Positions 1-38,028 of a stretch of 38,028 bases of DNA are shown here, piece after piece. The notes under the pieces are model-generated. The model was not told where the DNA came from. It saw only the letters and a list, made by a program, of their open reading frames with translations, and ran no database searches. This DNA is from Elusimicrobiota bacterium (GTDB taxonomy: Bacteria; Elusimicrobiota; Elusimicrobia; UBA1565; JACRDR01), in the NCBI GenBank assembly GCA_016207565.1, contig JACQPK010000402.1, positions 1 through 38,028 of the forward strand. The letters are read 5' to 3'. How positions within the stretch are numbered: the first letter of the stretch is position 1; the number at the start of each line of letters is the position of its first letter. The position numbers were made by a program, and so were the translations under genes.

Positions 1-1218
<1,218 letters not shown>

Positions 1219-1228
1219 CGGATTCGCT

Positions 1229-1275
1229 AGTATAGCAAAGGCGAGCTTGACAAGCCTGCGGGCCGTTGCTAAGAA
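1229..1275. promoter_or_regulatory. Divergent sigma70-type promoters for secA and the 1282 ORF
   Basis: Minus strand: TG-c-TATACT (1234-1229), 10 nt before the secA ATG. Plus strand: TTGACA (1247-1252)-N17-TAAGAA (1270-1275) with extended TG, 6 nt before ATG 1282. Confidence 0.6.
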
Positions 1276-1281
1276 AGGACC

Positions 1282-1821
1282 ATGATGACGCTATTTGCGC
1301 TCCTCGCGGGCGCCGCGCTCGCCGCCGACACCACCGCCGCCAAGCCCGCGCAGGAGATGACGGCCGTCTTCGAGCTGTCGGTCCATATCCTGAAGCAAGG
1401 AGACGTGCAGAAGGTCTACGAGAGCATCGTCCGGCGCCTGAGCGACGCCGGGGGCGTGCAGGCCCTCACGGGCCGCCCGGACATGATCGCGTTCTCCTTC
1501 GGGCGGGGCCGGGTCCCCGAGCTCCGCAAGCGTCTCGAGAAGGGCCTCGCCTCGGTCGCCTCGGTCGGCCTCATGCGAGGCAAGGCCGAGAAGCTCGCCC
1601 CGACGTTCGAGGAGCGGCGGGCGCAGGCCCAGAGCGAGATCAAGCTCCTGAACGCCGAGCGCGAGAAGATCTCGGAGGCGCTCGCCAAGGCCCCCCTGAT
1701 CGACGCCTACGTCAAAGAACAGCTCCGGCAGCTCGGTTCGATCGACCCAGCGAAGGAGGAGCGGCAAGGCATCCTGCTCGTGATCGTCGACGGCGCCGAC
1801 CCGCCGGGCCCGCTCAAGTAG
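1282..1821 (+). CDS. Exported hypothetical protein with a coiled-coil-like middle (weak DUF4349-like resemblance)
   Basis: Signal peptide [15 protein letters not shown], high GC3 codon usage and an upstream promoter. Confidence 0.7.
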
Positions 1822-1827
1822 CTCGCC

Positions 1828-1856
1828 TTGACAAAGGCCGGCGCCGCTGTTACCCT
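1828..1856 (+). promoter_or_regulatory. Sigma70-type promoter of the pilin gene
   Basis: TTGACA (1828-1833)-N17-TACCCT (1851-1856) with extended TG. ATG follows 10 nt later with no SD. Confidence 0.7.
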
Positions 1857-1866
1857 GACGGCGTCG

Positions 1867-2367
1867 ATGAAACGTCGTCCTACCGGTTTCACCCTAATCG
1901 AGCTGCTGGTCGTGTGCCTCATCATCGGGATCCTCGCGACGATGGGTCTCAGCCAGTACGCCAAGAGCGTCGAGACCGCCAAAGCCGACGACGCCTTCGC
2001 CTTCACGCAGAGCATCGCGGCCGCCAACCGCATGTACGCCCTCGACCATGGCGGCCGCTACCTCACGGGCACGCTGACCGTCGCCGACTGCCCGACGGGC
2101 GCCGCCGACGACTGCCGGACCAACACGAGCGCGTGCAGCCTGATGTGGTGCGGCTATCTCGCCCGGCAGGACCTCATGCCGAAGCCCTACACCTTCTGCG
2201 CCGGCGACGCCGCCACCGAGTGCGGGGCCGCTTGCGACGCGACGATGGTGGCTTGCTCCCTCCGCAAGTCGCCCGCCTCCACGCCCTACAGCACGTGGGG
2301 GTATACCGTCACCCGGCAGGGGGTCTCCACCGCCTCGGACCCCTCGAATATGCCGGCCGTTCAATAA
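1867..2367 (+). CDS. Type IV pilin (prepilin N-terminal cleavage/methylation domain) with Cys-rich head
   Basis: MKRRPTG|FTLIELLVVCLIIGILATMGLSQYAKSVETAK is a class III signal with Glu5. The globular part has 8 Cys. Confidence 0.92.
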   Translation: MKRRPTGFTLIELLVVCLIIGILATMGLSQYAKSVETAKADDAFAFTQSIAAANRMYALDHGGRYLTGTLTVADCPTGAADDCRTNTSACSLMWCGYLARQDLMPKPYTFCAGDAATECGAACDATMVACSLRKSPASTPYSTWGYTVTRQGVSTASDPSNMPAVQ

Positions 2368-2400
2368 GCTGTAACTTTTTCGCCTCCGCCGTCTATAGGT
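2368..2400 (+). promoter_or_regulatory. ECF-sigma-type promoter, copy 1 (upstream of the Hint protein gene)
   Basis: GCTGTAACTTTTT-N10-GTCTATAGGT, with a near-identical copy at 4205-4237. The -35 AAC and -10 GTC/GAC pattern is typical of ECF promoters. Confidence 0.75.
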
Positions 2401-2434
2401 TGGTGGAAGGCAGGCGCAGGAAGGAGAAAAGTCA

Positions 2435-3544
2435 ATGAAAATAAAGACATTGCTGAGCGCCATCGGGCTCATGTTCGGTCTTTATGGGGTCGCGGCCGCC
2501 CAACTGAGAGGCTCCGCGAGCATCACGGTGCAGGAGTCGAGCGCGCTGGGGCCCACGGGGTGCAACGTCTGCGGCAACGGGTGTTCCCCGGGCAACATGC
2601 GGTCGACGGGCGGCTGGGCCTATGTCTCGCCGTCTGCGTCGGCCGATCCGCGGTGGCCGATCACCGGCATCACCGTCCAGCAGCGCTTCGGCGGTTACGG
2701 CCGCTCCTACGCTTCCTGGGAGACCCAGAACGGCAACTACCAGCAGAGGGCGCTTCCCGACGGCGATGGCTCGCCTTGGCGCGCGGAGCTCTATCGCAAC
2801 ATCAGCAGCTCGTACTGGTGGGGGTATTACCAGTACCGGGCGGTCTGCACCAACGCGGGGGGCAACCTCATCAGCTCGGACGTCTGGGAGAACATCGTCT
2901 CCTGCTTCCTCAAGGGCACGCCGATCCTGATGGCGGACGGGACCTATAAGAAGATCGAGGAGATTCAGATCGGCGACCAGGTGCTCTCCTACGATACCGA
3001 GAATAAGAAGTTCATCCCCAGCGGCGTCGTCAACACCGTGCAGGCCGTCTCGGAGAAGTACTACGTCGTCAACGGCGAGCTGAAGATCACTCCGGCCCAC
3101 CAGCTCTACGTCAACGGCGGCTGGCTCAACTCCGAGTACATGAAGGTCGGCGACACGCTGCTCGGCGAGGATGGACAGCCCGTCACGATCACGTCGCTCG
3201 TGGAGGTCACCGAGACCGTGCCCGTGTACAACCTGATCACCCAAGCGCCGCACGACTTCTTCGCGTCGGGCTTCCTGGTGCACAACATCAACCCGGGCGC
3301 GGAGCACAAGGACCACGGGTTCGGCAAGGGCACGAAGATCGCGCTCGCGGACGGCCGGGTCGTGCCGATCGAAGAGGTCAAGGTCGGAGACAAAGTCGTC
3401 TCCTACGACACCCAGAAAGGGCGCTACACGATCTCCAAGGTCTTGGGCGCCGGCTCGCAGACGGCGAAGAAGACCAAGCTGATCAACGGCACGCTCCGGG
3501 TCGGGGCGAAACAGCCGATGTTCGGCATCGCGAAAGGAAAGTAA
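2435..3544 (+). CDS. Secreted protein: signal peptide, beta-rich N-domain, intact Hint (BIL/intein-like) domain and degenerate N-terminal half-Hint
   Basis: SD AAGGAG and a Sec signal. Hint1 spans aa157-284: CFLKGTPILMADG...TPAH...VYNL...FFASGFLVHN. A second copy at aa295-369 starts GFGKGTKIALADG and stops just after the block B region. Confidence 0.92.
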   Translation: MKIKTLLSAIGLMFGLYGVAAAQLRGSASITVQESSALGPTGCNVCGNGCSPGNMRSTGGWAYVSPSASADPRWPITGITVQQRFGGYGRSYASWETQNGNYQQRALPDGDGSPWRAELYRNISSSYWWGYYQYRAVCTNAGGNLISSDVWENIVSCFLKGTPILMADGTYKKIEEIQIGDQVLSYDTENKKFIPSGVVNTVQAVSEKYYVVNGELKITPAHQLYVNGGWLNSEYMKVGDTLLGEDGQPVTITSLVEVTETVPVYNLITQAPHDFFASGFLVHNINPGAEHKDHGFGKGTKIALADGRVVPIEEVKVGDKVVSYDTQKGRYTISKVLGAGSQTAKKTKLINGTLRVGAKQPMFGIAKGK

Positions 3545-3573
3545 CGTAGCCGAACGAGATCCTTCCGTGAAAC

Positions 3574-3605
3574 AGGGGCAGGTCCTCCCACGAGGACCTG
3601 CCCCT
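3574..3605. terminator. Perfect 14-bp stem-loop without U-tract between the Hint gene and the ECF sigma gene
   Basis: AGGGGCAGGTCCTC-ccac-GAGGACCTGCCCCT. Confidence 0.5.
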
Positions 3606-3614
3606 CGCGTCTCG

Positions 3615-4211
3615 ATGGAAGCGGGCCCCCGAGAGCACGACGAAGACGTCCGCCTGGTTCGCGCCGCCCAGAAGGGCGACGCCGACGCCTTCCGCCGGCT
3701 CATCGAGCGCCACCAAGACCCGGTCTTCGACCTTTGCCTGCGAATGCTCGGCAACCCGCAGGACGCCGAGGACGCCGCCCAAGACACCTTTCTCGCTTTT
3801 TTCCGGCACCTCCGGTCCTACCGGGAGGACCACAAGCTCTCCAACTGGCTCTACACGATCGCGCTCAACCGCTGCCGCCGGCTCTTGCGCAAGCGAAAGC
3901 TGCTCCGGCTGCTGTCGCTCGACTTCTCTTGGGGAGACGAGAACGAGCCCGCCGCGCTCGAAGCCCCGTCCGAGGAGAAGCTCCCGGAGGCCGGCCTCGA
4001 GCAGGCGGAGGCCGAGCGGTGGGCCGCGAAAGTCCTGGCGAGCCTGCCCCCCACCCTCCGCGAGCCGTTCCTTTTGCGCCACGTGAAGAAGATGCACTAC
4101 GAGGAGATCGCGGCCGCGATGAAACTGTCGCTCGCCAACGTCAAGGTCCGCCTCCACCGGGCGAAGCTCTTCCTGCTGAAGCGCTTCGGACCCGGCCCCT
4201 CCGGGCTGTAA
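3615..4211 (+). CDS. ECF-subfamily RNA polymerase sigma factor (alternative start GTG 3567)
   Basis: Region 2: GDADAFRRLIERHQ...DAEDAAQDTFL...LSNWLYTIALNRC. Region 4: LASLPPTLREPFLLRHVKKMHYEEIA...NVKVRLHRAK. Confidence 0.95.
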   Translation: MEAGPREHDEDVRLVRAAQKGDADAFRRLIERHQDPVFDLCLRMLGNPQDAEDAAQDTFLAFFRHLRSYREDHKLSNWLYTIALNRCRRLLRKRKLLRLLSLDFSWGDENEPAALEAPSEEKLPEAGLEQAEAERWAAKVLASLPPTLREPFLLRHVKKMHYEEIAAAMKLSLANVKVRLHRAKLFLLKRFGPGPSGL

Positions 4212-4237
4212 CTTTTTGGGGATTTCGGACTATAGGT
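4205..4237 (+). promoter_or_regulatory. ECF-sigma-type promoter, copy 2 (overlaps the sigma stop codon, upstream of the anti-sigma candidate)
   Basis: GCTGTAACTTTTT-N10-GACTATAGGT, with the same spacing as 2368-2400. Confidence 0.72.
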
Positions 4238-4253
4238 ATCTAGAAGCGACGCC

Positions 4254-4733
4254 ATGGACAGCGGAAAGATAAGTAAGAACAAGGATTTCTTGCTGGCGCT
4301 CGAGCGGTTGTTCGACGGCGCTCGGCCCCATCCCGCGCCGACGCATTTCGCGGACCGGGTCTTGGACCGATGGCGCGAGGAGCCGTCGTGGACGATGGCC
4401 ATGCCCGCGGCGGTCGTCATGGCCTGCGCCACGCTGGCGCTCTTCTTCGCCCTGGGCCGCGCACCGCAGGCGCAGCCGCAGATTCTCGCCTTCGGGTTCG
4501 ACCGGGAATCGATCCCACTCTACCAGCCGGTCACCCTGCGCTGGAAGGTGGCGCACGTCACGCGGGTCCAGATCAAGGTCACGGCGGACGGGGCCATCCT
4601 CAAGGATATGCCGGTGGCTCGGCCGGTGGAATCCGGCGAGCTGACCATGAGCATGAGCCTTCCCGGCCGCTACGGCTTCGAGCTCATCGCCCACACCCCG
4701 CACGGCGCCATCACCCACCGGTTAGGCCGTTAG
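4254..4733 (+). CDS. Putative single-pass anti-sigma factor with an extracytoplasmic Ig/PKD-like domain
   Basis: Lies directly after the ECF gene. It has a short N-domain with APTHFADRVL, a TM segment (MPAAVVMACATLALFFAL) and a beta-rich PQILAF...VTLRWKV...VQI...YGFELIA tail. Confidence 0.72.
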   Translation: MDSGKISKNKDFLLALERLFDGARPHPAPTHFADRVLDRWREEPSWTMAMPAAVVMACATLALFFALGRAPQAQPQILAFGFDRESIPLYQPVTLRWKVAHVTRVQIKVTADGAILKDMPVARPVESGELTMSMSLPGRYGFELIAHTPHGAITHRLGR

Positions 4734-4739
4734 GCGGCA

Positions 4740-4768
4740 TTGACACCCCGTCGGGGGGCTGTTATATT
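4740..4768 (+). promoter_or_regulatory. Sigma70-type promoter of the fibre/minor pilin operon
   Basis: TTGACA (4740-4745)-N17-TATATT (4763-4768) with extended TG. Confidence 0.75.
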
Positions 4769-4797
4769 TCAGATAGCGCTTGCGAGGGCCGTCCAAC

Positions 4798-5205
4798 ATG
4801 GTCACGCATGAGATCACCCTTTCGTTCACCGTCACCCCTTCCCGCGTCCGCCTGGTCCTGGCGGCGGCGCTTTTAGCCGTATTTCCCCAGGCCTCCTCCA
4901 CCCAGGACGTGTCGACCATGGAGCTGTACTACCCGCCCCCCATCACCGCGGTCGACCAGCTCTACGCCGCCGGCACGACCGTGTTGGCCCGGGATTTCGG
5001 CAACGTCTTTCTCGGGCCGGCCAACGCGGGAGGCACCCATCCGCCCGCCTTCGTCGCGATCGCCCCAGCGAACTCGAGCCCGGCTTTGGCCGCGAACCGC
5101 GACATAGGCATCTTGGTTAACGGCACGATGCGGGTCGACGGCTGCATCAGCCTCAAGAACGCCGGCGCGGGCAACGAGAATCTATGGCGGTGCAAATTCC
5201 GATGA
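4798..5205 (+). CDS. Exported fibre-like protein, paralogue 1
   Basis: EITLSF..PSR plus a hydrophobic segment, then YYPPP, TVLARDFGNV and ILVNGTMRVDGCI...WRC. ATGA overlap with the next gene. Confidence 0.75.
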   Translation: MVTHEITLSFTVTPSRVRLVLAAALLAVFPQASSTQDVSTMELYYPPPITAVDQLYAAGTTVLARDFGNVFLGPANAGGTHPPAFVAIAPANSSPALAANRDIGILVNGTMRVDGCISLKNAGAGNENLWRCKFR

Positions 5206-5675
5206 ACAAGAAGGTGCACGAGCTGACGCTCGAGCTGAGGCTCGCGCCCCGGCCTCGCTGGGCCGTCGTCGCGCTGGTGGCCCTGTGCTTGGCGCTGCCG
5301 CCCAACGCGGGAACGGGCGAGAACTGGGGCACGACCGGGCCGGACGGAGGCGCCAACTACCATCCCGTGCCCTCGGGAGTGGTCACCCAGCTTACGGTGA
5401 CCGGCAACTCCGCGCAGGCGGCGTGGCCGGGGAATCCCGTCACCGAGATCGGCTACCAGCCGACGGTCGTGCTGGGACGCGGCGGAACGGGAACGGACAG
5501 CCTGAACCCGCAGACCGTGGTCCTCAATCCCGGCGGCGCGTTCTTCACGGGCATCGGCTTCCCGGCCGCCGGGACGACCGTGCCCACGCAGCACCTCCAC
5601 GTGCGCGGCCACGTGAAAGTCGCCCAGTGCATCTGGATCGGCAGCTCGGCACGCTGCGCGGGCGACTGGCAGTAG
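5202..5675 (+). CDS. Exported fibre-like protein, paralogue 2
   Basis: ELTLELRLAPR plus a hydrophobic segment, then YHPVPSG, TVVLGR and GIGF...LHVRGHVKVAQCIWIGSSARCAGDW. Confidence 0.75.
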   Translation: MNKKVHELTLELRLAPRPRWAVVALVALCLALPPNAGTGENWGTTGPDGGANYHPVPSGVVTQLTVTGNSAQAAWPGNPVTEIGYQPTVVLGRGGTGTDSLNPQTVVLNPGGAFFTGIGFPAAGTTVPTQHLHVRGHVKVAQCIWIGSSARCAGDWQ

Positions 5676-5683
5676 GGGCCTCC

Positions 5684-6874
5684 ATGGAGCGCGAATTCCG
5701 CCTCCGCCTCCGCCTCCCCCGCTCGACCGCTCAGGCCACGCTCGTCGCCGCTCTCCTCGCCTGGCCGGGCTCGGTGCTTTGTCCGGTGCAGCAGACCGCC
5801 GTCATGGTCGGCTACCTCGCGGACGAGGCCCGCCCGGTGACGACGAACTTCCTGGCTTCGAACCAAAAGACCGTGCTCGGCGCGAGCGGCCACGTCATCA
5901 TGGTCCCGGGAGACTGCTACCCGGCCCGGAACACGACCGTTTACGGCTGCGGGGCGGCGCCGGGCAGCCCCAACCCGACCACCTGCGGCACCCGAGTCAC
6001 GGCCAGCCCGCTCAAAATGCCCGCCTCGGGCGGAGCCGACTACAACAATTCCGGCACGGGCAGCCCGAGCTGCTACAACCCCGCGTGCAACAGCGGCAGC
6101 ACCTGCACCGCCAACAGCGCGGTGCCGCTCCGGCGCGTCTACGCGGTGAACCGGGCGAAGCCGGTGTCTCAGGCCGACGTCGGCAGCCCGGACATCCTGC
6201 GCGTCGACGGCGACATCCGCGTCAACCGCCTCTGCTTCTGGGACGAATGCCGGACGGATTGGCCCTTCGAGTTCCAAGACTGCTCCGTCGGCGGCTGCAC
6301 CCCCGAAAACTCCGACTGCATGCCGGACGGGACGCCGCCGCCCGCGTGCCAGACGAGCGGTACGCGGGGACAGATCCGGACGGTCACCTACAACTGGTCG
6401 ATCCCCGGCTCGACCGCGGCCGCCGGGGTCGATAGCCCGTGGGTGTTCCGGTTCGGGATCGTGGGGAACAACGCCGGCGTGACCGGCGGCGACAGCTGCA
6501 CCGGCTCGCCGGTCGGCTGCGAGATCGGTTTTCCCCTCCCCCAGTCGAGCCCGCCGGCGGGCTACAGCTACCCGTCCGTGACCTCGGGCAGCCGACCCGA
6601 CTCGAAGGCCGCCGAGCCGTCGACGTGGCAGCTCAACACGACCATGACCGTCAACCAGGGCTCCGGGGCCGTGACGCTCACGATCCGCTGCCGCATCTGG
6701 TATCCGCCGTCGGAGTTCAGCCAGACGAAAGGCAAGTGCGAGATCATCATCCCGATCCAGACCGTCGCGCAGTCGGTGAACACCTACAACTTCTCGCCCA
6801 CGTCGTTCTGCCAGGAGCGCTACCTCACGAGCGACGAGCGCTACGCGGCCTGTCCGGTGGTGGTGGCCCCGTGA
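5684..6874 (+). CDS. Exported Cys-rich fibre/adhesin-like protein, paralogue 3, with a C-terminal beta-rich head
   Basis: EFRLRLRLPR plus a hydrophobic segment, then KTVLGASGHV and ILRVDGDIRVNRLCFWDECRTDWP. About 19 Cys. GTGA overlap with the next gene. Confidence 0.78.
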   Translation: MEREFRLRLRLPRSTAQATLVAALLAWPGSVLCPVQQTAVMVGYLADEARPVTTNFLASNQKTVLGASGHVIMVPGDCYPARNTTVYGCGAAPGSPNPTTCGTRVTASPLKMPASGGADYNNSGTGSPSCYNPACNSGSTCTANSAVPLRRVYAVNRAKPVSQADVGSPDILRVDGDIRVNRLCFWDECRTDWPFEFQDCSVGGCTPENSDCMPDGTPPPACQTSGTRGQIRTVTYNWSIPGSTAAAGVDSPWVFRFGIVGNNAGVTGGDSCTGSPVGCEIGFPLPQSSPPAGYSYPSVTSGSRPDSKAAEPSTWQLNTTMTVNQGSGAVTLTIRCRIWYPPSEFSQTKGKCEIIIPIQTVAQSVNTYNFSPTSFCQERYLTSDERYAACPVVVAP

Positions 6875-7374
6875 GCCGCCGGCGGCGACGGAACGGATTC
6901 ACGCTCATCGAGATCTGCGTTGCCGCGCTCTTGATCGCGATCGGCGCGACGGCGCTGTTCGCGGTCGCGCTGTCGACGCGGAGAACGGTCGCGGTAAGCC
7001 CGCTCCGCGAGCAGATGAACCAGTACGCGCGGCTGCTGTCGGAGAGCCTCAAGGGCTACGTCACGGCGTGCCTCCCGGGCGCCGTGTCCACCGCCTGCCC
7101 GGCGTCGATCACCGACGCCGCCCGCAACGCGGGCGCGCCGCACGGCACGTGGGCCCTCAGCAAGCCCGACGGGACGGACTGCGGGACCGACGGCTACAAC
7201 TGGGCCCTCGACGCGGCGGACGCCGACAATCCCCACGACGCCTCCTGCTTTCTTCCCGCCGAGCTGACGTCGGCGCCTCCGGACGGCGCCAACGCGACCC
7301 TCAAGTACACGGTGGCGGTCGCCGACGGCGCCCGGAAGTTCGAGATCATCATGGCGTGGGAGGAGCCGGACTGA
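6871..7374 (+). CDS. Minor pilin/pseudopilin, PilV/GspI-like
   Basis: GTG start coupled to the upstream stop. MSRRRRRNG|FTLIEICVAALLIAIG; C-terminal FEIIMAWEEP strand. Confidence 0.85.
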   Translation: MSRRRRRNGFTLIEICVAALLIAIGATALFAVALSTRRTVAVSPLREQMNQYARLLSESLKGYVTACLPGAVSTACPASITDAARNAGAPHGTWALSKPDGTDCGTDGYNWALDAADADNPHDASCFLPAELTSAPPDGANATLKYTVAVADGARKFEIIMAWEEPD

Positions 7375-8174
7375 TGGCCTCTCCGGCTCTCGCTTCCGAA
7401 GAGGGCTTCTCCATGATCGAGCTCATGGTGGTCGTCATGCTGATGGCGGTCATCATGCTCGGGCTCTTCTCGCTGCAGGACGCGCTGCTCCAGCAGCGAG
7501 GCCGCATCCTCCGCAACGTCGCCGTGCGCAACCAGAACGATCTCGCGCGGCGGACCATGCTGCGCGAGCTCGCCTCGGCGACGGTGGTCCTCGAGCCGCA
7601 GACCGGGATGGCGAGCGACAACATCGTCGGCTGGAAGAACCTCGATCCCTCCACGATCATCTGCTGCGGCGCCACGACCTACTCGTGCATCTCGTGCGTG
7701 CCGAGCGCGACGAACCTCCGGACGAACGCCCCGAACCCCGCGACGTGCACCTGCGGGAACCTGGGAACCGAGCCGGCCCGGGCGCTGTCGACCACGGGCG
7801 CGGGCGACGAGGCCCTGATCCAGTGGTTCCGGTTCTGCTTTGACGACACGGTCGCCGACGACGCCAACCGGACGCCGCGCATCGTCTATTACAGCGGCAC
7901 GGGATTCAATGCAGGGGGCGTCTTGCCGGCCGACGCGACCGAGATCTGCGGCGATGGCGACGCGGCCCAGCCGATCGGGGGGTTCGACGGAGTCTCGATC
8001 GCGAAGACCGGAGCAAGCCTCTTCAGCCGTCCGCGCCACAACTGGGTCGATATCAATTTTTCCGCGTTCGTCGAGCGGCCCGTTCCGTCCACGGGGCAGG
8101 TCGAGACGGCCAAGGCCGAGACGCATGTCGGAGTCACGCTGATGACCGGCAACATCGCGTCGGCGAGGTGGTGA
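7374..8174 (+). CDS. Minor pilin/pseudopilin, PilW/GspJ-like
   Basis: TGATG coupling. EEG|FSMIELMVVVMLMAVIMLG followed by a long helix ending MLRELASA. Confidence 0.85.
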   Translation: MASPALASEEGFSMIELMVVVMLMAVIMLGLFSLQDALLQQRGRILRNVAVRNQNDLARRTMLRELASATVVLEPQTGMASDNIVGWKNLDPSTIICCGATTYSCISCVPSATNLRTNAPNPATCTCGNLGTEPARALSTTGAGDEALIQWFRFCFDDTVADDANRTPRIVYYSGTGFNAGGVLPADATEICGDGDAAQPIGGFDGVSIAKTGASLFSRPRHNWVDINFSAFVERPVPSTGQVETAKAETHVGVTLMTGNIASARW

Positions 8175-8599
8175 TGCGAAGCGAGCGCGGCGTGGTCCTG
8201 GTGCACGTCATGATCCTCATCACGCTCATGGCGTGGCTCGCGTCCATGTTCCTCAGCTCCGTGCTTTCCCGTCAGATCAACGCCAAGCAAAGCATGAAGA
8301 GCTCCGAGGTCCGCGCCGCGATGAACGCGGCGGCGGCCCGGATCACGAGCTGCCTCGCGAGCGTGGGGTTTCCCGTGGGAACCACGTGCGCCAGCGCCCT
8401 GCCGGTCTCGCAGGAGGCCGCCTTCCAGGCCTGCCACGGCGGCACTTCGCCCACGGAGTTCACCATCGCCGACACCGACAGCCTCGCGGTGCGGCCCGTC
8501 ACCTTCGCCATCTGCGCCACGCCCGCGAACCCGCCCTGCCGGTTTCGCATCAACGTTTGCGAGCCGGGGGACACCTGCCCGGCGCCGACCTGCCCTTAA
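8174..8599 (+). CDS. Minor pilin/pseudopilin, PilX/GspK-like
   Basis: TGATG coupling. MRSERG|VVLVHVMILITLM lacks Glu5, the PilX/GspK hallmark. Cys-rich. Confidence 0.8.
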   Translation: MRSERGVVLVHVMILITLMAWLASMFLSSVLSRQINAKQSMKSSEVRAAMNAAAARITSCLASVGFPVGTTCASALPVSQEAAFQACHGGTSPTEFTIADTDSLAVRPVTFAICATPANPPCRFRINVCEPGDTCPAPTCP

Positions 8600-8627
8600 A
8601 CAATCTAGGACCATGGTCCTAGATTGT
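8600..8627. repeat. 28-bp perfect spacerless palindrome
   Basis: ACAATCTAGGACCATGGTCCTAGATTGT. Confidence 0.95.
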
Positions 8628-8652
8628 CCACCGGTGGATAAGCTGTGGATAA
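8624..8652. promoter_or_regulatory. Cluster of three DnaA-box-like 9-mers
   Basis: TTGTCCACC (8624-8632), GGTGGATAA (8633-8641) and a perfect TGTGGATAA (8644-8652), followed by an AT-rich tract. Confidence 0.6.
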
Positions 8653-8674
8653 CCCGAATACCCTATATTTTTAC

Positions 8675-10027
8675 TTATTTTTCTAGCGCCGCCAACAGCT
8701 CGCGCGCGAACTCACCCAGCGACGGGTCGCGGGCGCCCATGGTCAAGACGACGTCTCCCGAGCGGGCCTCGGCGGCCACCTGCGCCGGGATCTCCGCGCG
8801 GCGCTCGACGAACCGGGCGTCCTTGCCCCGGGCGCGGACGGGGTCGGCTAGGTCCTTCGACGAGATCGTCTTCTGCGCGGTGCCGCCGGCGTAGTAGATC
8901 TCCGGCAGCCACAGCACATCCCCGGACCGCAGGGCCGCCGCGAACGCGTCGATGAACTCCTGGCGGTTGAACCTAGTCGGGGCGTAGCCGTGAGGCTGAA
9001 AGATCGCGAGGACGCGCGGGGCCTGAAGCCTCGCGGTCTCGATCGCGGCGCGGACCTTGGCGGGGTTGTGCGCGAAGTCGTCGATGACGGCCACGCCCCG
9101 CGCGGCGCCGACGCGCTCGAAGCGGCGGGCGACGCCCTGAAACGCCTCGAGCGCGCGGGCGCAGGAGGCCAGCTCGGCGCCGGCCTCCAGCGCCGCGGCG
9201 GTGGCCGCCACGGCGTTCTCGACGTTGTGGCGCCCGGGGACCGGCAGGCGGAACTCGACGCCGGAGACCCGAAACCGCGAGCCGTCCGCCTCGAGCCGGA
9301 CGTCCTCGGCGCGCACCTGCGCGTCGTCGCCAAGCCCGAACGTGCGCGCGCCTTCCGCGAGCCCCTCGATGCCCGGAGAGCCCGCGTGCGAGACGAAACG
9401 CCCGCAGCGGGACTTGAACTCGGAGAACATCCTCACGAGCTCCGGGATCTCCTTGTGGTCCTTGTCGACGTTGAGCAGCACGCCGATCGCCGGCGCGTAC
9501 CGGACGAGGGTGCCGTCGGACTCGTCCGCCTCGATCACGAGCAAGTCGGAGCCGCCGCGCCGGGCGTTGCCGATGAGCCCCTGCGACTCGAGCGCGCGCA
9601 GGCCCCCGCCCGTGATGACGGACGGGTCCCGGCCGGCCGCGAGCAGGATCTCGTAGACCATGGCCGCCACCGTCGACTTGCCGCTGGTGCCGGCGACCGC
9701 GACCGCGCGCCGCTCGGCGACGTAGCGCGCGAGCATGTCGGCGCGGTGGATGACCGGGATGCCGAGCCCGCGCGCGGCCTCGAGGTCGGGATTGTCGGTC
9801 TCGATCGCCGTCGAGGCGATCACGGCGTCGGGCCGGGCGCGGACGCCGGACCCGTCCTGCGGCACGATGCGCACGCCCTGGGCCTCGAGCTTGGCCCGAA
9901 TCCCCGCCGCGAGCCCCCGGTCGAAGCTGCGGTCGGAGCCGGTCGCCGCTCCGCCGCCCATCGCGTGGAACTGCGCCAACGCGCTCATGCCGCTGCCCGC
10001 GATGCCCGCGTAATGGAGAGTTTTCAC
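8675..10027 (-). CDS. Mur ligase, MurC/Mpl-like (UDP-N-acetylmuramate-amino acid ligase)
   Basis: GIAGSGMSALA, GSD, AVAGTSGKST, EADESDG, DH, FQGVARRF, DDFAHNP and FQPH motifs. GTG 10027 is preferred over ATG 10045. Confidence 0.92.
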   Translation of the reverse strand: MKTLHYAGIAGSGMSALAQFHAMGGGAATGSDRSFDRGLAAGIRAKLEAQGVRIVPQDGSGVRARPDAVIASTAIETDNPDLEAARGLGIPVIHRADMLARYVAERRAVAVAGTSGKSTVAAMVYEILLAAGRDPSVITGGGLRALESQGLIGNARRGGSDLLVIEADESDGTLVRYAPAIGVLLNVDKDHKEIPELVRMFSEFKSRCGRFVSHAGSPGIEGLAEGARTFGLGDDAQVRAEDVRLEADGSRFRVSGVEFRLPVPGRHNVENAVAATAAALEAGAELASCARALEAFQGVARRFERVGAARGVAVIDDFAHNPAKVRAAIETARLQAPRVLAIFQPHGYAPTRFNRQEFIDAFAAALRSGDVLWLPEIYYAGGTAQKTISSKDLADPVRARGKDARFVERRAEIPAQVAAEARSGDVVLTMGARDPSLGEFARELLAALEK

Positions 10028-10061
10028 TCGGCCGCACGATATCATTTCCTAAAATGCCGCG

Positions 10062-11057
10062 GTGCCGAGCCGCGCCGCCGTCCTCGCCCTGGCCGTCGCT
10101 CTTTCGGGCTGCTCGCCGGTCTACGTCTTCAAGGCGTGGCGCGGCCACGCCCGGCTGTTGTCGAGCCGCCGGCCCATCGAGCGGGTGCTCGCCGACCCCG
10201 CCACGCCGGAGCCCCTGCGCGAGAAGCTGCGCGTCGTGCTCGACGCCCGCCGATTCGCCTTCGAGACGGTCGGCATCCCGCCGACCGACAACTACACGGA
10301 GTACGCCGCGGTGAAAGGCCCGGCGGTGACGTGGGTGGTCAGCGCCTCGAGGCGGACGCGCTTCGAGGCGAAGCGCTGGTGGTTCCCGTTCGTCGGCCGC
10401 GTGCCCTACAAGGGCCACTTCGAGCGCTCCGACGCCGAGGCCGAGCGGGCCGCGCTCGAACGCGACGACTGGGACGCCGCCTGCGGCGGGGTGTCCGCCT
10501 ACAGCACGCTCCGCTGGCTGCGCGACCCCGTGCTCTCGACGATGCTCGAGAGCGGGCCCGGCGAGACCGCGGAGCTGCTCCTCCACGAGCTCAGCCACGC
10601 CGCGGTGTTCTTCAAGGGCCAGGTCGACTTCAACGAGGCCTTCGCGACCTACGTCGGCGAGACCGCCGGCGCCGAGTTCCTCGCCTCCCGCTTCGGCACC
10701 GAGTCCGCCGAGCTCGCCGAGTACCGCCGCGCGCTGGGGGAGCGCGCCGCGAAGGCGAAGACGGTCGACGCGCTCTACGATGAGCTCGCCGCGCTCTACG
10801 GAGGGCCGGGCTCGGACGCCGAGAAGCTGGAGGCGCGCAAGAAGGTGTTCGAGCGCTACCGCGAGCCGCTCGGCCTGGCGACGCTCAACAACGCCGTCGT
10901 CTTGGCCCACCGGCGCTACCGCTACGACCTCTCGGACTTCGCGACCGCCCGCCGGAGGACCGGCGGCGACTGGCGGAAGTGGCTCGCGGAAATGAAGTCC
11001 CTCGACCCCAAGGACCCGCGTGCGGACCTCAAACGCCGGCTGGCGACCCCGGGCTAG
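10062..11057 (+). CDS. Lipoprotein, putative zinc aminopeptidase (Aminopep/DUF2265-like)
   Basis: Lipobox LSGC, WWFPFVGRVPYKG, AYSTL.W..DP, HELSH (HExxH) and FNEAFATYV. Confidence 0.88.
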   Translation: MPSRAAVLALAVALSGCSPVYVFKAWRGHARLLSSRRPIERVLADPATPEPLREKLRVVLDARRFAFETVGIPPTDNYTEYAAVKGPAVTWVVSASRRTRFEAKRWWFPFVGRVPYKGHFERSDAEAERAALERDDWDAACGGVSAYSTLRWLRDPVLSTMLESGPGETAELLLHELSHAAVFFKGQVDFNEAFATYVGETAGAEFLASRFGTESAELAEYRRALGERAAKAKTVDALYDELAALYGGPGSDAEKLEARKKVFERYREPLGLATLNNAVVLAHRRYRYDLSDFATARRRTGGDWRKWLAEMKSLDPKDPRADLKRRLATPG

Positions 11058-11458
11058 GCGGTCCGCCGCAACGCGTCGTAGAGTTGCCGTGGGGCGAGGA
11101 TTTCCGTTTCATGGTAGCGCTTGACGACGAGGAGGTCCCGGTCCCCGGTCACCAAGCAGTCCGCCCGCGATGCCGCGGCGATGCCTAGTATCGGCAGGTC
11201 CTTCGGATCCCGGCATGCATCGGAAGGCACCGGGACCGGGCGCTCGACGGTGCAATGCGACTCGAGGTAGGCCCGGATCTCGGATACGGTGGCGGCGGGA
11301 ACCTTCAGCTTCCGCCCAAGCTTCCGATCGACCTCGTCTAGGATGTGCGTGCCGACGATGACCTCGTGCCTCCGCACGCACACTTCGAAAAGGGCCTGGC
11401 ACAAGCCTTGGGTGGCGAACGCGGCAATGAGGACGTTCGTGTCGAACACGACGCGCAT
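11054..11458 (-). CDS. PIN-domain toxin of a putative toxin-antitoxin pair
   Basis: MRVVFDTNVLIAA...E...CRDPKDLPIL...ADCLVTGDRDLL. Start is coupled to the antitoxin stop. Confidence 0.93.
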   Translation of the reverse strand: MRVVFDTNVLIAAFATQGLCQALFEVCVRRHEVIVGTHILDEVDRKLGRKLKVPAATVSEIRAYLESHCTVERPVPVPSDACRDPKDLPILGIAAASRADCLVTGDRDLLVVKRYHETEILAPRQLYDALRRTA

Positions 11459-11673
11459 CAGAGCTTCTTGAAGACGTCCTCGTCCGTTAGGAGGCTTTGA
11501 GATTCGGCGAACGGCAGGACTTTTCCGCGGAGCCGCCGGAAGCGCCGGACCGCGACGTATTCCCGGAGCGACTCGCGCACTAGGCTGCTGAAGGGAATAT
11601 TCTCCTCGCGGCTCAGCGCCATCAGGTCCTCTCGTAGATCGTCCGGAAGGCGGATATTCAGCACGCGATTCAT
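11458..11673 (-). CDS. Ribbon-helix-helix (CopG-like) antitoxin, 71 aa
   Basis: MNRVLNIRLPDDLREDL...SSLVRESLREY...LLTDEDVF; SD AGGAG. Confidence 0.88.
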   Translation of the reverse strand: MNRVLNIRLPDDLREDLMALSREENIPFSSLVRESLREYVAVRRFRRLRGKVLPFAESQSLLTDEDVFKKL

Positions 11674-11695
11674 GATCGGCTCCTGTGTGACGGCC

Positions 11696-11732
11696 TGTAA
11701 TACATTGTAACACGACGGCGACCGCCCGTCAA
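11696..11732 (-). promoter_or_regulatory. TA operon promoter with probable autorepression operator
   Basis: Minus strand TTGACG-N17-TACAAT. The -10/TSS overlaps TGTAATACATTGTAACA, a near-palindrome with repeated TGTAA. Confidence 0.65.
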
Positions 11733-11761
11733 GGCCCGGCGGCTTATGATATAGTCGTCCG

Positions 11762-12439
11762 GTGGCCGAAGAGCTCTTCAACCTGAGCCACGAGTACGAC
11801 CGAATGCTCCAGCAGGGGCTCGCGCTGTCCGGCGAGTCGAAGGAGTTCTTCGTCGCCGGGCGGGTCCGGCACTTGAAGGCGACTATGCCCGCCGGGTTCT
11901 CGCCCAAGCGGATCCTCGACTTCGGCTGCGGCGTCGGCGGGGCGACCGCGGCGCTGGCCGAGGCGTTTCCCGACGCGGAGGTGGTCGGAGTCGACACGGC
12001 CGAGAACGCGTTGGAGTTTGCTCGAAAGAACGTCACGCGGAAGAATGTCCAGTTCAAAGCCATGGCCGACATCGGCCATAGCTTTGAACTGGCGTATGTC
12101 AACGGGGTCTTCCATCACATCGCGCCGGAGAAGCGCGGGGAGGCCGCGGCGCTCGTGCACGGCGCGCTCTCGCCGGGCGGGCGCTTCGCCTTCTTCGAGA
12201 ACAACCCGTGGAACCCGGGGACGCGCCTGGTCATGGCGAGGATCCCCTTCGATCGCGACGCCATCCCGATCCCGCCTCCGGAAGGCCGCGCGCTGCTCTC
12301 CGGCGCGGGGTTCGCGCTCGAGCCCTCGCGCTTCCTCTTCTTCTTCCCGCGCCCGCTGGCGTGGTTCCGCTTTCTCGAGCCGTCGCTGGAGCGGTGCCCG
12401 CTCGGCGCGCAGTACCACATCCCCGCCGTGAAGGAGTGA
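11762..12439 (+). CDS. Class I SAM-dependent methyltransferase
   Basis: ILDFGCGVG, VGVD, VFHHI, LSPGG, FENNPWNPGT and GAQY motifs. Confidence 0.92.
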   Translation: MAEELFNLSHEYDRMLQQGLALSGESKEFFVAGRVRHLKATMPAGFSPKRILDFGCGVGGATAALAEAFPDAEVVGVDTAENALEFARKNVTRKNVQFKAMADIGHSFELAYVNGVFHHIAPEKRGEAAALVHGALSPGGRFAFFENNPWNPGTRLVMARIPFDRDAIPIPPPEGRALLSGAGFALEPSRFLFFFPRPLAWFRFLEPSLERCPLGAQYHIPAVKE

Positions 12440-12441
12440 GC

Positions 12442-12777
12442 ATGCACGGAAGCCAGGATGTTCCCGCGATCGACGTGAAGGCGCTCAAAGAGCGCCGCGA
12501 CAAGAAGAAGCCGCATTTCCTGCTCGACGTACGCGAGCCCGACGAGTACGAAGCCGCCAAGATCGACGGCAGCGTCCTTATCCCGCTGGGCGAGCTCCAG
12601 GCGCGGGTCGGCGAGGTGCCCAAGGACCGGGAGGTCATCGTCCACTGCCACCACGGCGGCCGCTCGGCGCAGGCGGTCCGGTTCTTGCTCCAGGCCGGGG
12701 TCCAGGACGCGAAGAACCTAGACGGCGGGATCGACGCCTGGTCCTGCGAGATCGACAAGTCCGTGCCGCGCTACTGA
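12442..12777 (+). CDS. Single-domain rhodanese (similar to the MoeB/MoeZ C-terminal domain)
   Basis: LLDVREPDEY, CHHGGRS active-site loop, NLDGGIDAWS.EID.SVPRY; SD AAGGAG. Confidence 0.92.
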   Translation: MHGSQDVPAIDVKALKERRDKKKPHFLLDVREPDEYEAAKIDGSVLIPLGELQARVGEVPKDREVIVHCHHGGRSAQAVRFLLQAGVQDAKNLDGGIDAWSCEIDKSVPRY

Positions 12778-12778
12778 G

Positions 12779-13963
12779 TTGAGCGCCCCCGGCCGGCTCG
12801 TCGCCTCCGGCAGCTTCCGCGTCGACCGCGCGCGCGCGCTGAAGAAGCTCGGCGCGTTCGCGCTGTCCGACGTGGACCGGTTCCTGATCCCCTGGGTACG
12901 CTGCGCGGACCACTGCGGGACGGCGCTCGTCCGGCTCTGGCGGACCGGCCGCGCCTACGAGATGCGGTTCGGCGGGCGGGCCTTCACCCGGAAGGAGCTC
13001 GAGGATCCGTTCTCCTGCCTGTTCGAGGACGCGGACGACCGACGGAACGACGACCTCGCGGTGGGGCTGCTCAGCGTGCTCGAGCGCGGCCCACGGTCGG
13101 TGTTCGGCCACGGCCCTCGGGTGACGATCGTCTCGGGCCCTCCCGGCCAGCGGTACCGGCTCGAGGTCGGAGCGGAGTACGGGGAGCGGCTCTTCGAAGT
13201 CGTCGCCGCCCGCTCTTCGGAGACCATCCTGCGCGTCGAGCGTCCCTGGCTTTCGCGCGCCCAGGGCCGCCGGCCGATCGACCTCTTGCGGGAAGCCTGC
13301 GACAACCCGTTCCGCGGCTTCGGGCTCGACATCGACGGCGGGCGAACCCTGCTCCCGCCCGCCCGGCCGGCAAAGGAAGCGTTGGTCCGCGGCCCGCTCC
13401 GATTCCTCTTCAAGCTCGCCGATCAGCGGGACAGCCGAGTGCGGTTCCACCTTGGCGGAGTGCGCGTCGATACGGTGCCCACGGTGCTCAACTGGCTGCA
13501 GGTCGACGCGGACGTCGAGTGTCCGCGCTTCCGGCTCGACGCTTCCCAGAACGCCGTCGTCCGCGACGACCTATACCACTCGGTTTTCACGACGCTGAGC
13601 CGCCTAGCGCTCGAGCGCGCCGCATGGACGTTCCATCAGGCGAGCGGCTACTACGCCAGGAGCCTCGGCAATCCGAACCCGGCGCCGGAGCTGCCGCGCC
13701 CTTCGGAGCCGCTCCGTTCCCTCCCCTTCAGCCTGGCGAGCCTCGCGCGCCTACGCCGGGCCTGCGCGCCGGCGTTGGCGACGGGTTCACGAGATCCGGC
13801 GCTGGAGCCTCTGCGCCGGCAGTTCTTCTTCCTGGACTCCCGGGGCATGCCCGCGCATCTACCGAAGCTGCTGGCGCTGCCGAAAGGCACGATGCCCGAG
13901 CTGCAGGCCCACAACCAAGACGACGGATTCGCGTTGAGGACGCTCTTGCCGCGGCGGCTCTAG
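12779..13963 (+). CDS. Hypothetical protein, possible degenerate GHKL/HtpG-like N-domain
   Basis: SGSFRVDRARALKKL..F.L.D, FGGRAFTRKEL, LAVGL and later LDASQNAVVRD resemble Hsp90-like N/middle-domain motifs. Confidence 0.55.
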   Translation: MSAPGRLVASGSFRVDRARALKKLGAFALSDVDRFLIPWVRCADHCGTALVRLWRTGRAYEMRFGGRAFTRKELEDPFSCLFEDADDRRNDDLAVGLLSVLERGPRSVFGHGPRVTIVSGPPGQRYRLEVGAEYGERLFEVVAARSSETILRVERPWLSRAQGRRPIDLLREACDNPFRGFGLDIDGGRTLLPPARPAKEALVRGPLRFLFKLADQRDSRVRFHLGGVRVDTVPTVLNWLQVDADVECPRFRLDASQNAVVRDDLYHSVFTTLSRLALERAAWTFHQASGYYARSLGNPNPAPELPRPSEPLRSLPFSLASLARLRRACAPALATGSRDPALEPLRRQFFFLDSRGMPAHLPKLLALPKGTMPELQAHNQDDGFALRTLLPRRL

Positions 13964-15060
13964 CGGGCGGCGACGAGCGACTTGCGCTTGGCCTCGATCG
14001 AGGCCAGGAGCTGCTCGTAGGAGTCCACGAAGGCCTTCACGCCTTCCTCCTCGAGCTTGTTCGTCACCTGGACCATGTCGATCCCGGCGCGCTCGAGCTT
14101 CTGCATGAGCTCGTTGGCTTGCGCGGCCGCGCCGGTCAGCGCGTCGCGCACCTGGCCGTGGTCGCGGAACGCGTCGAGGGTCTGCGGCGGCACCGTGTTC
14201 ACCGTCTCGGGGCCGATCAGCTCCTCGATGTAGAGGACGTCGCGATACTTCGGGTTCTTCGTGCTGGTGCTGGCCCACAGCGGACGCTGCGGGCGCGCGC
14301 CCTTCTTCAGCAGGGCCGCGAACTCGGGTCGCTTCTTCGCGCGCAGGAAGATGTCGTAGGCGAGCTGGGCGTTGGCGACCGCCGCCTTGCCGCAGAGTTC
14401 CGGGTGTCCCTTCTGCTCGAGAATCGGGTCGACCATCGAGTCGACGCGGCTGACGAAGAAGCTGGCGACCGAGTCGATCCGGGCGACGTCCTTGCCCGCC
14501 GTCGCCGCCTTCGTGAGGCCCGCCAGCCAGGCGTCGAGGACCTCGCGGTAGCGCTCGAGCGAGAAGATGAGCGTCACGTTGACCGACACGCCCTCGGCGA
14601 GCACGCGCTCGATCGCGGGCAGACCCTCGCGGGTCGCCGGGATCTTGATCATGAGGTTGCTGCGGGCCACGCGGCGGTGCAGGTCGAGCGCCTCACGCAC
14701 GGTGCCTTCGGTGTCGCGGGCCAGCCGAGGGTTCACCTCGAGCGAGACGAAACCGTCGGCGCCCTTCGTCGCCTCAAAGACCTTGGCGAGGGCGTCGCAG
14801 GCCTTCTGGATGTCAACGACGGCCAGCGCCTCGTAGATGGCGTGCGCGTCTTTTCCCGCGCGGATGAGGGCGAGGCTGGCCTCGTCGTATTCCGGTCCGG
14901 ACGCGATCGCTTTCTGAAAGATCGTGGGATTCGAGGTCACGCCCCGGAGCTCGTCGTCCGCGACGAGGCGCTCCAACCGGCCCTCCTCCACGAATCGGCG
15001 CGTGATGAAGTCCAGCCAAACGCTCTGTCCTTTCTTGGCGAGCTCTCGAAGTGGGTTCAT
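13960..15060 (-). CDS. tal: Transaldolase
   Basis: GQSVWLD, GVTSNPTIF, VSLEVNP, MIKIPAT, NVTLIFS, SVASFFVSRVD and RPLWASTSTKNP motifs. Confidence 0.97.
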   Translation of the reverse strand: MNPLRELAKKGQSVWLDFITRRFVEEGRLERLVADDELRGVTSNPTIFQKAIASGPEYDEASLALIRAGKDAHAIYEALAVVDIQKACDALAKVFEATKGADGFVSLEVNPRLARDTEGTVREALDLHRRVARSNLMIKIPATREGLPAIERVLAEGVSVNVTLIFSLERYREVLDAWLAGLTKAATAGKDVARIDSVASFFVSRVDSMVDPILEQKGHPELCGKAAVANAQLAYDIFLRAKKRPEFAALLKKGARPQRPLWASTSTKNPKYRDVLYIEELIGPETVNTVPPQTLDAFRDHGQVRDALTGAAAQANELMQKLERAGIDMVQVTNKLEEEGVKAFVDSYEQLLASIEAKRKSLVAAR

Positions 15061-15943
15061 GGAGTCTCCGGCCTCCGCGGGGGAACCGGAAGATTCTAGC
15101 AATTTCGGCCGGTTTGGGGGCCCGCTCGGGCAGCGCGAGGAGCGCCGTCGGGAGGTGCCGGAGCACGCGCTCGGCCGTCGAGCCGAGGATCCGGTCCTGC
15201 AAGAATCCCTTGCGGCGCGCGACGACCACCACGAGCGTGTGGCGTCCGCCTTCCTCCACGATCTCCTCGGCCGGGTTGCCGAAGGCCAGCTGCACCTGCG
15301 GCTTCGTCGCGTTCTGCACCCACGGCGGGAGCTGCTTGACCATCGCCTGCAGCAGCGCGCGGGTCCCCTCGAAGCCCATCTGCCCGCCGAAGATCGGCTC
15401 GTCGAACACGTGCAGGAGGGTCAGCCGGGCGCCGAGGACGCCGGCCACCCGGCCCGCGTCCACGAGCCCCTCCCAGGAATACGGCTCGGCCCGCACCGGC
15501 GCGAGGATCGACGTGAACCGCGCGACGTACTCGCGCACGACCAGGACCGGGGTCTCCGAGCGGCGGACGACCGCCTCGGCCACTGACCCCAGCAGCACGC
15601 GATCGAGGCCCGCCCGCGCGTGCGTGCCCATGACGATGAGGTCCGCGTGGCGCCGCTTCGCCCAGTCGACGATCTCGACGTCCGCGTCGCCCGTCACCTC
15701 GAAGACCTCCGCCTTGCCTCCCACGCGCGCGCGCAGCTCCTCGATCGCGGGCTCAGGCTGGGCGACCATCAGCGGCTCCGGAGCTCCCAGGCCGACGGCG
15801 TTGCGGACCCAGGGCTGGACGTAGAGCACCTCGAGCTTGGCGTTCGACAGCTCCGCGAGCTGCACGGCCTGCCGCCAGGCGACGAGCGAGCTTTCCGTCA
15901 AATCCATCGGAACGACGATCCTGCGCGGTGGGAATCGGATCAT
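14813..15943 (-). CDS. Tandem-domain universal stress protein; the conserved part ends near 15130 and the frame reads on into tal
   Basis: RIVVPMD...DLIVMGTHARAGLDRVLLGSVAEAVVR and a second domain ILAPV...GNPAEEI...ILGSTAERVLR. Confidence 0.88.
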   Translation of the reverse strand: MIRFPPRRIVVPMDLTESSLVAWRQAVQLAELSNAKLEVLYVQPWVRNAVGLGAPEPLMVAQPEPAIEELRARVGGKAEVFEVTGDADVEIVDWAKRRHADLIVMGTHARAGLDRVLLGSVAEAVVRRSETPVLVVREYVARFTSILAPVRAEPYSWEGLVDAGRVAGVLGARLTLLHVFDEPIFGGQMGFEGTRALLQAMVKQLPPWVQNATKPQVQLAFGNPAEEIVEEGGRHTLVVVVARRKGFLQDRILGSTAERVLRHLPTALLALPERAPKPAEIARIFRFPRGGRRLHEPTSRARQERTERLAGLHHAPIRGGGPVGAPRRGRRAPGRDLESHDLSESDRVRTGIRRGQPRPHPRGKRRARHLRGAGRR

Positions 15944-16095
15944 TTGCGTTTCTATCCAGTGCGCGCCTGGCCTCACCGTTACGCCGCTCGATCGAGGCCT
16001 GGCGCGCTACCGCTCCAGTATATCGACCCCGCCCGGAGGTCCCCACGCCCGGGCTGCGACGTTCTCATGAAGTCCAAAATGATACGATTGCGCCG

Positions 16096-17406
16096 ATGCA
16101 AAAGATCCGCATCGGGATCGCCGGGCTCGGCACGGTCGGCGGCGAGGCGGTGCGCCTGCTGCGCGACGCCGCGCCCGATTTCGAGCGCAGGCTCGGCGCG
16201 CGCCTCGAGCTGGTCGCGGTGTGCGACCGGCGGGCGCCCGAAAAGGCGAGGGCGCTCGGGCTCCCCAAGGGCATCCGGCTCTACCGGGACCCGGCCAAGC
16301 TCGCCGCGGACCCCGACCTCGACGTCGTCGTCGAGACCCTGGGCGGGCTCGAGGAGGCGCGCCGGTTCACGCTCGCCTCGCTCGAGCGCGGCCGCCACGT
16401 CGTCACGGCGAACAAGCGGCTCTTGGCGCATCACTGGCGCGAGCTCTTCGCGGTAAGCCGCGCGGCGCGGCGCCGCCTCTACTTCGAGGGCTCGGTCGCG
16501 GGCGGCATCCCCATCCTCGCGGCGCTCCACCGCAGCCTCGCCGCGAACCGGATCCGCCGGGTGCTCGGCATCCTCAACGGCACGACGAACTTCATCCTGA
16601 CCCGCATGTCCTCCGGCGCCCTGACGCTCGAGGCGGCGTTGGAGGAAGCGCAGGAGAAAGGCCTCGCCGAGAAGGACCCGACCCTCGACCTCAACGGGAC
16701 CGACGCGGCGCACAAGGTCGCGGTGCTCGCCTCGCTGGCCACCGGCCGCTGGGTGAGGCCCGAGGCGGTGGCGCGCGAAGGCATCACGAGGGTCGCTCCC
16801 GAGGACATGGGCTTCGCCGCCCGCGAGCTCGAGCGCACGATCCGCCTGATCGGCTGCGTCGACATGGACTGGTCGGCCCGGCCCGCCCGCGTCGCCTGCC
16901 ACGTGTATCCGACGCTCGTGCCCAACGACCATCCGCTCGCCTCCGTCCACGGCGAGTACAACGCCGTGCTCGTCGAAGCCTCGGCCGCCGGCGACCTGAT
17001 GTTCTACGGCAAGGGCGCGGGCGCGGGGCCGGCGGCCTCCGCCGTCGTGGGCGATCTTTTCCTCCTGGCCTCCGAGATGCTCTCGGGGCCGCCGCGAGAC
17101 GCCGGGATGGTCTGGAGGAAAGACGGCGAGACGAGGCTCGTCCCCGTCGACGAAACGACCTCGTCCTTCTACCTCCGCCTCGCGGTCAAGGATCGGCCTG
17201 GCGCGCTCGCGCGCATCACCGGCGCGCTCGCCGCCAAGAGGATCTCGATCTCGCGCATCCACCAAGAGACGCCGAGCGGGAAAGCCCCCGTCCCCGTCTC
17301 CCTCACGACGCACCCGGCGCGGCAGAGGGACTTCCTCGCCGCGACGGCCGCCATCCGGCGGCTCGCCGACGTCGCGCCGGGACACGCCTGGCTGCGGATG
17401 CTATGA
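16096..17406 (+). CDS. hom: Homoserine dehydrogenase with ACT domain
   Basis: IGIAGLGTVG, HVVTANK, FEGSVAGGIP, GILNGTTNFIL, GKGAG and VKDRPGALARI motifs. Confidence 0.96.
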   Translation: MQKIRIGIAGLGTVGGEAVRLLRDAAPDFERRLGARLELVAVCDRRAPEKARALGLPKGIRLYRDPAKLAADPDLDVVVETLGGLEEARRFTLASLERGRHVVTANKRLLAHHWRELFAVSRAARRRLYFEGSVAGGIPILAALHRSLAANRIRRVLGILNGTTNFILTRMSSGALTLEAALEEAQEKGLAEKDPTLDLNGTDAAHKVAVLASLATGRWVRPEAVAREGITRVAPEDMGFAARELERTIRLIGCVDMDWSARPARVACHVYPTLVPNDHPLASVHGEYNAVLVEASAAGDLMFYGKGAGAGPAASAVVGDLFLLASEMLSGPPRDAGMVWRKDGETRLVPVDETTSSFYLRLAVKDRPGALARITGALAAKRISISRIHQETPSGKAPVPVSLTTHPARQRDFLAATAAIRRLADVAPGHAWLRML

Positions 17407-18470
17407 AGCAGGGAGTCATCGAGCGGTTCCGGGCCTTCTTGCCCGTGACCGACCAAACGCCGGTTGTGACGCTCCTCGAGGGCTCGACGCCGCTGCTCAA
17501 CGCGCCCCGGCTGTCGAAGGAGCTCGGCCTGCCCGAGACGGCGGTCTGGCTGAAGTTCGAGGGGATGAACCCGACCGGCTCGTTTAAGGACCGCGGCATG
17601 ACGGTCGCGGTCTCGAAGGCGGTCGAGGAAGGCGCCAAGGCGGTCGTCTGCGCCTCGACCGGCAACACCGCGGCCTCGGCCTCCGCCTACGCCGCGCGCG
17701 CGGGGCTCAGATGCGTCGTGCTGCTGCCCGACGGACAGGTCGCCGCCGGCAAGCTCGCGCAATCGTTGATCCACGGCGCCGAGGTCCTGGCGGTGGCCGG
17801 CAACTTCGACCGGGCGCTCGAGCTCGCGCAGCAGGCGGCCAAGGAGCTGGGGCTCGCGCTGGTCAACTCCGTCAATCCGTACCGCCTCGAGGGCCAGAAG
17901 ACCGCCGCGTTCGAGGTGGTGGAGGCGCTGGGCCGCCCGCCGGACTACCAGTTCATGCCCGTCGGCAACGCCGGCAACATCACCGCGTACTGGACCGGCT
18001 ACCGCGAGGTGGCCACGCGCCAGGGACTCGGGCTGCCCAAGATGATGGGCTGGCAGGCGTGGGGCGCCGCGCCGCTGGTGCTCGGCAAGCCGGTGGCCCG
18101 CCCATCGACGGTGGCGACCGCGATCCGCATCGGCACCCCCGCCACGTGGCTCGGCGCCATGCGCGCCAAAGACGAGTCCGGCGGGACGATCGCGCGGGTC
18201 AAAGACGCGGAGATCCTCTCGGCCTACCGGCGGCTCGCCCGGCTCGAGGGCGTGTTCTGCGAGCCCTCGTCGGCCGCCGGGATCGCCGGGCTCGTGAGGG
18301 CCTCGCGCGAGGGCTTGTTCAGCCAGGCGGACCGGACCGAGCTGCGGATCGTGTGCGTCCTCACCGGCCATGGGCTCAAGGACCCCGAGACGCCCAAGAC
18401 GCTGCCGCACAAGTGGAAGCGCGTCCCGGCCGATTTCCCCGCGCTCAAGCGCGCGCTGAAGACGCGATGA
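17403..18470 (+). CDS. thrC: Threonine synthase
   Basis: KFEGMNPTGSFKDRG (PLP Lys), CASTGNT, VNSVNPYRLEGQKT, PVGNAGN and LTGHGLKDP motifs. Confidence 0.96.
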   Translation: MKQGVIERFRAFLPVTDQTPVVTLLEGSTPLLNAPRLSKELGLPETAVWLKFEGMNPTGSFKDRGMTVAVSKAVEEGAKAVVCASTGNTAASASAYAARAGLRCVVLLPDGQVAAGKLAQSLIHGAEVLAVAGNFDRALELAQQAAKELGLALVNSVNPYRLEGQKTAAFEVVEALGRPPDYQFMPVGNAGNITAYWTGYREVATRQGLGLPKMMGWQAWGAAPLVLGKPVARPSTVATAIRIGTPATWLGAMRAKDESGGTIARVKDAEILSAYRRLARLEGVFCEPSSAAGIAGLVRASREGLFSQADRTELRIVCVLTGHGLKDPETPKTLPHKWKRVPADFPALKRALKTR

Positions 18471-19399
18471 GCCCCAAGGCCCCGCAGACCTGGCGCGCCT
18501 GGGCGCGCGTCCCGGCGACCACCTCGAACCTCGGCCCGGGCTTCGACGTGCTCGGGATGGCGCTCACGCTCTACAACGAGCTCGAGATCGACTTCACCGT
18601 CTCCGGGACCGTCGGCGGAACGTGCGCCCTGCGGATCGAGGGCGAGGGCGCCGAGACGCTGCCCAAAGACGAGACCAACGAGGTCGCGCGCGTGCTGAAG
18701 GCCGCCGGGCACCTCTCGAGCTACAACGCTCGGGTGCGGCTCAAGAACGCGATCCCCGTCGCTCGCGGGCTCGGGTCCAGCGCCGCCGTCCGGCTGGGAG
18801 CGCTGCTGGCCTCTTCCGTCTTCGGGGACCACGATGAGGAGGAGATCGTGGCGCAGGCGTGCGAGCTGGAGGGCCACCCCGACAACGTCGTCCCCGCGTT
18901 CTACGGCGGGCTGCGCTTGAGCCTCATGGACGGGGAGCGGCTCGTGCACGTGCCGCTACGAGAGCCGAAGGATCTCGCCGTGGTCGCCTGCGTGCCCGCG
19001 TTCGAGCTCTCGACCGAGAAGGCGCGAGCCGTGCTGCCGGACAAAGTCTCGCGCGCCGACGCGATCTTCACATCCGCGCGCGTGGGACTGCTCGCCTACG
19101 CCTTCGAGCGCCGGCAGTACCACTTGTTGAGGACGGCGATGCAGGATGTCCTCCATCAGCCGTACCGCCGGCCGCTCGTGCCGGGGCTCCGGCACGTGAT
19201 CGACGGGGCCAATGCCGCGGGAGCGTTCGGCGCGGCGCTTTCCGGGGCGGGACCGACCGTGTTGGCGCTTTCGCCGAAGGCGAAAGCGCCAAGGGTAGCA
19301 CGCGCGATGCAGAAGGCGTTTTTGTCTTGGCGCTCCGAGAGCCGGGGGCTCGTGCTCGGCATCGACACCAAAGGCGCGCAAGCGAAGAGAGTGGAATGA
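18467..19399 (+). CDS. thrB: Homoserine kinase
   Basis: VPATTSNLGPGFD, IPVARGLGSSAA, EGHPDNV, LHQPYR and LSGAGPT motifs. Confidence 0.96.
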   Translation: MSPKAPQTWRAWARVPATTSNLGPGFDVLGMALTLYNELEIDFTVSGTVGGTCALRIEGEGAETLPKDETNEVARVLKAAGHLSSYNARVRLKNAIPVARGLGSSAAVRLGALLASSVFGDHDEEEIVAQACELEGHPDNVVPAFYGGLRLSLMDGERLVHVPLREPKDLAVVACVPAFELSTEKARAVLPDKVSRADAIFTSARVGLLAYAFERRQYHLLRTAMQDVLHQPYRRPLVPGLRHVIDGANAAGAFGAALSGAGPTVLALSPKAKAPRVARAMQKAFLSWRSESRGLVLGIDTKGAQAKRVE

Positions 19400-20625
19400 G
19401 CGAGCTGATCGTCATGAAGTTCGGCGGCACGTCCGTCGCCGACCCGGAGAAGATCCAGCGCGCCGCGGAGCGCGCGATCACCCACCGCAAGAAAGGGAAG
19501 AAGGTCGTCGTCGTGGTGAGCGCACCGGGCGAGATGACCGACGAGCTCATCGCGCTGGCGCGGCGCGTGGCGCCGAGCCCGGACCCGCGCGAGCTGGACA
19601 TGCTGATGGCGACCGGCGAGCAGGTCGGCATCTCGCTGTTCGCGATCGCCTGCGAGGCGCGCGGGGTCCCCGCGACGTCGCTCACGGGCCCGCAGGCCGG
19701 CATCTTCGCCGACGCCAAGCACACGAAGGCCAAGATCACGCAGATCCGGCCCGGCAAGATCCACCAGGAGCTCAAGCGCGGCAACATCGTCATCGTGGCC
19801 GGGTTCCAAGGCCTCAACCCCCGCCGCGACATCACGACGCTCGGGCGCGGCGGCTCGGACCTGACGGCGGTCGCCCTCGCCGCGGCGCTCGAGGCGCGCC
19901 AATGCGAGATCTACACCGACGTCCACGGCGTCTACACCGCGGACCCCCGCCTCGTGCCGGACGCGCGCCTCATCGCGAGGATCTCCTACGACGAGATGCT
20001 CGAGCTCGCGGGCGCGGGCGCGCAGGTCATGCAGTCGCGGTCCATCGAGGTCGCCAAGAAGTACGGCGTGCGCATCCAAGTGGCGCACGCGTTCGACAAG
20101 CACTCGCCGGGCACTTGGATCATCGAGGAGGTCCCGTCCATGGAAGAAGCCGTCGTCACGGGCGTCGCGCTCGACCGCAACCAGATCAAGGTCACCATCC
20201 GGGACGTGCCGGACAAGCCGGGCATGGCGGCCGACGTCTTCGACATGCTGGGCAAGGCCAACGTCAACGTCGACATGATCATCCAGTCGGCGGCGCGCGG
20301 GCAGTCCAACGACATCTCCTTCACGGTCCCGAAAGACGACCATGAGTCGGCGATCAAGGCGCTCGAGACCGTGCAGCGCCGCCTCAAGACGGGCTCGATC
20401 GAGCACAACGTCAACGTGGCGAAGGTCTCCGTCGTCGGCGTGGGCATGCGCTCCCACTCCGGCGTGGCGGGCAAGATGTTTAGGACGCTCGCCGACAACT
20501 CGGTCAACATCCAGATGATCGCGACCTCCGAGATCAAGATCTCCTGCATCATCGAGAACGCGGACGGCGAGAAGGCCCTTCGCGTCCTGCACAAGGCCTT
20601 CGGCCTGGAGAAGCGGCGCCCCTAA
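19396..20625 (+). CDS. lysC: Aspartate kinase (alpha subunit, two ACT domains)
   Basis: MKFGGTSV, VVVVSA, AGFQG, TTLGRGGSD, YTDVHGVYTADPR and TSEIKIS motifs. Confidence 0.97.
   Translation: MSELIVMKFGGTSVADPEKIQRAAERAITHRKKGKKVVVVVSAPGEMTDELIALARRVAPSPDPRELDMLMATGEQVGISLFAIACEARGVPATSLTGPQAGIFADAKHTKAKITQIRPGKIHQELKRGNIVIVAGFQGLNPRRDITTLGRGGSDLTAVALAAALEARQCEIYTDVHGVYTADPRLVPDARLIARISYDEMLELAGAGAQVMQSRSIEVAKKYGVRIQVAHAFDKHSPGTWIIEEVPSMEEAVVTGVALDRNQIKVTIRDVPDKPGMAADVFDMLGKANVNVDMIIQSAARGQSNDISFTVPKDDHESAIKALETVQRRLKTGSIEHNVNVAKVSVVGVGMRSHSGVAGKMFRTLADNSVNIQMIATSEIKISCIIENADGEKALRVLHKAFGLEKRRP
20140..20625 (+). CDS. Probable in-frame aspartate kinase beta subunit
   Basis: Internal SD GGAGGT (20127-20132) before ATG 20140, giving MEEAVVTGVALD at the start of the ACT region. 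Confidence 0.7.
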   Translation: MEEAVVTGVALDRNQIKVTIRDVPDKPGMAADVFDMLGKANVNVDMIIQSAARGQSNDISFTVPKDDHESAIKALETVQRRLKTGSIEHNVNVAKVSVVGVGMRSHSGVAGKMFRTLADNSVNIQMIATSEIKISCIIENADGEKALRVLHKAFGLEKRRP

Positions 20626-21561
20626 GTGGATCCGGTCACCCACACCCTCGCCGGCGTCGCCCTGGGCCACGCGCTGCTGCGCGATCGCGTGGGTCCGAAG
20701 ACGACGCTCGTCATGGCGGTCGCGTCGAACCTGCCCGACCTGGACGCGCTCGTCCATCTGACGGGCGATCCGACGGCCATCCTGTGGCGCCGGACGTTCG
20801 GGCACTCGCTGTTTTTGATGCCGCTCTGGTCGGCGGGACTCGCCTGGCTCCTCAAGCGGTACTACGCGAAGAACGTGAAGATCGGGACGCTCTACGGGAT
20901 GTGCCTGCTGGCGTCGCTCGCGCACGTGTTCCTAGACCTCATCAACTCGTTCGGGGTCGTCCCGCTGTGGCCTTTCAGCGACTGGCGCCCGGAGCTGTCG
21001 ATCGTGTTCATCGTGGACCTGATCCTGACGGGGCTCTTGGCCGCGCCGCTCATCCTCGCCGGGCTGGGGCTCAAGCGGCGGCTCATGGGCCTCTCGCAAG
21101 CGGCGCTGGTCGGCGTCGGCGCCTACCTCATGTTCTGCGGCTCCGCGAGGAGCATGGCCCTCGTGCAGCTCTCGGAGGAAGCCTCGCGGATGGGGGTGCG
21201 GCCGGACTTTCTGTACGTCTTTCCCGAGCCCTTCGGCCCGCACCGCTGGCGCGGGGTGCTGCGAGCCGGAGACATCTACCGGCTCTACCTGATGAGGCCG
21301 TTCTCGGGCTGGCGCGAGGCGAGAGGCGAACGCGAGACGCTCCCCGACAACGATCTCGTCCGCTCGGCCCGGGGGACGCCCTTGGGCCGCCGCATCGACT
21401 GGTTCTGCAAGGCGCCAATCTGGACGGTCGTGGCCGACGGCCCCCCCGGGACTCCGCCCGAGGTGAGGGCCTCGGACCTCCGCTTCGCCAGCCTGCTCAT
21501 GGACTGGGGCCGGACCCGCCGCAACCCCTTCGAGTTCACCGTCCCGGTCGAGCCCCTGTGA
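20626..21561 (+). CDS. Membrane-bound metal-dependent hydrolase (YdjM/DUF457-like)
   Basis: MDPVTHTLAG, SNLPDLD, GHS, HVFLDLINSFG.PLWPFS and IVFIVD motifs. Confidence 0.87.
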   Translation: MDPVTHTLAGVALGHALLRDRVGPKTTLVMAVASNLPDLDALVHLTGDPTAILWRRTFGHSLFLMPLWSAGLAWLLKRYYAKNVKIGTLYGMCLLASLAHVFLDLINSFGVVPLWPFSDWRPELSIVFIVDLILTGLLAAPLILAGLGLKRRLMGLSQAALVGVGAYLMFCGSARSMALVQLSEEASRMGVRPDFLYVFPEPFGPHRWRGVLRAGDIYRLYLMRPFSGWREARGERETLPDNDLVRSARGTPLGRRIDWFCKAPIWTVVADGPPGTPPEVRASDLRFASLLMDWGRTRRNPFEFTVPVEPL

Positions 21562-21584
21562 CCAGGATGACGCAAACGCGTCGC

Positions 21585-21613
21585 TTGACCCTGTAACACG
21601 CCCCTGTTATAAC
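21585..21613 (+). promoter_or_regulatory. Sigma70-type promoter
   Basis: TTGACC-N17-TATAAC with extended TG; SD GGAGG downstream. Confidence 0.7.
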
Positions 21614-21643
21614 GGTAAGTGCTGCACCCATGGAGGCTCTCGA

Positions 21644-22354
21644 ATGACCTTAAACTGGCGGCTCCTAGCCCTGTGCCTGGCGCTCGCGACACCGGCCTTC
21701 GCGGATAACGACAAGGATAAGGGCGGGGAGAAGGCGCCCCCCTCCGGCACCGTACCTGCGGACCCCGGCGAGCCCGGCGGAGGGGCCACTCCGGCCGATC
21801 CCAGCGGTAACCCCGGCCACGGCGGCATCCCGCCCGGCCAGCGGCGCAAGGCCGACCGACTGGAGGACGTCCGAGACCGCCGGGAGGGTGTCCGCGACCG
21901 CCGCGAGAACGTCCGCGACCGCCGCGAGGACGTGCGCGACCACCGCGAGGACCACCGCGACCGGCGCGAAGACGTCCGTGATCGCCGCGAGGACGTTCGC
22001 GACCGACGCGAGGACATCCGTGACGCCCGCCACGACGGCGGACCGCGCGACCGGATGGAAGACGTCCGCGATCGCCGCGAGGACGTCCGTGACCGCCGCG
22101 AGGACCACCGCGACCGCCGCGAGGACGTGCGCGACCGCCGCGAGAACATCCGCGACGGCCGCGAGGACCACCGCGACCGCCGCGAAAACGTCCGCGACCG
22201 GCGTGAGAATCGCCGCGACCGCGGGCATCCGGCCGCTCACCGCCACGAGCGCGGCGGGCGAGGACCCGGCGGCGGACATGGCGGCGGACACGGCGGCGGA
22301 AACGGCGGCGGCGAGCGTCGGGGCGGACGCGGTCCGGGCGGCAAGCGTCACTAA
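21644..22354 (+). CDS. Secreted low-complexity protein with DRREDVR heptad repeats
   Basis: Signal peptide ending PAFA-D, about 16 heptads and a Gly/His/Arg-rich tail. Confidence 0.85.
   Translation: MTLNWRLLALCLALATPAFADNDKDKGGEKAPPSGTVPADPGEPGGGATPADPSGNPGHGGIPPGQRRKADRLEDVRDRREGVRDRRENVRDRREDVRDHREDHRDRREDVRDRREDVRDRREDIRDARHDGGPRDRMEDVRDRREDVRDRREDHRDRREDVRDRRENIRDGREDHRDRRENVRDRRENRRDRGHPAAHRHERGGRGPGGGHGGGHGGGNGGGERRGGRGPGGKRH
21854..22222 (+). repeat. Intragenic 21-bp tandem repeat (about 8+8 units separated by a 27-nt spacer)
   Basis: Consensus GACCGCCGCGAGGACGTCCGC encodes DRREDVR. Confidence 0.92.
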
Positions 22355-22384
22355 GGAACCAGGCCCCGTTCGGGCCGCCGCCCG

Positions 22385-22993
22385 TTGAGACACGACCCCG
22401 AGCGGTTCGTCACCTTCGTGCTGGGCGCGTTCGCGCTCATGTACTACTTCGGCGTGGGGGCGCAGATCGTGCGCGTCTGGCGCCGGATCGGCCGCTCCCC
22501 CGTCATGTGGGGGACGACCCCGCTCGAGAAAGTGCGGGTCCTCGGCGCCTTCCTGTGGCCGCTGCCGGTGCTCCTGTGGGCGCATTGCCCGGAGTGCTTC
22601 CGCGGGCTGCCGCGGTTCCCGTTCCTGGAGAGCTGGCCGATCCGTTTGATCGGGCTGTTCCTCGTCTGTCTGGCGGGGGCGGTCGTGACGATCGCCTACG
22701 GCGAGCTGGGCGACTTCTGGCGGATCGGCGTGGACCCCGGCTCGGGCGACGGCTTCGTGCGCACCGGGATCTACGGCTCGGTGCGCCACCCGGTCTACGC
22801 CGGGCTCTGGGCCTGCCTGCTCGGCTTTTTCCTGCTGGCTCCTAACCTTCTCTTCGCGATCCTCTGGGCGATCGGCTCCTCGGCGGCTTCCGCGCAGGCC
22901 GACTTCGAGGACCGCCACCTCACCCAGCGTTTCGGGAAGGCCTACCGAGACTACTCCCTGATCACCGGGAAGTTCTTCCCCCTCTGGTTTTAG
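22385..22993 (+). CDS. Isoprenylcysteine carboxyl methyltransferase/PEMT-family membrane protein
   Basis: Multiple TM segments, LGDFWRIG, TGIYGSVRHPVY, E..L..RFG..Y..Y and GKFFP. Confidence 0.85.
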   Translation: MRHDPERFVTFVLGAFALMYYFGVGAQIVRVWRRIGRSPVMWGTTPLEKVRVLGAFLWPLPVLLWAHCPECFRGLPRFPFLESWPIRLIGLFLVCLAGAVVTIAYGELGDFWRIGVDPGSGDGFVRTGIYGSVRHPVYAGLWACLLGFFLLAPNLLFAILWAIGSSAASAQADFEDRHLTQRFGKAYRDYSLITGKFFPLWF

Positions 22994-23062
22994 GCTGACA
23001 CGCGCTGACTTCTCACGCCTTGCATCTCGTCGGCCGGAGTGGCAAACTCTGACCAAGTCCCC

Positions 23063-23452
23063 ATGGCCCGCATCCTCAGCGTAGAAGACGACGTCGACCT
23101 CCAGCACATGCTGGCCATGGCCCTCCGGCTGGCGGGGCACGACGTGCTCTACGCCTACTCCGGCGAGGAGGGCATCCAGAAGGCGCTCGCGCTCGAGCCC
23201 GACATCGTGCTCTTGGACATGGCGCTCCCCATCTGCGACGGGGCCAGCGTCCTCGAGCGGCTCAAGGCGCACGCGAAAGGGAAGTACGTGCCCGTGATCG
23301 TCCTCACGGGGAACTGGAACGACCCCCGGTTCTGCGAAGAGAAGATGTCGGCGATGGGGGCGGTCGCCTACCTCAAGAAGCCCTTCCGCGTCGAGCGCCT
23401 GCGCGACGCGATCGCGAAGATCCTGAGCCACAAGAAGCGTCCGCGGGATTGA
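23063..23452 (+). CDS. Stand-alone CheY-like response regulator
   Basis: ILSVEDD, DIVLLDMALP..DG, VIVLT and YLKKPF motifs. Confidence 0.92.
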   Translation: MARILSVEDDVDLQHMLAMALRLAGHDVLYAYSGEEGIQKALALEPDIVLLDMALPICDGASVLERLKAHAKGKYVPVIVLTGNWNDPRFCEEKMSAMGAVAYLKKPFRVERLRDAIAKILSHKKRPRD

Positions 23453-23477
23453 CGTAACCCGGCCCTCCTGGTATAAC
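23449..23477 (+). promoter_or_regulatory. Leaderless-type sigma70 promoter of proC
   Basis: TTGACG-N17-TATAAC with extended TG, 6 nt before GTG 23484. Confidence 0.75.
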
Positions 23478-23483
23478 TCGCCC

Positions 23484-24308
23484 GTGCTGAAAGATAGATC
23501 CATCGCCGTGCTCGGCGCCGGGCACATGGGCGGAGCCCTCATCGGCGGGCTCGTGCGCGGCAAGCTGGTCTCCCCGAAAGACATCACGGCGACCCGGCGG
23601 AACCCGGAGGCCCTCGAGGAGCTCCGGCGCAAATGGGACATCCACACCGCCTCCGACAGCCGGCGAGCGGTCAAGGGCGCCGACATCGTGATCCTGGCGG
23701 TGAAGCCGCAAGGCGCCGGCGCGACCCTCGACGAGATCGCCCCGGCCTGCCGCAAGGACCAGCTCTTCATCAGCGTGATGGCGGGCATCCAGACCTCGTT
23801 CATCAACGCGCGCCTGAAGAAGCCCTGCCCGGTCGTCCGGGCCATGCCGAACACCCCCGTGCTCGTCGACGAAGGCGCCACCGCGATCGCCGCCGGCGCC
23901 CACGCGGGCGAATCCGATCTCAAGACCGCCGAAACGATATTTAAGGCCGTCGGCCGCGTCGAGGTGCTGCCGGAGAACCTGTTGGACGCCGTCACCGGCC
24001 TCTCCGGCTCGGGGCCCGTCTACATCTACATGGTGATCGAGGCGCTCACCGACGGCGGAGTGAAGATGGGCATCCCGCGCGCGGTGGCCGCCCGCCTCGC
24101 CGCCCAGACCGTCTACGGGGCGGCGAAGCTCGTCCTGGAGACCGGCAAGCACCCGGCGATCCTCAAAGACGAGGTCACGACGCCCGGCGGCACGGCCATC
24201 GCCGCGGTCCACGAGCTGGAGTCGAAGGGCCTGCGCACCGTCTTGATCGACGCCGTCGTGACCGCCACCAAGCGCTCCAAAGAGCTGAGCGACCTCTTCG
24301 GAAAATAG
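23484..24308 (+). CDS. proC: Pyrroline-5-carboxylate reductase
   Basis: GAGHMG, LAVKPQ, RAMPNTP, TGLSGSGP and VTTPGGTA motifs. Confidence 0.97.
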   Translation: MLKDRSIAVLGAGHMGGALIGGLVRGKLVSPKDITATRRNPEALEELRRKWDIHTASDSRRAVKGADIVILAVKPQGAGATLDEIAPACRKDQLFISVMAGIQTSFINARLKKPCPVVRAMPNTPVLVDEGATAIAAGAHAGESDLKTAETIFKAVGRVEVLPENLLDAVTGLSGSGPVYIYMVIEALTDGGVKMGIPRAVAARLAAQTVYGAAKLVLETGKHPAILKDEVTTPGGTAIAAVHELESKGLRTVLIDAVVTATKRSKELSDLFGK

Positions 24309-24351
24309 GGCTTGCGGCCGGCCCTTTTGGGGCTATCCTAGGAGGAGGCCT

Positions 24352-26010
24352 ATGCCCCCGACGGCCCTCCTGCTGGCGCTGGTTCTCTCCCCCGCCGCGG
24401 CTCAGCCGGCGCCGACTTTGGAAGAGGCCATCGCCGCGATCCGCGAGAAGGCGAAACCCGCGTACCTGGCCCCCAGCGACATCCGGCAAGCCGTCCCCGC
24501 CGCGGAGCTTTCCAGGCTCAACGACCCCGCGCTCAAGAGCGCCGATGAGCCCGGCGCCCGGCGCTCGAAGATCGAGCGTTTCCTCGAGGCCCTCGACGGC
24601 ATCGAGCGCCTCCAGAACGCGACGGCGCAGGCCCCCCTGGCGCCCGCCGAGAAGCACCGGCTCGTCGTGCTCATCAAGCAGCAGCTCCGCCTCGAGGACA
24701 AGGAGCACTCGGCGGCCATCGGCGTCTACCGGCCCGGACAGCAATTGCCGGGCCCGCTGCAGCCGGGTCCGGGCCGGGCCGAACCCGCCATGCCTCCTCG
24801 CGAGGCGCGGGTCGATCTCGGAAACGCGCAGGCCGCCGTCGGCCGCGTCGGCCCCGGCGACCCCTTCGGCCCGGCTCGCGACGCCGGCGCGCTGGGATCG
24901 GCCGCTCCCGCCGCCCCCGAGGCCCTCCGGCCGGGCGCCCCTTCGGTGTCGCCGATCGCGGCCAACCTCGCGGTCGCGCGCCGCAACCGCATCGAAGGCG
25001 ACCGCCTCGTCGAGGCCGAGTTCCGGAGCGCCTACCGCGAAAACGGCGGCGGGGCGATCAGCATCCAAGACGCGGTCAAGTTCTACGAAGAAGCGGGCGA
25101 CCGCGACCTGCGGCCGGGCGAAGGCGCGCTGGGCTACACCGCGCGCGTGACCGGCGCGACGGTCGCGAGGCATCTGCTCGAGGGCGTGGGCGAGGTCCAG
25201 GAGACGGTCCTCAAGCAGGCCTGGGCCACCGGCTCGACCCAGATGAGCGACCAGGGCCGGCGGGGCGTGGCGATCGCCGCGATCGGCGCCGTGGGCCGAT
25301 TCGCCACCGACGCGATCCCCGGAGGCGCCCAGGCGAAGACCGTGGCCAAGGTAGGCGTACAGACGCTCGAGCGGAAGGTCGCGGGGGCCGCGACGCGCGC
25401 GGCCGACGACAGCCTCGACTTCTCGGCTCTCGCCCCGCGGCCGGCGCCCGCGCCGTCGAAAGCCCCCGGCGATATCGCGGACCTCGACTTCACCGCTTCG
25501 GCCGCGGCCGGCCCCTCGCCGGCGCAGGACCTCGGCCGCTCCCTGACCGCCCAGGAACGCCGGGAGGGCCAGCTTCGCCACGCGGAGCTGCAGAAGTCCG
25601 CGGAGTACGGCAAGGTGCAGCAGGAATACCGCCGGGCGTATCTGGCCGGAGTCGAGCGGGAGCTGCGCGGCCAAGGACTGCGCCTCGACGACGTCTACGT
25701 GCACGGCACCGGGGCCCCCGCGATGCGCGGGATCGTCCGCACGCGCGGGATGATGTCGGAGACCAACGCCTACGGCCAAAACGGCGTCTGGGCCGTCGAC
25801 GGCGGCCAGCTCTCCGACACCTTCGCCTACGCCTGGCGCGCCGGGCCGGGCCAAGGCGAGCGGGCCGTCACGGTGATCATCCGCAAGGACACGGGTCTCG
25901 TCCCCGAAGGGCAGATCTTCAACCGCAACCCCACGATCGACGACATCGCGGGCTTCGTGGTCACCGACGGCAAGACCTCGACGTTCCTGCCCCCCCAGCA
26001 GGTCCGCTGA
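24352..26010 (+). CDS. Secreted protein with a possible ADP-ribosyltransferase-like C-terminal domain
   Basis: SD AGGAGG and a signal peptide, a central DAIPGG..K Ala/Gly helix region, and C-terminal YVHGT...I...G...GVW...FAYA...VTVII. Confidence 0.6.
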   Translation: MPPTALLLALVLSPAAAQPAPTLEEAIAAIREKAKPAYLAPSDIRQAVPAAELSRLNDPALKSADEPGARRSKIERFLEALDGIERLQNATAQAPLAPAEKHRLVVLIKQQLRLEDKEHSAAIGVYRPGQQLPGPLQPGPGRAEPAMPPREARVDLGNAQAAVGRVGPGDPFGPARDAGALGSAAPAAPEALRPGAPSVSPIAANLAVARRNRIEGDRLVEAEFRSAYRENGGGAISIQDAVKFYEEAGDRDLRPGEGALGYTARVTGATVARHLLEGVGEVQETVLKQAWATGSTQMSDQGRRGVAIAAIGAVGRFATDAIPGGAQAKTVAKVGVQTLERKVAGAATRAADDSLDFSALAPRPAPAPSKAPGDIADLDFTASAAAGPSPAQDLGRSLTAQERREGQLRHAELQKSAEYGKVQQEYRRAYLAGVERELRGQGLRLDDVYVHGTGAPAMRGIVRTRGMMSETNAYGQNGVWAVDGGQLSDTFAYAWRAGPGQGERAVTVIIRKDTGLVPEGQIFNRNPTIDDIAGFVVTDGKTSTFLPPQQVR

Positions 26011-26012
26011 CA

Positions 26013-26043
26013 GTCTCATCTGGTGCGACGCACCAGATGAGAC
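26013..26043. terminator. Perfect 14-bp stem-loop right after the stop codon, no U-tract
   Basis: GTCTCATCTGGTGC-gac-GCACCAGATGAGAC. Confidence 0.55.
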
Positions 26044-26054
26044 GATGCGTGCGG

Positions 26055-26083
26055 TTGACAAATCGCGCCAGGCCCGGCATAAT
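26055..26083 (+). promoter_or_regulatory. Sigma70-type promoter upstream of the rnd leader
   Basis: TTGACA-N17-CATAAT. Confidence 0.75.
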
Positions 26084-26191
26084 TCAGGGACGGAGCGCGA
26101 CCGGGCTCCATACTAGAGACGGAAGGGACCCGGCGCAGCACGGATAGCGGAGTCTCGCCGAGAGGCTGACGGCCCCGCTTCCCGCCGAAAG

Positions 26192-27445
26192 TTGAGCGTG
26201 TCGCAATTGGAAACGGAACATCCCGTCGCCGTCATCGAGACTCTTTCGGACTTGGAGCAGTTGGCGGCGCACCTCGAGGGCATGGATCGCATCGCGGTCG
26301 ACCTCGAGTCCGACAGCTTCTATTCGTATCACGAGAAGGTCTGCCTGCTGCAGCTCTCCTCGGCCTCCGACGACTTCGTCATCGACCCGCTCGCCGTGCT
26401 CGACCTCTCGCCCCTGGCCGCGATCTTCCGCGATCCTAAGGTCGAGAAGGTCTTCCACGCGGGCGAGTACGACATCCTCTGCCTCAAGCGCGACTTCGGC
26501 TTCGAGGTCGCCAACGTCTTCGACACGATGATCGCGGCGCGGATCCTCGGCTCCAAGGAGCTCGGGCTCGCCTCCCTCATCCAGCGCTACTTCGACGTGA
26601 CCCTGTCGAAGAAGCTCCAGCGCTCGGATTGGGGCAAGCGCCCGCTGACCGCCGCCCAGATCGAGTACGCGCGGATGGACACGCACTACCTCCTCGCGCT
26701 CCGCGACATCCTCCACGAGGAGCTCGCCAAGCGCGACCTCGACGGCGACGCCGACGACGAGTTCGCGCGCCTCGTCCGCGTGCAGCCGATCGAGCGCGTC
26801 TTCGATCCGGACTCCTTCTGGCGTCTACCGGGCGCGCGGGCGCTCAGCGCGCAGCAGCGCGCGGTGCTCAAGGACCTCTACTACTACCGGGAGAAGACCG
26901 CCGCGCAGATGGACCGGGCGGCGTTCCGCGTCCTGCCCGAGCAGCTCCTCGTCCGGCTGGCCGAGGTGCTGCCGAAAGACCTCGACGGCGTGCAGAAGGT
27001 CCGCGGCATGACGCCGTATCTCTACAACCGGTTCGGCAAGGAACTCCTCGACCTCATCGAGGCGGGTCTGAAGAAGGAGCCGATCGAGCGCGAGCCCGAG
27101 CGCCCCGTGAACCGCCGCTGGGACACGATCACGATGCACCGCTACGAGTCGCTGCGGCAGTGGCGCAAGAAGAAGGCGGAGGAGCGCGGCGTCGACACCG
27201 TCGTGATCCTCGCGACCGACGACCTCCGCGAGATCGCGCAAGCGCCGCTTCGGGCGCCCCACGACGCGGACACCTGGCTCTCCACGCTGAGCGAACGAAA
27301 GCGCGAGCTCTACGGCGAGGAGCTGCTGGCGCTGCTCACGACGCCCGTATCCGACCCTGTCCCGAGCCGCCGCCGCCGTCGCCGTCGCCGCGGAGGCGGG
27401 GCAAACGGCGCCAACGGCACGGCCTCAACACCTCCCGCCGCCTGA
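26192..27445 (+). CDS. rnd: Ribonuclease D (DEDDy exonuclease plus HRDC domains); start TTG 26192 or GTG 26198
   Basis: AVDLESD, KVCLLQ, KVFHAGEYD, FDTMIAARILG, QRSDWGKRPL and YARMDTHYL motifs, plus two HRDC-like regions. Confidence 0.93.
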   Translation: MSVSQLETEHPVAVIETLSDLEQLAAHLEGMDRIAVDLESDSFYSYHEKVCLLQLSSASDDFVIDPLAVLDLSPLAAIFRDPKVEKVFHAGEYDILCLKRDFGFEVANVFDTMIAARILGSKELGLASLIQRYFDVTLSKKLQRSDWGKRPLTAAQIEYARMDTHYLLALRDILHEELAKRDLDGDADDEFARLVRVQPIERVFDPDSFWRLPGARALSAQQRAVLKDLYYYREKTAAQMDRAAFRVLPEQLLVRLAEVLPKDLDGVQKVRGMTPYLYNRFGKELLDLIEAGLKKEPIEREPERPVNRRWDTITMHRYESLRQWRKKKAEERGVDTVVILATDDLREIAQAPLRAPHDADTWLSTLSERKRELYGEELLALLTTPVSDPVPSRRRRRRRRGGGANGANGTASTPPAA

Positions 27446-27539
27446 GCCGGATCGGATTACCGAACCTTTGTCGAGCCGCCATTCCGCCTCAATACCCGCC
27501 GGCTACCCTGCGGGGGTCCGCGAGCGATTTGGAGGAGCC

Positions 27540-28094
27540 ATGAGAGATATCACACCGTCGCGCGTCGCGCTGATCCTGGCGGCCGCCCTGGCGACCGCGG
27601 GCGGGTCCGCCGCGGAAAGCCGGACCCCGGCGAAGCCCAGCCCGCCCGACCGCATGCGCGCGGTGGAACCGACTTCGGCGCAGCCTCCGGAGGCCGCGGA
27701 GAACGAGGAGCCGGCGCCGGCCGAAGAGACGGCGGAGCTCGAGCCGCCGGACCGGAGCGGCCAGAACGCGGACATCTGGATCAGCATCCGGGCGGTCCGG
27801 GAGGGCCGGGAGCTCCGCCTGGCTCTCCTGACCAAGAGCGGCACGCAGGCCAACTGCAAGTTCCGCTCCGCGTCCGCCAAGGCGGACCTCACCGCGAATT
27901 TCCTCCCCGCGGTCAACCCGGACAAGCCGGATCAGGTCGACTTCCAGTACCAGGTCGAGCTGGCCGACCTCGATCCGGCCAAGCGAGGTTTTTCGGTACA
28001 AGGCGAGGCGGAGGCCAAGGCTGGGCAGCCGGAGACGCTCTTCGAGGCCGAGGGAAACAGTCTCACGGTGGAGGTCCGGATCCAGGAGAACTGA
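27540..28094 (+). CDS. Exported hypothetical protein (Pro/Glu linker plus beta-rich domain)
   Basis: SD GGAGGAG, signal peptide and high GC3. Confidence 0.72.
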   Translation: MRDITPSRVALILAAALATAGGSAAESRTPAKPSPPDRMRAVEPTSAQPPEAAENEEPAPAEETAELEPPDRSGQNADIWISIRAVREGRELRLALLTKSGTQANCKFRSASAKADLTANFLPAVNPDKPDQVDFQYQVELADLDPAKRGFSVQGEAEAKAGQPETLFEAEGNSLTVEVRIQEN

Positions 28095-28566
28095 GCACGT
28101 CGACGACCTGCACCTCGAAGCGCAGAGTCTTTCCCGCGAGCGGGTGGTTCAGATTCAGCACCACCGCTTCCCCCTCGACCCGCTCGACTCTCGCCTGAAA
28201 CGGCCGCCCGTGGATCTCGCCTTGGACCGGCGTCCCCAGCGCGAGCTGCCGTGGGTCGGTGAAGCTCGCCCGCGCGACGCGGATGAAGGCGGCGGGGTTC
28301 TCCGGGCCGAAGGCCTCCTTCGGCGGCACGCGTACCGTGCGTTTCTCCCCCGCCTTGGCGCCCTCGAGGCGGCGCTCGAGTCCGGCGAGGATCTGCCCGG
28401 AGCCGTGCGCGTAAATCAGGGGGCCGCGCGCGGCGGTCGTATCGAGCACCTTCTTGCCGGCCAAGAGCGTGTAGTGCGCCTTCACGACGGCGCCGTGCCG
28501 GACGGTGCCCGACTCGCGCGCCGGGGCGCACGCGCCCGCCAGGAGCAGCACTAGCGCCCAAGCCAT
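28063..28566 (-). CDS. SlyD-like FKBP peptidyl-prolyl isomerase with a lipoprotein-type signal
   Basis: HYTL, HGSGQILAGLE..LEG, VPPKEAFG and NHPLAGKTLRFEV motifs; N-terminus MAWALVLLLAGAC; SD AAGGAGG. Confidence 0.88.
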   Translation of the reverse strand: MAWALVLLLAGACAPARESGTVRHGAVVKAHYTLLAGKKVLDTTAARGPLIYAHGSGQILAGLERRLEGAKAGEKRTVRVPPKEAFGPENPAAFIRVARASFTDPRQLALGTPVQGEIHGRPFQARVERVEGEAVVLNLNHPLAGKTLRFEVQVVDVLSSPGSGPPP

Positions 28567-29429
28567 CGCGCGACCTCCTTCGGCGGGATGAAGAGCAGGA
28601 GCTGGAACGGGAACGTGAACAAGAACGTCGTCGTCGGCACATGGAGCGACAGGCCCAGCATGAGCTGGAAGAAGAGCCCCAGCCCGATCCCGAACCAGCG
28701 TAGCGCCGGGACGTAGAGCAGCACCGGCGCGGCGAGCTCCGCGGCCACCACGGAGAGCCCGATCGACTTGCACAACCCGGGCCGCGGCGCGAGGAAGGCT
28801 TTCAGGAAGAAGCCGTCCTTCACGATCCCGCCCGGCGGGTTGTTCATGAGGTAGTGATACGGGTTCGCCGCCCACCAGTTGCCCGGCTGCAGCTTGCACC
28901 AGCCGGTGTGCAGGTACGTGATCGCCAGCTGGAGCTGCAGGAGCCGAAGCAAAAACAGCGGCCGCTTCGCCGGGCGCCTCCACAGCCTCGCGTCGATGGA
29001 AAAGTGGTCGCCCGGATACGGCGTAAGCGCCATGAGGAAAAGCGTCACGAGCAGGATGTCGATCGAGAGCATCCCGTGGGGCGTGAAGTTCAGGCAGTAG
29101 AAGTAGTTCGCGCACACAAAGAGCAGGATCGCGCTCGCCTGGGTCAAAAACCCCGCGAGGAACGCGAGCCAGCTCGCGACGAAGGCCGCCGCCAGCGCCC
29201 CGACGAGCCACTCCGGGCTCGCGTCGACGCTCTGCGCGAGCCACGCGGGGAAGTACTGGAGGTTCTTCGTCTTGAACGCCCACGCCGAGTAGTTGTCCCG
29301 GAACTCGGCGAGCGTCGGGAGGAACTGCGCGCCGACGGCCGCCGCCACGGGGAAGCGGAACAGCGCCAGCGAGACGGAGGACTCCTCCTCGAGGAAAAAC
29401 CGGTCGAACGCCTTCAGAACGGTCGGCAT
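28551..29429 (-). CDS. HTTM-domain (vitamin K-dependent carboxylase-like) membrane protein
   Basis: SLALFR, GFLT, FSIDA, LRLLQLQLAITYLHTGWCKL..W and ELAAP motifs, with many TM segments. Confidence 0.85.
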   Translation of the reverse strand: MPTVLKAFDRFFLEEESSVSLALFRFPVAAAVGAQFLPTLAEFRDNYSAWAFKTKNLQYFPAWLAQSVDASPEWLVGALAAAFVASWLAFLAGFLTQASAILLFVCANYFYCLNFTPHGMLSIDILLVTLFLMALTPYPGDHFSIDARLWRRPAKRPLFLLRLLQLQLAITYLHTGWCKLQPGNWWAANPYHYLMNNPPGGIVKDGFFLKAFLAPRPGLCKSIGLSVVAAELAAPVLLYVPALRWFGIGLGLFFQLMLGLSLHVPTTTFLFTFPFQLLLFIPPKEVARWLGR

Positions 29430-29893
29430 GAGTAGAGGGGCGCCTGAAGGCGCCCGGACGGATTCTCCCCGCCCAGGTCCTGGTATTGGTACCGGACGAC
29501 GCTGAAATCCGGGTACTCCGGGAACTTGCGCCGGAGGAAGTTGCAGAAGTCCCACGGCCGCCCGGCGGCGGCGTAAAGCATCCCGCGGCGGATGTTGTCG
29601 AAGCCGACGTAGCGCGTCGCGAAGACGCGGTGCGGATCGATCAGCGTCGCCGTCGTCTTCGAGACGCCGTAGACCTCGAGGCCGCCGGCCGTGTCGCCCA
29701 CCTCGTAGAACATGATCCAGCCGGCGGGCGGGAACAGCAGCGGCAGCTTCGGCAGGTCGACCGGACGGCCGGCGAGCCGCGCGGCGACGGGCGCGAGCTG
29801 GAACGCCCGGAGCGTCTCGTAGACGAAGAGCGCGAGCCAAGCGACGATGAACAGCCTGAGAAAGGCCCTCTTAGTGGTCTTCGAAGGACTCAA
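29414..29893 (-). CDS. Membrane-anchored hypothetical protein, probable HTTM partner
   Basis: N-terminal TM and a GWIMF motif; overlaps the HTTM start. The TTG start is uncertain. Confidence 0.65.
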   Translation of the reverse strand: MSPSKTTKRAFLRLFIVAWLALFVYETLRAFQLAPVAARLAGRPVDLPKLPLLFPPAGWIMFYEVGDTAGGLEVYGVSKTTATLIDPHRVFATRYVGFDNIRRGMLYAAAGRPWDFCNFLRRKFPEYPDFSVVRYQYQDLGGENPSGRLQAPLYSCRPF

Positions 29894-31340
29894 CGCGGAA
29901 CACCTGCAGCCTCGTGCTCGGGTCTTCGACGCAGTTCGCGGGAAGGCCCGCCTTCTGCGCGCACAGCTCGGCGAGGAACCGGTCCTTGTCCGGCAGGCTC
30001 TCCCACACCTGCGGCAGAAACAGCCCCCGGCGGCCCCGGTTCTCGAGCATCACGCCGTGGACGCGCGGCTGAATATCTTCGGCGGAGGCCACGGGCTTCG
30101 GCGGCGTGAGGATCGAGATCTCGATCCGGTGCTCGTCGATCCGCTCGCGCTCGATCGGCGGAAACCGCGCGTCGCGCAGGCCGGCCTCGAGCGCGAAGAA
30201 GCGCACGGACTCCAGCAGCATGCCTCTCGGCTCGGTCGTGCCGATGCAGCCGCGGAGCGCCGCGGGCCCCGTCTCGCCGCGGGCGAGCCAGGTCACGAAC
30301 ACGGCGGCGGGCAGGTTGAAGGCCGGCCGCGTCGACAGCTCGACGGGCGGCTGCGCGGTCCCGTCGAGCTCTCGGCGCAGGGTCTCGCGCGCCTCGCCGA
30401 GCAGCGCGCGCTTGTCGTCCTCGCTCAACCCGTAGGCGCCGCGCTCCGACCGCGGCCCCGCCACGAACGCGACCGCCGCGTAGCCGACCACCTCGCGGTA
30501 CACCTTCTCGGTCAGGGCGTCCCCCGAGTTGTAGCGCGAGAGCACCCGAGCCTCGGTCGCGCCCAGCGCCTTCGCGGCCACGAGCACGGCCGTGGCGGCG
30601 CCCTCGCCGCAGTAGACCGTCTGGAGGTTCGGATGCCCGCGGCTCATGTGGAAGCGGTTCACCGAGTGAAAGAACGCGGGGTCGAGGCTCGCGAGCGCGT
30701 GAAGCGTCGTGGTGTCGACGCGGTCGGCGACGTCGCCCGGAGGGTAATGCGAGAGGTCGGTCGACGCGGCGATCAGCACCCGGCGGCCCTTCACGGCCTT
30801 GGCGACGGCGCGGCCCACCCGCTCCGCCGTCGCGAGGTCCTCGGCGTTCATCACGAGGGCGACGAGCCTCGCCTTCGGGAACCGCCGCTGCAGGAAAGTC
30901 ACGTTGACCTCGATCGAGTGCTCCCGGTCGTGAGCCTCGGGCATGCTCCGGATCGAGCCGTCTTTCAGCAGGCGGTCGCCCAGCTTGCGGTCGTACTCGA
31001 CCCGCCCGAGCGGGGTCGCGTAGGCGCCCGGGAACAGCGCGGCGCCCTCCACGGGGACGTAGTGGGCCGCGCCGATGAGCAGGACCGTGTCGAACTCCCC
31101 CGGCTCGACCGCGTTCCACGCCGTCGCCGCGGCCGGCCCGGAGAACTCGAGGCCGGCGTGGGGCACGAGCAGGGCGACGACCTTGCCCGGCCGGGCCTTC
31201 TCGGCCTTGTGCAGGAAATGGTCGACCTGGGCGGTCAGCGCCTGCGCATGGCCGGGGTAGAAGCGCCCCGCGACCGCCGCCGGGCGCTCCATGTCGGCGG
31301 CGTACGCCGCCAGCCAGGCCGCGAAAAGGAGCACCTGCAT
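29871..31340 (-). CDS. amrB: AmmeMemoRadiSam system protein B (MEMO1-like) fused to protein A (AMMECR1-like)
   Basis: RPAAVAGRFYP, PHAG, EHSIEV, STDLSHY, CG and VVGY motifs, then VFVT...LRGCIG, DARF, EISIL and GLFLPQVW. Confidence 0.93.
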   Translation of the reverse strand: MQVLLFAAWLAAYAADMERPAAVAGRFYPGHAQALTAQVDHFLHKAEKARPGKVVALLVPHAGLEFSGPAAATAWNAVEPGEFDTVLLIGAAHYVPVEGAALFPGAYATPLGRVEYDRKLGDRLLKDGSIRSMPEAHDREHSIEVNVTFLQRRFPKARLVALVMNAEDLATAERVGRAVAKAVKGRRVLIAASTDLSHYPPGDVADRVDTTTLHALASLDPAFFHSVNRFHMSRGHPNLQTVYCGEGAATAVLVAAKALGATEARVLSRYNSGDALTEKVYREVVGYAAVAFVAGPRSERGAYGLSEDDKRALLGEARETLRRELDGTAQPPVELSTRPAFNLPAAVFVTWLARGETGPAALRGCIGTTEPRGMLLESVRFFALEAGLRDARFPPIERERIDEHRIEISILTPPKPVASAEDIQPRVHGVMLENRGRRGLFLPQVWESLPDKDRFLAELCAQKAGLPANCVEDPSTRLQVFRVESFEDH

Positions 31341-31412
31341 TCCCGACGTTTTATATCACTTTCACCGGGCTTTTACCGGGCCCGGCTATCCTGGGAACGA
31401 CGGGGGGAAGCG

Positions 31413-31514
31413 ATGGTCATCGAGAACGATCTCGGAGCGCCGATCGGGTACCTGACGCCGCAGGGCATCCTCTTCCTGCAGCCGCTCTGGCCCGAGACCC
31501 CGGCGAACATCTAG
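31413..31514 (+). CDS. Candidate 33-aa small protein MVIENDLGAPIGYLTPQGILFLQPLWPETPANI
   Basis: Fills an intergenic gap. Nearly every codon ends in G/C, and there is a G-rich SD-like tract and TATCCT upstream. Confidence 0.55.
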   Translation: MVIENDLGAPIGYLTPQGILFLQPLWPETPANI

Positions 31515-31582
31515 GCCAGCGCTCCCAAGAGCCCCAACGAACGCTGGCACAGCGGGGCTCCGCCCCGCTAGAATGTGCGGCG

Positions 31583-32428
31583 ATGCCCGCGGTCTTCACG
31601 GACCCCTCCACCACGGGGTACCACACCCCCGGCCACCCCGAGGCGCCGTTTAGGGTCGCGAAGTCGGCCGATCGGCTGAAGGCCGCGGGGCACCGGCTGC
31701 TGGCGCCCGAGCGGCCCGGCGACGACGCGGCGATCCTCCGCGTCCACACGCAGCGCCACATCGACAGCGTCCGTTCCGGGGACTACCAGGACGCCGACAC
31801 CCCGCATTACACCAGGATCGACGCGATCGCCCGCACCAGCCTCGCGGGGGCGCTGTCGGCTTCCGCCCGGGCCCTGGCGGGCGAGCCGGCGTTCTCCTTG
31901 ATGCGTCCGCCGGGCCACCACGCCGCGCGCGAGCGCGTCGCGGGCTTCTGCTACTTCAACAACCTCGCGATCGCGTGCTCCGAGTTCGCGGACAAGCGCG
32001 TCGCGATCGTCGACGTCGACGTCCACCACGGGGACGGGACCGAGGACTGGGCGTTCGGGAAAGAGAACGTCTCGTTCGTGTCGCTGCACCAGGCACCGCT
32101 CTACCCCGGCACGGGACTGCAGACGCGCGGCAACTGCCGCAACGTGCCGCTCGAGCCGGGGACCGGCGAGGCGCGCTACCTCAAGGCGCTCGAGCAGGCA
32201 ATCGAAGGGACGCTGTCCTTCAAGCCGGAGTTGCTCGCCGTCTCCGCCGGCTTCGACACCTATAAGGAATGCCCGCTGGCCCAGCTCCGCCTCGAGAAGG
32301 GGACGTACAAGCGGCTGGGTCGGCTGCTCGCCGAAACGAAGCTCAAGCGCTTCGCGGTGCTCGAGGGCGGCTACGCGGACGACCTGCCGCTACTCATCGA
32401 GAACTTCTTGGATGGTTTCTTCGGATAA
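31583..32428 (+). CDS. Histone deacetylase family (Zn-dependent amidohydrolase) protein
   Basis: HPE..R, RPPGHHA, GFCYFNN, DVDVHHGDGT, SLHQ, YPGTG, SAGFD and LEGGY motifs. Confidence 0.96.
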   Translation: MPAVFTDPSTTGYHTPGHPEAPFRVAKSADRLKAAGHRLLAPERPGDDAAILRVHTQRHIDSVRSGDYQDADTPHYTRIDAIARTSLAGALSASARALAGEPAFSLMRPPGHHAARERVAGFCYFNNLAIACSEFADKRVAIVDVDVHHGDGTEDWAFGKENVSFVSLHQAPLYPGTGLQTRGNCRNVPLEPGTGEARYLKALEQAIEGTLSFKPELLAVSAGFDTYKECPLAQLRLEKGTYKRLGRLLAETKLKRFAVLEGGYADDLPLLIENFLDGFFG

Positions 32429-32438
32429 CGGAGGCTGC

Positions 32439-32756
32439 ATGTACATCGCGGTTCGGAAATACAAGACGGAACCCAAGCTCGTCGACGCGGCGCTCAAAGA
32501 GATCGGCGACGCCTTCATGCCGGTGCTGAAGCTACAGCCCGGCTTCGTCGCCTACTACGCCTACCGCGAGGGCGAGGGCGGGATCACGTCGATCAGCGTC
32601 TTCCAGAGCCCGGAGGCCGCGGAGATGTCGACGAAGTCGGCCGCGAACCTGGTGAAGATGAGCCTGGCGAAGCTACTGCCCAACGCTCCCGACGTCTTCC
32701 ATGGGCCGGTCGCCTGCCACAGCCTCGCCGACGCCCAGCCCGTACGTAAAGACTAG
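32439..32756 (+). CDS. ABM-like (dimeric alpha+beta barrel) small protein
   Basis: SD GGAGG; F.P.L..QPGFVAYY and SISVFQS.EAA patterns. Confidence 0.75.
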   Translation: MYIAVRKYKTEPKLVDAALKEIGDAFMPVLKLQPGFVAYYAYREGEGGITSISVFQSPEAAEMSTKSAANLVKMSLAKLLPNAPDVFHGPVACHSLADAQPVRKD

Positions 32757-33161
32757 CTCGCCGCCGAGCTGGGCGGTGCGGAGGAGCCCGGCCCAGCCGA
32801 GCAGCCAGGCCGCGGTGATCGCGGGCTTCGACCAGCGCCCGGGCCAGGCCCGGCGCCGGAGCCAAAGCACCGCGACCCCGAGCGCGGTGTACCAGCCCGC
32901 CGTCCACGTGGCGAGCTCCTCGTGGTCGTGGAGCACCCGCCAGGCGGGCGGGACGTGGGGCGCGTGGTCCTCGGCGACGTGTCCGAAGAGCACCGCGAGC
33001 CACGCGGTCGCCGCGCCCAGCCACAACAGCCAGTCGGAGGCCTCCTCCAGCCAGACGGGAGCGCGGCGCCAGCCGGATAAAGCCCGGGCCGCGCCCCCGA
33101 CCAACAGCAACGCCAGCGGGAAATGGACGACCGCCGGGTGCAGGAGGTACCAGCGGGTCAC
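32673..33161 (-). CDS. DUF2231-like His-containing membrane protein
   Basis: LHPAVVHFPLALL, A.LFG, HEELA and TAQLGGELVFTYG motifs. GTG start is coupled to the upstream stop. Confidence 0.85.
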   Translation of the reverse strand: MTRWYLLHPAVVHFPLALLLVGGAARALSGWRRAPVWLEEASDWLLWLGAATAWLAVLFGHVAEDHAPHVPPAWRVLHDHEELATWTAGWYTALGVAVLWLRRRAWPGRWSKPAITAAWLLGWAGLLRTAQLGGELVFTYGLGVGEAVAGDRPMEDVGSVGQ

Positions 33162-33583
33162 TTCGCCTTTTCCGCCCCCGTGACCATGAGCCCCGAGATG
33201 CCGCTCTTCTCGACGACGGAGCCCGTCACCTTCGCCTTCTCGCCCGCGAGCTTCTTGACCGCCGTATAGCCCTTCGGGTTCGAGTGGTTCTCCAGGAGCA
33301 GGAACACCTTCCCGTCGCCGGTCAGCAGCCCGGCCGGCATGCCCTTCACGAGGCAGGCCTGCGCGCACTTGGCGTGCTTCTCGCCCTTGCCGTCGTGGGC
33401 CATGTAGCAGGCCATGTCGATGATCTCGCCTTCGAACGTCTGCGCCGGCCCCGCCGCGTGCTTGTGGGCGTGCTCGGCCGCCTTGCCTTGACCCTCCGCC
33501 TTCCCGTGATCGTGGCCGTCATGCGCGGTCGCCCAAGGCGCCAGCGCGACCGCGGCCGCGATCGCCAGCATCCAATGCTTCAT
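33158..33583 (-). CDS. Secreted His-rich protein with D-x-x-C and H-x-x-C-x-x-x-C motifs (OB-fold-like, probable metal binder)
   Basis: SD AAGGAGG, signal peptide, HDGHDHG...EHAHKH and GEIIDMACY...HAKCAQACLVKG. Confidence 0.8.
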   Translation of the reverse strand: MKHWMLAIAAAVALAPWATAHDGHDHGKAEGQGKAAEHAHKHAAGPAQTFEGEIIDMACYMAHDGKGEKHAKCAQACLVKGMPAGLLTGDGKVFLLLENHSNPKGYTAVKKLAGEKAKVTGSVVEKSGISGLMVTGAEKAK

Positions 33584-33641
33584 CCGTCCTCCTTGATACG
33601 CTAGTGTCAACGAATACGACATTACGAGGCGCGAACCAAAC

Positions 33642-34061
33642 TCAGCCCCGGATGAGGCCGACAAGCAGCTTGACGAAATAGACGAGCCCGAGCGCCGCCG
33701 CCGGCAGGCCCAGGCCCCAGGCGAGGATGCTCTCCATGCGCCAGGGCACCTGGAGGCCAAGCTTCTCGGAGGCCGGGACGTCCTCGGTCTCGCGCGGCGC
33801 GAAGCTCCGGCCGGCCAGCTTCGGGCCGAAGTCGGGCGCGACCTCCGACTCCGCGGGCAGCTCCGGGAAGCCCTCCGCCCGCAGATGGGCATACGCCTCC
33901 CGGGCCTCCAGGAAACGCTTCTCGTGGAAGGCCTTGTCGCGGGGGTCGGTGTAGCGATCGGGGTGCGACTCGAGCGCCTTACGCCGGTACGCCTTCTTGA
34001 CATCGTCGGCGCCGGCCCCCGCTCCGAGCCCCAGCACGCGGTAGGCTTCGTCGGTGTTCAA
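33642..34061 (-). CDS. J-domain protein with a C-terminal transmembrane helix
   Basis: AYRVLGL...VKKAYRRKALESHPDR...EAY, with a hydrophobic C-terminus. Confidence 0.9.
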   Translation of the reverse strand: MNTDEAYRVLGLGAGAGADDVKKAYRRKALESHPDRYTDPRDKAFHEKRFLEAREAYAHLRAEGFPELPAESEVAPDFGPKLAGRSFAPRETEDVPASEKLGLQVPWRMESILAWGLGLPAAALGLVYFVKLLVGLIRG

Positions 34062-34087
34062 CGAAGGGAGGATAGCAAAACCGCGGC

Positions 34088-34729
34088 TCAGCGCTGGTCG
34101 CGCGGGGCCTTGCCGCCCAGCTCGCGGCGCGGGGTGCGGTTCCAGAGGGAAAGGATCTCGGCGGCGAAGGCTTCAGCCTCCGCCGGCCCGGAGAACGTCT
34201 TGTGGCGCATGAGGTGCGCGAGCACCTGCGCGGGGTGGCTCGCCGCCTGGATCATCTCGTTGACGGTGGTCGCCTCCTCGAAGCGCGCGTCGTCGAACTG
34301 CTCGAGGTTCTTCCTCGCGGGCTCGTTGCCGGGCGCGAGGCGCAGGGCCTCCCGCCACGCGAGCACCGCCTTGACGGTGTCGCCGCGCTCGAGGTGCAGG
34401 TTGCCGAGATCGGTTTCCAGCTCCGAGCGCTCATCGACACGCTCGCGCGTGTAGCCCGCCCGCGCGCGCGCCAGCCGGGCCTCGGCCTCGTCGAGCTTGC
34501 CGGACTCCAAGAGCCCGATGCCCTTGAGGTGGTTGGCGCGCGCGTGGCCGGGCTCGCGCGCCAAGAGCGCGTCCAGCTCGCGCTCGGCCGCCGGGCCCTC
34601 GCCGAGGCGCCGCCGGAGGCTCACGCGCAGGCACACCGCCTCCGCGCCCGAGTCAGAGGGGCCGAGCTTCCGGAGCGCCCCCTCGAAGTCCCCGTCGCCC
34701 GCGAGCCGGAGCGCGTCCTCGACGGTCAT
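34088..34729 (-). CDS. TPR-repeat protein
   Basis: ATG coupled to the upstream stop. TPR patterns HLKGIGLLESGKLDEA and LGNLHLERGD..KAV..WREALRLAP; C-terminal WNRTPRRELGG. Confidence 0.85.
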   Translation of the reverse strand: MTVEDALRLAGDGDFEGALRKLGPSDSGAEAVCLRVSLRRRLGEGPAAERELDALLAREPGHARANHLKGIGLLESGKLDEAEARLARARAGYTRERVDERSELETDLGNLHLERGDTVKAVLAWREALRLAPGNEPARKNLEQFDDARFEEATTVNEMIQAASHPAQVLAHLMRHKTFSGPAEAEAFAAEILSLWNRTPRRELGGKAPRDQR

Positions 34730-37700
34730 CGAGGGTCCTTCGCCGTCATGAATTGGCGCGCCTGGTAGAGGAGCGCCTCGGTCCTCGTCCGCACGTTCTT
34801 GAGGTTGCGCGCCTCGCTCATGTACACGGTGAGCACCGGGAAGTCGTTCTTGCCCTCCGGCAGCCCTTCCTTGAGCCGCGGGATGAGCCCTTCGTAGACC
34901 GTGTTCGGGAGACATCCCATCGGGCCGATCATGATCGCGCCGTCGGCGCCCGCGAGCGCGAACTCCTCGATGGCGCCGAGGGTGAGAGGGCCCTCGCCCG
35001 CGGCGAAGCCGCCGGTGTGCTTGCGGCCGTGGTGGATCACCTCGCGCAAGTCCATCGCCCGCCCGAACGCGGGGCGCTTGAGGTGCTTGCGGAATGTCTT
35101 GAAGAGGCGCCGGTCGTGCCAGCGCAGGAAGCCGTTGCTCACGAAGTACGCCAACAGCGAGCGCATGCCTTTGAGGCTCATCATCTCCTTGGGGCCGAGG
35201 CGGCCGAGGGGCGAGTGGTGCTCGACGCCATTGTAGATATATTCCGCGATGGGCGACAGGAACGCCTCGCCGCCCTGGGCCTCGATCTGCCGGAGCACGT
35301 CGCCGTTGGCGTAGTCGTTCCACCGCACGTAGATCTCTCCGGTCACGCCGATCAGGGGCTTCTTGCGGCTCCGGTCCTGCGGGACCGCCGCCATGTCGCG
35401 GGCGAACCGCTCGAGCACGTCGACGAGCTTCGACTCGTCGCCGATCGCGTCGGAGGCCTCCCGGACCGCCTTCTCGTAGATCAGGTCGGCGAGCTTCACC
35501 TTCCGAGCCAGGTCGGGGTCGTTGAGGTCGAGCCGCTCCCCGAAGTCGCCGAGGGCGACGCGCCCGGCGCCGAGGAGCTCGGCCTTCGCCGCCGCCGAGG
35601 CGTCGGTGTGCACCTCGTAGGGGCGGTTCTCCAGGAGGAGCTGGTGCATGTAGTCGCCCACCAGGTACGCCTTCCAGATCCCCGTCGCGAGCTTCAAGGT
35701 CGGCGTGAAGTGGTTGTGGACGATAGGCTCCTTGGACTTCCCGGCGAGGTTCGCGACCTTCGCGCCGGGGAAGCCGGCCGAGTGCAGCGCGTCCTGCAGC
35801 GCGCGGCCGTACTGGCTGAAGCGGCACGAGCCGCTCGAGTTGGTGAACATCACGACGGCGTCCTCGGGCTTGAGGCCCGCCTTCGTCTCCGCCTCCAGGT
35901 CCCGGAGCGCCTCGCCGACCACGACGGGGTACGGCAGGCACTCCTTGCCGTTCGCGTAGCGGCGGCCGCGCTCGAGCGCGTCGTCGGTCGGGGCGCGGAA
36001 GGCGCGCGCGTCGATGCCTTGGGCCCGCAGCGCGCCGGCCAAGAGGATCGAGTGGTCCGACATCCGCGGGATGAACACCTTCTTCCGCTTGAGCTCCTCC
36101 AGCGTGATGAAGGACAGCCCGGCCGGTTCGGCCGCGCCGCCCGCGGCCAGCGCGGAGAGGGTCTCCGCCTTCTCGTGCGCGACCGCCGCGGCCTCCTGCG
36201 CGAGCTCGATCGAGGTGATGAAGGCGTCGAGGCGCGTGCGGTAGCCGGCGATGCTCGAGTGCTCGTCGAGCTCGAGCACCAGGAAGGGCTTGCCTGCCTT
36301 CCGCATCCGGGCCTCGACCTGCTTGATGATGAAGGCGTCCGGGCCGCAGCGGAAGTTGGTGATGTAGACCGGGAAGAGATCCGGGTCCTCGGCGACCACC
36401 TCGGCGGCCTGCAGGAGCTTCCCCTGGAAGTACCAGGTGTCGTTGTTGAGGTCGGCGGGGCTCCGCGTCGCCGACTCGAGCGGGAGGAAGTCGATCGGCA
36501 GGGCCTGCCATCCGCGGCGCCGCCCTTCGCGGTCGATCCCGAGGTTCAGGCCCGAGTCGAGCGCGTTGTACGGCCGGCCGAGCAGGACGATGCCTTTCTT
36601 GCCTTTGGCCTTCAGCTCGCCGAAGATCTTCGCGCCCTCCTCGCGCTGCGCGATCCGGAAGGCCTCGGACGCCTTCTCGGCCTGCGCGAAGGCGTGGCGA
36701 ACGAGCTCCGCCGACAATCCGAGCTCGGCGCCGAACTTCTCGAACTGGGCCACGACCTCCTCGTGGGAGCCGCGCAGGTTGAGCTCCGGCGCGAGGAAGC
36801 GCTTGCCGTGCTCCTCGGCCTTGAACACGCCCTTGAGCGAGAACGGCACGCCTTGGACCTGCGGGCACGGCGCGGCTTTCTTCGAGCCGGGGTCGAAGGG
36901 CTTGAGCTCGACGACCGCCGGGAGGAAGACGTCGGTCACGCCTTCTTTGGCGAGCAGGTCGGCGACCATCCCGTAGATGACCTTCATCGGCAGGCAGGGG
37001 TCGATGTTGATGAAGCGCTTGGCCAGCTCGAGGGTCTCCTTGCCGGCCCGCGCCGAGACCGTGACCTCGAGCCCGGCCGACGTGAAGAAGGCGTTCCAGA
37101 AGGGGAAGCTCTCCCAGAAGTTGAGCCCGGCCGGGAATCCGATCACGCGCCCGGACGGCGCCACGACCCCGCCGTTCGCCGGGGCCGCCGCGCCGAAGGC
37201 GCGCGCCACCACACCCTTCGCCCAGGCCTTAAATCCCGCCGCCGCCGCCACGCCGCGGCCTTCCTCGCCCACCCAGTCTTTCGTGAGGAGCTTCAGGCGC
37301 GCCTCCAGGAGATCGGGCAGGTTCTCCGAGAGCTTCTTCTTCTCCTTCGGGATGCTGCGGTCGTGCAGGTCGCAGCCGCCGCCGTAGACGATCTTCTCGC
37401 CCTCGGCGGTCTTTAAGTGCATGAGCTGGCAGCGGTTCGCGCACGCGCCGCACTTGTTGGCCTCCTTGACCTCCAGCGGGATGAAGCGCCCGGACAGCCC
37501 CCGGAACTTGGTCCCGACGCGGCGCGCGGCCTCGGCGAGGTCGATGTCGCCGGCGCCCTGCGCCTCGGAGGCGAGCTTTGCCTCGAAGCGGGCCTTGGCG
37601 ATGAGCGCCATGCCGACCGCGCCCATGACCTCGGCGTGCTCGGGCACCTCGACGGGCCGACCGGTGAGCGCCTCGAAGGCCGCGACCACGGCCTTGTTGT

Positions 37701-38028
37701 TCGACACGCCGCCTTGGAAGACCACGCTCCGGCCCACCGTCTTCGGCCCCTTCACCTTGTTCAGGTAGTTGCGGGCGATCGAGTACGCGAGCCCGGCGGC
37801 GATGTCGTCGGGCGTGTAGCCCTCGGCCTGGGCTTGGACGATCCGCGACTTCATGAAGACGGTGCAGACCTCGCCGAGGTCCGCCGGCGAGAGCGACTTC
37901 ATCGCCATGTCGCCCAGGTCCGAAACCAGGACGTCGAGCACGCGCTTGGCCGCCTCGTCGAAGAAGGACCCCGTGCCCGCGGCGCAGGCCTGGTTCATCT
38001 CGAAGTCCTGCACCCTGCCCCGCATGTC
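34726..38028 (-). CDS. Multidomain CoA-substrate-specific enzyme activase (HgdC/BcrAD-type ATPase plus DUF2229/2-hydroxyacyl-CoA dehydratase-like domains), 3' part
   Basis: MNQACAAGTGSF, CTVF, FQGGV, MGAVG, CGAC.NRC, PCLPMK, LLGRPYN, NFRCGPD, ELDEH, CLP, GSCRFSQY, GEIYVR and PMGCLPN motifs. The 5' end lies outside the window. Confidence 0.93.
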   Translation of the reverse strand, partial: DMRGRVQDFEMNQACAAGTGSFFDEAAKRVLDVLVSDLGDMAMKSLSPADLGEVCTVFMKSRIVQAQAEGYTPDDIAAGLAYSIARNYLNKVKGPKTVGRSVVFQGGVSNNKAVVAAFEALTGRPVEVPEHAEVMGAVGMALIAKARFEAKLASEAQGAGDIDLAEAARRVGTKFRGLSGRFIPLEVKEANKCGACANRCQLMHLKTAEGEKIVYGGGCDLHDRSIPKEKKKLSENLPDLLEARLKLLTKDWVGEEGRGVAAAAGFKAWAKGVVARAFGAAAPANGGVVAPSGRVIGFPAGLNFWESFPFWNAFFTSAGLEVTVSARAGKETLELAKRFINIDPCLPMKVIYGMVADLLAKEGVTDVFLPAVVELKPFDPGSKKAAPCPQVQGVPFSLKGVFKAEEHGKRFLAPELNLRGSHEEVVAQFEKFGAELGLSAELVRHAFAQAEKASEAFRIAQREEGAKIFGELKAKGKKGIVLLGRPYNALDSGLNLGIDREGRRRGWQALPIDFLPLESATRSPADLNNDTWYFQGKLLQAAEVVAEDPDLFPVYITNFRCGPDAFIIKQVEARMRKAGKPFLVLELDEHSSIAGYRTRLDAFITSIELAQEAAAVAHEKAETLSALAAGGAAEPAGLSFITLEELKRKKVFIPRMSDHSILLAGALRAQGIDARAFRAPTDDALERGRRYANGKECLPYPVVVGEALRDLEAETKAGLKPEDAVVMFTNSSGSCRFSQYGRALQDALHSAGFPGAKVANLAGKSKEPIVHNHFTPTLKLATGIWKAYLVGDYMHQLLLENRPYEVHTDASAAAKAELLGAGRVALGDFGERLDLNDPDLARKVKLADLIYEKAVREASDAIGDESKLVDVLERFARDMAAVPQDRSRKKPLIGVTGEIYVRWNDYANGDVLRQIEAQGGEAFLSPIAEYIYNGVEHHSPLGRLGPKEMMSLKGMRSLLAYFVSNGFLRWHDRRLFKTFRKHLKRPAFGRAMDLREVIHHGRKHTGGFAAGEGPLTLGAIEEFALAGADGAIMIGPMGCLPNTVYEGLIPRLKEGLPEGKNDFPVLTVYMSEARNLKNVRTRTEALLYQARQFMTAKDPR

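Follow-up and report, generated by a model that had tools for sequence, protein, structure and literature searches.

A candidate ECF sigma factor circuit with a predicted regulon of secreted Hint proteins in an uncultured clade of Elusimicrobia

Genes and features of the locus

Three genes oriented in the same direction lie on the forward strand of the window, which is the whole stretch of 38,028 nt analysed here. They encode a secreted Hint protein (2435-3544), an ECF sigma factor (3615-4211) and a one-pass membrane protein (4254-4733). Directly 5′ of this trio is a type IV pilin-like gene (1828-2367, +; Pfam N_methyl, 1.5e-07; TIGR02532 above cut-off), whose stop codon occupies 2365-2367. 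On the 3′ side is the sigma-70-type promoter of the next transcription unit (4740-4768, +), TTGACA-17-TATATT, with 11 of 12 matches and a TG before the -10; one such site was found, against 0.3 in shuffles. The initial annotation had placed the trio between the pilin stop codon and this promoter, and all of the elements were found where it had put them.

Further downstream on the same strand are three genes of one unnamed family (4780-5205, 5184-5675 and 5684-6874). Searches of Pfam and NCBIfam matched no family for them, and the protein from 4780 has just five database homologues. Two prepilin-type, minor-pilin-like genes follow (6871-7374 and 7374-8174; Pfam N_methyl, 8.1e-06 and 2.8e-04), and a 143-aa ORF (8168-8599, +) ends the pilin cluster. 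This end of the cluster (6871-8599) showed weak matches to TIGR02523 PilV and to GspH/GspJ.

The Hint protein has 369 amino acids and matched the Pfam models Hom_end_hint (4.2e-20) and PT-HINT (8.4e-15), with the Pfam Hint models above their cut-offs. Its parts were delimited by Pfam matches, invariant residues, structural similarity, an internal repeat and hydropathy. A signal peptide (aa 1-23) and a variable N-domain (aa 24-156) precede the Hint domain, which extends from Cys157 to His283-Asn284 (aa 157-284, nt 2903-3286). Ile285 comes next, and residues 285-369 (nt 3287-3541) form a Cys-less half-Hint with a basic tail. The half-Hint, which had been read from the sequence at the outset, was borne out by the alignment of residues ~158-226 with residues ~297-365, which are 35% identical over 68 aa (E 2e-16).

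Cys157, His222, His283 and Asn284 were invariant across 19 Hint family members, as were Gly295, Asp306, Gly307, Gly318, Val336 and Asn351 in the half-Hint tail. The block B motif of the window protein is TPAH. Its +1 residue is Ile; a nucleophile (Thr) was found at this position in one of the 19 members. Cys1, the block B His and the C-terminal His-Asn, which mark A-type bacterial intein-like (BIL) domains within the HINT superfamily, are all present, and the closest solved structures include the bacterial intein-like domain 2lwy (E 2.2e-18). The Hint proteins probably cut themselves at Cys157, through a thioester, and after Asn284, through a succinimide. The genome holds at least six Hint paralogues, with differing N-domains.

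Two other identities were rejected. The protein does not appear to be an intein, since it lacks a +1 nucleophile and is flanked by the variable N-domain and the half-Hint instead of the two parts of a split conserved host protein. It does not appear to be a polymorphic toxin either, since it is conserved, not variable, towards its C-terminus and the gene downstream encodes a sigma factor.

The family shares features with several known systems. A-type BIL domains (Amitai 2003 and Dassa 2004, as given in the available part of PMC7765530) likewise have Cys1, the block B His and His-Asn without a +1 nucleophile, and likewise lie within variable, non-conserved secreted proteins; those with His-Asn are described there as cutting at their N- or C-terminal ends. 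In contrast to them, the window family has a conserved Cys-less N-terminal half-Hint and a lysine-rich tail after His-Asn, and it is tied to an ECF promoter and a sigma gene. Neither the half-Hint tail nor an ECF link is mentioned for BIL domains in the available part of PMC7765530. The window protein resembles Hedgehog (same source) and the nematode Hog proteins in its layout: the signal peptide is followed by a variable N-domain, which would be released or transferred by the first Cys of a conserved Hint domain. It is bacterial, however, with a terminal His-Asn and no sterol-recognition region, and we found no evidence of lipid or other transfer for it.

The PT-HINT score (55.7 bits against a cut-off of 27.7) relates the protein to the pretoxin-HINT domains of polymorphic toxins, but the polarity is reversed: the window family varies in its N-terminal part and is conserved in its C-terminal part. 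Neither Pfam nor the neighbourhood of the Hint locus showed a toxin domain or an immunity gene. Hint domains 34-42% identical to that of the window protein were found in Omnitrophica-type pilin-Hint fusions from metagenome bins (P0011, P0014 and P0022). These proteins begin with the prepilin motif GFT(L/I)xE, which links this Hint subfamily to type IV filament proteins. Unlike in the fusions, pilin and Hint are separate genes here, and the fusions are without this type of half-Hint tail.

Between the Hint stop codon and the sigma start codon lies a GC-rich hairpin with a perfect 13-bp stem (3575-3604, +). The fold of 3540-3620 had an energy of -40.7 kcal/mol (z -5.8), which was equalled by none of 200 shuffles. 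No T-run follows the hairpin in the source genome.

The sigma ORF is open from a GTG at 3567 to 4211, and the alignment of orthologues, which are 51-60% identical, favours a start at ATG 3615, giving 198 amino acids. The protein matched Sigma70_r2 (1.5e-19), Sigma70_r4_2 (9.6e-14) and TIGR02937 (99.5 bits against a cut-off of 42.9). Having sigma regions 2 and 4 only, together with a match to the ECF superfamily model, it belongs with the ECF (group 4) sigma factors. SigW of B. subtilis is its closest solved protein (5wuq, E 2.4e-34) and its best NCBIfam match. Assignment as a SigW equivalog was rejected, with scores of 121.6 against 209 bits for NF007223 and 106.2 against 243.1 bits for TIGR02948; the protein is SigW-like but not a SigW orthologue.

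An ECF-type promoter motif and its predicted targets

Two copies of a motif, TGTAACTTTTT-N12-CTATAGGT, lie within the locus. P1 (2370-2400, +) is 64 nt upstream of the Hint start codon. P2 (4207-4237, +) is 46 nt upstream of the start of the third gene, and its GTAAC spans the stop codon (TAA, 4209-4211) of the sigma gene. The motif has the form TGTAACyTT-N14-cGTATA and is of the ECF type, with an AAC -35 followed by a T-tract, 16 nt, and a CGTA-type -10. An AAC -35 and a group-specific -10, as expected of an ECF promoter at its own locus, were thus found at both P1 and P2. Published SigW promoters have the same grammar, with TGAAAC, a T-tract and a CGTA -10 at the 16-nt distance (PMC5758882, available part).

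Exact copies of the motif numbered two in the window and none in shuffles, and the same two were the only ones in the 4.95-Mb genome. The 8-mer GTAACTTT, derived from P1 and P2 alone, occurred eight times in these 4.95 Mb. Of the six remaining occurrences, two were upstream of Hint paralogues, and further ones preceded genes for a pilin, for a secreted protein and for a PilZ protein. When the source genome was searched with the fixed pattern GTAACYT-N15-16-VTAHA, eight matches were found, against none for the reversed control, and all eight were 46-64 nt upstream of a correctly oriented ORF. Their targets are four Hint paralogues, the third gene of the trio, a type IV pilin that neighbours a PilC-like gene, a PilZ protein and a second secreted family. 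Counting two variants spotted by eye, the motif was present at six of the seven Hint transcription units that have upstream sequence; the Hint locus C231 had no match to the pattern.

The idea that the Hint protein is an output of the ECF sigma gained support from this distribution, as the ECF-type motif precedes the Hint gene and its paralogues in the source genome and in relatives; the Hint protein is very probably such an output. That the sigma of the trio is the one reading the motif, we infer from position and co-occurrence. The initial annotation had also described the module as self-contained. The same motif, however, precedes unlinked Hint paralogues, the second secreted family, the pilin and the PilZ protein, and with these predicted targets the module is not self-contained.

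Gene order and motif in related genomes

The order Hint-sigma-membrane protein was found in four of the five relatives with the membrane protein (G039, G031, G023 and G033) and in the metagenome contig L117, while contig L118 carries Hint and sigma and then ends. In G002 the order is pilin-sigma-membrane protein, with Hint 4.5 kb away; the pilin directly upstream of the sigma there is an orthologue (50% identity) of the 1828-2367 pilin. The order of the trio is thus found again in relatives and is no mere coincidence, and the three genes can be treated as the conserved unit that they had been taken for. The pairing was specific: in a survey of the neighbourhoods of sigma homologues, Hint was present at only 5 of the best 80 sigma-related loci in species genomes. 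In metagenomes, it was present at the top 2 of the best 80 such loci and at no others of the 80.

The genes at 4780-6874 adjoin the module in G039, G031, G023, G002 and L117 (tblastn) and are 3 kb off in G033. The trio was always accompanied by the 4780/5184 family and by prepilin-type genes downstream. Among 61 genomes, the membrane protein was found in six and the Hint family in seven, the same six being common to both. The Hint family and the module are thus patchily distributed, together occurring in 6 of 61 genomes from 4 genera. The host organisms are uncultured and their clade is narrow.

In 6 of 6 genomes, P1 was kept ahead of the Hint gene. P2 was kept at the same place in G039, G031, G033, G002 and L117; it was absent from G023, whose sigma gene runs into the third gene with an ATGA overlap. 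For the motif pattern, 23 matches were found in five relatives against 18 for the reversed control, a low specificity in these genomes. Ten matches were upstream of Hint-family genes; of the 12 full-length Hint loci detected, 10 were covered in this way, and two Hint loci (G001:C261 and G033:C158) had no match. Other matches preceded the putative anti-sigma gene (three), the second secreted family (four) and a pilin (one). When 18 sites were aligned without gaps, GTAAC, G22, T25, A26 and A28 were invariant.

The hairpin was found at the same place in four orthologous loci and also after the paralogue C482a. In three relatives, G039, G031 and G033, the space between Hint and sigma contains a terminator-like hairpin followed by a T-run, a -10-like box (TACAAT) and probably a separate promoter. 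Since these elements part Hint from sigma, positive autoregulation from P1 would not be general.

Another sigma, or a shared one, might read the motif, with the adjacency of Hint and sigma being a conserved neighbourhood without a direct regulatory link. The genome holds at least eight further ECF sigma paralogues, and promoter recognition can overlap among ECF sigmas of the AAC/CGT type (PMC5758882, available part). G001, of the same genus, has motif-bearing Hint paralogues, and neither an orthologue of the sigma (best match 41% identity) nor the membrane protein was found in it. This genome is, however, just 79% complete and in 510 contigs. Moreover, the motif is built across the sigma's own stop codon in five genomes and one metagenome contig and, in 6 of 6 genomes, also lies ahead of the gene immediately 5′ of the sigma, no second ECF gene was found on any Hint contig of the genome, and the Hint family and the module share their patchy distribution. 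We regard a reader other than the sigma of the trio as quite improbable.

The membrane protein and the proposed circuit

The product of the third gene (159 aa) has 46 cytoplasmic residues, one hydrophobic segment (aa 49-67; KD19 2.21) and an outer domain of ~90 aa. Searches of Pfam and NCBIfam placed the protein in no family. Giant proteins matching Pfam PKD contain the outer domain as a repeat (3488 matches), which hints at a PKD/Ig-like fold.

The label of anti-sigma, given to this protein in the initial annotation, found some support. Its position directly after the sigma and its single transmembrane helix agree with the label, and so does a remote similarity: the N-terminus aligns just to the second, post-zinc-finger half of anti-sigma domains of the zf-HC2 type that are encoded beside the nearest sigma homologues (hhalign 92.5% and E 5e-7 for their alignment, 93% for L029). 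A zinc motif and a known family did not appear. A search of 13 family members for zf-HC2 (PF13490, H-x3-C-x2-C), with E values of up to 1 allowed, gave no match, and a class I or zinc-finger anti-sigma domain was rejected, as residues 1-46 contain no Cys and the first half of the domain is missing. We consider it plausible that the membrane protein is an anti-sigma.

Alternatively, the sigma drives the Hint family and is itself controlled otherwise, for example transcriptionally, and the 159-aa protein is a surface protein of the regulon expressed from P2. The protein has its own promoter-like motif in place of simple co-translation with the sigma. Only 46 of its residues are cytoplasmic, it belongs to no anti-sigma Pfam family, and a search of solved structures with its N-terminus gave no anti-sigma among the matches. 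The ORF of the G002 orthologue starts after the N-terminal segment, which may be lacking there altogether, and giant surface proteins commonly carry the outer domain as a repeat. On the other hand, the third gene is directly downstream of the sigma at every locus, to the point of the ATGA overlap in G023, its N-terminus falls on the second half of an anti-sigma domain, and it has no paralogue in the genome, unlike the other members of the regulon. A surface protein without anti-sigma function therefore seems unlikely to us.

RsiW of B. subtilis is a one-pass zinc-finger anti-sigma that is removed by proteolysis. As in the SigW/RsiW system, the sigma gene of the module is followed by a gene for a one-pass membrane protein, and the likeness extends to the sigma itself and to the promoter grammar. 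Unlike SigW, the module sigma scores below the equivalog cut-offs, and unlike RsiW, its partner has only the second half of an anti-sigma domain, no zinc motif, and an outer domain that may be PKD/Ig-like. The internal promoter motif across the sigma stop codon also sets the module apart, as does a predicted regulon of Hint proteins, a pilin and PilZ in place of the detoxification genes of SigW.

The reading that we favour, with moderate confidence, is a conserved ECF circuit of a narrow, uncultured clade of groundwater Elusimicrobia, with a secreted, self-processing Hint (BIL) family as its regulon. The ECF sigma would read promoters of the TGTAACyTT-N14-cGTATA form. P1 would drive the adjacent Hint gene, and in the source genome the transcript would probably read through the T-less hairpin into the sigma gene. 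P2, across the sigma stop codon, would drive the membrane protein, which would most likely act as the anti-sigma, its cytoplasmic N-terminus holding the sigma and its outer domain sensing an envelope or surface cue. If so, P2 would be the negative-feedback arm. Elsewhere in the genome, the same promoter type would drive five more Hint paralogues, the second secreted family, the type IV pilin gene and the PilZ protein. The Hint proteins would be exported via the Sec signal peptide and would then probably cut themselves, freeing the variable N-domain and the conserved basic half-Hint tail.

It had been suggested that the Ig-like domain has a released Hint fragment as its ligand, be it the N-domain or the half-Hint tail, and that autocrine feedback or signalling between cells, linked to the pilus, would result. 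The conserved adjacency, an outer domain of a binding type, the strong conservation of the half-Hint tail and the pilin context are all compatible with such a ligand. However, matches of the outer-domain profile to the Hint N-domains and to the second secreted family were insignificant (probabilities of 16%, 0.2% and 2.4%), the Hint gene is not adjacent in G002, and at least six paralogues with different N-domains would share one sensor. We regard such a ligand as quite improbable. We would likewise give little credence to a Hedgehog-style bacterial loop, in which an ECF-induced Hint piece binds the outer domain or, by way of the thioester, is transferred to a component of the pilus or envelope that is sensed there. 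Either the conserved basic half-Hint tail or a variable N-domain could serve as this piece, and the resulting feedback or cell-to-cell signalling could be coupled to the type IV filament.

The better-understood use of bacterial intein-like domains is in polymorphic toxins. For these domains, only a proposed role, the generation of post-translational protein variability, is given in the available part of PMC7765530. An ECF system built around a Hint protein appears not to have been described, as had been supposed: our literature search found no paper joining an ECF sigma to a Hint protein, and the main text of the ECF classification of Casas-Pastor 2021 does not contain Hint, intein, Elusimicrobia or pilin. 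The circuit proposed here would add three design features to ECF systems, namely a half-length anti-sigma domain, a feedback promoter within the sigma stop codon and a self-processing output. It would place a whole BIL-like family in one predicted regulon that has its dedicated sigma, a clear promoter and a link to pilin genes, a first regulatory handle on such a family. Such a regulon would offer a concrete route to the biology of bacterial intein-like proteins, through a three-gene system with defined target genes.

Gene content and promoter-like motif of the Hint-sigma locus

The genes listed in the initial annotation were all present and co-oriented on the plus strand, as was the sigma-70-type promoter downstream of them (TTGACA-17-TATATT, 4740-4768). 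A prepilin-type gene (1828-2367; Pfam N_methyl) is followed by a gene for a 369-aa Hint protein (2435-3544; Pfam Hom_end_hint, 4.2e-20, and PT-HINT, 8.4e-15), an ECF sigma gene (3567 or 3615 to 4211; Pfam Sigma70_r2 plus r4_2) and a gene for a 159-aa membrane protein without a Pfam family (4254-4733), which we call the fourth gene. The sigma factor scored above the cut-off of the NCBIfam ECF superfamily model and below that of every equivalog, the best of which was SigW (121.6 bits vs a cut-off of 209). Flanked by secA and a gene for a Mur ligase, the pilin cluster is small and spans 1282-8599; housekeeping genes make up the remaining window. Between secA and the pilin gene, 1282-1821 encodes a 179-aa protein that matches no family and starts with a signal-peptide-like segment. 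A single weak paralogue of it lies on contig C275, and the protein was not seen in the relatives' loci. The window contig belongs to a 4.95 Mb metagenome-assembled genome that is 77.5% complete. DNA of the region 2300-4800 was represented in four groundwater DNA runs from one study, with no RNA run among those listed.

A 31-nt pattern, TGTAACTTTTT-N12-CTATAGGT, occurs twice in intergenic DNA. Its first copy, P1 (2370-2400), lies 3 nt past the pilin stop codon and 64 nt ahead of the Hint start. The second, P2 (4207-4237), has the sigma stop codon within its GTAAC and lies 46 nt ahead of the fourth gene. Shuffled sequence gave no matches, and there was no third copy anywhere in the genome. The layout is an AAC -35 element with a T-tract, 16 nt and a CGTA-like -10 element. 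According to passages of PMC5758882, this is the promoter grammar of ECF sigma factors, B. subtilis SigW especially; the same passages place SigW in ECF01 and SigV in ECF30.

Further Hint genes, paralogous to the one in the window, lie on C322, C231, C368 (two), C482 (a tandem pair) and C480 (a fragment). Eight distant paralogues of the sigma factor are encoded in the genome, none on these Hint contigs, and the fourth gene has no paralogue there. The 8-mer GTAACTTT, derived solely from the two window sites, occurs eight times genome-wide, six of these outside P1 and P2. Among the six are sites ahead of Hint paralogues (C368, C482), and others precede a type IV pilin gene adjoining a PilC-like gene (C21), a gene for a 428-aa secreted protein (C87) and a gene for a 117-aa PilZ protein (C255). 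When the motif was written as a fixed pattern, GTAACYT-N15-16-VTAHA, the genome gave eight matches vs none for the reversed control. All eight lie 46-64 nt upstream of a correctly oriented ORF with high GC3: four Hint genes, the fourth gene, and the pilin, C87 and PilZ genes. Motif variants were found by eye ahead of both C482 Hint genes, the second of them (C482b) also after a hairpin. With these variants, the motif is present at six of the seven Hint transcription units that have upstream sequence; none was found upstream of the Hint paralogue on C231. The motif thus also precedes unlinked Hint paralogues and other genes, and the trio is not the self-contained module it had been taken for.

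Several features of these loci may be recorded here. On C482 (L021:2494-4855, minus strand), the two tandem Hint genes carry a motif each and are separated by a GC-rich hairpin, the hairpin-after-Hint arrangement seen in the window. The C87 gene (L023:2919-4205, minus strand) represents a second family of secreted proteins, about 430 aa long, with relatives at loci L106, L107, L110 and L112. Its members have an N-terminal Ig-like stretch followed by conserved SGSRY and GNPWGNGDY, and match no Pfam or NCBIfam family. The same ECF-type motif lies upstream in the own genome and in the related genomes G001, G002 (two copies) and G033; the family seems to be a conserved partner of the Hint proteins under shared regulation. 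Another class of Hint proteins, of about 520-780 aa with Gly/Thr-rich linkers, is encoded on C351, C202, C196, G001:C23 and G002:C107, and lacks the half-Hint tail described below. No motif was seen by eye in the DNA upstream of the C351 gene.

Conservation of the locus in relatives

The fourth protein was found in six of 61 genomes of the order, own included, at E 2.5e-9 or better. Matches of 30-35 residues in G004 (E 0.0019) and G050 (E 0.0068) were left out of this count; the G004 locus has no sigma or Hint gene nearby. The Hint family was present in seven of the 61, namely the same six and G001; these seven fall in four genera and two families and are related, so that the counts are not independent. 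G001 (79% complete, 510 contigs) fits less well: it has Hint paralogues with the motif, but no fourth gene and no sigma orthologue were found, its best sigma match being a 41% identical paralogue. The Hint gene on G001:C261, which is followed by a hairpin, is a paralogue and not the sigma-linked copy.

Among the best 80 sigma-related loci in species genomes, a Hint gene was found at only five, those of G039, G031, G023, G033 and G002. Among the best 80 in metagenomes it was found at only the top two, L117 (sigma 77% identical; Hint, sigma, fourth gene, then the family of the gene at 4780) and L118 (sigma 50% identical; Hint and sigma, then the contig end). The order Hint-sigma-fourth gene is kept in G039, G031, G023, G033 and L117, but not in G002, where the order is secA, pilin, sigma and fourth gene, with Hint on the opposite strand at the distal end of a pilin-like cluster. 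Two Hint genes, L012 (G031:C60:2200-3400) and G002:C179:5723-6798, seem frameshifted, since the match resumes in a different frame; assembly errors or pseudogenes may account for this.

In the relatives, the trio comes with homologues of the three unnamed-family genes at 4780-6874 and of two prepilin-type genes (6871-8174), so that what is conserved extends beyond the three genes first described as self-contained. Two homologues of the 4780 protein in the database come from contigs equal in length to those of two Hint homologues (6808 and 6939 bp), which suggests that the two families lie on common contigs. The 4780-6874 genes encode three paralogues (141, 163 and 396 aa) that share an odd N-terminus (M-x-THE-I-x-L/F, then an R-rich segment and a hydrophobic stretch) and a pair of Cys at the C-terminal end. 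No family matched them, and for the first only five database homologues were found. Because they are constant companions of the sigma module and lie upstream of prepilin-type genes, they may be unusual filament components.

The motif is conserved with the genes. P1 precedes Hint in all six genomes, and P2 spans the sigma stop codon in five of the six and in L117; in G023, sigma and the fourth gene overlap by ATGA and P2 is absent. Eighteen motif sites could be aligned without gaps, with GTAAC, G22, T25, A26 and A28 invariant. In five relatives the fixed pattern gave 23 matches vs 18 for the reversed control, and is thus less specific there than in the own genome. Ten of the 23 precede Hint-family genes, so that all but two of the 12 full-length Hint loci found in these relatives are covered; three precede the fourth gene, four C87-family homologues and one the pilin orthologue, and the rest are mixed or unclear.

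In all five loci inspected (window, G039, G031, G023 and G033), a GC-rich hairpin lies just behind the Hint gene's stop codon. The window hairpin (3575-3604) has a perfect 13-bp stem (-40.7 kcal/mol, z -5.8) and no T-run, and that of G023 is alike. In G039, G031 and G033, a T-run and a TACAAT box come after the hairpin, and TG lies upstream in two of the three. From this layout we infer, by sequence comparison, that P1 transcripts in the own genome probably run on into the sigma gene, which would give positive autoregulation, and that sigma in G039, G031 and G033 is probably under its own housekeeping promoter. P2 would place the fourth gene under sigma control, as a negative-feedback arm.

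The Hint protein and the putative anti-sigma factor

The Hint protein begins with a signal-peptide-like segment, followed by a variable N-domain containing four Cys and by a Hint domain from Cys157 to His283-Asn284. After it come Ile285 and a tail of 85 residues, with 16 Lys/Arg vs 7 Asp/Glu. Cys157, His222, His283 and Asn284 are invariant in 19 family members, and a +1 nucleophile is present in one of the 19. An intein was considered and rejected for lack of the +1 nucleophile, and a polymorphic toxin was rejected since the polarity is reversed. The nearest solved chains were Hint domains of an ADP-ribosyltransferase (4e-21) and the bacterial intein-like (BIL) domain 2lwy (2.2e-18). A-type BIL domains, as portrayed in parts of PMC7765530, carry His-Asn, occur in variable regions of non-conserved proteins and cut at their own ends. 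In the tail, the first half of the Hint domain is repeated (35% identity over 68 aa, E 2e-16), the Cys being replaced by Gly, and this half-Hint is well conserved family-wide. The family is rare; the database gave eight homologues of nearly full length, whose bins carry the labels Elusimicrobia, NC10 and Chloroflexota. More distant Hint domains of this subfamily (34-42% identity) occur in database proteins P0011, P0014 (source-labelled Omnitrophica) and P0022, which start with prepilin GFT(L/I)xE; two of these have about 90 residues after His-Asn, as if Hint had been inserted into a pilin-like protein, and no +1 nucleophile.

The fourth protein has a single hydrophobic segment (residues 49-67). 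A profile from its six orthologues matched 3488 proteins, mostly giant multi-repeat proteins aligned only at about residues 50-150; about 11 were full-length relatives (125-197 aa). When five repeat proteins were sampled, two reached the Pfam PKD cut-off (one also InlK_D3 and I-set) and a third had no match; the outer domain is on these matches a common PKD/Ig-like module. Against solved structures, the whole-protein profile gave weak PKD/FN3 matches in the F-strand region only.

The 46 cytoplasmic residues contain a conserved F-x(15)-AP-x2-(L/F)A-x-R(V/I). In some relatives of the fourth protein, P0065 and L032:3859-4410, two tandem copies of F-x(15)-AP-x2-LA-x-R are present. A Pfam scan of 13 family members found no anti-sigma family, and matches of the N-terminal profile to solved structures were at chance level, with no anti-sigma factor among them. 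The products encoded right after the nearest sigma homologues without Hint are zf-HC2 anti-sigma factors or degenerate forms of these, and the N-terminus of the fourth protein aligns just past their zinc-finger region. In hhalign it matched the protein of locus L029 at 93%, an alignment of seven sequences at 92.5% (E 5e-7) and a true zf-HC2 protein at 22%. We read this N-terminus as a putative shortened class I-type anti-sigma domain, in a protein outside the zf-HC2 family as defined.

A proposed circuit controlling secreted Hint proteins

It had been proposed that a released Hint fragment could be the ligand of the anti-sigma outer domain. By hhalign, the anti-sigma profile matched a Hint paralogue with a probability of 16%, the window Hint protein at 0.2% and the second secreted family at 2.4%, none of them significant, and homology of the outer domain to Hint N-domains was dropped on this basis. 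We regard a ligand loop of this kind as unlikely. The reading we favour, with moderate confidence and on sequence grounds, is a predicted ECF sigma circuit with a regulon of secreted, putatively self-processing Hint proteins, in which the membrane protein would act as the anti-sigma factor.

The statement that no described ECF system is built around a Hint protein agreed with a literature search, which found no such pairing among the titles and abstract openings listed. The main text of the ECF re-classification (PMC7826278) is silent on it, and the neighbourhood tables in its supplement may be relevant to this point. Neither ECF systems nor BIL domains are new in themselves; the unusual parts of the predicted circuit are the half-length putative anti-sigma domain, the candidate promoter inside a stop codon and the half-Hint tail.

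What the first reader, a model, noticed from the sequence alone, without database searches (positions are those of the whole stretch)
2435..3544. Secreted protein with an active Hint domain followed by a catalytically dead N-terminal half-Hint
Seen: Hint1 (2903-3286) keeps Cys1, block B TPAH, VYNL and terminal His-Asn, but the +1 residue is Ile rather than Cys/Ser/Thr. Ten residues later (3317-3541) a gap-free duplicate of only the first ~70 Hint residues follows, with about 24 of 69 positions identical by hand count. Structural positions (F.KGT.I..ADG, IEE, GD.V.SYDT, NG.L) are kept while the catalytic positions are replaced: C1->G, T->G, H->Q. Established: type A BIL-like Hint domains ending in HN without a +1 nucleophile mainly auto-cleave, and split inteins assemble from N- and C-halves. 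Inference: the dead half is a built-in decoy that can capture the C-terminal VYNL...HN strands of Hint1, acting as a natural caged-intein switch or a domain-swapping oligomeriser. It would gate release or thioester-linked attachment of the ~130-aa Cys-containing, Ig/Fn3-like N-domain (CNVCGNGC...YQYRAVCTNAGG).
Basis: partly seen in the sequence, partly recalled or inferred. Interest (0 to 1): 0.9.

Follow-up and report, generated by a model that had tools for sequence, protein, structure and literature searches.

The report
Secreted self-cleaving protein with dead half-Hint
This gene encodes an exported protein with one complete self-cleaving Hint (intein-like) domain followed by a conserved, catalytically dead copy of only the first half of such a domain, an arrangement shared by a small family of groundwater-bacterium proteins whose function is still unknown.

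Summary
ORF 2435-3544 (+) encodes 369 aa: a signal peptide, a variable all-beta N-domain and a complete BIL/intein-type Hint (Cys157, T219xxH222, His283-Asn284, +1 Ile). A 10-aa linker, a gap-free copy of the first ~70 Hint residues and a Lys-rich end follow. The copy is 24/68 identical to Hint1 (BLASTP E 1e-15) and has Gly at position 1.

The half is not a recent truncation:
- 28 of 181 collected relatives share the architecture, as do 7 intact paralogues in this genome.
- The halves form one clade (22/22, support 0.975).
- They are as conserved as Hint1 (42% vs 44% pairwise identity; omega 0.24 vs 0.26 in the closest pair).
- Gly replaces Cys1 in 30/30. The block-B His is kept in 22/30, so H->Q is special to this subclade.

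The region after the Hint is always basic (30/30, mean pI 10.2); Hint1 is acidic.

Best reading: an A-type-BIL-like autoprocessing protein whose half-Hint is a conserved, non-catalytic, basic C-extein module. The decoy/caged-intein idea got no support from any test I could run, but it is not excluded. This copy lies in a cluster conserved in 5 genomes with an ECF sigma/anti-sigma pair and minor pilins.

Verdict: new variant of a known kind.

The parts
2435..2500 (+). Predicted Sec signal peptide (aa 1-22, Ala-Ala-Ala then Gln)
   Evidence: Read by eye from the translation. All 9 aligned homologues start with a basic then hydrophobic stretch. No signal-peptide predictor was run.
2501..2902 (+). 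Variable all-beta N-domain (aa 23-156), Cys-containing; the N-extein or cargo
   Evidence: No Pfam family and no usable Atlas hit. AlphaFold2 gives strands 42-154, pLDDT blocks 56-89. It is the least conserved part: 25% mean pairwise identity in 30 members.
2903..3286 (+). Complete Hint domain (aa 157-284): Cys157, T219-P-A-H222, V-Y-N-L block F, His283-Asn284
   Evidence: Pfam hits above cut-off. Foldseek top hits are BIL2 6y75 (E 9.3e-11, TMt 0.79) and BIL 2lwy (TMt 0.86). In 30 members Cys1, block-B T/S, block-B His and the terminal His-Asn are each 30/30.
3287..3316 (+). 10-aa linker starting with +1 Ile285; His-rich (E-H-K-D-H)
   Evidence: The +1 residue is a non-nucleophile in 29 of 30 members. 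His291 is kept in 17 of 30. A Lys lies within 11 residues of His-Asn in 27 of 30.
3317..3526 (+). Half-Hint (aa 295-364): homologue of Hint blocks A to B only; Gly at position 1, Gly/Ala for block-B Thr, Gln (His in most relatives) for block-B His
   Evidence: BLASTP E 1e-15 to Hint1. Profile hits to BIL N-halves. pLDDT 84-96. 42% mean pairwise identity, Gly295 in 30/30. One clade, 22/22, support 0.975. Omega 0.24.
3527..3544 (+). Short Lys-containing C-terminal tail (I-A-K-G-K) and TAA stop
   Evidence: Tails of 1-27 aa in the 28 strict family members, nearly all Lys-rich. Mean tail charge +3.4 over the 30 members analysed. Only 22 nt separate the stop from the next ORF.
1828..2367 (+). Upstream prepilin-type (pseudo)pilin gene
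   Evidence: Pfam N_methyl 1.5e-7. NCBIfam prepilin-type N-terminal domain is above its cut-off; GspG/PilA-like N-terminal matches are below theirs.
3567..4211 (+). ECF-type sigma factor immediately downstream
   Evidence: Pfam Sigma70_r2 1.5e-19 and Sigma70_r4_2 9.6e-14. Same position in 5 of 5 loci of this orthologue group.
4254..4733 (+). Putative membrane anti-sigma factor (one hydrophobic span, read by eye)
   Evidence: No Pfam or NCBIfam family. Conserved after the sigma gene in 5 of 5 loci. The role is inferred from position only.
4780..5675 (+). Two small conserved ORFs (4780-5205, 5184-5675) of unknown function
   Evidence: Homologues lie in the same order in the window, L009, L010, L011 and L013. 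No family hit.
6439..8599 (+). Minor-pilin-like genes (ORFs 6439-7374, 7068-8174, 8168-8599; true starts probably near 6880 and 7398)
   Evidence: N_methyl motifs at aa 148-174 and 111-134 of the long ORFs. PilV/GspH/GspJ-like N-termini. Conserved in the 5 loci.

Best explanation
The gene encodes an exported autoprocessing protein of the bacterial intein-like (A-type BIL / PT-HINT-like) kind.

Proposed sequence of events. After Sec export, the complete Hint domain makes a thioester at Ser156-Cys157 (N-S acyl shift, helped by Thr219 and His222). It then cuts its own C-terminus by cyclisation of Asn284, helped by His283. No +1 nucleophile is present, so the main outcome is cleavage into three pieces: the variable N-domain, the acidic Hint, and the basic 85-aa C-extein.

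The half-Hint. The C-extein is a once-evolved, non-catalytic descendant of the first half of a Hint domain (blocks A to B). It has been kept as a small, independently folding beta module with a Lys-rich tail. I take it to be a binding or anchoring module for an anionic partner or surface. It would hold the precursor, or a ligated product, in place. I do not take it to be a competitor for the strands of Hint1.

Shown: the domain make-up, the catalytic residues, the conservation, the single origin, the charge pattern and the gene neighbourhood.

Inferred: that cleavage happens, that the half folds alone, and what it binds.
For: Hint1 identity and catalytic set:
- Pfam hits above cut-off.
- Foldseek top hits are BIL2 6y75 (E 9.3e-11) and BIL 2lwy (TMt 0.86), ahead of inteins and Hedgehog Hh-C.
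- In 30 members Cys1, block-B T/S, block-B His and the terminal His-Asn are each 30/30. The +1 residue is a nucleophile in only 1 of 30.
- Passages in PMC7664689 and PMC7765530 say BIL domains without a +1 nucleophile mainly give cleaved products, and that A-type BILs end in His-Asn and sit in variable regions of non-conserved proteins.

The half is a kept module:
- Same end point and a 10-11 aa linker in 28 of 181 collected proteins.
- The same in 7 intact paralogues of this genome and in 9 loci of 5 MAGs titled Elusimicrobia.
- Copy number is 1-5 in those genomes.
- Conservation equals that of Hint1 (0.424 vs 0.443), against 0.248 for the N-domain.
- Omega is 0.24 for the half and 0.26 for Hint1 in the closest pair.
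- The halves are one clade, 22 of 22, support 0.975.

The half is non-catalytic: Gly at position 1 in 30/30 and Gly/Ala for the block-B Thr in 30/30. By contrast, all 195 complete Hints in 79 tandem-Hint relatives keep Cys1, and 190 keep His-Asn.

It sits in the C-extein slot. The closest single-Hint relatives stop there or carry other C-terminal modules.

Charge. The C-region is net positive in 30/30 (mean +9.9, pI 10.2). Hint1 is net negative in 26/30 (pI 5.2). Lys makes up 14.4% of the C-region, 6.7% of Hint1 and 2.1% of the N-domain.

Model. The half has pLDDT 84-96 in the full model and 76-89 in the two-module model, where the linker reaches only 61 and pTM is 0.60.
Against: - No cleavage or binding was measured, and the partner of the basic module is unknown.
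- Block-A (G-x-x-x-G-T) and block-B (His in 22/30) motifs are conserved in the half. In a whole Hint these strands pair with blocks F and G. Their retention is not explained by a free-standing binding module and hints at some strand pairing.
- Whether half a Hint fold is stable alone is untested. The models give no coordinates or PAE, so packing against Hint1 cannot be read.
- In the complex job the isolated half had pLDDT under 50 in at least one run. This bears on its fold only, not on binding.
- The invariant His-Asn together with the Lys-rich C-extein would also fit a ligation chemistry (see rivals).
Confidence: 0.55

Rival explanations
1. Ligation rather than plain cleavage. The thioester at Cys157 is resolved by an amine of the C-extein. 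This could be the new alpha-amine after Asn284 cyclisation, or a Lys side chain. Either way the variable N-domain ends up covalently joined to the basic half-Hint module. The half-Hint would be the acceptor or positioning scaffold, playing the part that ubl5 plays for Tetrahymena BIL2.
For: - The best structural and profile matches are BIL2 of the Tetrahymena BUBL1 locus and C. thermocellum BIL.
- PMC8616854 section 2.4 (passages read) states that BIL2 forms an isopeptide bond between a Lys epsilon-amine and the N-extein C-terminus.
- The C-region is 14.4% Lys, and a Lys lies within 11 residues of His-Asn in 27/30 members.
- The +1 residue is Lys in 139 of 195 Hints of tandem relatives.
- His-Asn is invariant.
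Against: - No Lys is invariant in the C-region. The best-kept basic site, 316, is Lys in 26 and Arg in 4 members, and it is shared with ordinary Hint N-halves.
- The +1 residue is Lys in only 5 of 30 family members.
- The reviews read say A-type BILs mostly cleave.
Confidence: 0.2
2. The dead half-Hint competes with, or exchanges strands with, the N-half of Hint1, in the same or another molecule. It would act as a natural caged-intein switch or a domain-swapping oligomeriser that gates processing.
For: - The half keeps the block-A and block-B strand motifs that normally pair with blocks F and G.
- It is as conserved as Hint1.
- The HINT fold consists of two pseudo-C2 subdomains thought to come from duplication and loop swapping (PMC7664689, passages read).
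Against: - Hint1 is complete and lies upstream, so it can fold first during export (inference).
- AlphaFold2 models Hint1 as a normal closed Hint and the half as a separate strand set. The linker is of low confidence and pTM is 0.60.
- A protein's half is not more like its own Hint1 N-half than like others' (0.304 vs 0.296; own larger in 19 of 29; p 0.08).
- The halves form a separate clade with no sign of gene conversion from Hint1.
Confidence: 0.1
3. Polymorphic-toxin-like logic. The Hint releases the basic C-terminal 85 aa as a cationic effector.
For: - The PT-HINT profile matches above its cut-off.
- PMC3482391 (passages read) places HINT autopeptidases just before C-terminal toxin domains, where they release them.
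- The C-region is strongly cationic in 30/30 members.
Against: - Here the C-region is the conserved part and the N-domain the variable one (0.424 vs 0.248). That is the reverse of polymorphic toxins.
- No immunity-like gene follows. The next gene is an ECF sigma factor in 5 of 5 loci.
- The module is homologous to a Hint half, not to any toxin family.
Confidence: 0.08
4. The half-Hint is a functionless decaying remnant of a second Hint.
For: Full tandem Hints are common in more distant relatives: FULL-FULL in 52 and three in a row in 23 of 181 proteins.
Against: - The same boundaries are kept across 30-64% identical members.
- Six residues of the half are invariant in 30 of 30 members (G295, G307, G318, V336, N351; the same residues).
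- Conservation and omega are like those of Hint1.
- A single old origin.
Confidence: 0.04

Closest known systems
A-type bacterial intein-like (BIL) domains (e.g. Clostridium thermocellum BIL, PDB 2lwy)
   Same: - Hint fold: Foldseek E 4.8e-9, TMt 0.86, 28% identity.
- Cys1, block-B His and C-terminal His-Asn, with no +1 nucleophile.
- Found in variable, exported, non-conserved bacterial proteins.
- Often tandem in relatives.
   Different: Here the domain is followed by a conserved, truncated, Cys-less copy of its own N-half. My paper searches found no description of such a half-domain. A-type-specific sequence motifs were not tested, because no type-specific profile was on hand.
BIL2 of the Tetrahymena thermophila BUBL1 locus (PDB 6y75/6tmm)
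   Same: It is the best structural hit for Hint1 (E 9.3e-11, 28% identity). It is also a profile hit for the half-Hint (E 1.4e-5, chain residues 7-83). Like this protein, it is a BIL flanked by small domains.
   Different: BIL2 is eukaryotic and intracellular. It is flanked by ubiquitin-like domains and is reported to make Lys isopeptide conjugates (PMC8616854, passages read). Here the flanks are a secreted beta domain and a half-Hint, and no chemistry has been shown.
Hedgehog C-terminal autoprocessing region (Hint + sterol-recognition region; PDB 1at0)
   Same: - The order of parts: exported cargo, then Hint, then a roughly 70-aa non-catalytic C-terminal region.
- A Cys1 thioester is expected.
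- A structural hit, E 3.9e-5.
   Different: By my recollection, Hog Hints lack the terminal His-Asn and do not cut their C-terminus; this is not from a call. The sterol-recognition region is unrelated to a Hint half. Here His-Asn is invariant.
PT-HINT domains of polymorphic toxins
   Same: The Pfam PT-HINT model matches at 8.4e-15, nearly full length. The Hint sits just before a C-terminal module.
   Different: The C-terminal module is conserved and Hint-derived rather than a variable toxin. No immunity gene was seen.
Split-intein N-fragments and engineered caged split inteins
   Same: A free-standing N-half of a Hint fold.
   Different: - Position 1 is Gly in 30/30.
- No matching C-half gene exists in the 77%-complete genome.
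- The half is fused after a complete Hint.
- The caged-intein comparison is recalled and comes from no call.

Membership tests
HINT superfamily (Hint1, aa 157-284) | Sequence match to Hint-family profiles above curated cut-offs | tested here: met
   Hom_end_hint 73.1 bits (cut-off 32.1), PT-HINT 55.7 (27.7), Hint 42.4 (29.7), Vint 38.9 (27), Hint_2 35.3 (28.4).
HINT superfamily (Hint1, aa 157-284) | Horseshoe Hint fold | tested here: met
   The AlphaFold2 model has pLDDT 86-97 over the domain. 52 PDB hits at E <= 0.001 are led by BIL domains and inteins, with TMt 0.75-0.86.
HINT superfamily (Hint1, aa 157-284) | Catalytic residues: Cys/Ser at position 1 and block-B Thr-x-x-His | tested here: met
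   Cys 30/30, Thr/Ser 30/30 and His 30/30 in the family.
A-type BIL domain | C-terminal His-Asn without a +1 Cys/Ser/Thr | tested here: met
   His-Asn in 30/30. The +1 residue is Ile here, and Thr in only 1 of 30 members. The definition comes from passages in PMC7765530 and PMC7664689.
A-type BIL domain | Located in variable regions of non-conserved, often secreted bacterial proteins, not at conserved sites of essential proteins | tested here: met
   The flanking N-domain is the least conserved part (0.248) and has no family. An N-terminal signal-like sequence is present.
A-type BIL domain | A-type-specific sequence motifs as defined by Amitai et al. 2003 | not tested
   No type-specific profile was available and that paper is not in the searched library. 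Closeness to the C. thermocellum BIL 2lwy is indirect.
A-type BIL domain | Autocatalytic N- and C-terminal cleavage | not testable with these tools
   Needs expression of the precursor and its mutants.
True intein | +1 Cys/Ser/Thr, and insertion in a conserved host protein whose exteins are rejoined | tested here: not met
   +1 is Ile, and a nucleophile in only 1/30. The exteins are a variable secreted domain and a Hint remnant. No endonuclease domain is present.
Polymorphic toxin with PT-HINT | A variable C-terminal toxin domain after the Hint, plus an adjacent immunity gene | tested here: not met
   The C-region is conserved (0.424) and Hint-derived. The downstream gene is an ECF sigma factor in 5 of 5 loci.
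Hedgehog/Hog autoprocessing region | A Hint without terminal His-Asn, followed by a sterol/adduct-recognition region | tested here: not met
   His-Asn is invariant and the C-region is a beta-strand Hint half. The Hog definition is partly from PMC7765530 passages and partly recalled.
Split-intein N-fragment (the half-Hint, aa 295-364) | Nucleophile at position 1 and a separately encoded C-fragment | tested here: not met
   Gly at position 1 in 30/30. A six-frame HMM scan of 57,309 ORF segments of the genome found no orphan C-half. The genome is 77.5% complete.
HINT superfamily (the half-Hint, aa 295-364) | Homology to Hint blocks A to B | tested here: met
   BLASTP E 1e-15 to Hint1. Profile hits to 2lwy residues 3-57 and 6y75 residues 7-83. 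Single-sequence Pfam hits are below the cut-offs, in 4-7 of 15 members per Hint family.

The most novel reading that the evidence does not exclude
The half-Hint is not a passive tag but a working partner of the active Hint. One option is that it presents an amine, so that the thioester-activated N-domain is transferred onto it or onto a target it binds. That would be a bacterial, extracytoplasmic counterpart of Hedgehog's adduct-recognition region or of BUBL-type enzyme-free conjugation, possibly onto the pilus-like proteins encoded next to this copy. The other option is that it exchanges strands with Hint1 to gate processing. Either way it would be the first natural case of half a HINT fold kept as a functional unit.
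Probability: 0.15. Interest if true: 0.8.

Novelty: new variant of a known kind. Interest (0 to 1): 0.5.

Why it matters
Hint domains are understood as indivisible two-lobed units whose halves arose by an ancient duplication. A natural family that has kept only one lobe would address that. The lobe is catalytically dead but as conserved as the active domain beside it. It would show whether half a HINT fold can stand or pair on its own. It might also reveal a new way of controlling or directing thioester chemistry outside the cell. The family is small, expanded to 7 copies in this genome, and easy to test in vitro. If the half only serves as a basic tag, the finding is a modest addition to the catalogue of BIL architectures.

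Tried and rejected
- Complex prediction, two copies of residues 285-369 with a 15-row alignment: no verdict (score 0.00, mark 0.42). It is reported here only and is not used for or against dimerisation.
- The look-up of sequencing runs: no RNA holder listed. Five DNA runs hold the stretch or part of it, one of which may be the source.
- The protein-atlas search on the N-domain: no usable hit. On the C-region the hits were Hint-related or unnamed clusters at 0.88-0.91. These are leads only, and none was followed up.
- The search for homologous proteins with the 85-aa C-region among proteins of 46-149 aa: 7 candidates, none scoring. No free-standing copy was found at that tool's word-limited sensitivity.
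- Orphan C-half search in the genome: none found.
- Own-versus-other identity test for matching between the half and Hint1: no clear signal.
- Origin of the half (internal duplication or truncation of a tandem partner): unresolved. Its sister group has support of only 0.618.
- dN/dS for pairs below about 70% identity is unreliable, because NG86 dS of 0.46-1.1 is probably saturated.
- Paper searches found nothing on a conserved half-Hint or on Hint domains in Elusimicrobia: searches returned only general Hint papers and one search returned 0 papers. The library lacks most subscription journals, including the original BIL papers.
- The models return no coordinates or PAE. I therefore could not check contacts between the half and Hint1, nor search the fold of the half alone.
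- I considered and rejected the 451-aa antisense ORF 2432..3787 as the real gene. The + frame carries the Pfam hits and the homologues.
Full report
THE OBSERVATION

Window 2435..3544 (+) is an ATG-started ORF of 369 aa. Pfam places Hint-family models on residues about 154-284. Hom_end_hint scores 4.2e-20 and PT-HINT 8.4e-15 over nearly its whole profile. Hint, Vint and Hint_2 are also above their cut-offs.

BLASTP of 157-284 against 285-369 gives 24/68 identities without a gap, E 1e-15. On its own, the last 85 aa hit Hint models only below the curated cut-offs (best 1.4e-5). A profile of 15 such tails matches the N-terminal residues 3-57 of the C. thermocellum BIL domain (E 7.6e-7). It also matches residues 7-83 of Tetrahymena BIL2 (E 1.4e-5), running through the block-B strand. 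So the repeat is real, it is homologous to the first half of a Hint, and it stops right after block B. The stop codon is followed 22 nt later by the next gene, so no hidden second half lies downstream.

A FAMILY, NOT AN ACCIDENT

The word-indexed search gave 8 close homologues of 342-369 aa with the same layout. The exhaustive representative search gave 13,206 hits at E <= 1e-3, nearly all through the Hint.

The architectures were:
- two full Hints: 52 proteins
- full Hint plus N-half: 31
- one full Hint: 27
- three full Hints: 23
- four full Hints: 9
- the rest mixed

Twenty-eight proteins meet a strict definition. The half scores higher with the half model than with the Hint model. It follows a full Hint and ends at most 30 aa before the stop. 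In these the linker is 10-11 aa and the tail is short and nearly always Lys-rich.

The window's own genome is 4.95 Mb in 519 contigs and 77.5% complete. It holds 7 intact copies, plus one at a contig start that changes frame.

In the species-representative genome collection, 9 of the 80 loci kept have this layout. All 9 lie in 5 MAGs titled Elusimicrobia, and one of them is split by a frame change. Those genomes carry 1, 5, 1 (plus the split one), 1 and 2 copies. That scan used two peptide patterns taken from close relatives, so it favours near kin. Sources name two metagenomic members Chloroflexota and NC10.

In 200 other genomes sampled from the window's phylum, 5 had Hint matches. None of these extended into the half. 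The family is therefore rare and patchy.

CONSTRAINT AND ORIGIN

I compared 30 non-redundant members. Duplicates and the fragment P0067 were dropped.
- Mean pairwise identity: N-domain 0.248, Hint1 N-half 0.443, Hint1 C-half 0.483, linker 0.278, half-Hint 0.424.
- Hint1 keeps Cys1, block-B Thr/Ser, block-B His and His-Asn in 30/30. The +1 residue is a nucleophile in 1/30.
- The half has Gly at position 1 in 30/30 and Gly/Ala for the Thr in 30/30.
- At the block-B His position the half has His in 22, Gln in 6, Asn in 1 and Thr in 1.

For the closest pair, two adjacent paralogues on contig C482, NG86 omega is 0.26 for Hint1 and 0.24 for the half. More distant pairs are probably saturated.

I built a FastTree of 126 N-half sequences: 22 halves, 22 family Hint1 N-halves and 82 from other proteins. 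Left out were near-duplicates, fragments, P0076, and proteins with more than three full Hints or weak domains. The tree puts all 22 halves in one clade (support 0.975), apart from the Hint1 clade (22 plus 4 others, 0.884). The sister of the halves is unresolved (0.618).

So the half arose once, early, and has been kept. Whether it came from an internal duplication or from cutting a tandem partner cannot be told.

Against this, every one of 195 complete Hints in 79 tandem-Hint relatives keeps Cys1, and 190 keep His-Asn. Their +1 residue is Lys in 139. The gap between successive Hints is at most 5 aa in 74 of 116 cases. A dead, halved copy is thus a departure from the habit of this clade.

STRUCTURE

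With 30 sequences, AlphaFold2 gives mean pLDDT 81.9 and pTM 0.59 for the whole protein. Hint1 scores 86-97, the half 84-96 and the all-beta N-domain 56-89. Foldseek ranks Tetrahymena BIL2 first (E 9.3e-11, 28% identity), then C. thermocellum BIL (TMt 0.86), then inteins and Hedgehog Hh-C.

A second model of residues 157-369 (15 sequences) has pLDDT 84.7 and pTM 0.60. The linker block scores 61 and the half has six strands. No coordinates or PAE are returned. I infer, but cannot show, that the position of the half relative to Hint1 is not fixed with confidence.

CHARGE

The region after His-Asn is net positive in 30 of 30 members (mean +9.9, pI 10.2). Hint1 is net negative in 26 of 30 (mean -5.8, pI 5.2). 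Lys makes up 14.4% of the C-region, 6.7% of Hint1 and 2.1% of the N-domain. No Lys is invariant; the best-kept basic site, 316, is Lys in 26 and Arg in 4.

SURROUNDINGS

Upstream lies a prepilin-type pilin gene (1828-2367). Downstream lie, in order:
- an ECF sigma factor (3567-4211)
- a likely membrane anti-sigma protein (4254-4733)
- two small ORFs
- three minor-pilin-like genes

The run of Hint gene, sigma, anti-sigma, small ORFs and pilin-like genes recurs in 5 of 5 loci of this orthologue group: the window, L009, L010, L011 and L013. In L010 the pilin genes are on the other side.

A strict prepilin motif occurs in 18 ORF segments genome-wide, about 0.05 per 13 kb. It occurs twice near each of these 5 loci and not at all near the other 11 family loci. 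The link to pilins and the sigma pair therefore belongs to this orthologue, not to the family. Three other paralogues sit next to a repeated roughly 460-aa protein without any Pfam family.

HOW IT MOST LIKELY WORKS

Reviews read in passages state that BIL domains lack the +1 nucleophile and mainly yield cleaved products. They also state that A-type BILs end in His-Asn and lie in variable regions of non-conserved proteins (PMC7664689, PMC7765530).

With all catalytic positions invariant, I expect Hint1 to form the Cys157 thioester and to cut at Asn284 after export. This would free the variable N-domain and the basic C-region. The half-Hint occupies the C-extein slot. The closest single-Hint relatives either stop there or carry unrelated modules.

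I read the half as a conserved, non-catalytic, basic binding or anchoring module (confidence 0.55).

The main rival (0.2) is ligation. The closest solved relative, BIL2, joins its N-extein to a Lys of the following domain (PMC8616854, section 2.4 passages). The Lys-rich C-region and the invariant His-Asn would fit that. However, no single Lys is conserved.

It keeps one argument: block-A and block-B strand motifs are conserved in a domain without their partner strands. That observation is unexplained by my preferred reading as well.

A toxin-release reading (0.08) and a functionless remnant (0.04) fit the conservation pattern poorly.

COMPARISON AND NOVELTY

Hint1 passes the tests for the HINT superfamily and for the A-type BIL features that I could test. 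It fails those for true inteins, for PT-HINT toxin architecture and for Hog domains. The half fails the tests for a split-intein fragment.

My paper searches found no description of a conserved half-Hint. The library lacks the original BIL papers, so this is not proof of absence. I rate the finding a new variant of a known kind, of moderate interest. It is real, conserved and cheap to test, but its function is open.

Noticed in passing
Proteins P0034-P0181 (tandem-Hint relatives): In 79 proteins with two or more complete Hints, the residue right after His-Asn is Lys in 139 of 195 domains. The domains abut closely: the gap is at most 5 aa in 74 of 116 cases. This strong +1 Lys preference may point to lysine-based chemistry in this BIL clade.
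   Followed up: partly
P0011, P0014, P0152, P0159, P0164, P0174: Several close single-Hint relatives carry a different 68-120-aa C-terminal module. In most it ends in Arg-Asn at or near the very C-terminus (for example L-R-N). It is an unrecognised C-extein family.
   Followed up: no
L073 (ORFs 1447-6189 and 6128-7249) and L087 (2548-6192 and 6183-7430), archaeal MAG loci: One ORF ends 5-6 aa after an N-half Hint, and the next, overlapping ORF begins with a C-half Hint. This could be a naturally split Hint or intein, or a frame error in the assembly.
   Followed up: no
window 3567-8599 and loci L009, L010, L011, L013: A conserved cluster of an ECF sigma factor, a putative anti-sigma protein, two small unknown ORFs and three minor-pilin-like genes always lies next to this orthologue of the Hint gene.
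   Followed up: partly
G000 contigs C368 (13357-14724, 15343-16755, 17733-19184, 21161-22705, 22369-23748) and C480 (705-2165, 1631-3400): A repeated family of 455-589-aa proteins lies next to three other paralogues of the Hint/half-Hint gene. The one member scanned (L007, 459 aa) has no Pfam match.
   Followed up: partly
G000 C480:1-701 (L008) and L011:2143-3591: Two family copies change reading frame between the Hint and the half-Hint. One is at a contig start. They could be pseudogenes or assembly errors.
   Followed up: no
P0050, P0062, P0124, P0146, P0169 and own paralogues on C368: Some members have runs of Pro followed by runs of Asp (up to about 10 each) immediately before Cys1. This is a flexible acidic spacer at the N-terminal cleavage site.
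   Followed up: no
P0022: A 416-aa relative combines a prepilin N-terminal methylation motif (PF07963) with a Hint domain, so it is a pilin-like protein with its own Hint.
   Followed up: no

Follow-up and report, generated by a model that had tools for sequence, protein, structure and literature searches.

The window, by which we mean the whole stretch of 38,028 nucleotides analysed here, carries a head-to-tail run of six genes at 4798–8599 behind a single promoter-like site. The first three genes encode the proteins referred to below as P1, P2 and P3, and the last three encode PilV-, PilW- and PilX-like proteins (V, W and X). The features of the region are listed here.

1828..2367, + strand: prepilin-type pilin with the site GFTLIELLVV (N_methyl, 1.5e-7; GspG, 1e-8, under the cut-off), possibly a major pilin or a GspG/H-like subunit.
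2435..3544, + strand: Hint-domain protein (Pfam), near the operon in the window genome and in two other genomes, G002 and G023.
3567..4211, + strand: ECF-type sigma factor (Pfam and NCBIfam), the upstream neighbour, conserved in G002 and G023 (Pfam).
4254..4733, + strand: putative anti-sigma factor, a 159-residue single-pass membrane protein, so named from its position.
4740..4768, + strand: sigma-70-like promoter site upstream of P1, TTGACA-17-TATATT, 11 of 12 matches, with TG before the second hexamer.
4798..5205, + strand: P1, 135 residues, a short family member with the long leader, ELYYPPP, TVLARDFG and LVNGTMRVDGC...WRCKFR.
5202..5675, + strand: P2, 157 residues, with the long leader, NYHPVPSG, TVVLGRGG and GIGFP...LHVRGHVKVAQC...RCAGDWQ.
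5684..6874, + strand: P3, 396 residues, with the basic leader MEREFRLRLRLPR, the conserved WPGSVLCPVQQTA, ILRVDGDIRVNRLCFWDEC..WP and a Cys-rich C-terminal half.
6871..7374, + strand: PilV-like minor pilin with the prepilin site NGFTLIE (N_methyl, 8.1e-6; TIGR02523 PilV, 6.6e-7, under the curated cut-off).
7374..8174, + strand: PilW-like minor pilin with EGFSMIE (N_methyl, 2.8e-4).
8174..8599, + strand: PilX/GspK-like small pilin-like protein with a hydrophobic N-terminus and weak matches only (GspK, 0.051; GspG, 0.026).

The six reading frames are tightly packed and share a GC3 of 0.85–0.94. P1 and P2 overlap by 4 bases, with the ATG of P2 lying on the stop of P1 (ATGA); P3 and V also overlap by 4 bases, at the GTG start of V; the V/W and W/X overlaps are 1 base each, and P2 and P3 are separated by a gap of 8 bases. 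A GAGG sequence lies approximately 9 bases upstream of the P1 ATG. Between 1200 and 9000, two promoter-like sites of the kind listed above were found against 0.4 expected. The 159-residue membrane protein has no family match in the Pfam and NCBIfam scans, and its counterpart in G023 gives a weak NCBIfam anti-sigma match (E = 0.011). The assignment of the PilX-like protein draws on its position and on the homologue conserved in G002.

The first-pass annotation had described a series of motifs common to P1–P3, and all of them are present in the three proteins and throughout the wider family to which they belong. The family counterpart of Y-x-P-x-P is TTYYPAPxGxY and that of TV(V)L(A/G)(R/A) is T.LARDGG; the closing block reads L.V.G...C...C..W across the family. 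The family order is TTYYPAPxGxY, then T.LARDGG.VGIGT..P...L.V.G, and then a variable Cys-rich end. A large Cys-rich head is found, as had been noted, in P3 only, which has 19 Cys residues compared with 2 in P1 and 3 in P2. The Cys counts fit an extracytoplasmic location.

The resemblance among the three proteins exceeds chance. P1 matches P2 in BLASTP with E = 3e-5 over 74 residues, P2 matches P3 with E = 0.12 over 28 residues, and P1 has no significant BLASTP match to P3. A family HMM, built from 39 members of other genomes with window-type sequences left out, was run on the complete six-frame translation of the own genome (48,148 fragments) and recovered P1 (1.1e-12) and P2 (2.1e-5); P3 scored 0.044 with the same HMM of typical members, below inclusion, and a P3-based profile matches P1 at 2.9e-4. 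The C-terminal ends also differ, as P3-like proteins finish in a partly conserved tail (CP, then VVVAP, DITVSG or TINISG) and P1/P2-like proteins in RC..W. In the tree, the P3-like rows form one group (100/98), the P1-like rows form another (99/89), and P1 and P2 fall jointly on one side of a branch (95/91), while the tandem family copies of other genomes are recent sister pairs. This contrast indicates that P1–P3 have been kept together and kept distinct, and by sequence comparison they are old, distinct paralogues.

None of the three has a prepilin site, in agreement with the earlier reading. The prepilin, N_methyl and TIGR02532 models of Pfam and NCBIfam gave no match to P1–P3 at E ≤ 1, while the same scans recovered V and W at the values listed, and the Gly-Phe/Tyr prepilin junction is absent from the P1–P3 sequences. 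Instead, all three share the unusual start that had been pointed out, E-(I/L/F)-(T/R)-L...P/R followed by a hydrophobic stretch. It reads E5-I-T-L-S-F...P14-S-R16 in P1, E7-L-T-L-E-L...P16-R/P18-R in P2 and E4-F-R-L-R-L...P12-R13 in P3. The n-regions of 17–19 residues carry a net charge of +1 to +3 and precede a core of 12–18 uncharged residues, and the leader that marks family members, 31–45 residues long and made up of a basic n-region of alternating pattern and a short hydrophobic core, is present in P1, P2 and P3.

The same leader is found across the family, where it measures approximately 36 residues and runs from a basic stretch with hydrophobic residues in alternation, through a short hydrophobic core, to L-x-S ahead of an acidic residue that is conserved. 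In the 39 of 42 typical members that fit the pattern, the median lengths are 36 residues for the leader, 18 for the n-region and 13 for the uncharged core, and the median net charge of the n-region is +2. The residue at −1 is Ser in 32 leaders, Thr in 5, Cys in 1 and Arg in 1, and that at −3 is Leu in 35, Ile in 3 and Gln in 1. Most likely, such a leader directs its protein through Sec, leaving the N-terminus inside, and it is probably cleaved near the conserved L-x-S/acidic junction; the point of cleavage is uncertain, since many P3-like leaders have Pro directly after it. A lipoprotein reading of P3 (…SVLC) was dropped because S-V-L-C misfits the lipobox. The ESPR (extended signal peptide region) of autotransporters places a conserved extension at the N-terminus, in front of a normal n-h-c signal, and the two-part leader of the P1–P3 family resembles it in this respect. 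However, no Pfam family, ESPR included, matches the extreme N-terminus of P1–P3 at E ≤ 1, and the motif, phylum and type of passenger are different. The N-terminal strand, which had been proposed as a dedicated export or assembly tag, is the n-region of this long leader and is specific neither to this operon nor to pili, as the leader is common to a phylum-wide family.

The P3-based profile matches 91 of the 401 genomes sampled from the phylum of the window (Elusimicrobia). P1–P3 have no Pfam or NCBIfam model (Pfam scan at E ≤ 1); likewise, Pfam returned nothing above noise for P0018 and seven typical members, and NCBIfam gave no match for eight typical members. Large database searches returned five proteins for P3 including itself, three for P2 and four for P1, and the P3 profile found 12 matches among 1.84 billion representatives. 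Scans of the genome-contig and metagenome-contig collections each yielded one locus, and tblastn found no further P1–P3 paralogues in the own genome at E ≤ 1e-2. No RNA sequencing run with matching sequence is listed, and the matching DNA runs come from a single study. In literature searches that combined Elusimicrobia with pilins or with tail fibres, and in searches for non-pilin proteins of the pilus tip, no listed title or abstract opening describes the family. Judged from these searches, the long-leader fibre family is specific to this phylum, previously unnamed and without coverage in Pfam or NCBIfam.

The fibre-like character proposed for P1–P3 is supported through their relatives. Six of the seven relatives scanned match a PHROG family at E ≤ 0.01, in every case including phrog_9942 ('tail fiber protein'), for which the best match of typical members is 4.8e-7; phrog_3269 is matched too. 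One relative in the genome G003 contains a Peptidase_S74 domain (1.2e-14) and matches many tail-fibre PHROGs. P1–P3 match no PHROG family at E ≤ 0.01, and the S74 intramolecular chaperone domain is absent from them in the Pfam scan; the link from P1–P3 to tail fibres is therefore indirect, through these relatives. In the ESM Atlas, P0018 lies nearest to phage tail-fibre-like clusters (0.91–0.92) and P2 to viral hypothetical clusters (0.85–0.86), values that serve as leads only. The likeness to phage tail fibres, with their VGIGTxxPxxxLxVxG-type motif and S74 chaperone, lies with the typical members. Unlike those of phages, the genes here are cellular and encode export leaders, and the window shows no phage surroundings.

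Regarding assembly, a complex of P1 (residues 35–135), P2 (38–157) and P3 (33–200) was modelled together with three controls. The complex scored 0.38 (runs 0.55, 0.36 and 0.38) compared with 0.02 for the best control. Of 157 solved complexes, 116 reach the mark applied, as do 2 of 215 mismatched pairs; scores that reach the mark but do not exceed 0.60 come from only 18 of those 157 complexes and from both mismatches. At least 37% of contacts are shared between runs, and the pLDDT of the partner is at least 38. The model lends weak support to the heteromer that the first-pass annotation had suggested. The AF2 monomers have low confidence, with mean pLDDT values of 58.7 for P2 and 44.8 for P3, and a fold search with the P3 model returned only generic Ig-like sandwiches at residues 193–392 (best Z 5.9, rmsd 3.0, 97 aligned), under the level that the search tool treats as meaningful, and P3 is given no fold assignment. 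The spacing of the shared motifs differs between the three chains (approximately 60, 80 and 128 residues), which is a poor fit to an in-register trimeric shaft.

The gene order is conserved outside the window. The ECF sigma factor, the small membrane protein, P1, P2, P3, V, W and X, with a Hint-domain gene nearby, are found in the same order in G002, from the window's own taxonomic family, and in G023, from a different family within that order of bacteria, and the P2-P3-V-W part of the operon lies on one metagenome contig. The reported coupling of P1–P3 to the pilin genes is therefore seen in the overlaps of the window and is conserved in other genomes. For the family at large, 22 larger loci were examined, a sample that is biased because these loci were the best matches to the P3-based profile; in 7 of them type IV pilus genes adjoin the family gene, and in the other 15 none does. 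The 11 smaller loci examined contain no prepilin-like gene. Among the loci with pilus genes, G003 has two family members between pilB and pilC, and G021 has two prepilins followed by four family members. Prepilin motifs number only 9–22 per genome of 2.8–5 Mb, and the link of the family to genes of type IV filaments far exceeds chance. Since most of the members examined are away from pilin genes, the general role of the family need not involve pili.

The absence of a PilY1 adhesin, on which the earlier interpretation built, stands for the operon and for the window open reading frames scanned, as neither these nor P1–P3 match PF05567 (PilC/PilY1; Pfam at E ≤ 1). It does not extend to the genome, where a PF05567 search gave no match but the control genomes likewise gave none, so that the search is uninformative. 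Genes for PilB, PilC, a prepilin peptidase and secretins are present in the own genome. A census of the 401 sampled genomes located PilC/GspF-type genes in 374, including lineages without the fibre family; the pilus machinery is therefore independent of the family and the gene does not discriminate. The pilB–pilC gap of the own genome was considered as the site of a family member and rejected; its content is an open frame of 709 residues, in which TPR-like repeats are visible by eye.

Our preferred reading, held tentatively with a probability of about 0.42, is that P1–P3 are fibre-like proteins exported through Sec which, jointly with the minor pilins of their operon, function as a non-pilin module of the tip. 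The three genes would be transcribed and translationally coupled with the PilV/PilW/PilX-like set. Their products would be exported through Sec by the long leader with the N-terminus inside, and cut near the L-x-S/acidic junction, and the mature proteins would carry disulphides. P1 and P2 would then be short stalk chains and P3 would bear the Cys-rich distal domain. The three chains may assemble with one another, dock to V, W and X and serve in adhesion, as the non-pilin part of the V/W/X priming or tip complex; this link to the minor pilins is drawn from gene order.

The role proposed for P1–P3 may parallel that of PilC/PilY1 or MshQ in other type IV pili. According to the sections consulted of PMC13533445 and PMC13711793, these are non-pilin, Sec-exported proteins encoded in one operon with PilV/W/X-type pilins and proposed to sit on the priming complex; for P1–P3, Sec export is predicted. 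The same sections describe non-pilin tip proteins as joining PilK/PilX-type pilins through a terminal β-strand, where the last ~10 residues of PilC/PilY1 complete the β-sheet of the pilin, and propose modelling as a route to tip subunits not yet known. P1–P3 differ from PilC/PilY1 in lacking PF05567, in being three small chains rather than one large protein, and in being encoded upstream rather than downstream of the pilins. Where PilY1 is missing from a lineage, ComZ and cyanobacterial PilX with a β-solenoid cap provide another alternative to it at the tip of the filament (PMC13759059, in the part seen); however, these are pilins with an inserted domain, and P1–P3 have no pilin N-terminus. 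We consider it improbable that the proposal holds in its fullest form, in which the three paralogues make a heterotrimeric fibre, loaded on PilV/W/X by terminal β-strand addition and replacing PilY1 as the tip adhesin, while the two-part leader and mature N-terminus of this phylum-wide class address the type IV filament machinery and a phage-fibre module has been recruited to the pilus tip.

Two other readings also deserve weight, although both appear unlikely on balance. TcpF and CofJ contact a minor pilin through their mature N-terminal segment. P1–P3 could similarly be exoproteins that are pushed out or released, with V, W and X forming the tip of a T2SS-like pseudopilus or of a secreting type IV pilus and the YYPxP region acting as the docking or secretion signal. 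The upstream pilin, whose best match is GspG (1e-8), and the weak GspH/I/J/K matches of V, W and X agree with this, as do the G003 family genes inside the pilB–pilC operon and the position of the most conserved family stretch directly after the predicted cleavage site. TcpF and CofJ are, in the portions available of PMC9565799 and PMC6048534, operon-encoded, secreted non-pilin proteins that interact with a minor pilin, but they belong to type IVb, another pilus class, and are likened to P1–P3 by description and not by sequence. The tail-fibre-like shafts and S74 domains of the relatives speak for fibres that are anchored and against a soluble cargo, and most of the family genes examined are away from pilus genes. 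This last observation favours the view that P1–P3 are independent surface fibres, homo- or heterotrimers anchored in the envelope by the N-terminal module, which share only regulation with the minor pilins and perhaps also the ECF sigma factor. The mosaic adhesive trimers (MAT) of Bdellovibrio offer a model for such fibres, since PMC10769870, in the part consulted, describes a signal peptide followed by a conserved N-terminal domain, tail-fibre-like shafts, C-terminal tips that vary, and subfamilies of which some have S74 and others lack it, so that the domain is optional there. The own genome also encodes giant proteins with up to 33 copies of VGIGT-type motifs. However, the P1–P3 family has a much longer conserved leader than the MAT fibres and is placed within pilus loci, the MAT proteins greatly exceed P1 and P2 in length, and the N-terminal modules are likened by description. 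The codon-overlap coupling to V, W and X is kept in the three operon genomes and the metagenome contig, as far as these are read, and chance adjacency is unlikely given how rare pilin genes are.

A further reading, which we judge highly unlikely, keeps P1–P3 in the inner membrane as assembly factors with an uncleaved signal anchor, whose cytoplasmic N-terminal strand binds a platform protein and helps to assemble the minor-pilin complex. The N-terminus of PilN binds PilM in a comparable manner. The n-region is conserved, basic and strand-like, residues 1–30 of P2 are modelled by AF2 with pLDDT values of 79–91 as an extended start followed by a helix at 18–31, and P3-like leaders have a Pro behind the junction, which speaks against a cut by signal peptidase I at that point. 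In contrast, the short uncharged core is typical of a cleaved signal and not of a membrane anchor, L-x-S before the acidic residue fits a cleavage site, and relatives carry tail-fibre shafts and S74 domains.

The P1–P3 locus bears on how the type IV pili of lineages that lack PilY1 obtain their tip adhesins, and PMC13533445, in the part consulted, proposes to find such tip subunits by modelling β-strand addition to PilX-type pilins. As a candidate the locus is concrete and conserved, and it comes from a phylum that has received little study; it also defines a protein family with a distinctive leader outside the current domain libraries (Pfam and NCBIfam). If the pilus link is true, tail-fibre modules would serve as pilus tips; if it is false, the family would still be a large group of unannotated surface proteins in Elusimicrobia, with a long leader in need of explanation.

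Elsewhere in the family, the neighbours in 6 of the 22 larger loci are a small open reading frame and a large radical-SAM gene, and those scanned match HxsD and HxsB.

The three tandem fibre-like paralogues (P1, P2 and P3) directly precede the PilV-, PilW- and PilX-like minor-pilin genes (V, W and X) in a conserved six-gene unit. The genome is metagenome-assembled (4.9 Mb, 519 contigs, 77.5% complete), and the window is one entire 38-kb contig of it. The genes of the unit are as follows.

4798–5205, + strand, P1, 135 aa
5202–5675, + strand, P2, 157 aa
5684–6874, + strand, P3, 396 aa
6871–7374, + strand, PilV-like, 167 aa
7374–8174, + strand, PilW-like, 266 aa
8174–8599, + strand, PilX-like, 141 aa

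From P1 to the PilX-like gene, the junctions are overlaps of 4, 4, 1 and 1 bases and a single gap of 8 bases, and GC3 is 0.85–0.94 across all six frames. A promoter-like site close to consensus (TTGACA-17-TATATT) occupies 4740–4768, and GAGG stands 5′ of the P1 start. The genes 5′ of the operon encode a prepilin-type pilin, a protein with a Hint domain, an ECF sigma factor and a membrane protein of 159 aa with a single pass. Among the scanned ORFs in the rest of the window there are no pilus or phage domains, and the Pfam domains are of housekeeping type or absent. Pfam and NCBIfam scans agree with the first-pass annotation that P1–P3 lack a prepilin site, which V and W possess.

Every motif listed earlier as shared by P1–P3 is present. 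Pairwise similarity is weak (P1 versus P2, E = 3e-5; P2 versus P3, E = 0.12), and the comparison of P1 with P3 is not significant. A family HMM of 39 members, all from other genomes and with window-type sequences left out, recovers P1 (1.1e-12) and P2 (2.1e-5) when run against all six frames of the complete own genome, with P3 below inclusion (0.044); the P3-family profile matches P1 at 2.9e-4. Comparison with relatives thus makes the relationship of the three clear.

Close relatives of P3 number five proteins, P3 itself included, in a search of 5.8 billion sequences, and the P3 profile gives 12 matches among 1.84 billion representatives. The distant matches retain the N-terminus MRRE-h-x-h-R-h-R-h-x-RP-x-AR with its hydrophobic core, as well as the block KLYV.GD....RLCW...WP. 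Within the phylum, the profile matches in 91 of 401 sampled genomes, nearly always on profile positions 1–72; the matching genomes are concentrated in four taxonomic families (f1, 2/2; f2, 44/47; f3, 8/10; f5, 34/47), and f4 (0/118) and f16 (0/89) gave no match. From these genomes 46 members were extracted and aligned. The family has a leader with a median length of 36 residues, consisting of an 18-residue n-region of alternating hydrophobic and basic residues and an uncharged core of 13, and ending in L-x-S followed by a conserved acidic residue. Past the leader come TTYYPAPxGxY, then T.LARDGG.VGIGT..P...L.V.G, and a variable, usually Cys-rich C-terminal part. The conserved n-region of the leader characterizes the family and is not a tag peculiar to pili.

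Six of seven typical members scanned match PHROGs at E ≤ 0.01, all six including the 'tail fiber protein' phrog_9942, and one member in genome G003 carries a Peptidase_S74 domain (1.2e-14); 'fibre-like' is therefore a fair description of the family, and P1–P3 hold the label through membership only. P0018, a match of 652 residues, repeats VGIGT..P...L.V.G....C....C...WP and also matches tail-fibre PHROGs. Giant frames of up to 3952 aa, with up to 33 LARDGG.VGIGT-type shaft motifs and no long leader seen, occur on own contigs C104, C15, C413, C74, C411 and C139. No Pfam or NCBIfam model matches the family, P1–P3 match no PHROG, and no description of the family was found in the portions of the published literature available. 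Non-pilin proteins that partner minor pilins are known already, as are trimeric fibre adhesins; new are the combination of the two and the leader.

Genome G002, of the window's family, has the order SecA, pilin, ECF sigma factor, small membrane protein, P1′, P2′, P3′, V, W and X, with a Hint-domain-like gene downstream, as read from translations. In G023, from another family of the same order, Hint and ECF sigma factor genes and a 155-aa protein are followed by three family genes (122, 106–121 and 254 aa), two genes recognized as prepilin-like by their motif and an ORF of 137 aa. P2, P3, V and the beginning of W also occur on a metagenome contig of 2.5 kb. A tree of 62 proteins, built on their first 120 residues, places the P3-like rows in one group (100/98) and the P1-like rows in another (99/89), and one branch (95/91) sets P1 and P2 together on one side; P2-like rows are not a single group, the G023 copy lying closer to P1, though weakly supported there. 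In other genomes, tandem copies are each other's sisters. The triplet is therefore an old arrangement that has been retained, suggesting that one copy cannot stand in for another. In G002 the PilV-like gene (L004:9694–10107) does not have its prepilin N-terminus in frame in this assembly, which could be a frameshift or assembly error. The Hint-domain protein (2435–3544 in the window) adjoins the operon in 3/3 genomes having it, with own-genome paralogues on C322, C231, C368, C482, C480 and C351.

Association with pilus genes was compared over 14–38 kb of context at 22 loci, comprising those of the window and G002 and 20 from among the top-scoring profile matches, a set biased toward P3-like scores. 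Pilus genes adjoin family genes at seven of the 22, three being the operons of the window, G002 and G023. G021 has two prepilins 5′ of four family genes; G003 (L054:5380–10182, C44) has two family genes, including the S74 one, between pilB and pilC, with pilA adjoining pilC; and G052 and G380 each have a divergently oriented prepilin-like gene ~0.5 kb from the family gene, that of G380 recognized by pattern only. Chance adjacency would be about 1% per locus, because prepilin motifs number only 9–22 per genome (five of these genomes). At six of the 22 loci the family gene instead neighbours a small ORF and a radical-SAM gene of large size, and 11 further loci show no prepilin-like gene within flanks of 1.5 kb each. 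Nearly every sampled genome of the phylum (374/401) has PilC/GspF-type genes, whether or not the family is present, and the own genome encodes PilB, PilC, prepilin peptidase and secretins. Contig C44 of G003 has at least eight further prepilin motifs.

The first-pass annotation suggested that P1–P3 could form a heterotrimeric fibre replacing PilY1. AF2 monomers have mean pLDDT values of 58.7 for P2 (residues 1–30 alone confident) and 44.8 for P3, whose model finds only generic Ig-like matches in a fold search (best Z 5.9). One complex was modelled from the mature parts P1(35–135), P2(38–157) and P3(33–200), P3 being the partner that was scored. The value was 0.38 (runs 0.55, 0.36 and 0.38), compared with 0.02 for the highest of three controls, rated 'weak support', on a scale where 116/157 solved complexes and 2/215 mismatched pairs reach the mark, 18/157 and both mismatches do so at 0.60 or under, and a pass of this kind is, by the tool's description, wrong in more cases than it is right unless the proposal was already a likely one. 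Contact agreement between runs is at least 37%; partner pLDDT is at least 38, so the predicted fold of P3 itself is uncertain. The spacing of the shared motifs is unequal among the three chains, which argues against a simple in-register shaft.

We favour, at roughly two chances in five, a Sec-exported fibre-like non-pilin tip module working with V, W and X. The leader would insert with its basic N-terminus inside and be cleaved close to the L-x-S/acidic junction; the mature proteins, which contain Cys, would fold outside the cytoplasm and associate, and their assembly would ride on a V/W/X priming complex, like PilC/PilY1 or MshQ elsewhere. In recent work (PMC13533445 and PMC13711793), PilC/PilY1-type tip proteins are held by a terminal β-strand that completes the PilK/PilX sheet, and modelling is suggested as a route to unknown tip subunits. 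P3-like C-termini have a hydrophobic tail that is conserved in part, whereas P1/P2-like ones end in RC..W.

Gene order does not by itself separate two other explanations from the tip module. By analogy with TcpF and CofJ, P1–P3 may be carried out as cargo by a secreting pseudopilus. They may also form surface fibres of their own, like the MAT fibres of Bdellovibrio, with only regulation in common with the pilins; MAT proteins also pair a conserved domain at the N-terminus with variable tips, and occur with or without S74 (PMC10769870). Were the leader to stay uncleaved, P1–P3 may be inner-membrane assembly factors.

In the own genome, the pilB–pilC gap holds a 709-residue open frame (C21:6542–8668, − strand) that is not a family member; by eye, it looks multi-pass membrane with TPR-like repeats. 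G003 has a Wzy_C/TPR protein 5′ of pilB, a possible sign of pilin glycosylation.

At the six radical-SAM loci (L046, L047, L048, L049, L051 and L052; genomes G358, G336, G022, G178, G360 and G344), the small ORF and then a 483–498-aa radical-SAM gene with Fer4_12 lie 3′ of the family gene, and many family genes there end in MLCC(R/K). NCBIfam scans give the His-Xaa-Ser system proteins HxsD for the small ORF at three loci (one above cut-off) and HxsB for the radical-SAM gene at two (2.3e-145 and 2e-151). This system may modify the fibre-like proteins, or they may stand in for its precursor. Barnase-type ribonuclease and barstar pairs lie directly 5′ of the family gene at L047, L049, L051 and L046 (f5 genomes). 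In the window, a PIN-domain gene (9.8e-15; 11054–12102, − strand) with a possible small partner ORF upstream may be a toxin–antitoxin pair.
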